Shown: piece by piece, positions 1 through 21,713 of the stretch
Position numbering within the stretch: the stretch's first letter is position 1
Layout of the letters: each line of letters begins with the position of its first letter
Origin: an uncultured virus (IMG/VR IMGVR_UViG_3300044825_002216)
Taxonomy: Duplodnaviria > Heunggongvirae > Uroviricota > Caudoviricetes
IMG/VR virus record: IMGVR_UViG_3300044825_002216
DNA length: 21,713 bases
Reading direction: 5' to 3' (one strand)
Notes under the pieces: generated by a model
The model's database searches: none
Seen by the model: the letters and a program-made list of their open reading frames with translations, nothing else
What the model was told of the DNA's origin: nothing
Translations under genes and position numbers: made by a program

Positions 1-684
1 GGTCCCGGCGCTCCGTGGCGCCACGCGGGCAGTCTGAACATCACCCGCATGGGATTGGAGGCGCTCGCGCGCCTCGAACCTCGGTGCGACTCGGGCGAGC
101 TTCACCGCAAGTATCTGGACGAACGCAATACCTTTTGGGGTATTGCGAACGGGGGCCGCTATCTCGCGGCCGATGGGACCGTCCACAAAGTCGGGCGCGC
201 CTCGCGCACGTCGGATCGCCCCGCGTCGGGTGAGTCCGGGCAGGGTGACAGCACCCCGGCCGTCACCCGCACGCCCCGCGAGGCGCTCGCCGCCAAAGTC
301 GAAGGGCTCCTGAAGCACATTCACGACTTGCGCGACTCGCTTGTAGATCACCGCACCGCGGGCGACGTAAAGGGCGCGCTCATGCACGTCGCAATGGAGC
401 TCGGCGCCGTGCTCCCGAAGGTGTCCAATCTGCCCGAGGATTGGGGCCACAAGCCCCGCGAGGCTGCGCAGACGTTCACGTTCACGCCCGGTCAGTCCGT
501 CGTAATCCCCGAAGGCAAGCTGCGGGAGCAGTGCGTCTCCGAAGGGCTCGTCGACGCGGAGGATGCCGCGGAGACGCTCACCATCAAGTCGGTGGTAAAC
601 GACAAGGTAGCCGTCGTGACCACGGCGACGGGCGCTCGCGCCCGTGTGTTCACCCGCTTTCTTCGCCCCGCGGGTACGGCGTGA
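1..684 (+). CDS. Hypothetical protein, probably 5'-truncated
   Basis: The frame of ORF 49..684 is open back to base 1. Its TGA overlaps the next GTG (681). Confidence 0.7.
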   Translation, partial: GPGAPWRHAGSLNITRMGLEALARLEPRCDSGELHRKYLDERNTFWGIANGGRYLAADGTVHKVGRASRTSDRPASGESGQGDSTPAVTRTPREALAAKVEGLLKHIHDLRDSLVDHRTAGDVKGALMHVAMELGAVLPKVSNLPEDWGHKPREAAQTFTFTPGQSVVIPEGKLREQCVSEGLVDAEDAAETLTIKSVVNDKVAVVTTATGARARVFTRFLRPAGTA

Positions 685-905
685 GCCGTACTCGCGTGTA
701 CTGCCGCCGTGTGCTGCTCGACCGCGACGGGTACGTTCGTCGCGGTCAGAGCTTACCTCGCGGCGCCTACTACGGGGTAGGCGCCCCCCTGTACCACTAC
801 GTGCTGCTCGACGGTGAGCGCACGGGCACCGTGCGCGCGGATTCCCGCGCCGATGCGCTCGCCGAAGTCCGGCGGCGCTTTCCTCCCTCTCACAGTCGGG
901 GATAA
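681..905 (+). CDS. Small phage-type hypothetical protein (74 aa)
   Basis: GTGA overlap with the upstream stop. RVLLDRDGY...GAYYGVGAPLY...VRADSR resembles small phage proteins as I recall them; not searched. Confidence 0.7.
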   Translation: MSRTRVYCRRVLLDRDGYVRRGQSLPRGAYYGVGAPLYHYVLLDGERTGTVRADSRADALAEVRRRFPPSHSRG

Positions 906-1116
906 CCCCGGCCGTACCCCCCACGCGGGGGGTTTACGAAGGCCCGTCGGGACACCCCGGCGAGCCCCCGTAAGCCCGACCGTAGGCGTCAATCTCGCGC
1001 CACGTACCGGACTCGAAACATCGGTACGCCACGGCTCCGCACAGCACCCCGAACCCTTCCGACAAGGGTACGCCGGGGTGCGCGCGCGCACCGATGGTGT
1101 GCCTTACCCCGACTGT
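892..1116 (+). ncRNA. Candidate multi-hairpin structured RNA or leader
   Basis: Perfect 10-bp closing helix 892-901/1107-1116 encloses at least five hairpins, several with G-U pairs on the + strand. Confidence 0.45.
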
Positions 1117-1125
1117 AAGGAAGCT

Positions 1126-1350
1126 ATGGGTAAAGATATCACCCCCATCGAGCGCACCTACGCCCGCGCCCTAATCGCAGGGATGGGCTACCTGCCGAGC
1201 GGAGTCTCGGAGACTTCAATCAACGAAACGGCGCTGCTGCTTCGCAGTTACCGGATGCTCAATCCGAAGAGCATCGCCGCTCTCGCGATTCTGGACAGGA
1301 TCGCTGACTTGGCGTCGGGCAAGATTGCTCCCGAAGGGGGTGCGGCGTGA
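1126..1350 (+). CDS. Hypothetical protein (74 aa)
   Basis: AAGGA RBS before ATG 1126. GTGA overlap with the next gene. Confidence 0.65.
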   Translation: MGKDITPIERTYARALIAGMGYLPSGVSETSINETALLLRSYRMLNPKSIAALAILDRIADLASGKIAPEGGAA

Positions 1351-1949
1351 GGCGCGGGAAGGTTCGCTCCCCGGTCGTGCGGCTTGTCCGTCTGGACACC
1401 GGAGAATCCTTCACCGTTGCCGCCGATATGCTCGTGCGGTGCGATGGCGAGTACATGGAAGCCGGGGCGCTTAGTGACCCGGAGCGCATGGTCCGCATTC
1501 CTGACGGCGCAAAAGCGGGGTTTCTCGCGGTACTCCAAACCGAGAAGCCGCTGCGAGACGCTCTCGGGCGCACAGACGGAACCCGGCCCGCCGTTCACTG
1601 GTTCGACGTGCGGGGTGCGCTCTCGATGCCCCGGACTCCCGAACGCGAGCGCACGGTGCCCGGAATCGGCGAGACACCGGCCACGGCCCCTGCTCCCCGC
1701 AAGGGTGCCCGCACGCGCGGCACGGTGAATCTCCAGCACGGTCCGGGGTGGACTGCGATTCGCTGGCCCGCCGACGCGGATCGCAAGCTGCGCGCGCTGG
1801 TGATCGCCTCGCTCCCTACCGAAGCCAACGTCGATAAGGATGGTGGCTTCGTTCGCTACGTCGCGTCGGCGCGGTCGCTCGTGCGCGCCGAGCTGTTGGC
1901 TGCACTAACCGACTGCGGTTTCGCAGTCACACAAGCGGACAAAGCATGA
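1347..1949 (+). CDS. Hypothetical protein
   Basis: 200-aa ORF with stop-start overlaps at both ends. Confidence 0.7.
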   Translation: MRRGKVRSPVVRLVRLDTGESFTVAADMLVRCDGEYMEAGALSDPERMVRIPDGAKAGFLAVLQTEKPLRDALGRTDGTRPAVHWFDVRGALSMPRTPERERTVPGIGETPATAPAPRKGARTRGTVNLQHGPGWTAIRWPADADRKLRALVIASLPTEANVDKDGGFVRYVASARSLVRAELLAALTDCGFAVTQADKA

Positions 1950-2023
1950 TGCACGATACTGATAGCCCCGGTCTCTACGGCATCGCTCGCCTTATCCGCA
2001 GAATCCAGAAGGAGCAGAGATGA
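1946..2023 (+). CDS. 25-aa micro-ORF (MMHDTDSPGLYGIARLIRRIQKEQR)
   Basis: Not in the ORF track. ATGA overlaps at both ends fill the gap between neighbours exactly. Confidence 0.55.
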   Translation: MMHDTDSPGLYGIARLIRRIQKEQR

Positions 2024-2271
2024 CAGTCCATCTGTGCAAGCGCGCGAACGCCATCGCGAAGGAAGCGACCTCATTGCGTGATGCAGCTCACGAGATTGGC
2101 GGTGAGCACGGGTACGACAGCGCCTTGTTCTTAGTCGCCGAGCGCATCGCTGCGGATCATGCCGCGCGCTGGTACTCGCTGCGCCGCAGGATCAACGCGA
2201 TCAACAGCCGCGTGATGCGGCACAACCAGCGCATCGATGGCGGGCGCGGCAAGCGCCGCGTGATCGAGTGA
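2020..2271 (+). CDS. Hypothetical protein
   Basis: AAGGAG RBS and coupled to the next ORF. Confidence 0.7.
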   Translation: MTVHLCKRANAIAKEATSLRDAAHEIGGEHGYDSALFLVAERIAADHAARWYSLRRRINAINSRVMRHNQRIDGGRGKRRVIE

Positions 2272-2537
2272 TGTGCTGGATATCTAACCTGTGGGCGATG
2301 GCGTTCGAGCCCAAGTACCGCAAGCCGTACACCAAGCTGTGTGACGAGCGGTACCTGCTGGAGGACCATCGCATCCCTTCGCTGAAAGGCGACGACGATC
2401 TGAACTTCGTAGCGAGGCGCGTTGCGGCGGACCGCGTGCGAGAGATCGACAGCTCGCACCGCATGCTCAACGCCCGGTTCTCGCGAGAGCTGCGGCGCTT
2501 GCAGCACAAGCACCGAAGAAAGAGGAGTAGGCAATGA
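2268..2537 (+). CDS. Hypothetical basic protein
   Basis: Stop-start overlaps at both ends. Confidence 0.65.
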   Translation: MMCWISNLWAMAFEPKYRKPYTKLCDERYLLEDHRIPSLKGDDDLNFVARRVAADRVREIDSSHRMLNARFSRELRRLQHKHRRKRSRQ

Positions 2538-3286
2538 CGAAAGAAGAAGCGGATCGGCTACTGGCCCTGCCAGAAGCGCAGTTCGAGCAGTACGTGCGGG
2601 ACACCGCCGACGCACAGATTCTCATGGCGCGGGGGCCGGACCGCGCCCCGCTCACCTCGGAGCAGGATCGCAGCGCGGTCCAGAGCATCGTGCGCAACAG
2701 CATCCACGCCATCGCAGGGCAGCCGTGGGTCGAGCAGTACCTCGCGGCGCCTATCGACTGGACTGACCCAGAGCTCATCGAGTGGGTTCGATCCAGGCCG
2801 GAGTCGGTCAAGAAGCTGATACGGGACTTCCCCCCTGGGTGCCTCGTCAAAAGCGCTCCGGGGTACGAACACCGCATTCCAGCGAAGGGCACCGTCGGCG
2901 GCGTGATTGGCTTCCTCGAAAGTGGAAACCTGATCGTGGTCCAAGGGCCCGAAGCCAGGGTCAAGGTGTACGTTCCGCCGCACGAAGTCGAGCTCGCAGC
3001 CACCGTCTCCGGCGGGTCCGTTGGACGTGCGCCGAGCGCTCGGGGAGCTGTCGTGACGGAGCAAGAAGAGTGCGAAGACCTCGCGCTCGAATGCCTCTCG
3101 GCGGTGGTCTGGCTCGCGCCTGAGTCTGTGATCGAACGAGTCGTCGTGGCCGATGCGGAGGGCGACAACTTCACGGGCAAGCGCAAGGCCCTGGCGAAGT
3201 GGGCGGCCAAGGGGCACTCGTGCCGCGAGGTGACGGAGACGGAGTTCGTCACGGTGCTGGCGCTGGGGGCCCGCGATGGCGACTGA
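2534..3286 (+). CDS. Hypothetical protein
   Basis: GAGGAG RBS and ATGA overlap. Ends ALGARDGD*, the same as the next gene. Confidence 0.75.
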   Translation: MTKEEADRLLALPEAQFEQYVRDTADAQILMARGPDRAPLTSEQDRSAVQSIVRNSIHAIAGQPWVEQYLAAPIDWTDPELIEWVRSRPESVKKLIRDFPPGCLVKSAPGYEHRIPAKGTVGGVIGFLESGNLIVVQGPEARVKVYVPPHEVELAATVSGGSVGRAPSARGAVVTEQEECEDLALECLSAVVWLAPESVIERVVVADAEGDNFTGKRKALAKWAAKGHSCREVTETEFVTVLALGARDGD

Positions 3287-3830
3287 CGACACTTGGGAGG
3301 GCTGGGCGGTCTACCCGTGGGATAGCCGGGGCGACACACGGCCCCTCGCGGTGACGCGCGAACGGGACGATGCGGACTGGTTCGACACGGGCCCGGGGAG
3401 CACGGAGGTGCGTCGCGTCCTGGTCATCCTGCGCGACCCCGGCGCGGACGACACGGAGGCCATGCTGGCGGCCCGTGTGGAGGAGCTGGAGGAAGAGCTG
3501 GACAACGCGAAGGACGCCCGGCAAGAGCTGAAGGACACCCGGCGAGAGCTGAAGGACACCCGGCAAGAGCTGAAGGACGCGAAGCGGAAGCACGCCGACT
3601 GGCTGAAGCGCGTGCGCGAGGGCAGCGCGAAGGATCTCGCCAACGCTGAAGCAGACGTGCGGGGCGCGGAGCAACGCCAAGCGCGGGCGGAGACCATCAC
3701 CGAGCTGCGCGACGCGGAGCTGGAAGGCTTCAAGCGCGGGCACGCCTTCCGTGTCGCGGAGCTCCAGGGCATGACCCGCCAGGAGGCGGGCGAGGCGCTC
3801 CGGGCGCTGGGGGCCCGCGATGGCGACTGA
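3276..3830 (+). CDS. Hypothetical coiled-coil protein with heptad repeats
   Basis: 184-aa ORF containing RQELKDT/RRELKDT/RQELKDA. Confidence 0.75.
   Translation: MATDDTWEGWAVYPWDSRGDTRPLAVTRERDDADWFDTGPGSTEVRRVLVILRDPGADDTEAMLAARVEELEEELDNAKDARQELKDTRRELKDTRQELKDAKRKHADWLKRVREGSAKDLANAEADVRGAEQRQARAETITELRDAELEGFKRGHAFRVAELQGMTRQEAGEALRALGARDGD
3509..3580 (+). repeat. 21-bp tandem repeat, ~3.4 copies
   Basis: Unit GAAGGAC(G/A)CCCGGC(A/G)AGAGCT, in frame. Confidence 0.9.
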
Positions 3831-3881
3831 CGACTCCTCGCAGGCTTCACCGCCGACGGACTGCGCGGAGCCTTCGACGCG

Positions 3882-4127
3882 GTGGGTCGTCAGGAAGTCG
3901 TGCTCACGGCTGCCTACGCTAAAACCACGTCGCCTAGCGTGAGGCACGGCTTGTTCGTTGTGCGGTGCGCCTGTGCGATGGGAGCCAAAGCGTACGGCTT
4001 CGGCCCAACCGTCACGCACGAGGGCGATCTGCGCAAAACCATGCAGACCATCCGAAATGCGGTGCGGACCACGATGGCTAAGTTCGGGGTGCCCTGGCCA
4101 GCGCCCGTGCTCCTGCCGAAAGCCTAA
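3882..4127 (+). CDS. Hypothetical protein, start uncertain
   Basis: The frame is open from 3831 but the first GTG is at 3882 with only a weak RBS. Confidence 0.5.
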   Translation: MGRQEVVLTAAYAKTTSPSVRHGLFVVRCACAMGAKAYGFGPTVTHEGDLRKTMQTIRNAVRTTMAKFGVPWPAPVLLPKA

Positions 4128-4158
4128 GCAGGCAGCCAGACTCCCCGGCCCTCGGGGA

Positions 4159-4191
4159 TTGTCATGGTTGTGTCATGGCCGCGTCATAGTT
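4159..4191 (+). promoter_or_regulatory. Three 11-bp-phased GTCAT repeats (Pho-box/OmpR-family-like site)
   Basis: TTGTCATGGTT-GTGTCATGGCC-GCGTCATAGTT, with GTCAT at 4161, 4172 and 4183. Confidence 0.45.
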
Positions 4192-4344
4192 TCACTTGGC
4201 GCGAAAGTGACTCTTTACATCTCGCGGAGGGAATGGCTCCCTTTTGGGGAAACCCCCCCTAGGGGGGGGAAGGGGTCCGGCCTTCTGGCTCTGAGAAGGA
4301 GAGGGTTTCCAAAGGGAGAGGTCTTCCTCTCCCTTTGGATACAA

Positions 4345-4589
4345 GGGTCACGGGAGGGATGCGGAGCCGAAGGCGACTCTGGCATCCCGACCTCTGTGTG
4401 ACCCGATGCCTCCTTCCTGAATTGGAGCTTTCCTTTTCGAGAGCTTCGGAAGGGGGAGCTATGCCCGCGATTCTGCGGGCAGTTTGCTGACGAGCCTGCG
4501 GACCTGAGAACCCGCAGCTCACGAACCACGGCTTGCACGGAGGTCGGAGTACCAGAGTCGCCTTCGGCTCCGTACTCCTCCCGCAAGCC
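4345..4589. repeat. Inverted pair of 60-nt hairpin elements (A 4345-4404, B 4530-4589)
   Basis: The reverse complement of A aligns to B without gaps. 12 of the 13 differences form 6 compensatory pairs. Confidence 0.9.
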
Positions 4590-4766
4590 TATTCCTCAAG
4601 GGAGGGGTACTGCGTACCCCTCCCTTCGGGGAACCCTCCCCGCGCCGGAATCCAGAGCCAGAGTCGTCGGACGCTTCGCGTCCTCCTCTGCCCGGAGCAC
4701 CCCCGCGAATAGCCGAAGGCTTGCCGCGGAAGGTCCAAAGGGTTCCGTACTGTCGAGGTAAGTTTC

Positions 4767-4797
4767 GTCACCCGGTGCGGGGGTTTGCGCACAGAGA
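4767..4797 (+). promoter_or_regulatory. 31-bp promoter-like motif, copy 1
   Basis: GTCACCCGGTGCGGGGGTTTGCGCACAGAGA is 25/31 identical, ungapped, to intergenic 12618-12648. Confidence 0.6.
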
Positions 4798-4960
4798 GGG
4801 TGCGGGTTGTTTTGCCGCCGTTCGCAGTCTGCTCATCCTGGGGCCTCGTGAGGGCCCGCTTCTCCCGATCACGGGAGCTTTAGGGTGAGCAGACTGCGGC
4901 TGGTGCAAGCGTGTGCATCCCGCGTTTCGTTTGCCTGATTGGTAAGAAAGAGAAGCGACA

Positions 4961-6184
4961 ATGGACCTTTCCCTGCTCAAGACCCTGTTCTTCACGAAGA
5001 CCAGCCGCGGCTGGGGCTCGCCCCTGCTGTTCTGGGGACCGCCCGGTGTCGGCAAGACCGGCATCTTGGAGAGCTTCGCCCAATGCCTCACGATCAACGG
5101 CGAGCCGATGCACGTCGAGACGCTCTCCCCCGGTGAGGCGGGTGAGGGCGCCTTCGGCGTCGTGCCCGTGCCCCTGGACAAGGGGGGCGTCAGTTACATC
5201 ACGTACCCCGAGCCGTGGTGGATTCAGAACTTCAAGGGTGACGAGAGCGACGGCGGCCCTGGTGGTCGCGGGATGGTGTTTCTCGACGAGCTGTCGTCGG
5301 CGCCCCCCGCCCTGCACCCGCCCCTGCTCGGGCTGATTCACGCGGGCCGCATCGGTGGTGCCAAGCTCCCCGGCCGCACGCGCATCATCGGTGCTGCGAA
5401 CCCGCCCGAGCTCGCGGCGGCTGGCTTCGATCTCGCCCCGCCGGTCGCGAACCGGCTCGGTCACATGGAGTGGGCGCCTCCGAGCGTCGGGCAGTGGACC
5501 GACTACATGCTGGCGCAGGGCGGCGGCGCGAGCTCCAACATGGTGACCATCGACATCGTGGCCGAGGAGCAGCGCGTCGACGCGGCGTGGGCCGGTGCCT
5601 ACGCGAAGGCGGCGGGGCTCGTGACCGCGTTCCTGCGCTCCCGCGCGCAGCATCTCCACGCCATGCCCAAGGCGGGCGCCGCGTATCTCGACGCGATGCG
5701 CTGGCCTTCGCACCGCTCGTGGTCGAACGCGACCAACGCCTTCGCGAGCTCGATCGTGCAAGGCACCGCGAGCATGTACCGCGACCGTCTGATCGCGGCC
5801 TACGTGGGCCAGGGCATCAGCGAAGAGTTCGCGAATTGGACCGCGACCGCTGACCTTCCTGATCCCGACGAAGTGATGGACGGCAAGATCACCTTCAAGC
5901 ACGAGCCGCACCGTCTCGATCGCACCCTCGCTCTTTCGAGCTCCATGGCGGCGTCGCTCCTCGGCGACGACAACGCGGGTCGCCGCCAGGTTCGCTCGGA
6001 CGCCTTCTGGCGCTTCATCGGGCAGATGGCCGACCAGAGCGCGACCGACCTGGTGATCCCCGGCGTCGGGGCGATCTTGCGGGCCGAGACCGCGAAGCCC
6101 GAGCTTCGCCTCTCGACTACCCGCGAGGGCAATGCGGCGATCTCGAAGATCGCTCCGCACATGAAGGCGGCTGGGCGCATCTAG
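4961..6184 (+). CDS. MoxR-like AAA+ ATPase
   Basis: Walker A GPPGVGKT, Walker B VFLDE, sensor-1 GAANP and DLAPPVANRL arginine-finger segment. A vWA partner lies downstream. Confidence 0.9.
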   Translation: MDLSLLKTLFFTKTSRGWGSPLLFWGPPGVGKTGILESFAQCLTINGEPMHVETLSPGEAGEGAFGVVPVPLDKGGVSYITYPEPWWIQNFKGDESDGGPGGRGMVFLDELSSAPPALHPPLLGLIHAGRIGGAKLPGRTRIIGAANPPELAAAGFDLAPPVANRLGHMEWAPPSVGQWTDYMLAQGGGASSNMVTIDIVAEEQRVDAAWAGAYAKAAGLVTAFLRSRAQHLHAMPKAGAAYLDAMRWPSHRSWSNATNAFASSIVQGTASMYRDRLIAAYVGQGISEEFANWTATADLPDPDEVMDGKITFKHEPHRLDRTLALSSSMAASLLGDDNAGRRQVRSDAFWRFIGQMADQSATDLVIPGVGAILRAETAKPELRLSTTREGNAAISKIAPHMKAAGRI

Positions 6185-6245
6185 CCCCTGTGCTCTCGGT
6201 AGGCCCACGCATGCGCATGCGTGGGCTCTCCGTGAGCACAGGGGC
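6184..6245 (+). promoter_or_regulatory. Intergenic stem-loop, CGGTAG..TCTCCGTGA copy 1
   Basis: 62-bp near-palindrome: outer 12-bp arms and a perfect 24-bp centre at 6203-6226. Confidence 0.75.
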
Positions 6246-6272
6246 CACGGTCGGCTCGTGCGGGAGAAAGTC

Positions 6273-7187
6273 ATGGATGAGGACGACGACTCGATGATTC
6301 CGAAGACGCTGAAGGACGCTGCGCGAATGCTCGACGCGAATGGCGGTCCGCGTCAGCGCTTCTTCGAGCAGAAGATGAAGCCGCTGATCGAGCAGCTCGA
6401 AGCGTTGGCGAACGCCGAGGGCATCCCGTGGGTGAGCGTCATCGAGCTCGATCGAGTGGCCGCGAAGGAGGGTGAAGCCATCGCCTCGGTGTTCACCCTC
6501 GCCGGACAGCGAGACTCGCACGGCAGGATGATTCCGCCGTTGCACCCCGGCATGGTCCTGGCCGCGGAGGCGTGCTGCGGCACTCCAGACCCAGACCTCA
6601 TGCACCTAGGTCGTGTGATGCGCATGAAGGCGAATGAGGGGCTGTGCCCCTGCCCTGCGTGCACGCAGCGGCGTGAGGAGCCCGACGCCAAGCCCGCAGA
6701 GGGCGCGAAGACTTCCTCACCGCTGGTGCAATTCAGCAGTCAGGACATCGCCAGTCTCTTTGCTGAAGTAGCGGCGGTGCGTGTCGAAGGTGAGGTCGTC
6801 ACCGGGCGCCCCGCGAAGGGGCCGAAGGAAGAAGCCTTCGAGAAGGAGCTGGTGCCGCTTATCGAGAATCTGCGAGCGGCGGCGAAGCAGCACGGTGTCC
6901 AAGGCATCTTTGCCTTCGACATCGGGAACGGGGAGCGCATCGAAGAAGGGGTCATCGGTGGCGGTGTCGTGATGGACATGCAGGACATCACGGAGCCGCG
7001 TCTGTTGGCGGCCTCGGGTGTGCTCTTCGGCAATCCAGAGAACTACCCGGTCGCGATGCGGCAGGTAGTGATCGAGTCAGCCAACTTCATCAAGAAGAAG
7101 CGCGACGAGCGCGAACGTGCGGGCAAGGGGGAAACGAAGTTCACGCAGCCGGTCGACCCGAAGGTCAACACGTTCGGCTCGAACTAG
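6273..7187 (+). CDS. Hypothetical protein with two copies of a GP(K/R)..PL(I/M) domain
   Basis: GGGAG RBS before ATG 6273. Internal repeat and a CPCPAC linker. Confidence 0.8.
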   Translation: MDEDDDSMIPKTLKDAARMLDANGGPRQRFFEQKMKPLIEQLEALANAEGIPWVSVIELDRVAAKEGEAIASVFTLAGQRDSHGRMIPPLHPGMVLAAEACCGTPDPDLMHLGRVMRMKANEGLCPCPACTQRREEPDAKPAEGAKTSSPLVQFSSQDIASLFAEVAAVRVEGEVVTGRPAKGPKEEAFEKELVPLIENLRAAAKQHGVQGIFAFDIGNGERIEEGVIGGGVVMDMQDITEPRLLAASGVLFGNPENYPVAMRQVVIESANFIKKKRDERERAGKGETKFTQPVDPKVNTFGSN

Positions 7188-7249
7188 GCGCGAGCTCCGA
7201 CGGTAGAGCGCGCGGCACCAACCACGCGCTTCTCCGTGAGCGCTCGCGT
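7188..7249 (+). promoter_or_regulatory. Intergenic stem-loop, CGGTAG..TCTCCGTGA copy 2
   Basis: CGGTAG 7201-7206, AGCGCG/CGCGCT stem, TCTCCGTGA 7231-7239, outer arms 7188-7195/7242-7249. Confidence 0.7.
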
Positions 7250-7277
7250 TGTGCGAGGGCCTGATCGGGAGAGTGAC

Positions 7278-7766
7278 ATGGACGAGAAGCAGAAGGCAGA
7301 AGCACAGATGAAGGCGTGCGGAGCGAAGGTAGAGATGGTCGCCACGCACAAGCAGGCAGCCATCGACCACCTGAAGGTGCAGGAGCTCCGTCGTCTGAAC
7401 GCCGAGATGCTCAACTCGGCTTACGAAGGGCCGGAAGCCATCTTGAAGAAGGCGGCTCTCTTCAAGGAGAAGCTGGACGATCTGCTCGATCCTTCGCCGC
7501 ACCAGCAGCCCAAGGTCGCGGGCGACCCGAACGACACCCGCGGGCCGAAGGAAGTCATCTACGACACCGAGATCGGTCCGCTGATGGATCAGATCATCGC
7601 CTGCTGCGAGAAGAACAGCATCCCCATTCTCGCTCACTTCGAGTTCGACGGGGACATGAGATGCACAACCAACCTCGGCCCGTTCGCACACATGGGCGCG
7701 AGGGTCGCGGAGGCTGCGCTCGTGGGTGGGCCGCGCGCCATTCTGGCGGTTATGGCGGGGGGCTAG
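7278..7766 (+). CDS. Hypothetical protein with a third copy of the same domain
   Basis: GGGAG RBS. GPKEVIYDTEIGPLMDQIIACCEKNSIP aligns with both repeats of the upstream gene. Confidence 0.8.
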   Translation: MDEKQKAEAQMKACGAKVEMVATHKQAAIDHLKVQELRRLNAEMLNSAYEGPEAILKKAALFKEKLDDLLDPSPHQQPKVAGDPNDTRGPKEVIYDTEIGPLMDQIIACCEKNSIPILAHFEFDGDMRCTTNLGPFAHMGARVAEAALVGGPRAILAVMAGG

Positions 7767-7773
7767 CCCCTCC

Positions 7774-8535
7774 GTGCTCCTAAAGATCACGAACTTTTGC
7801 AGCTTAGGCTGCAAGCACTGCATGGAGGACTCGACCATCGCGGGCGAGCACATGACGCGCGAGACCTTCGAGGCGGCGCTCGATCTCACCGAGCGTGTCG
7901 AGGCGAAAGCCTACGCGGCGGGTGCGCCGAGGCATCTGCTCCTCTCGGGTGGCGAGTGCTCCGAGCACCCTGACTTTCTCGCCTACTTCGAGCGCGCGTT
8001 GGAGCGGCGGTTCGTGGTCACGATCATCACCAACGGGATGTGGCTTGGCGACGAAGCGTTGCGAAACGCGATCGTGCCACGCGCCCTGATGGTGCAAGTG
8101 ACGAACGATCCGCGCTTCTACCCGAAGGCTCCACCGCGGATCGAGATGCCTCGTCTCGGGTACGTGGACTCGCTCACGGCGCTTGTTCCGCTCGGGCGAC
8201 TGGCTCGCAAGTCGGGGCCACATCCCCTTCCAATCAAGGGCTCTCCGAGCTCGTTCAACGTCCGCAGCCTCACGCGCAGCCTCGGAGACATCGGCGAAGC
8301 CGTTGCCATGATCCGCGTGCGGGCGATGATGGGCAGGGGCGGGCACTGCGCGCCGAGCATCGGGTGGGACGGCGGCATGTACGCCGGAGAGACGATCAAC
8401 TGCTTTCGCATCGGAGATGTGCGGAGCACGAACCTGGAGCTGTCGCGGGCCGTTTGCGAGATGAAGTGCAACGCCTGCGGCTTGGTCGATGGGCTGCCCG
8501 ACACGCACAAGGCAGCCATTGGTGAACTCGAATAG
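7774..8535 (+). CDS. Radical SAM protein with C-terminal Cys cluster (twitch/SPASM-like)
   Basis: CSLGCKHC (CxxxCxxC), LSGGE, ITNG and extra C-terminal cysteines ending CEMKCNAC. The GTG 7774 start is inferred. Confidence 0.9.
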   Translation: MLLKITNFCSLGCKHCMEDSTIAGEHMTRETFEAALDLTERVEAKAYAAGAPRHLLLSGGECSEHPDFLAYFERALERRFVVTIITNGMWLGDEALRNAIVPRALMVQVTNDPRFYPKAPPRIEMPRLGYVDSLTALVPLGRLARKSGPHPLPIKGSPSSFNVRSLTRSLGDIGEAVAMIRVRAMMGRGGHCAPSIGWDGGMYAGETINCFRIGDVRSTNLELSRAVCEMKCNACGLVDGLPDTHKAAIGELE

Positions 8536-8547
8536 GGAGAAGCAACG

Positions 8548-9900
8548 ATGGGAATGAACCTGGCGCAAGCGACTAAGAGCCTGCCAGCACAGCAGAAGCT
8601 CTCGGTCGCGCGCATGATGATCGCGCACAAGAACCCGTACTTCACCAGCCTCGTGATCCGAATGATCTTCCGCGAGGTCGACAAGGAGTCGCAGCCGATG
8701 GGCATCGGCGTCTCGCGTCGAGGCGTCGTGTACTGGCGTCGTGACTTCATCGACCATCTCACCGCGGAGCAGCTCGCCGTGTTGCTCCTGAACAAGTCGC
8801 TGCACGTCCTCTTTCGGCACTCGGACAGGGCGCGAGCGGGGGCCTTCAACCCCGAGGTGTTCAACGAGGCGGCTGACTGCGAGATCAACGACGATCTCGA
8901 AGCCGCTGGATGGACGATGGAGTCCGTCGACGAGAACGGGCAGCCGTGCAGGCTGCTGACACCGAGCCACTTCAAGCTGGAAAGCCACAAGTCAGCCGAG
9001 TGGTACTACAACGAGATCATGCAGCAGCGGGCGCAGAACCAGGCGCCCCCTGTGAACCACGGCACCGCCCGTGGCTGCGGTGGTTCGGGCGCTGGCGGGG
9101 CGCCTGGCCCTAACGAACCGAGCGGGCAGCCACAGCCGAACGGTGAGGGTGACGCTTCGGGCAGCGAGCAGGGCGATGGGGGCATGGACGGGCGCTCTGA
9201 GGGCGAGCTGGAGGGAATGCGCGATCAAGTCGCGCAGGGCATGAAGAAGCGGCAGGCGGGGAAGGGCCAGGGGTCCATGCCCCTCGGCTGGCAAGTCTGG
9301 AGCGACGAAGAGCTCAAGCCGCCGACGATCCGGTGGCAAGACGAGCTTCGGCAGACCGTGCGCAACGCTTTCCGAGCGGTCGCCGGGAACGTGGACCGCA
9401 CGTTCAAGAAGTCGAACCGCAAGCAGGCTGGCCTTGGCTTCGGCTCGGGTCGCCCGGTCCTTGCGGGGTGGCACAAGCCCACCCCCAACGTGATGATCGC
9501 GATTGACACTTCGGGTTCTATGGGCGGGCTGATGCCCGAGATCATGGCCGAAGTGCAGTCCATCCTCACGGAGGTGCGCGGCAGCGTGTCCTTCGTGTCC
9601 ATCGACGCCGAAGTGCAGAGCTCGGGCCGCACGGCTGACTGGCGAGTGATTGCTCGCGAGTCGAAGGGCGGCGGCGGTACGGACTTCCGCCCACTGTTCG
9701 ATCACATCGAGAAGATGCCGAAGAACGAGCAGCCCAACGTGGTGATCTTCGCCACCGACGGCTGCGGCCCCGCGCCGAAGGACGAGCCCGACCCGCACGT
9801 CATCTGGCTCCTGTGCGGGGACTACACGATGAAGCCTGCCTCGTGGGGCAAGTACATCAGCACCGACAAGAAGACCACGCCCGAGGCGTACTCAGAGTGA
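8548..9900 (+). CDS. DUF2201-type metallopeptidase-like plus vWA domain protein
   Basis: MIDAS DTSGS, GGGTDF and ATDG. N-terminal FNEAADCEIN segment, G/Q/E-rich linker and WQDELR. The HExxH position reads NKSLH. Confidence 0.88.
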   Translation: MGMNLAQATKSLPAQQKLSVARMMIAHKNPYFTSLVIRMIFREVDKESQPMGIGVSRRGVVYWRRDFIDHLTAEQLAVLLLNKSLHVLFRHSDRARAGAFNPEVFNEAADCEINDDLEAAGWTMESVDENGQPCRLLTPSHFKLESHKSAEWYYNEIMQQRAQNQAPPVNHGTARGCGGSGAGGAPGPNEPSGQPQPNGEGDASGSEQGDGGMDGRSEGELEGMRDQVAQGMKKRQAGKGQGSMPLGWQVWSDEELKPPTIRWQDELRQTVRNAFRAVAGNVDRTFKKSNRKQAGLGFGSGRPVLAGWHKPTPNVMIAIDTSGSMGGLMPEIMAEVQSILTEVRGSVSFVSIDAEVQSSGRTADWRVIARESKGGGGTDFRPLFDHIEKMPKNEQPNVVIFATDGCGPAPKDEPDPHVIWLLCGDYTMKPASWGKYISTDKKTTPEAYSE

Positions 9901-10073
9901 GCGCCGAGACCACGAACAGCAGCGCATCCATGCGCGTGCAGGGGGAGGTCGAGGGCCAGAAGTACGAAGCCCAGCTCTCCATCAAGACGACGCGGCTCCT
10001 CTCGAAGGATGAGCTCGTCGCTCTGATGGCAGAAGTACATCGGGCCATTCGATCGTCGCTGTCTCAGCGATGA
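9897..10073 (+). CDS. Small hypothetical protein (58 aa)
   Basis: GTGA overlap with the vWA gene stop. Confidence 0.6.
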   Translation: MSAETTNSSASMRVQGEVEGQKYEAQLSIKTTRLLSKDELVALMAEVHRAIRSSLSQR

Positions 10074-10110
10074 CGGTAGGGCACGGGGTTCGCTCCGTGC
10101 CTCTCCGTGA
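10073..10110 (+). promoter_or_regulatory. Intergenic stem-loop, CGGTAG..TCTCCGTGA copy 3
   Basis: CGGTAG-GGCACGGGG-TTCG-CTCCGTGCC-TCTCCGTGA. Confidence 0.7.
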
Positions 10111-10124
10111 TCTCTGGAGGAGCC

Positions 10125-10595
10125 ATGAACAAGGCTATTCGTCGCGAGCAGGAGCGCCGTGCCTACGACCGGCACCAGCGCTCGCGCAAGCCACTGCACT
10201 ACAAGAGCAAGTACCCTGGCAAGACGCAGGGCAAGCTGTGCTCCTGCGTGATGTGCGGGAACCCGCGCAGGCACTTCGGCAAGTCCAAGCGCAAGGAGCT
10301 CAACGCGACTCGCGAGAGCCCCGAGCTCTTGCACTTCGAGTCGCTGGACCCGGGGTTTCCCGACGAGTGCAACATCTGGGATTGCGACTGCGATGACTGC
10401 CTCTGGGCGCACCGGCACGACAACGAGCCGTACGTCCAGTCGCGGTTCGAGCACCGGCCCTTGTCCGCACTCGGAGCATGCGAGCCGTGGCGGTTCATCG
10501 AGGAGCTCCGCGTCGCAGAGATTCTGGCGAAGATGGCGCTTCGTCGGACGAAGGCGAAGATGGCGCTTCGTCGGACGAAGGCGATGGTGTCGTGA
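10125..10595 (+). CDS. Cys-rich basic hypothetical protein
   Basis: GGAGGAG RBS. Contains CSCVMCGNPRR and CNIWDCDCDDC. Confidence 0.75.
   Translation: MNKAIRREQERRAYDRHQRSRKPLHYKSKYPGKTQGKLCSCVMCGNPRRHFGKSKRKELNATRESPELLHFESLDPGFPDECNIWDCDCDDCLWAHRHDNEPYVQSRFEHRPLSALGACEPWRFIEELRVAEILAKMALRRTKAKMALRRTKAMVS
10526..10584 (+). repeat. Perfect 27-bp tandem duplication
   Basis: GGCGAAGATGGCGCTTCGTCGGACGAA x2 followed by GGCGA. Confidence 0.95.
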
Positions 10596-11104
10596 GTGTC
10601 AGCGACGAGCGCGTGCGCGAGTTGGTGGCTCGCGCTCTACGCACCATCGAGACGTACAACCGCGGCGAGATCATCCAAGAGCAGGACGCTGCCGTCTCGT
10701 TCGTTGGTGGCGTGATGGCTGCGACCCGTGCGTCTGCGAACGACTACCTCCAGCGCACGACCTTCATGTCCTCGTCCGAGCAGATGTTGGACACCTACGA
10801 GTCCAGACAGCTTGTGTACCTAACCGCACGCGCATGGATCACGGCACCCGAGCAGTGGTTCGGCGTCCCGTGCATGTGGAACCCGGCCCTCGCAGTGCTC
10901 GGGGAGATGCTTCGAGAAGACCCGAGCTGGTCTCTAATGATCCTGTTGCCTGAAGCCGTCATGCAGACCGGCTCTCGGATCGGTGGCCCGTTCGTTCCCG
11001 AAGAGGAGCGCGGCTACCTCGTACCCGTTGCCCATCGGTGGGCGGACTACCTGCGGCAGACGAACCCACGACCCATCACACCCGAGGAAAGAGGAGCGAC
11101 ATGA
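10592..11104 (+). CDS. Hypothetical protein
   Basis: Stop-start overlaps at both ends; GTG start inferred. Confidence 0.7.
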   Translation: MSVSDERVRELVARALRTIETYNRGEIIQEQDAAVSFVGGVMAATRASANDYLQRTTFMSSSEQMLDTYESRQLVYLTARAWITAPEQWFGVPCMWNPALAVLGEMLREDPSWSLMILLPEAVMQTGSRIGGPFVPEEERGYLVPVAHRWADYLRQTNPRPITPEERGAT

Positions 11105-11688
11105 AGCTGATCGCATTGCTGGCAGAGCACAAGGAGGCCCGTCGTCGTGGAGCCGCGAAGGGTGCGCTCTGGCTCGCCAAGGAGGGAGCACCGGGAACGA
11201 AGTATTCGTGGGGGCTCGGTGAGCGTGATGCGTGGCACGTCCACAGCCCGACTTCGGGCACAGCGAACTACGCGCTGACTATGGAGGATATGAGCATCGA
11301 CACCTGGTACACGGTGCCGCCGAACCCGCGCGAGAGCTTCACGATCCCCGATCTCGACCCGTCGATCCCCTGGTCCGAGGGCGTGGTGGAGGATTTCCTT
11401 CGGGTAGTGCGCGGGCTTCCGTTCGCGCACAACGACGTGGTGGGTGGCGTCGAGTCGCTCGTCGCGCAGCGCAAGAAGCTCAACGAGAGCTATCAGCAGC
11501 AGCTCAGGCTCGCTGAGGAGATGGCCAATCGGGCCAACCAAGCGGGCGAGAAACTCGCGCAGGCCGAGCGGCAGAGGGACGAGTTCTCGCTGCTCCTTGC
11601 GAAGCACAGCAGGTGCAACGCGCGCTTGCGTCAGGCACTCAAGAGCTTCGGACTGTCGGACACCATCGTTGCGATGCTGGAGGAGTGA
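11101..11688 (+). CDS. Hypothetical protein with C-terminal coiled coil
   Basis: GAGGAG RBS and ATGA overlap. Confidence 0.75.
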   Translation: MKLIALLAEHKEARRRGAAKGALWLAKEGAPGTKYSWGLGERDAWHVHSPTSGTANYALTMEDMSIDTWYTVPPNPRESFTIPDLDPSIPWSEGVVEDFLRVVRGLPFAHNDVVGGVESLVAQRKKLNESYQQQLRLAEEMANRANQAGEKLAQAERQRDEFSLLLAKHSRCNARLRQALKSFGLSDTIVAMLEE

Positions 11689-11690
11689 AC

Positions 11691-12056
11691 ATGGGCGAGT
11701 CTCACATTCGTATGGTCGATCCTGCGGCGCTGTACGACAGGATCGGGGAGCTCGAACGCGAGCTCGAAGCTACGCAGCACGAGCTGGTCCGCGTGCAGGA
11801 AAGGCACGCGGACCCCCCGCACAGGTTGCAGCTCGCTGCGTGGGCGAGACCCCTGCCGCAGTGGGCCGCGGCCGCTTGGGTCGTCTGCATTGCAGGGTGC
11901 TTCGCGATCCAGGCGTGGCGTCTGACGGACGGCACGTCGCTCGTGACAGTGCTGATCGCGTGGGTCCAGTTTTCTGTGGTGGTGCTGGTCGTAGTGCTGA
12001 TGGCGCTGCTCGCCATCTTCATCGCGGCGTTCGAGTGGGTGAAGGTGAAGCGATGA
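11691..12056 (+). CDS. Putative membrane protein (short coiled coil plus two hydrophobic segments)
   Basis: GGAGGAG RBS. Hydrophobic stretches WAAAAWVVCIAGCFAI and LVTVLIAW...IFIAAF. Confidence 0.75.
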   Translation: MGESHIRMVDPAALYDRIGELERELEATQHELVRVQERHADPPHRLQLAAWARPLPQWAAAAWVVCIAGCFAIQAWRLTDGTSLVTVLIAWVQFSVVVLVVVLMALLAIFIAAFEWVKVKR

Positions 12057-12098
12057 ACCACCGCAGGAAACGCGGTGGAATGCGAGAGTGATTAGAGC

Positions 12099-12323
12099 AT
12101 GGGTATGAGCGAAGCCGAGTTCATGTGCATCGAGTGCGGTCATCGCACTTCGATGCGCCCACGTCCCGACGTGATGTACCAGCTCACCCGAGAGCTGCTG
12201 GTGCCGTACCCCGACGACATACCCGTCGCTTCGTGCGATGGGTGCGGCGAGACGTACACGAACCGAGCCGAGGACGAGGCGATCCGCGCCTCGTTGCTTG
12301 CGAAACACGGTGTGCCCGCGTGA
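12099..12323 (+). CDS. YgiT-type (MqsA N-terminal-like) zinc-finger protein
   Basis: CIECG ... IPVASCDGCGETY pattern, with no HTH domain. Confidence 0.65.
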   Translation: MGMSEAEFMCIECGHRTSMRPRPDVMYQLTRELLVPYPDDIPVASCDGCGETYTNRAEDEAIRASLLAKHGVPA

Positions 12324-12345
12324 TCGAGAAAGGAATCCCCTGACC

Positions 12346-12618
12346 ATGAGCGACATTGCAGAGACGCTTTCGCCGCTGGAGCAGCGCGTCGCTGACTACA
12401 TCGAGACCCACTACAACCTGTCGCTGACCCGCGGGGGCGTAATGAACGTCCTGGCTCTCGGTAGGTCGTACCGCATGGAGCGCGGAGACGACGTGTTCAC
12501 CATGTCGATGCGCTTCGACGAGAACGACGAAGCGGCAGCGATCGAGTGGGTCGACAGCGCGCAGGCGAAGGAAGCGATGCGCGAGATGTTCGGAGCCGAC
12601 AAGGGCGACGAAGAGTAG
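12346..12618 (+). CDS. Hypothetical protein
   Basis: AAAGGA upstream of in-frame ATG 12346. Confidence 0.7.
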   Translation: MSDIAETLSPLEQRVADYIETHYNLSLTRGGVMNVLALGRSYRMERGDDVFTMSMRFDENDEAAAIEWVDSAQAKEAMREMFGADKGDEE

Positions 12619-12648
12619 TCACCGGACGCGGGGGGCCGCGCACAGAGA
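12618..12648 (+). promoter_or_regulatory. 31-bp promoter-like motif, copy 2
   Basis: GTCACCGGACGCGGGGGGCCGCGCACAGAGA, intergenic, ending 31 nt upstream of ATG 12680. Confidence 0.6.
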
Positions 12649-12679
12649 ACGTACGAAAGAGAAACTGGAGAAGCGAAGC

Positions 12680-13540
12680 ATGGACATCATCGCAACGGAT
12701 AAGCAGGGCAGCACTGGCTCGATCACCTACTGGTCCCTCTCGGGGGCCGTGAACTACAGCAAGCTCGAAGCAGCGTGGGTCGCGCAGGGGTTGAACCCGC
12801 AGCTCCTCCCGCCGCGCACCAGTCCGAAGACTGCTCTGCGCCGCGCCATGGACGGTCTCGTGTCCGGGCAGAGCCAGATGGTGAAGGCCGGGTCCGCGCC
12901 GGGGTGGCTCGGGTTCTTCCAGCGCGAGACCACTGGCGGGCGTCCGAACTTCCCGATGGTGGTCGAGGCGTGCTTGAACGCGGACCCCACCAAAGACCCC
13001 GTGATCCGTACCCCTGACGGATCGCCAGTGCCCGAAGCCATCGAAGATTCGGTGACGATCTTGTACTCGAACGAGCTCAAGAACGTCCACCACGACGACC
13101 TGGGCACCTGGCTCGTGAGCACGGCGCGTCGCCTGATGGCAGTGCGCTTGCGCGAGTCGGGCGGCATCTACTTCATCCCCTCCGCGGGCGGGCTCGCGGA
13201 GTGGCAGCAGGTTGCCTCGGTCCTGCACAAGGCTACGGCGTGCACGATCCAAGAGGTGCCTGCGATGCACTCTCGGGAAGCGGCGAGGGCTGTCCTCGAA
13301 GGCATCACGAACGAGGTGAACGCCTACGTCGAGCAGATCGACGCGGAGCTCGGCAAGGTGGGCGTCCGAGCGCTGGAGAGCCGAGAGGCGTCCATCACTG
13401 CCTACGCTCGCAAGATCAGCATGTTCGAGGAGGTCATCGGGTCGAAGCTCGATGGTCTTCGGGGGGCCTTGAACGGGCTCGAAACCAAGGTCGCGCACGC
13501 GAAGCTGACCGCCATCGCGGTTGCTGAAGACGCGGCATGA
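12680..13540 (+). CDS. DUF3150/DUF6744-like protein
   Basis: GSITYWSL, GLNPQLLP..ALRRA, LRESGGIYFIP and a helical C-terminus. Family resemblance recalled, not searched. Confidence 0.6.
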   Translation: MDIIATDKQGSTGSITYWSLSGAVNYSKLEAAWVAQGLNPQLLPPRTSPKTALRRAMDGLVSGQSQMVKAGSAPGWLGFFQRETTGGRPNFPMVVEACLNADPTKDPVIRTPDGSPVPEAIEDSVTILYSNELKNVHHDDLGTWLVSTARRLMAVRLRESGGIYFIPSAGGLAEWQQVASVLHKATACTIQEVPAMHSREAARAVLEGITNEVNAYVEQIDAELGKVGVRALESREASITAYARKISMFEEVIGSKLDGLRGALNGLETKVAHAKLTAIAVAEDAA

Positions 13541-14214
13541 TGATCGACCCGCCGAATGAGTGGATCGAACTGCTTGGGGACGGCGACAGTAGATGCGGCG
13601 TCCTCAGCAGCGCCAGTAAATCCGGCGTCCTCAGCAGCGACTACGCGCTCCTCACGGAGTCGGGCCTCGATCCTTTCAAGATGGCTGGGATCGAGCTGCT
13701 TCGCGCAGCCAAACGAACTGAGCGCGCGTACGCGGTGGAGTACGCGCGCTTCGCGTCCGCGATCTTCACAAGGTTGACGGGAGTGTGGCGGTGGCGGTTC
13801 GACAACTGCGCCTACGCTGGCGCCGATCGAGGTGACATACCGGGCATCCACGGAGCGCTCTACGTCCCTCCGTTCGCAGCGGTCTGGTACCTGCGCGGCA
13901 GCGGACAGGCGTATTGGGGTCAGTGCTACATCGAGGGCAACATCAGCTCGGTGGACAAAGATGGGTGCGACCTGATGATGGGCGCGTCCGAGGCAGTCCG
14001 CGTGCAGATGGCCAGCGCTATCAGCGATAAAGAGCCTTGGCCCACGGGAGCTTTGCCACTCGTCGGCCCAGGCTCAGTGTGTGCGGAGCTGAGCAGTATC
14101 GCGGACGTAGATCAGCCCGCTAATCTCGATCCGGCGACCCTGATCGAGTGGACTGTTCGCGTCGTCGACAAGCTGCACACCAGGGCGAGCATCGTCGCCG
14201 CCGTCACCGAGTGA
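13537..14214 (+). CDS. W-x10-R array member 1
   Basis: C-terminus WTVRVVDKLHTRASIV; coupled at both ends. Confidence 0.75.
   Translation: MMIDPPNEWIELLGDGDSRCGVLSSASKSGVLSSDYALLTESGLDPFKMAGIELLRAAKRTERAYAVEYARFASAIFTRLTGVWRWRFDNCAYAGADRGDIPGIHGALYVPPFAAVWYLRGSGQAYWGQCYIEGNISSVDKDGCDLMMGASEAVRVQMASAISDKEPWPTGALPLVGPGSVCAELSSIADVDQPANLDPATLIEWTVRVVDKLHTRASIVAAVTE
13583..13641 (+). repeat. Imperfect 27-bp tandem duplication
   Basis: Encodes DSRCGVLSS/ASKSGVLSS; CGGCGTCCTCAGCAGCG is identical in both copies. Confidence 0.85.
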
Positions 14215-14648
14215 CCGTGGCGAAGCGAAACCGCACCCCGGAGTGGTGGTCCGCGCCGCGGGATGGGCTCGACTTCATCACGGCAGCGTGTTGGACCGAC
14301 GCCTATCAAGAGCTCCGATCGCCTTACCGCAACGGCGATGAGGCGATTCGGGTGCTTGCGACGGCGAAGTTTACTATCCGCCTCAACCCCGGTATTCACT
14401 TGTACGCGGGCCTCAATCGAGATTTTCCAATCTCGCTCAATTTGGAGTTCGACGAGCACGGCGAGCGCGAATACGTCGTCCGCGTTGGGTCGTTCTCCAG
14501 TCAGCTACGGGGGCTCATCTTCGCGATTGGGGGATCAGGATTCCCCATCCCAAACAACCGAGCGCACCCACGCACGAAGAGAGCGTGGGTGCAGCAATGC
14601 CTTGAGTCCTTCGTCGTGCGCAAAGCCATCCGAGAGGTCACCGAATGA
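14211..14648 (+). CDS. W-x10-R array member 2
   Basis: GTGA overlap; C-terminus WVQQCLESFVVRKAIR. Confidence 0.75.
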   Translation: MTVAKRNRTPEWWSAPRDGLDFITAACWTDAYQELRSPYRNGDEAIRVLATAKFTIRLNPGIHLYAGLNRDFPISLNLEFDEHGEREYVVRVGSFSSQLRGLIFAIGGSGFPIPNNRAHPRTKRAWVQQCLESFVVRKAIREVTE

Positions 14649-15076
14649 ACCGCAACGCCAAAGCCATGATCCGTCACATCCTCAAAACCACCGCGCGGAA
14701 CGCCGAAGACACTTCGCAGTATCGAGAGCAGTCCATCACCCGTGTCTTGTGCAAGGGCGGCGAGATTAGGCTGCCCGGTGGGGATGACGCGACGTTCTTC
14801 AACACGCTGCCCTGTGGGCACCCGGATCAGAAGGACAAGGCCAAGCTCGACTTCTGGAAGGACTCGGGGATGGTCGTTTACAACGGCTGTCAGCCGGATT
14901 CCTGCTGCCACAAGCTGATGCGGGTGACGGACTGCGAGAAGGCGCGCGCGTTCGTCTCGGGGCTCACCGGGATCGACATGCCCCCCATCAACGCCAACCC
15001 CCGGCGGCAGCTCCAGTGGGTGAAAGGGTTGCAGGAAAACCACGCAGTACGTTGCGTAGCGAAAGACCGTGGGTAG
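14645..15076 (+). CDS. W-x10-R array member 3
   Basis: ATGA overlap; C-terminus WVKGLQENHAVRCVAK. Confidence 0.75.
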   Translation: MNRNAKAMIRHILKTTARNAEDTSQYREQSITRVLCKGGEIRLPGGDDATFFNTLPCGHPDQKDKAKLDFWKDSGMVVYNGCQPDSCCHKLMRVTDCEKARAFVSGLTGIDMPPINANPRRQLQWVKGLQENHAVRCVAKDRG

Positions 15077-15530
15077 TCGCGGACGTGGGCCGCGGCCCTG
15101 GACTCCCGTTTGGCACGCTGGCTTGAGCGCTCGGGCGATTGAGATGGTCAGCATCCGATCGAGAGACCTCATGCAGAACGCGAAGCGCCGAATCTCCGGC
15201 GTCCCTCTCGGGAGAATCACCACCTACTCGGTAGAGTCCGTGAGCATCGCCCTCATGGGGTATCCGACATCGCGAGGGGCGGTGCAGAACGGGCTGATGT
15301 GCTTGGGGCGGCGCATCGATTCCCCGATCACCGCGCTCCTATGCACGGACATGGAGGCGATGCTCGACGGCATTGCTAACGCGACGGGCATGCCGCGATT
15401 CGTCTTCCCCGTCGGGCAGCGGCCCGGTGTGAACTTGCATCGGTGGTTGGTGCGCGCGGAGGCAGAAGCCTGTCGCAGGCTCATGCTGCGTCGAGTTCTG
15501 GCTGCGCAGCCAACCGACTTCCCCTGGTGA
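15069..15530 (+). CDS. W-x10-R array member 4
   Basis: C-terminus WLVRAEAEACRRLMLR; start uncertain. Confidence 0.7.
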   Translation: MGSRGRGPRPWTPVWHAGLSARAIEMVSIRSRDLMQNAKRRISGVPLGRITTYSVESVSIALMGYPTSRGAVQNGLMCLGRRIDSPITALLCTDMEAMLDGIANATGMPRFVFPVGQRPGVNLHRWLVRAEAEACRRLMLRRVLAAQPTDFPW

Positions 15531-15534
15531 CGAG

Positions 15535-15909
15535 ATGACGCTCATCGACAAGTACGCGCTCCGGCAAGGTGCGCAGGTGAACACAGAGCTCTTGCACAAG
15601 GTTGTGCGGTACCTCGTGACGGGTGCTCCCGTGGGCAACGAGTACATGCTGAGCTTGTTCTCCATCTCGCACGACAAACAGGTTCCTGGCCTAGCTCGCG
15701 GGGCGGGGTGGGCCTGGCTGCCGGATCACAACGCCTTCTTTCGGTGGCTCTCCGAAGAGTACGACCTGCCGAACCCTCCGCAGGGAGCCCGCGCCGCGAT
15801 TCGCGTGGCGGACGCAGTGGCTTGGATGGAGAAGGTCACCGAAGCGGCAGCGACACGCAGGGCCATCGTAGCGATGGCACCGGAGGACGAAGCAGATGCC
15901 GTACGATGA
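15535..15909 (+). CDS. W-x10-R array member 5
   Basis: C-terminus WMEKVTEAAATRRAIV. Confidence 0.75.
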   Translation: MTLIDKYALRQGAQVNTELLHKVVRYLVTGAPVGNEYMLSLFSISHDKQVPGLARGAGWAWLPDHNAFFRWLSEEYDLPNPPQGARAAIRVADAVAWMEKVTEAAATRRAIVAMAPEDEADAVR

Positions 15910-16342
15910 ATCGCAGACTCCTCTGCGGCTGATCCCATACGTGGAGACTAATGGCATGCCCCTACTGTGGAATGCTTGCGCGTCGGTGCGCCTGATCCGC
16001 GTACGGATGCAGGCGCACTACTCACTCAACCTGACCTGCTTCGACGTGGGGTGGAACAGGAAGCCCCGTATTGACGACGAGGAATACGTGGCGTCGCTCG
16101 GGCTGACGGTCGATGACAGCCACAGCGTGCCCGCGAGCAGCTTGGCGAAGTTCGCACCCGAAGCAGCGCGCGTGCTCGGAATCGAGTGGTGCGTCCCTGA
16201 GTGGAATCCCGAGTGGACTAAGTGGTCCGACGAGATGCAGTCCTGGTTCCTCGCTTACTTCGAGGCTAGGAACACGAACCTCGCTCTGATGGGGTTCGAG
16301 ATCGAGCCAGACAGCTCTTCGTACGGCGGTCCTGGGCTATGA
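15896..16342 (+). CDS. W-x10-R array member 6 (N in place of R)
   Basis: C-terminus WFLAYFEARNTNLALMG. Confidence 0.75.
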   Translation: MPYDESQTPLRLIPYVETNGMPLLWNACASVRLIRVRMQAHYSLNLTCFDVGWNRKPRIDDEEYVASLGLTVDDSHSVPASSLAKFAPEAARVLGIEWCVPEWNPEWTKWSDEMQSWFLAYFEARNTNLALMGFEIEPDSSSYGGPGL

Positions 16343-16719
16343 AACCGAAGGATGAGCCTAACTACGAGAAGCTGCTCCCGATGCCCTTCAGCTCCTTCTC
16401 ATACTACACCCGCGAGTGGGACATCGAGTTCGGGGTGAAGTGCGTTCTCAGCGAACGCGCTCCAGCGCCGTCGTGGATGCACTGCATCGACAAGTCGCGC
16501 AGGAGCGTTCTCTACTATCGAGACGGCCGAGACCGCGTGGACTTCGCCAACGCTTGTGCGCGAGCACACGGTCTCGATATCCCGCTGCTCACCGAGGAAG
16601 ACCTAGCGCCCTGCAACAGGCAGGTCTTCCTAGAGTGGATGGGCAGCTACTTCGATCAGGTGCGGGCTCGATACGTCATCATGGGTGCAGACACGTCCAC
16701 CACGAACGGAGACGAGTGA
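16339..16719 (+). CDS. W-x10-R array member 7
   Basis: CARAHG ... WMGSYFDQVRARYVIMGA. Confidence 0.8.
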   Translation: MKPKDEPNYEKLLPMPFSSFSYYTREWDIEFGVKCVLSERAPAPSWMHCIDKSRRSVLYYRDGRDRVDFANACARAHGLDIPLLTEEDLAPCNRQVFLEWMGSYFDQVRARYVIMGADTSTTNGDE

Positions 16720-17081
16720 TGCTCGTGCTACCGCTGCCTGCCGCCGACTACACGGCGTTCCCGCTGAGCACTGACCTGTCCTTCGCTATGAAGGCTTTGG
16801 GCAGGCACGCACGCATCCCGTTGGGATTGTTTCACTGCGTGCCCAATATTGCGATCCGCGTAACCTCGCGCGAAGATCAGGCAGCGGCACTCATGCAGTG
16901 CGCAAACGCGCACGGCGTAGTGTGCGAAGCCTTGGAGAGCGCCTGGCTGCCGCCGTTCCGCCTAAACGATCCGCACCCCTCGGTTGCGGAAGCGACGAAG
17001 CTGGAGCAGTGGCTCGTCAACTACTTCACGCAAGTACAAGTACGGTACGTGGTGCGGGGGGCGACAGACGACGCGCGTTGA
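16719..17081 (+). CDS. W-x10-R array member 8
   Basis: CANAHG ... WLVNYFTQVQVRYVVRGA; the clearest paralogue of member 7. Confidence 0.8.
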   Translation: MLVLPLPAADYTAFPLSTDLSFAMKALGRHARIPLGLFHCVPNIAIRVTSREDQAAALMQCANAHGVVCEALESAWLPPFRLNDPHPSVAEATKLEQWLVNYFTQVQVRYVVRGATDDAR

Positions 17082-17106
17082 CGTGTTGGGGGGTGCGTGG
17101 TACGAA
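17078..17106 (+). promoter_or_regulatory. Sigma70-type promoter
   Basis: TTGACG-N17-TACGAA with a TGn extended -10, directly upstream of the sigma gene. Confidence 0.6.
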
Positions 17107-17133
17107 AGGAAAGACTGCGAAAGAGGTAGGCCA

Positions 17134-17703
17134 GTGCGACAGAATGACAGGGAAAACTACGATCCGGCTGAGCTAAAACAGATGGTAACGATCGCTGGTC
17201 AGGCCAGCAAAAAGGTCGTCTCGATGGTGCCCTGGCTGTGCAGCGACGATCTCGCTCAGGCAGCCATCCTGGCGATGTGGCTGGCGCAGGATGACTTCGA
17301 CGGACGTGGTTCGTGGCAGGGGTTCATGCTCCGCGTCGCGATCCGTGCGTGCGCCCGAGAGGCTCGCCATCGCATGTCTCCGGTGTCGGGAGACGTTTCG
17401 CGAGTAGCGCCTCTCAAGGGTTTGCGCGGGGTGGAGTACGAAGACCACGGCTCGACCGAGCCCGCGCAGCACGAGCAAGTCTCGAAGACCCGCCTGTCGC
17501 GTGCGGTGCGGGGGCGTGTCGTTGGGTTGCTGTCCGACAGCGACGCGGTGTTCATCCTCGCATACCAAGGGCACGAGCTCTCGACCGAGGACGCTGCCGA
17601 AGCGTTCGGCATGACGCAGGACGCGGTGAAGGCGCGCAGCTACCGGACGCGCAAGCGTCTGCGCGAAGACCCGGTTTTGAGGGCGCTGTGGACTCACAGC
17701 TAG
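17134..17703 (+). CDS. ECF-type RNA polymerase sigma factor
   Basis: Region 2 DDLAQAAILAMW..FDGRGSWQGFMLRVA and region 4 LSTEDAAEAFGMTQDAVKARSYRTRKRLR. GTG 17134 after GAGG is the inferred start. Confidence 0.85.
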   Translation: MRQNDRENYDPAELKQMVTIAGQASKKVVSMVPWLCSDDLAQAAILAMWLAQDDFDGRGSWQGFMLRVAIRACAREARHRMSPVSGDVSRVAPLKGLRGVEYEDHGSTEPAQHEQVSKTRLSRAVRGRVVGLLSDSDAVFILAYQGHELSTEDAAEAFGMTQDAVKARSYRTRKRLREDPVLRALWTHS

Positions 17704-17747
17704 ACCCATTGGAGTTCGAGTCCTCGCTCCGTGATGGGAGCAGCCCC

Positions 17748-18179
17748 ATGTCCTACTTCGGCGCGTACTGCCCAGCCACCGCGACTCTCTCCAACGCGAC
17801 GGTGGATCACGTAGAGCGAATCGTAGCGAGAATGTTCGACGGCCAGGACATCTTCATCCTCACCGCGTGGCCGGTGTTCGAGCTCCAGCATCCCAGGTTC
17901 GAGCCTGGGACTGCCACCGAAGTGATGCGCGAGCGCTACGGGGTGAATCTCACGGTCGTGGGGTACGGATGGGCCGACTATCGCGGCGATGCGGGTACGG
18001 TCCGCTTCGACATCGACGCCATCCGTAAGATGGTCGACCGCTCTCGCGAAGAAAACCCGTGGTTTCATTACCGGCCTACGCCGAAGCGCCTCACCAAGAG
18101 GTTTGTCACGGCGTATTGCTGGGCTCTTTATGAGGCTGCGCGCATTCGGCGTGCCCTGATGGGGGTGTCCGATGAGTAG
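17748..18179 (+). CDS. Hypothetical protein, probable ninth W-x10-R member (Y in place of W)
   Basis: GGGAG RBS; C-terminus YCWALYEAARIRRALMG. Confidence 0.7.
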   Translation: MSYFGAYCPATATLSNATVDHVERIVARMFDGQDIFILTAWPVFELQHPRFEPGTATEVMRERYGVNLTVVGYGWADYRGDAGTVRFDIDAIRKMVDRSREENPWFHYRPTPKRLTKRFVTAYCWALYEAARIRRALMGVSDE

Positions 18180-18426
18180 CTCGGAGGATCAAGCCTTCGA
18201 GGCAGCGACCGGAGACTTCATCGACGCGATCCGAGCAGAGATGACGGCCCAAGGGCTCACGTACACCGAGGTCGCGAAGCGCATGGGGACCGACCGGAGC
18301 ATGGTGTCTCGCACCTTGGACAAGGACGCTGGCAGCAAGCAGGGCCCTACGCTCTTGACCTTGGTGAAGATGGCTCAGGCGGTCGGTGCGAAGCTGCGCG
18401 TCTCCGTGGTACGGGAGCACACATGA
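18172..18426 (+). CDS. XRE-family HTH regulator
   Basis: GLTYTEVAKRMGTDRSMVSRTL..PTLLTLVKMAQAVG. Confidence 0.85.
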   Translation: MSSSEDQAFEAATGDFIDAIRAEMTAQGLTYTEVAKRMGTDRSMVSRTLDKDAGSKQGPTLLTLVKMAQAVGAKLRVSVVREHT

Positions 18427-19073
18427 AGATTCGCTACGAAGTCGTGCCCTGCGCGAAGATTCGCAGGCAGAGCCGCAACCCGAACCAGATGACCGCGGAG
18501 GAGTTCGCGCTCCTGCGGGCCTCGTTCAAGCAGTTCGGCTTCCTCGACCCGCTGCTGGTGTTCGAGCGGCCCGATGGGGAGTTCGAGCTGCTCGACGGGC
18601 ATCACCGTTTGGACGCAGCAATCGCGGAGGGGTTTACGGAGCTTCCCTGCGTCATCACCGACAAGCGGTCGAAGGATGCGGTGGACGCGATCCAGCTCGC
18701 GATGAACCGTAACCGGGGCCGCGTGCGCCTGGACATCGCGGAGCAGATTCTCCGAGAGCTGCGCGAGGAGGGCTGGGGCATCGAAGAGATGGCCGCCACC
18801 GGGTTCTCGGAGGCTGAGATCAACGACATGCTGCTGGAGGCCGACAAAGAGGCCGACAAGGCGGCGAAGTCCAAGCCCAAGAGCATCGGCGACGTGCTCG
18901 GGGAATCGGGCGCGGATAGGCCGTGGACCTTGGAGCTCAAGTTCACCACGCAAGCCGAGCTCACCGAGGTCAAGCGCGCGCTCAAGAAGGCGTCGGGCGG
19001 GGCCAAGGACGAGTCGCTGGGAGTGCTGCACCTGCTCAGGATGCAGAAGGAGGAAGAGGAAGATGCCGTTTAG
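18423..19073 (+). CDS. ParB/Srx N-terminal domain protein
   Basis: NPNQM, SFKQFGFLDPLLV and LLDGHHRL motifs. Confidence 0.85.
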   Translation: MKIRYEVVPCAKIRRQSRNPNQMTAEEFALLRASFKQFGFLDPLLVFERPDGEFELLDGHHRLDAAIAEGFTELPCVITDKRSKDAVDAIQLAMNRNRGRVRLDIAEQILRELREEGWGIEEMAATGFSEAEINDMLLEADKEADKAAKSKPKSIGDVLGESGADRPWTLELKFTTQAELTEVKRALKKASGGAKDESLGVLHLLRMQKEEEEDAV

Positions 19074-19386
19074 TCAAAAGCCCCCTGCGAACCCCAAGAA
19101 GGTTCGCAAGCACCTGGACGAGCTCGAAGTCCGCATGGCTAAGGAGGGCTTCGTCAACCCGTCGCGGGTCGCCGAGATTATGACCCTCGGCAAGCCCACC
19201 GTGTATCGGTGGATGCAGCAGGGCCACGTCGCGAAGATGGAGTGCCGCCAGCGAGTCTTCATGGACTTGAAGACCCTGCGCACCTTCCTGCGAGACCCGC
19301 TGATGAGCGACCGTATCGAGAAGTTCGCTGCGGACCTGATCGCGGAGCACGAAGCGGAGGGCTCCGATGAGCCCTCCATGGAGTAG
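19063..19386 (+). CDS. Excisionase/AlpA-like HTH DNA-binding protein
   Basis: VAEIMTLGKPTVYRWMQQG followed by a wing-like segment. Confidence 0.65.
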   Translation: MPFSQKPPANPKKVRKHLDELEVRMAKEGFVNPSRVAEIMTLGKPTVYRWMQQGHVAKMECRQRVFMDLKTLRTFLRDPLMSDRIEKFAADLIAEHEAEGSDEPSME

Positions 19387-19388
19387 CC

Positions 19389-19625
19389 ATGGATCAAGTG
19401 AACATGCGGCTTGTGCTCACCCTCGTGTTCGTGGGGTGGCCCGGCTTCTCGATCCTGTCTTCGCTCGCCAAGTCCCGGTACGACGGGCTCAGCGAAGGCG
19501 CACGACTGACCTTCTGGGGCGGGCTCTGGTATCGCACCAGGCAAGTGTGCAGCCTGCTCTCTTGGGGGTGCTTCGCCGCCCTGGTGCTCAGGGTGGTGTG
19601 GCTCGTGGCCCGGTGGTTCGCATGA
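19389..19625 (+). CDS. Small membrane protein with two hydrophobic segments
   Basis: GGAG RBS; coupled to the next gene by ATGA. Confidence 0.6.
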   Translation: MDQVNMRLVLTLVFVGWPGFSILSSLAKSRYDGLSEGARLTFWGGLWYRTRQVCSLLSWGCFAALVLRVVWLVARWFA

Positions 19626-20236
19626 GTCGAGTACAGAAGGGCGAGCGCGTCGCCATCCAAGAGTTCCATCCGACCGACCGAAGGATCAGCGCGATTCACA
19701 CAGGTGTCGTGAAGAAGGCTGGCGCCAACGGAGCTCAGGTGCAGTTCGATGATCGGGTGAAGTTCCCGAGAGAGGTGTGGGTGGTCGACTCACGGCTGCA
19801 CTTCGTTGTTCGAGAGGGCGACACGGAGCACGCACCGATTCTCTCGAAGACACGCGCACCACGCAGTTTTGCGTCGAGCATTGCCAAGCAACAGATCGAA
19901 CCGAAGACAGAGGAACCGATGGCGAACAAGCCGAGCGCGATGAACGGGGATGCCTTGGACCGCTTGATGAACTCGGGGATCGACCCGCTCAAGCTCTGGG
20001 AAGACCTGGGCACGAGGATCGCGGGGTCGATGACGCAAGAGCTGGCGTCGGCGAAAGCCGATGTCGCCAAGGCTACAGAAGAGAAAGTCATCGCAGACAA
20101 GCTCGTGAACGACGCCGTGGTCTCTCTCCGCAACGCGGAGACCATGGCAACCGCTGCGCGGCAGCAGCTCTACGACGCAGAGAACCGACTCGCTGACGTG
20201 GAGACGAAGATGGATCGCTTGCGAGCCGTAAGGTGA
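19622..20236 (+). CDS. Hypothetical protein with beta-rich N-terminus and coiled-coil C-terminus
   Basis: ATG 19622 overlaps the previous stop. Confidence 0.7.
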   Translation: MSRVQKGERVAIQEFHPTDRRISAIHTGVVKKAGANGAQVQFDDRVKFPREVWVVDSRLHFVVREGDTEHAPILSKTRAPRSFASSIAKQQIEPKTEEPMANKPSAMNGDALDRLMNSGIDPLKLWEDLGTRIAGSMTQELASAKADVAKATEEKVIADKLVNDAVVSLRNAETMATAARQQLYDAENRLADVETKMDRLRAVR

Positions 20237-20868
20237 CGTTCGACGAGCTGCCTGCCGATCAACAGGAGCTAGTCAGCCGCTACCTTGCGGCCTGGCTGAC
20301 GTACATCGACCCCGCAGTACCCATGAACCACGAGTCGGGAGTCAGGGCTGCTCAAGTCTTCGCACAGATGAGCGAGCAAGCGCAGCTCGTTGCGCGGAAG
20401 ATCAAGTGGGAACGTCGAGCGATCCTCACACTCGCGAAGGGGGTCGATAGCCTGACGTACGAAGAGCTGCTGCCGGAGGAGCAGGACCGGCTAGACAGAG
20501 CGCTGAGTCTCGCGACCGAATATCACGCAGACGTGGGAGACCTCAGCAGCGTCTCTGCTGAGTGGCACGCCTGCTGGAGGCTAATGTCGGAAGAGGAGCG
20601 CACGATATACAGCCACCTGTGGCGAGCGCGGCTAATCGCTCAGGGGGGTGACATGACGTACGAAGAGCTGCCCGACGATCGCAAGCAGATCGTCGACGAG
20701 TTCGTGGCCGAGCTCTGGGTCTACTGGAGCCTGCCGTTCGGTGATCCGAGAGAGCGGCTCGCATTTCGACGATGGGTCGCCGCTCACAGCCTGATGACCG
20801 AAGAAGAGCGTACGATCGGAGCGCACATACTCCAGACGCGCAGGGCCGCGCGCGATCCGTTGGAATGA
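20233..20868 (+). CDS. Protein made of three ~70-aa T(Y/F)(D/E)EL repeats
   Basis: Units start at 20233, 20452 and 20653. Confidence 0.8.
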   Translation: MTFDELPADQQELVSRYLAAWLTYIDPAVPMNHESGVRAAQVFAQMSEQAQLVARKIKWERRAILTLAKGVDSLTYEELLPEEQDRLDRALSLATEYHADVGDLSSVSAEWHACWRLMSEEERTIYSHLWRARLIAQGGDMTYEELPDDRKQIVDEFVAELWVYWSLPFGDPRERLAFRRWVAAHSLMTEEERTIGAHILQTRRAARDPLE

Positions 20869-21089
20869 TGTTGACCTACGATGACCTGAGCGATGACGAG
20901 AAGGCTCAGGTAGACGACATCCTCGCTCGCAGGCAGGTGTGGGTGGGGATGCCGAGAGACAACATCATACTGGCGGAGTACAGAAGGGACGCCTTCTGGA
21001 AGTGGATGGGCTTCAAGCAGAAGTCCCCTCCGCGCGTGCGTGAGGTGGTGAACGGCGTACTCGCTGTGAAGCGTTTGGCCGACGAGTAG
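20865..21089 (+). CDS. Stand-alone fourth copy of the repeat (74 aa)
   Basis: ATGA overlap; begins MMLTYDDLSDDEKAQVD. Confidence 0.75.
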   Translation: MMLTYDDLSDDEKAQVDDILARRQVWVGMPRDNIILAEYRRDAFWKWMGFKQKSPPRVREVVNGVLAVKRLADE

Positions 21090-21100
21090 TCTACCCCCTC

Positions 21101-21713
21101 ATGTGGCTGGAGTACCGCAACGCGGACACGCGCGCCGTCCGCATGACCGACGAAGAGGCCGCCTGGCTGCACAACTTCCTTGTGCTGCCCGACAAGGCTG
21201 GACACTTCGGACCGCAAGCGCGGACGGTCACGCTCTACGACCTACGCACGCAGACCTTCCCGTCTGGGCTGCTCCCCCTGGTGGTCGAGCAAGGCCGCAA
21301 GGAAGGCTACGAGATCGAGGTCCGCGACCTACGTGGCGTGAAGCCGATTCACGACACGAACGCAGACCTCGATTGGCTCTACGACCACCAGCAGGAAGCG
21401 GTGGAGCTGATCTTCGAGAAGGAGCGCGGGATCATCTGCGCGCCAACCGGATCAGGCAAAGGCGAGGTGATGTGCGCGCTCGCGCGCCTCTATCCGAAGG
21501 CGCACATCGTCTACCTCGTGGACCGCAAAGACCTGGTGGACAACATCGTCAAGCGCTTGAGGGAGCGTGTCAGCGAGAAGGTCGGGCAGGTTGGCGACAA
21601 CGTGCGCGACATTCAACGCCTGACGGTCTGCAACGCACACAGCCTCCGCAAGCCGATCAAGACCGGATCGCTCGGGTGGTTCTTCACCCGTACGACCATC
21701 TTGGTGATCGACG
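21101..21713 (+). CDS. SF2 DExD/H helicase, UvsW-like, 3'-truncated
   Basis: Not in the ORF track because it runs off the end. TFPSGLL, Q-motif LYDHQQEAV, Walker A APTGSGKG, and ILVID at the window edge. Confidence 0.88.
   Translation, partial: MWLEYRNADTRAVRMTDEEAAWLHNFLVLPDKAGHFGPQARTVTLYDLRTQTFPSGLLPLVVEQGRKEGYEIEVRDLRGVKPIHDTNADLDWLYDHQQEAVELIFEKERGIICAPTGSGKGEVMCALARLYPKAHIVYLVDRKDLVDNIVKRLRERVSEKVGQVGDNVRDIQRLTVCNAHSLRKPIKTGSLGWFFTRTTILVID

Follow-up and report, generated by a model that had tools for sequence, protein, structure and literature searches.

The window analysed here, a stretch of 21,713 nucleotides of DNA, comes from an uncultured freshwater phage of high GC content whose genome is probably about 96 kb in length. 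Two related hairpins, A and B, lie in an 833-nt non-coding gap upstream of a gene for a MoxR-like ATPase. The credible genes on both sides of the gap are all on the + strand, and no codon periodicity was found within the gap itself. Palindromes occur throughout the gap, and its predicted folding gave z scores of −12.9 for the + strand and −12.2 for the − strand. The features of the region are as follows.

4143 to 4157, + strand: small hairpin CCCCG-GCCCT-CGGGG just 5' of the GTCAT repeats, at the position of a C-GAA-G hairpin in L009 and L007
4159 to 4192, + strand: three GTCAT repeats spaced by 11 nt (4161, 4172 and 4183), a putative protein-binding array conserved as a block in L007, L008, L009 and L095
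4253 to 4269, no strand assigned: C7-TA-G8 palindrome; relatives have a G-run, TAG and a G-run at the matching place
4305 to 4342, no strand assigned: hairpin H1, with 17-nt arms and a 4-nt loop, abutting A on the left and aligning with the CCAAAGGG...CCCTTTGG hairpin of L007-L009
4345 to 4405, + strand: hairpin A, with the GAA-strand on + and the apex GGAGCCGAAGGCGAC; in its three tiers, outer and inner stems of 7 bp each, separated by an internal loop, lead up to the apex
4406 to 4528, no strand assigned: A-B spacer of 123 nt with three local hairpins; its left part (GC 0.50) ranks with the 40-nt windows of lowest GC content in the gap
4529 to 4589, − strand: hairpin B, the same element as A, with the GAA-strand on −
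4598 to 4626, no strand assigned: hairpin H2, a perfect 13-bp stem with a TGC loop, abutting B on the right; the stem starts AAGGGAG, as in H1
4669 to 4683, − strand: GGACGC-TTC-GCGTCC hairpin, with its GAA triloop on the − strand
4712 to 4720, + strand: additional GCC-GAA-GGC mini-hairpin whose GAA reads on +, contrary to the left/right polarity described below
4823 to 4898, + strand: long hairpin with 17-nt arms, 60 nt upstream of the MoxR-like start codon
4961 to 6184, + strand: gene for the MoxR-like AAA ATPase, the conserved neighbour of the gap

The GTCAT block has a single occurrence in the complete 84.7-kb genome of a relative. In a natural variant of the long hairpin at 4823-4898, T4839C is paired with A4882G.

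Covariation and folding of hairpins A and B

A repeat search recovered the two hairpins as arms at 4344-4405 and 4529-4590, 62 nt in length, 79% complementary and separated by 123 nt. A (4345-4405) and B (4529-4589) are inverted 61-nt copies, one per strand, and the sequences quoted for them in an earlier note on this DNA are present in the window exactly. The copies are identical at 48 of 61 positions, and 12 of the 13 differences make up six fully compensated base pairs with none broken, as the note had proposed. In the two-row alignment all 20 pairs are standard in both copies, with six double-sided changes and no one-sided change. Shifting the 3' partner by 1-3 columns as a control left 32-48% paired, with 0-1 double changes. 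The differences are also unevenly distributed: the two lower stems, with 28 positions, hold 12 of them, and the other 33 positions, which make up the loops, bulges and apex, hold one (Fisher p 2.5e-4). Under a chance model with 13 random substitutions, the probability of no broken pair is 7e-5, and a simulation yielded at least six compensated pairs with none broken in 0 of 200,000 trials. The local fold of each copy is under selection, because the stems covary while the loops stay fixed; this agrees with the idea of one selected fold per copy.

Each copy alone, on either strand, is predicted to form the identical three-tier hairpin. Folding energies range from −31.8 to −35.6 kcal/mol for RNA (z −4.3 to −4.5), equalled by 0 of 200 shuffles, and from −16.7 to −17.5 kcal/mol for DNA, equalled by 0 or 1 of 200 shuffles. 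The TTC strand of A and B also folds, its 6-bp apical stem including one G.T or G.U pair, so that folding energies cannot pick the strand; this counts against a strand-specific DNA signal, as does the finding that both strands of the whole gap score equally against shuffles. The changes between the copies had also been proposed to disrupt pairing of A with B. They do weaken it, but they do not abolish it: with both copies on one strand, the lowest predicted energy still belongs to the A:B duplex, at −162.8 versus −126.4 kcal/mol for RNA and −79.9 versus −61.9 kcal/mol for DNA.

The apex module and its relatives

The apex of both copies is GCCGAAGGC, a C-GAA-G mini-hairpin with CCGAAGG inside, and the additional GCCGAAGGC at 4712-4720 is present as had been noted earlier. 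Two copies of the 18-nt apex are present in the window, where 0.04 would be expected. As a module, the apex consists of a base pair followed by tandem G.A pairs, then a short GCC/GGC stem closed by a GAA triloop; the triloop is on the + strand in A and on the − strand in B. A search pattern based on this module (base pair, GA, 2-3 paired bases, GNA, their partners, GA, base pair) returned A (+) and B (−) and nothing else over 59.5 kb of the window phage, where 0.26 occurrences were expected. Three occurrences were found in the complete 84.7-kb relative, all within the gap, and the pattern was also present in the gaps of L009, L007, L095, L010, L014 and L021. The stems below the module are wholly different between lineages, yet still paired. 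The middle base of the GNA triloop in relatives is A, G or C, with the flanking G and A constant.

A covariance model of A and B, run on the window with filters off, matched only A and B. There were zero matches in a 54-kb record that overlaps the window, and none among 28 related loci and 45 loci sharing the apex word besides L050, which is identical; this search, which had been suggested as a check, thus confined the element to one locus. The A/B element is not a dispersed repeat. REP, REPIN and MITE elements share with it the arrangement of two imperfect palindromes, inverted, with a short spacer, but they occur in many dispersed copies whereas A and B are the only two copies of the element and share a single locus, and related phages retain both H1 and the apex type at the corresponding place. 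Nor was a match to an Rfam family found: the window gave 0 Rfam matches at the gathering score, and scanning 3900-5100 by E-value yielded nothing but unrelated matches that fell far short of their thresholds. No tRNA or tmRNA was found.

Comparisons with cultured phages and plasmids were similarly negative. The gap DNA had no match in cultured phages and short chance matches only in plasmids. No match to the MoxR-like protein was found in cultured phages at 1e-10, and PolA matched cultured phages at no more than 28% identity, indicating that the phage has no cultured relative. A protein-guided search of genome contigs found no relative. The apex word was found in one other viral contig, that of a T7-like phage; this was rejected as a homologue and considered a coincidence, as the word arises at a junction of tandem units in a terminal-repeat-like region. 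Among metagenome contigs the word occurred at 26 loci, with full hairpins only in L050 (100% identical to the window), and at one locus (L038) it forms a small hairpin after a gene. Single, scattered apex-only matches occurred in 19 species-representative and 25 metagenome loci, about the number expected by chance. In the literature, GAGCGAAGCGAG occurs only in unrelated papers, and, judged by their listing, the papers found on primase, hairpins and single-strand initiation in phages do not deal with such an element.

Relatives were located by using the MoxR-like protein as the conserved neighbour. The nearest proteins (P0002-P0005) are 60-77% identical to it, and those of the relatives with compared gaps are 38-48% identical. 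The gaps of L007, L008, L009 and L095 share the block of three GTCAT repeats, the G-run and an H1-like hairpin, and on sequence comparison the gap is homologous in relatives at this level of protein identity. The hairpins of these gaps show a polarity. To the left of the GTCAT block in L007-L009, all 7 perfect GAA/TTC hairpins have GAA on the + strand, and to the right 10 of 12 have TTC, these counts not being independent since L007 and L008 are near-identical. The same order of apexes, + on the left and − on the right, is seen in L014, L095 and the window, so that the arrangement is found in four lineages; exceptions are the window mini-hairpin at 4712-4720 and one hairpin each in L007 (2291) and L009 (2454). 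Relative to the GTCAT block, the + apexes of L007-L009 are on the left, but in the window and L095 the + and − apexes alike are on the right. The exceptions and this variable position count against reading the region as an origin. The occurrence of like hairpins on opposite strands of the same region in relatives bears out the opposed-strand signal that had been suggested, and fits a DNA-level, strand-specific signal. A and B would belong to a family of such hairpins filling a conserved, putative control region, which precedes the MoxR-like gene in an uncultured clade of high-GC phages.

Possible roles of the hairpin pair

We examined the gene content of the phage from the overlapping 54-kb record (G001), which starts at window position 5462 and is without the gap, and from the complete 84.7-kb relative (G003). 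Both the window phage and the complete relative have a gene for a DnaG/TOPRIM-type primase beside a gene for a DnaB-like helicase, and both also encode PolA and a gp32-like SSB. Open reading frame L083:131-1108, a homologue of the phage primase, matched the phrog_47 DNA primase family at 3.3e-20 and Toprim_2 weakly, with matches in both G001 and G003. The window phage additionally encodes a sigma factor of its own and RusA-like, SbcC-like and two ParB-like proteins.

Our tentative interpretation, which may prove incorrect, is that A and B are strand-specific single-stranded DNA hairpins on the template strands and direct outward priming at a bidirectional origin. The duplex would first open in the 123-nt A-B spacer. 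Hairpin A, to the left, could then form from the + strand, and hairpin B, to the right, from the − strand; each of these is the strand with the stable apex, and the fold would act in DNA rather than in RNA. The fixed loops and apex would be read by a protein, most simply the phage DnaG-type primase working with the DnaB-like helicase, the stems serving as scaffold only. Synthesis would begin on the spacer side of each hairpin and proceed outward, leftward from A and rightward from B, to produce the two leading strands of a bidirectional origin. The three GTCAT repeats, about 160 nt upstream, may bind an opener or a regulator of the region. The composition of the DNA does not single out the gap as an origin. 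The lowest 40-nt GC content in the gap is 0.42-0.50, with no strong AT-rich unwinding element, and this counts against an origin. By GC skew, the gap of the complete relative (3.0-4.3 kb) lies inside a 12-kb trough with minima at 80.6 and 1.3 kb, and the window phage has a minimum near 1.3 kb, but the trough is broad, non-specific and not centred on the gap, which likewise counts against this interpretation.

The closest known counterpart of such an arrangement is the ssiA/ssiB pair of the IncQ plasmid RSF1010, which is read by the primase RepB'. As described in excerpts of PMC8567376, replication of RSF1010 is initiated from a pair of inverted 40-nt repeats, which are carried by complementary strands and each form a hairpin; in ssiA, about 40 nt in length, a 5' tail of 6 nt precedes a single hairpin (nt 7-27) and the start triplet lies beyond it on the 3' side, and complex primase recognition hairpins on both strands are called peculiar to IncQ plasmids. 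Excerpts of a 2026 review (PMC13037366) place CCGAAGG in ssiA and describe the use of mini-hairpins by G4 and N4. Both the plasmid and the phage have two near-identical hairpin copies on complementary strands, in a region that controls replication and close to repeated sites for protein binding (region and sites being putative for the phage). The C-GAA-G apex is common to both, a motif-level comparison since it is CCGAAGG of ssiA that is found inside the phage GCCGAAGGC, and in both, so far as the excerpts describe ssi, the signals are unusually long and complex. They differ in that the phage element has 61 nt, three tiers of stem and two internal loops, versus 40 nt and one hairpin for ssi, and is carried by a phage of probably about 96 kb rather than a small plasmid. 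The primase identified in the phage is of the DnaG/TOPRIM type, that of IncQ being RepB' (AEP); the RepB'-type profile (PF16793) gave no match in G001, in G003 or in the control genomes, the window phage genome being covered in part. A second comparison is the complementary-strand origin of G4, at which, according to the excerpts of PMC13037366, DnaG primase reads a mini-hairpin on single-stranded DNA, and the window phage encodes a primase of the DnaG type. The single-stranded DNA genome of G4 carries a single origin, on one strand, whereas the double-stranded genome here has two copies, one per strand, and the G4 origin has no sequence similarity to A or B.

The hairpins could instead act as RNA, which we consider unlikely. 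In this case A and B would give two short divergent RNAs, A leftward and B rightward, each followed by a strong hairpin, H1 or H2, or would function as cis leader or antitermination elements. Paired inverted structured elements on divergent transcripts are known from the lambdoid putL/putR and nutL/nutR sites, the differences between which preserve pairing. The lambdoid sites act as RNA downstream of divergent promoters that are kilobases apart, whereas no promoter was found in the 123-nt A/B spacer and A and B have no Rfam match. The symmetric order H1-A...B-H2 is consistent with a role as RNA, as are the 6-bp apical stem with one G.U pair on the A(−)/B(+) strand, which is tolerated in RNA, and the variant change T4836C, which converts a T.G pair on the + strand of the 4823-4898 hairpin to C-G. 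The gap of a distant relative (L023) contains four near-consensus sigma-70 promoters, two directed left and two right (5 found versus 0.4 expected), indicating that divergent transcription from the gap region exists in the phage family. No sigma-70-like promoter was found, however, in 3700-5200 of the window, and a leftward RNA would be antisense because the flanking genes are all on the + strand. The similarity of A and B also stops at the inner edge of the hairpins (alignment columns 1-6), and the apex module of relatives forms on the purine-rich strand only, which is the antisense strand on the right-hand side. One RNA run (X18) gave no coverage over 3900-5100, which, for a single run, is not evidence of absence.

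It is very unlikely that A and B serve as promoters whose template strand is read while extruded or single-stranded, with transcription rather than priming proceeding outward, as at the early promoters of N4 and the single-strand promoters of plasmids. The known early promoters of N4 all have one orientation. Those promoters, read by the virion RNA polymerase, are small hairpins in which a short stem on the template strand carries a 3-nt loop centred on a purine (GGA or GAA), like A and B (excerpts of PMC13037366). The geometry, a stable GAA apex on the template strand for outward synthesis, would be the same as for priming. The phage encodes its own sigma factor. The gaps of the window and L009 are without a sigma-70-type promoter, and the hairpin-free gap of L023 has four, from which it could be supposed that the hairpins replace sigma-70 promoters; this supposition failed across 29 loci, where lack of promoters and presence of hairpins were not associated and most loci had neither. 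The N4-type branch of the earlier note did not hold up either: the N4/T7-like RNA polymerase profile (phrog_2166) had 0 matches in the 54-kb record and the complete 84.7-kb relative, and matched the positive control (G002) at 4.9e-71. A leftward transcript would, moreover, have no gene to express.

We assign slight probability to A and B being a duplex or cruciform protein site for recombination, packaging or partition, in which the fixed loops CAGAGGTCG and CAGAGTCG, repeated in each copy, would form the motif. Each copy does have two CAGAG(G)TCG direct repeats about 15 nt apart, and the RusA-like, SbcC-like and two ParB-like proteins would suit such a site. Plain duplex binding, though, leaves the joint change of six stem pairs unexplained. 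A variant contig loses identity with the window 4 nt past B, 0 of its 41 differences being listed in 3900-4592 and 35 in 4593-5068, as might follow from recombination there, but the locations of the other 6 are not given. Inversion of the spacer was seen in no assembly (window, L050, X15, X8): the orientation was the same in all, with no strand-changing joints, although these are contigs only, which drop rare variants. Of the DNA runs, all made up of contigs, X8 gave sequence identical to that of the window and X7 gave the flanks only; neither joints nor molecule ends were visible in such data. The T7-like phage has six apex-flank copies in its terminal-repeat-like region, but this match to an unrelated phage is at about the chance level and formed at the junction of two short tandem units.

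The notion that A and B are functionless, with self-templated correction of hairpins during replication producing the compensation by mutation bias rather than selection, has equally slight probability: the entire gap is dense with palindromes and a loop flipped from GAA to TTC between L007 and L008 indicates that they undergo hairpin-mediated rearrangement, but mutation bias leaves unexplained the 1 change in 33 loop and apex positions against 12 in 28 stem positions, and the apex pattern and polarity persist across lineages at 38-48% identity of the flanking protein.

Returning to priming at an origin, a rather doubtful extension of this interpretation, based on the related gaps, is that the clade of high-GC phages from freshwater and wastewater marks its bidirectional origin by polarised single-stranded DNA hairpins, each with a variable stem and a fixed G.A/GNA cap, that would be read by a DnaG-type primase or a dedicated initiator. 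To our knowledge, the choice of replication start sites in large double-stranded DNA phages is known for a few model phages only. If the interpretation is correct, A and B would represent a phage counterpart of IncQ ssiA/ssiB with a different primase family, and thus a second, independent and clade-wide use of the principle of paired-strand primase hairpins. The module on opposite strands would then provide a sequence signature for origins in metagenomic phage genomes. The natural swaps of stems would separate the bases that serve as scaffold from those that are read. Even if the function should prove to be transcriptional, the locus is a clean and statistically strong case of structure conservation without assignment to a family.

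Folding and compensated changes in hairpins A and B

Hairpin A and its inverted copy B, as spelled out in the earlier note, match the window exactly. A repeat search of the window recovered them as a single inverted pair, 4344-4405 with 4529-4590 (62 nt, 79% complementary), separated by a 123-nt spacer. Folding of A or B alone, on either strand, yielded the same three-tier hairpin, consisting of a 7-bp outer stem, an asymmetric internal loop, a 7-bp inner stem, a small bulge, and an apical stem-loop. The predicted energies were -31.8 to -35.6 kcal/mol as RNA (z -4.3 to -4.5; equalled by 0 of 200 shuffles) and -16.7 to -17.5 kcal/mol as DNA (equalled by 0 or 1 of 200). The TTC strand of the hairpins also folds well, with one G.T or G.U pair.

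Alignment of the reverse complement of A with B revealed differences at 13 of 61 positions. In the structure-based alignment all 20 pairs are standard in both copies, and the compensatory changes reported earlier were borne out, with six pairs altered in both partners, no pair altered in a single partner, and none broken. When the 3' partner was shifted by 1-3 columns as a control, 32-48% of cells paired, with 0-1 double changes. The differences are concentrated in the lower stems (12 in 28 positions, compared to 1 in the remaining 33; Fisher p 2.5e-4). For 13 random substitutions the probability of breaking no pair is 7e-5, and six compensated pairs with none broken occurred in 0 of 200,000 random trials. 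The earlier note also held that these changes disrupt pairing between A and B; the stem changes do weaken such pairing but do not abolish it, the A:B duplex on one strand still being the predicted minimum (long-range duplex at -162.8 versus -126.4 kcal/mol as RNA, and -79.9 versus -61.9 kcal/mol as DNA).

No Rfam family reached its gathering score in the window, a permissive Rfam scan of 3900-5100 returned sub-threshold matches only, all unrelated, and no tRNAs were found in the window. We built a covariance model from the two copies, a check that the earlier note had proposed. With filters off it recovered A and B only; the next match in the window (E 0.29) was the opposite strand of the same sites. 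The model had no match in G001, the overlapping 54-kb record, and its only full-length match among 28 related, 26 metagenome and 19 genome loci was L050, which comes from another assembly and is the same phage at 100% identity. The 18-nt apex word occurred in the big collections at about the chance number, always as single apex-only matches. Because the copies are confined to one locus and the apex word is at chance level, these copy searches rule out a dispersed REP- or MITE-type repeat. Codon-position GC periodicity is absent in 4128-4960 and present in the flanking + strand ORFs; the element is not coding. A/B is a genuine, statistically strong structured element without a family assignment.

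The control region and its counterparts in relatives

The phage is uncultured, has a GC content of 62-69%, and has no close relative among cultured phages. G001 (IMG/VR, estimated 56% complete) corresponds to window 5462-12000 at 100% identity. Downstream of the gap are genes for a MoxR-like AAA ATPase, a radical-SAM protein, a DUF2201 VWA/metallopeptidase protein, a sigma factor, ParB-like proteins and helicases, and further on for a DnaB-like helicase, a DnaG/TOPRIM-type primase, PolA, a gp32-like SSB, an SbcC-like protein and RusA; the structural genes come after the replication genes, on the opposite strand. The PolA (locus L081, 3178-5862 in G001) has an N-terminal uracil-DNA-glycosylase-like domain fused to exonuclease and polymerase domains. 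The segment 6184-6245, right after the MoxR-like stop codon, matches its own reverse complement in the overlapping record at 87% and is therefore a palindrome of ~62 nt. ORF 3276-3830 consists of tandem ~21-nt units encoding a repetitive protein rich in charged residues, and its weak PHROG matches to packaging proteins resemble low-complexity matches.

The 833-nt gap (4128-4960) is extraordinarily structured on folding (z -12.9 on the + strand and -12.2 on the - strand). It contains no strongly AT-rich segment. A simple scan of 3700-5200 detected no sigma-70-like promoter, and terminator-like sites there are at chance level.

Features of the gap
4143-4157: small hairpin
4161, 4172, 4183: three GTCAT repeats, 11-nt spacing
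4253-4269: C7-TA-G8 palindrome
4305-4342: hairpin H1, next to A on the left
4345-4405: hairpin A, GAA-strand on +
4529-4589: hairpin B, GAA-strand on -
4598-4626: hairpin H2, next to B on the right
4669-4683: GGACGC-TTC-GCGTCC hairpin
4712-4720: further copy of GCCGAAGGC, present as the earlier note described
4823-4898: long hairpin, 60 nt upstream of the start codon of the MoxR-like gene

The MoxR-like ATPase is encoded at 4961-6184, and a search at E 1e-10 or better found 196 homologues of it. Two close homologues (P0003 and P0005) contain an intein domain (PF14890) and exceed it in length by ~280 residues. An alignment-guided IMG/VR scan with this protein yielded 28 loci at 34-48% identity, and in three of these (L007, L008 and L009, the first two being almost one phage) a non-coding gap of ~600 nt lies directly upstream of the MoxR-like gene. 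These gaps have in common with that of the window a block TTGTCATGGTT..GTCAT......GTCAT, an element of G-run, TAG and G-run, and an H1-like hairpin (CCAAAGGG...CCCTTTGG). A repeat-block search of IMG/VR found six loci: L007-L009, two AT-rich contigs that we take as unrelated, and L095, a new GC-rich relative whose gap is likewise followed by a MoxR-like gene (38% identity over 81 residues, E 3e-12). A homologue of the window's first ORF is found upstream in L009, which identifies the gap as a syntenic, internal control region. The AT-rich viral contig L096, which is unrelated, carries two arrays of this TTGTCATGG-type repeat with 11-nt spacing, at 901-928 and ~1117-1145; the repeat may be a protein-binding motif in wide use.

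The long stems of the relatives are unrelated in sequence and bear the same apex type on one strand.

Apices in the window and its relatives
Window: GGAGCC-GAA-GGCGAC
L095: GGAGC-GAA-GCGAC
L009: GCGAGC-GAA-GCGAGC
L007: as in L009, loop GGA
H1-like hairpin of L009: as in L009, loop GCA

We expressed this module as a rule, namely a Watson-Crick pair, GA, two or three paired bases closed by C-G, a G-N-A triloop, the partner bases, GA, and the Watson-Crick partner; this describes a mini-hairpin flanked by tandem G.A pairs, a shape that the DNA folds predict. Both strands were scanned. The 59.5 kb of the window phage contain exactly two sites, A (+) and B (-), with 0.26 expected from shuffles, and the complete 84.7-kb relative G003 contains three, all within its gap. 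Sites also occur in the gaps of L009, L007, L095, L010, L014 and L021; a single match, in L030, lies outside any gap, and 4 of the 25 loci L010-L034 have matches. The paired bases vary (GC/GC, TC/GA, GCC/GGC), as does the middle loop base (A, G or C), with the loop G and A fixed. The rule itself requires complementarity, so its matches are no independent count of covariation. On sequence comparison, a clade of uncultured phages shares a conserved control-region architecture and apex type.

The complete 39-kb T7-like phage G002, source of loci L004/L005, has six copies of GGAGCC-NNN-GGCGACTCT at ~10.9-12.1 kb (loops GAA, GTA, GCA, GCG, TTC), in a non-coding, repeat-rich stretch flanked by the terminase and RNA polymerase genes. 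Their flanks equal the A/B apex, probably by coincidence.

The hairpins also show strand polarity. In L007-L009, the + strand reads GAA in 7 of 7 perfect GAA/TTC hairpins on the left side of the GTCAT block, and TTC in 10 of 12 on the right side. In L014, GAA hairpins are on + left of an AT-rich centre and the apex module is on - to the right, and in both L095 and the window a + copy is followed by a - copy 120-135 nt on. Exceptions are window 4712-4720, L007 at 2291 and L009 at 2454, and hairpin position relative to the GTCAT block varies by lineage. An 11-bp hairpin of L007 (2291-2315) is identical to that of L008 (2292-2316) except for its loop, GAA versus TTC, a loop inversion within the palindrome.

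Natural variation around the hairpins

Parts of 3300-6300 were found in public freshwater, riverine, activated sludge, wastewater and viral metagenome runs (20 rows from 11 studies, two rows being possibly the source sample). Four runs were compared with 3900-5100. Run X8, at low depth, showed no difference from the window, X7 reached only the flanks, and nothing aligned from the RNA run X18, which is not evidence of absence. Run X15 yielded a 19.6-kb contig across the whole interval with 41 differences and 2 one-base insertions. The 35 listed differences, like the 2 insertions, all fall in 4593-5068, with no listed difference in 3900-4592 (the other 6 have no stated place), and on this listing A and B are unchanged. 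Identity to the window stops 4 nt past B, which suggests a recombination junction at this hairpin. Within hairpin 4823-4898 of this variant, A4882G compensates for T4839C, and a T.G pair has become C-G through T4836C; these paired changes indicate that this hairpin is also under structural constraint.

A possible role at a replication origin

The best-supported reading, which we advance tentatively, is that A and B form an ssi-like origin pair. A purine-rich stable apex lies on opposite strands at the two sides; loops and apex are fixed, stems are free to change if paired, and each strand has one copy, the pattern expected of a signal read in single-stranded form. The + hairpin would be copied leftward and the - hairpin rightward, so A and B are placed for outward synthesis from the 123-nt spacer. 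Among documented systems the closest is RSF1010, whose primase RepB' is described as initiating at two inverted repeats of 40 nt, one on each of the complementary strands; each is a hairpin exposed once initiator and helicase open oriV (PMC8567376). Its ssiA is described as including a CCGAAGG mini-hairpin, a device also used at G4 primase sites and N4 promoters (PMC13037366). In the window phage and in G003, the gene for a DnaG-type primase lies next to one for a DnaB-like helicase; a search for a RepB'-type primase, run without a working control, gave no match. This gene pair, together with the RSF1010 precedent, leads to our proposal that hairpins on the template strands would direct outward priming at a bidirectional origin, the GTCAT array being a putative site for an opening or regulatory protein. 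The formation of the fold in DNA, a primase as its reader, outward synthesis and the status of the region as an origin are inferred. Some observations do not help this reading or weigh against it: in G003 a 12-kb GC-skew trough includes the gap, but the minima lie elsewhere; no segment of the gap is strongly AT-rich; the RepB' search gave no match; and the TTC strand also folds well.

The hairpins may alternatively act at the RNA level or as promoters. The gap of relative L023 (1930-2460) has four near-consensus sigma-70 promoters, two leftward and two rightward. In at least one member of the family the region is therefore a hub of transcription, which keeps both readings alive. A purine-rich leader follows each of these promoters, and small ORFs follow two. 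The idea that promoters and hairpins are complementary alternatives found no support across 29 loci. A and B may also be a cruciform site or neutral palindromes. The N4-type hairpin promoter raised in the earlier note is not supported, as an N4-like polymerase is absent from the complete G003 in a search whose control worked.

The A/B pair is a variant of known hairpin initiation signals and is itself new. If the proposed outward priming is true, a mechanism thought peculiar to IncQ plasmids would extend to large phages with a different primase.
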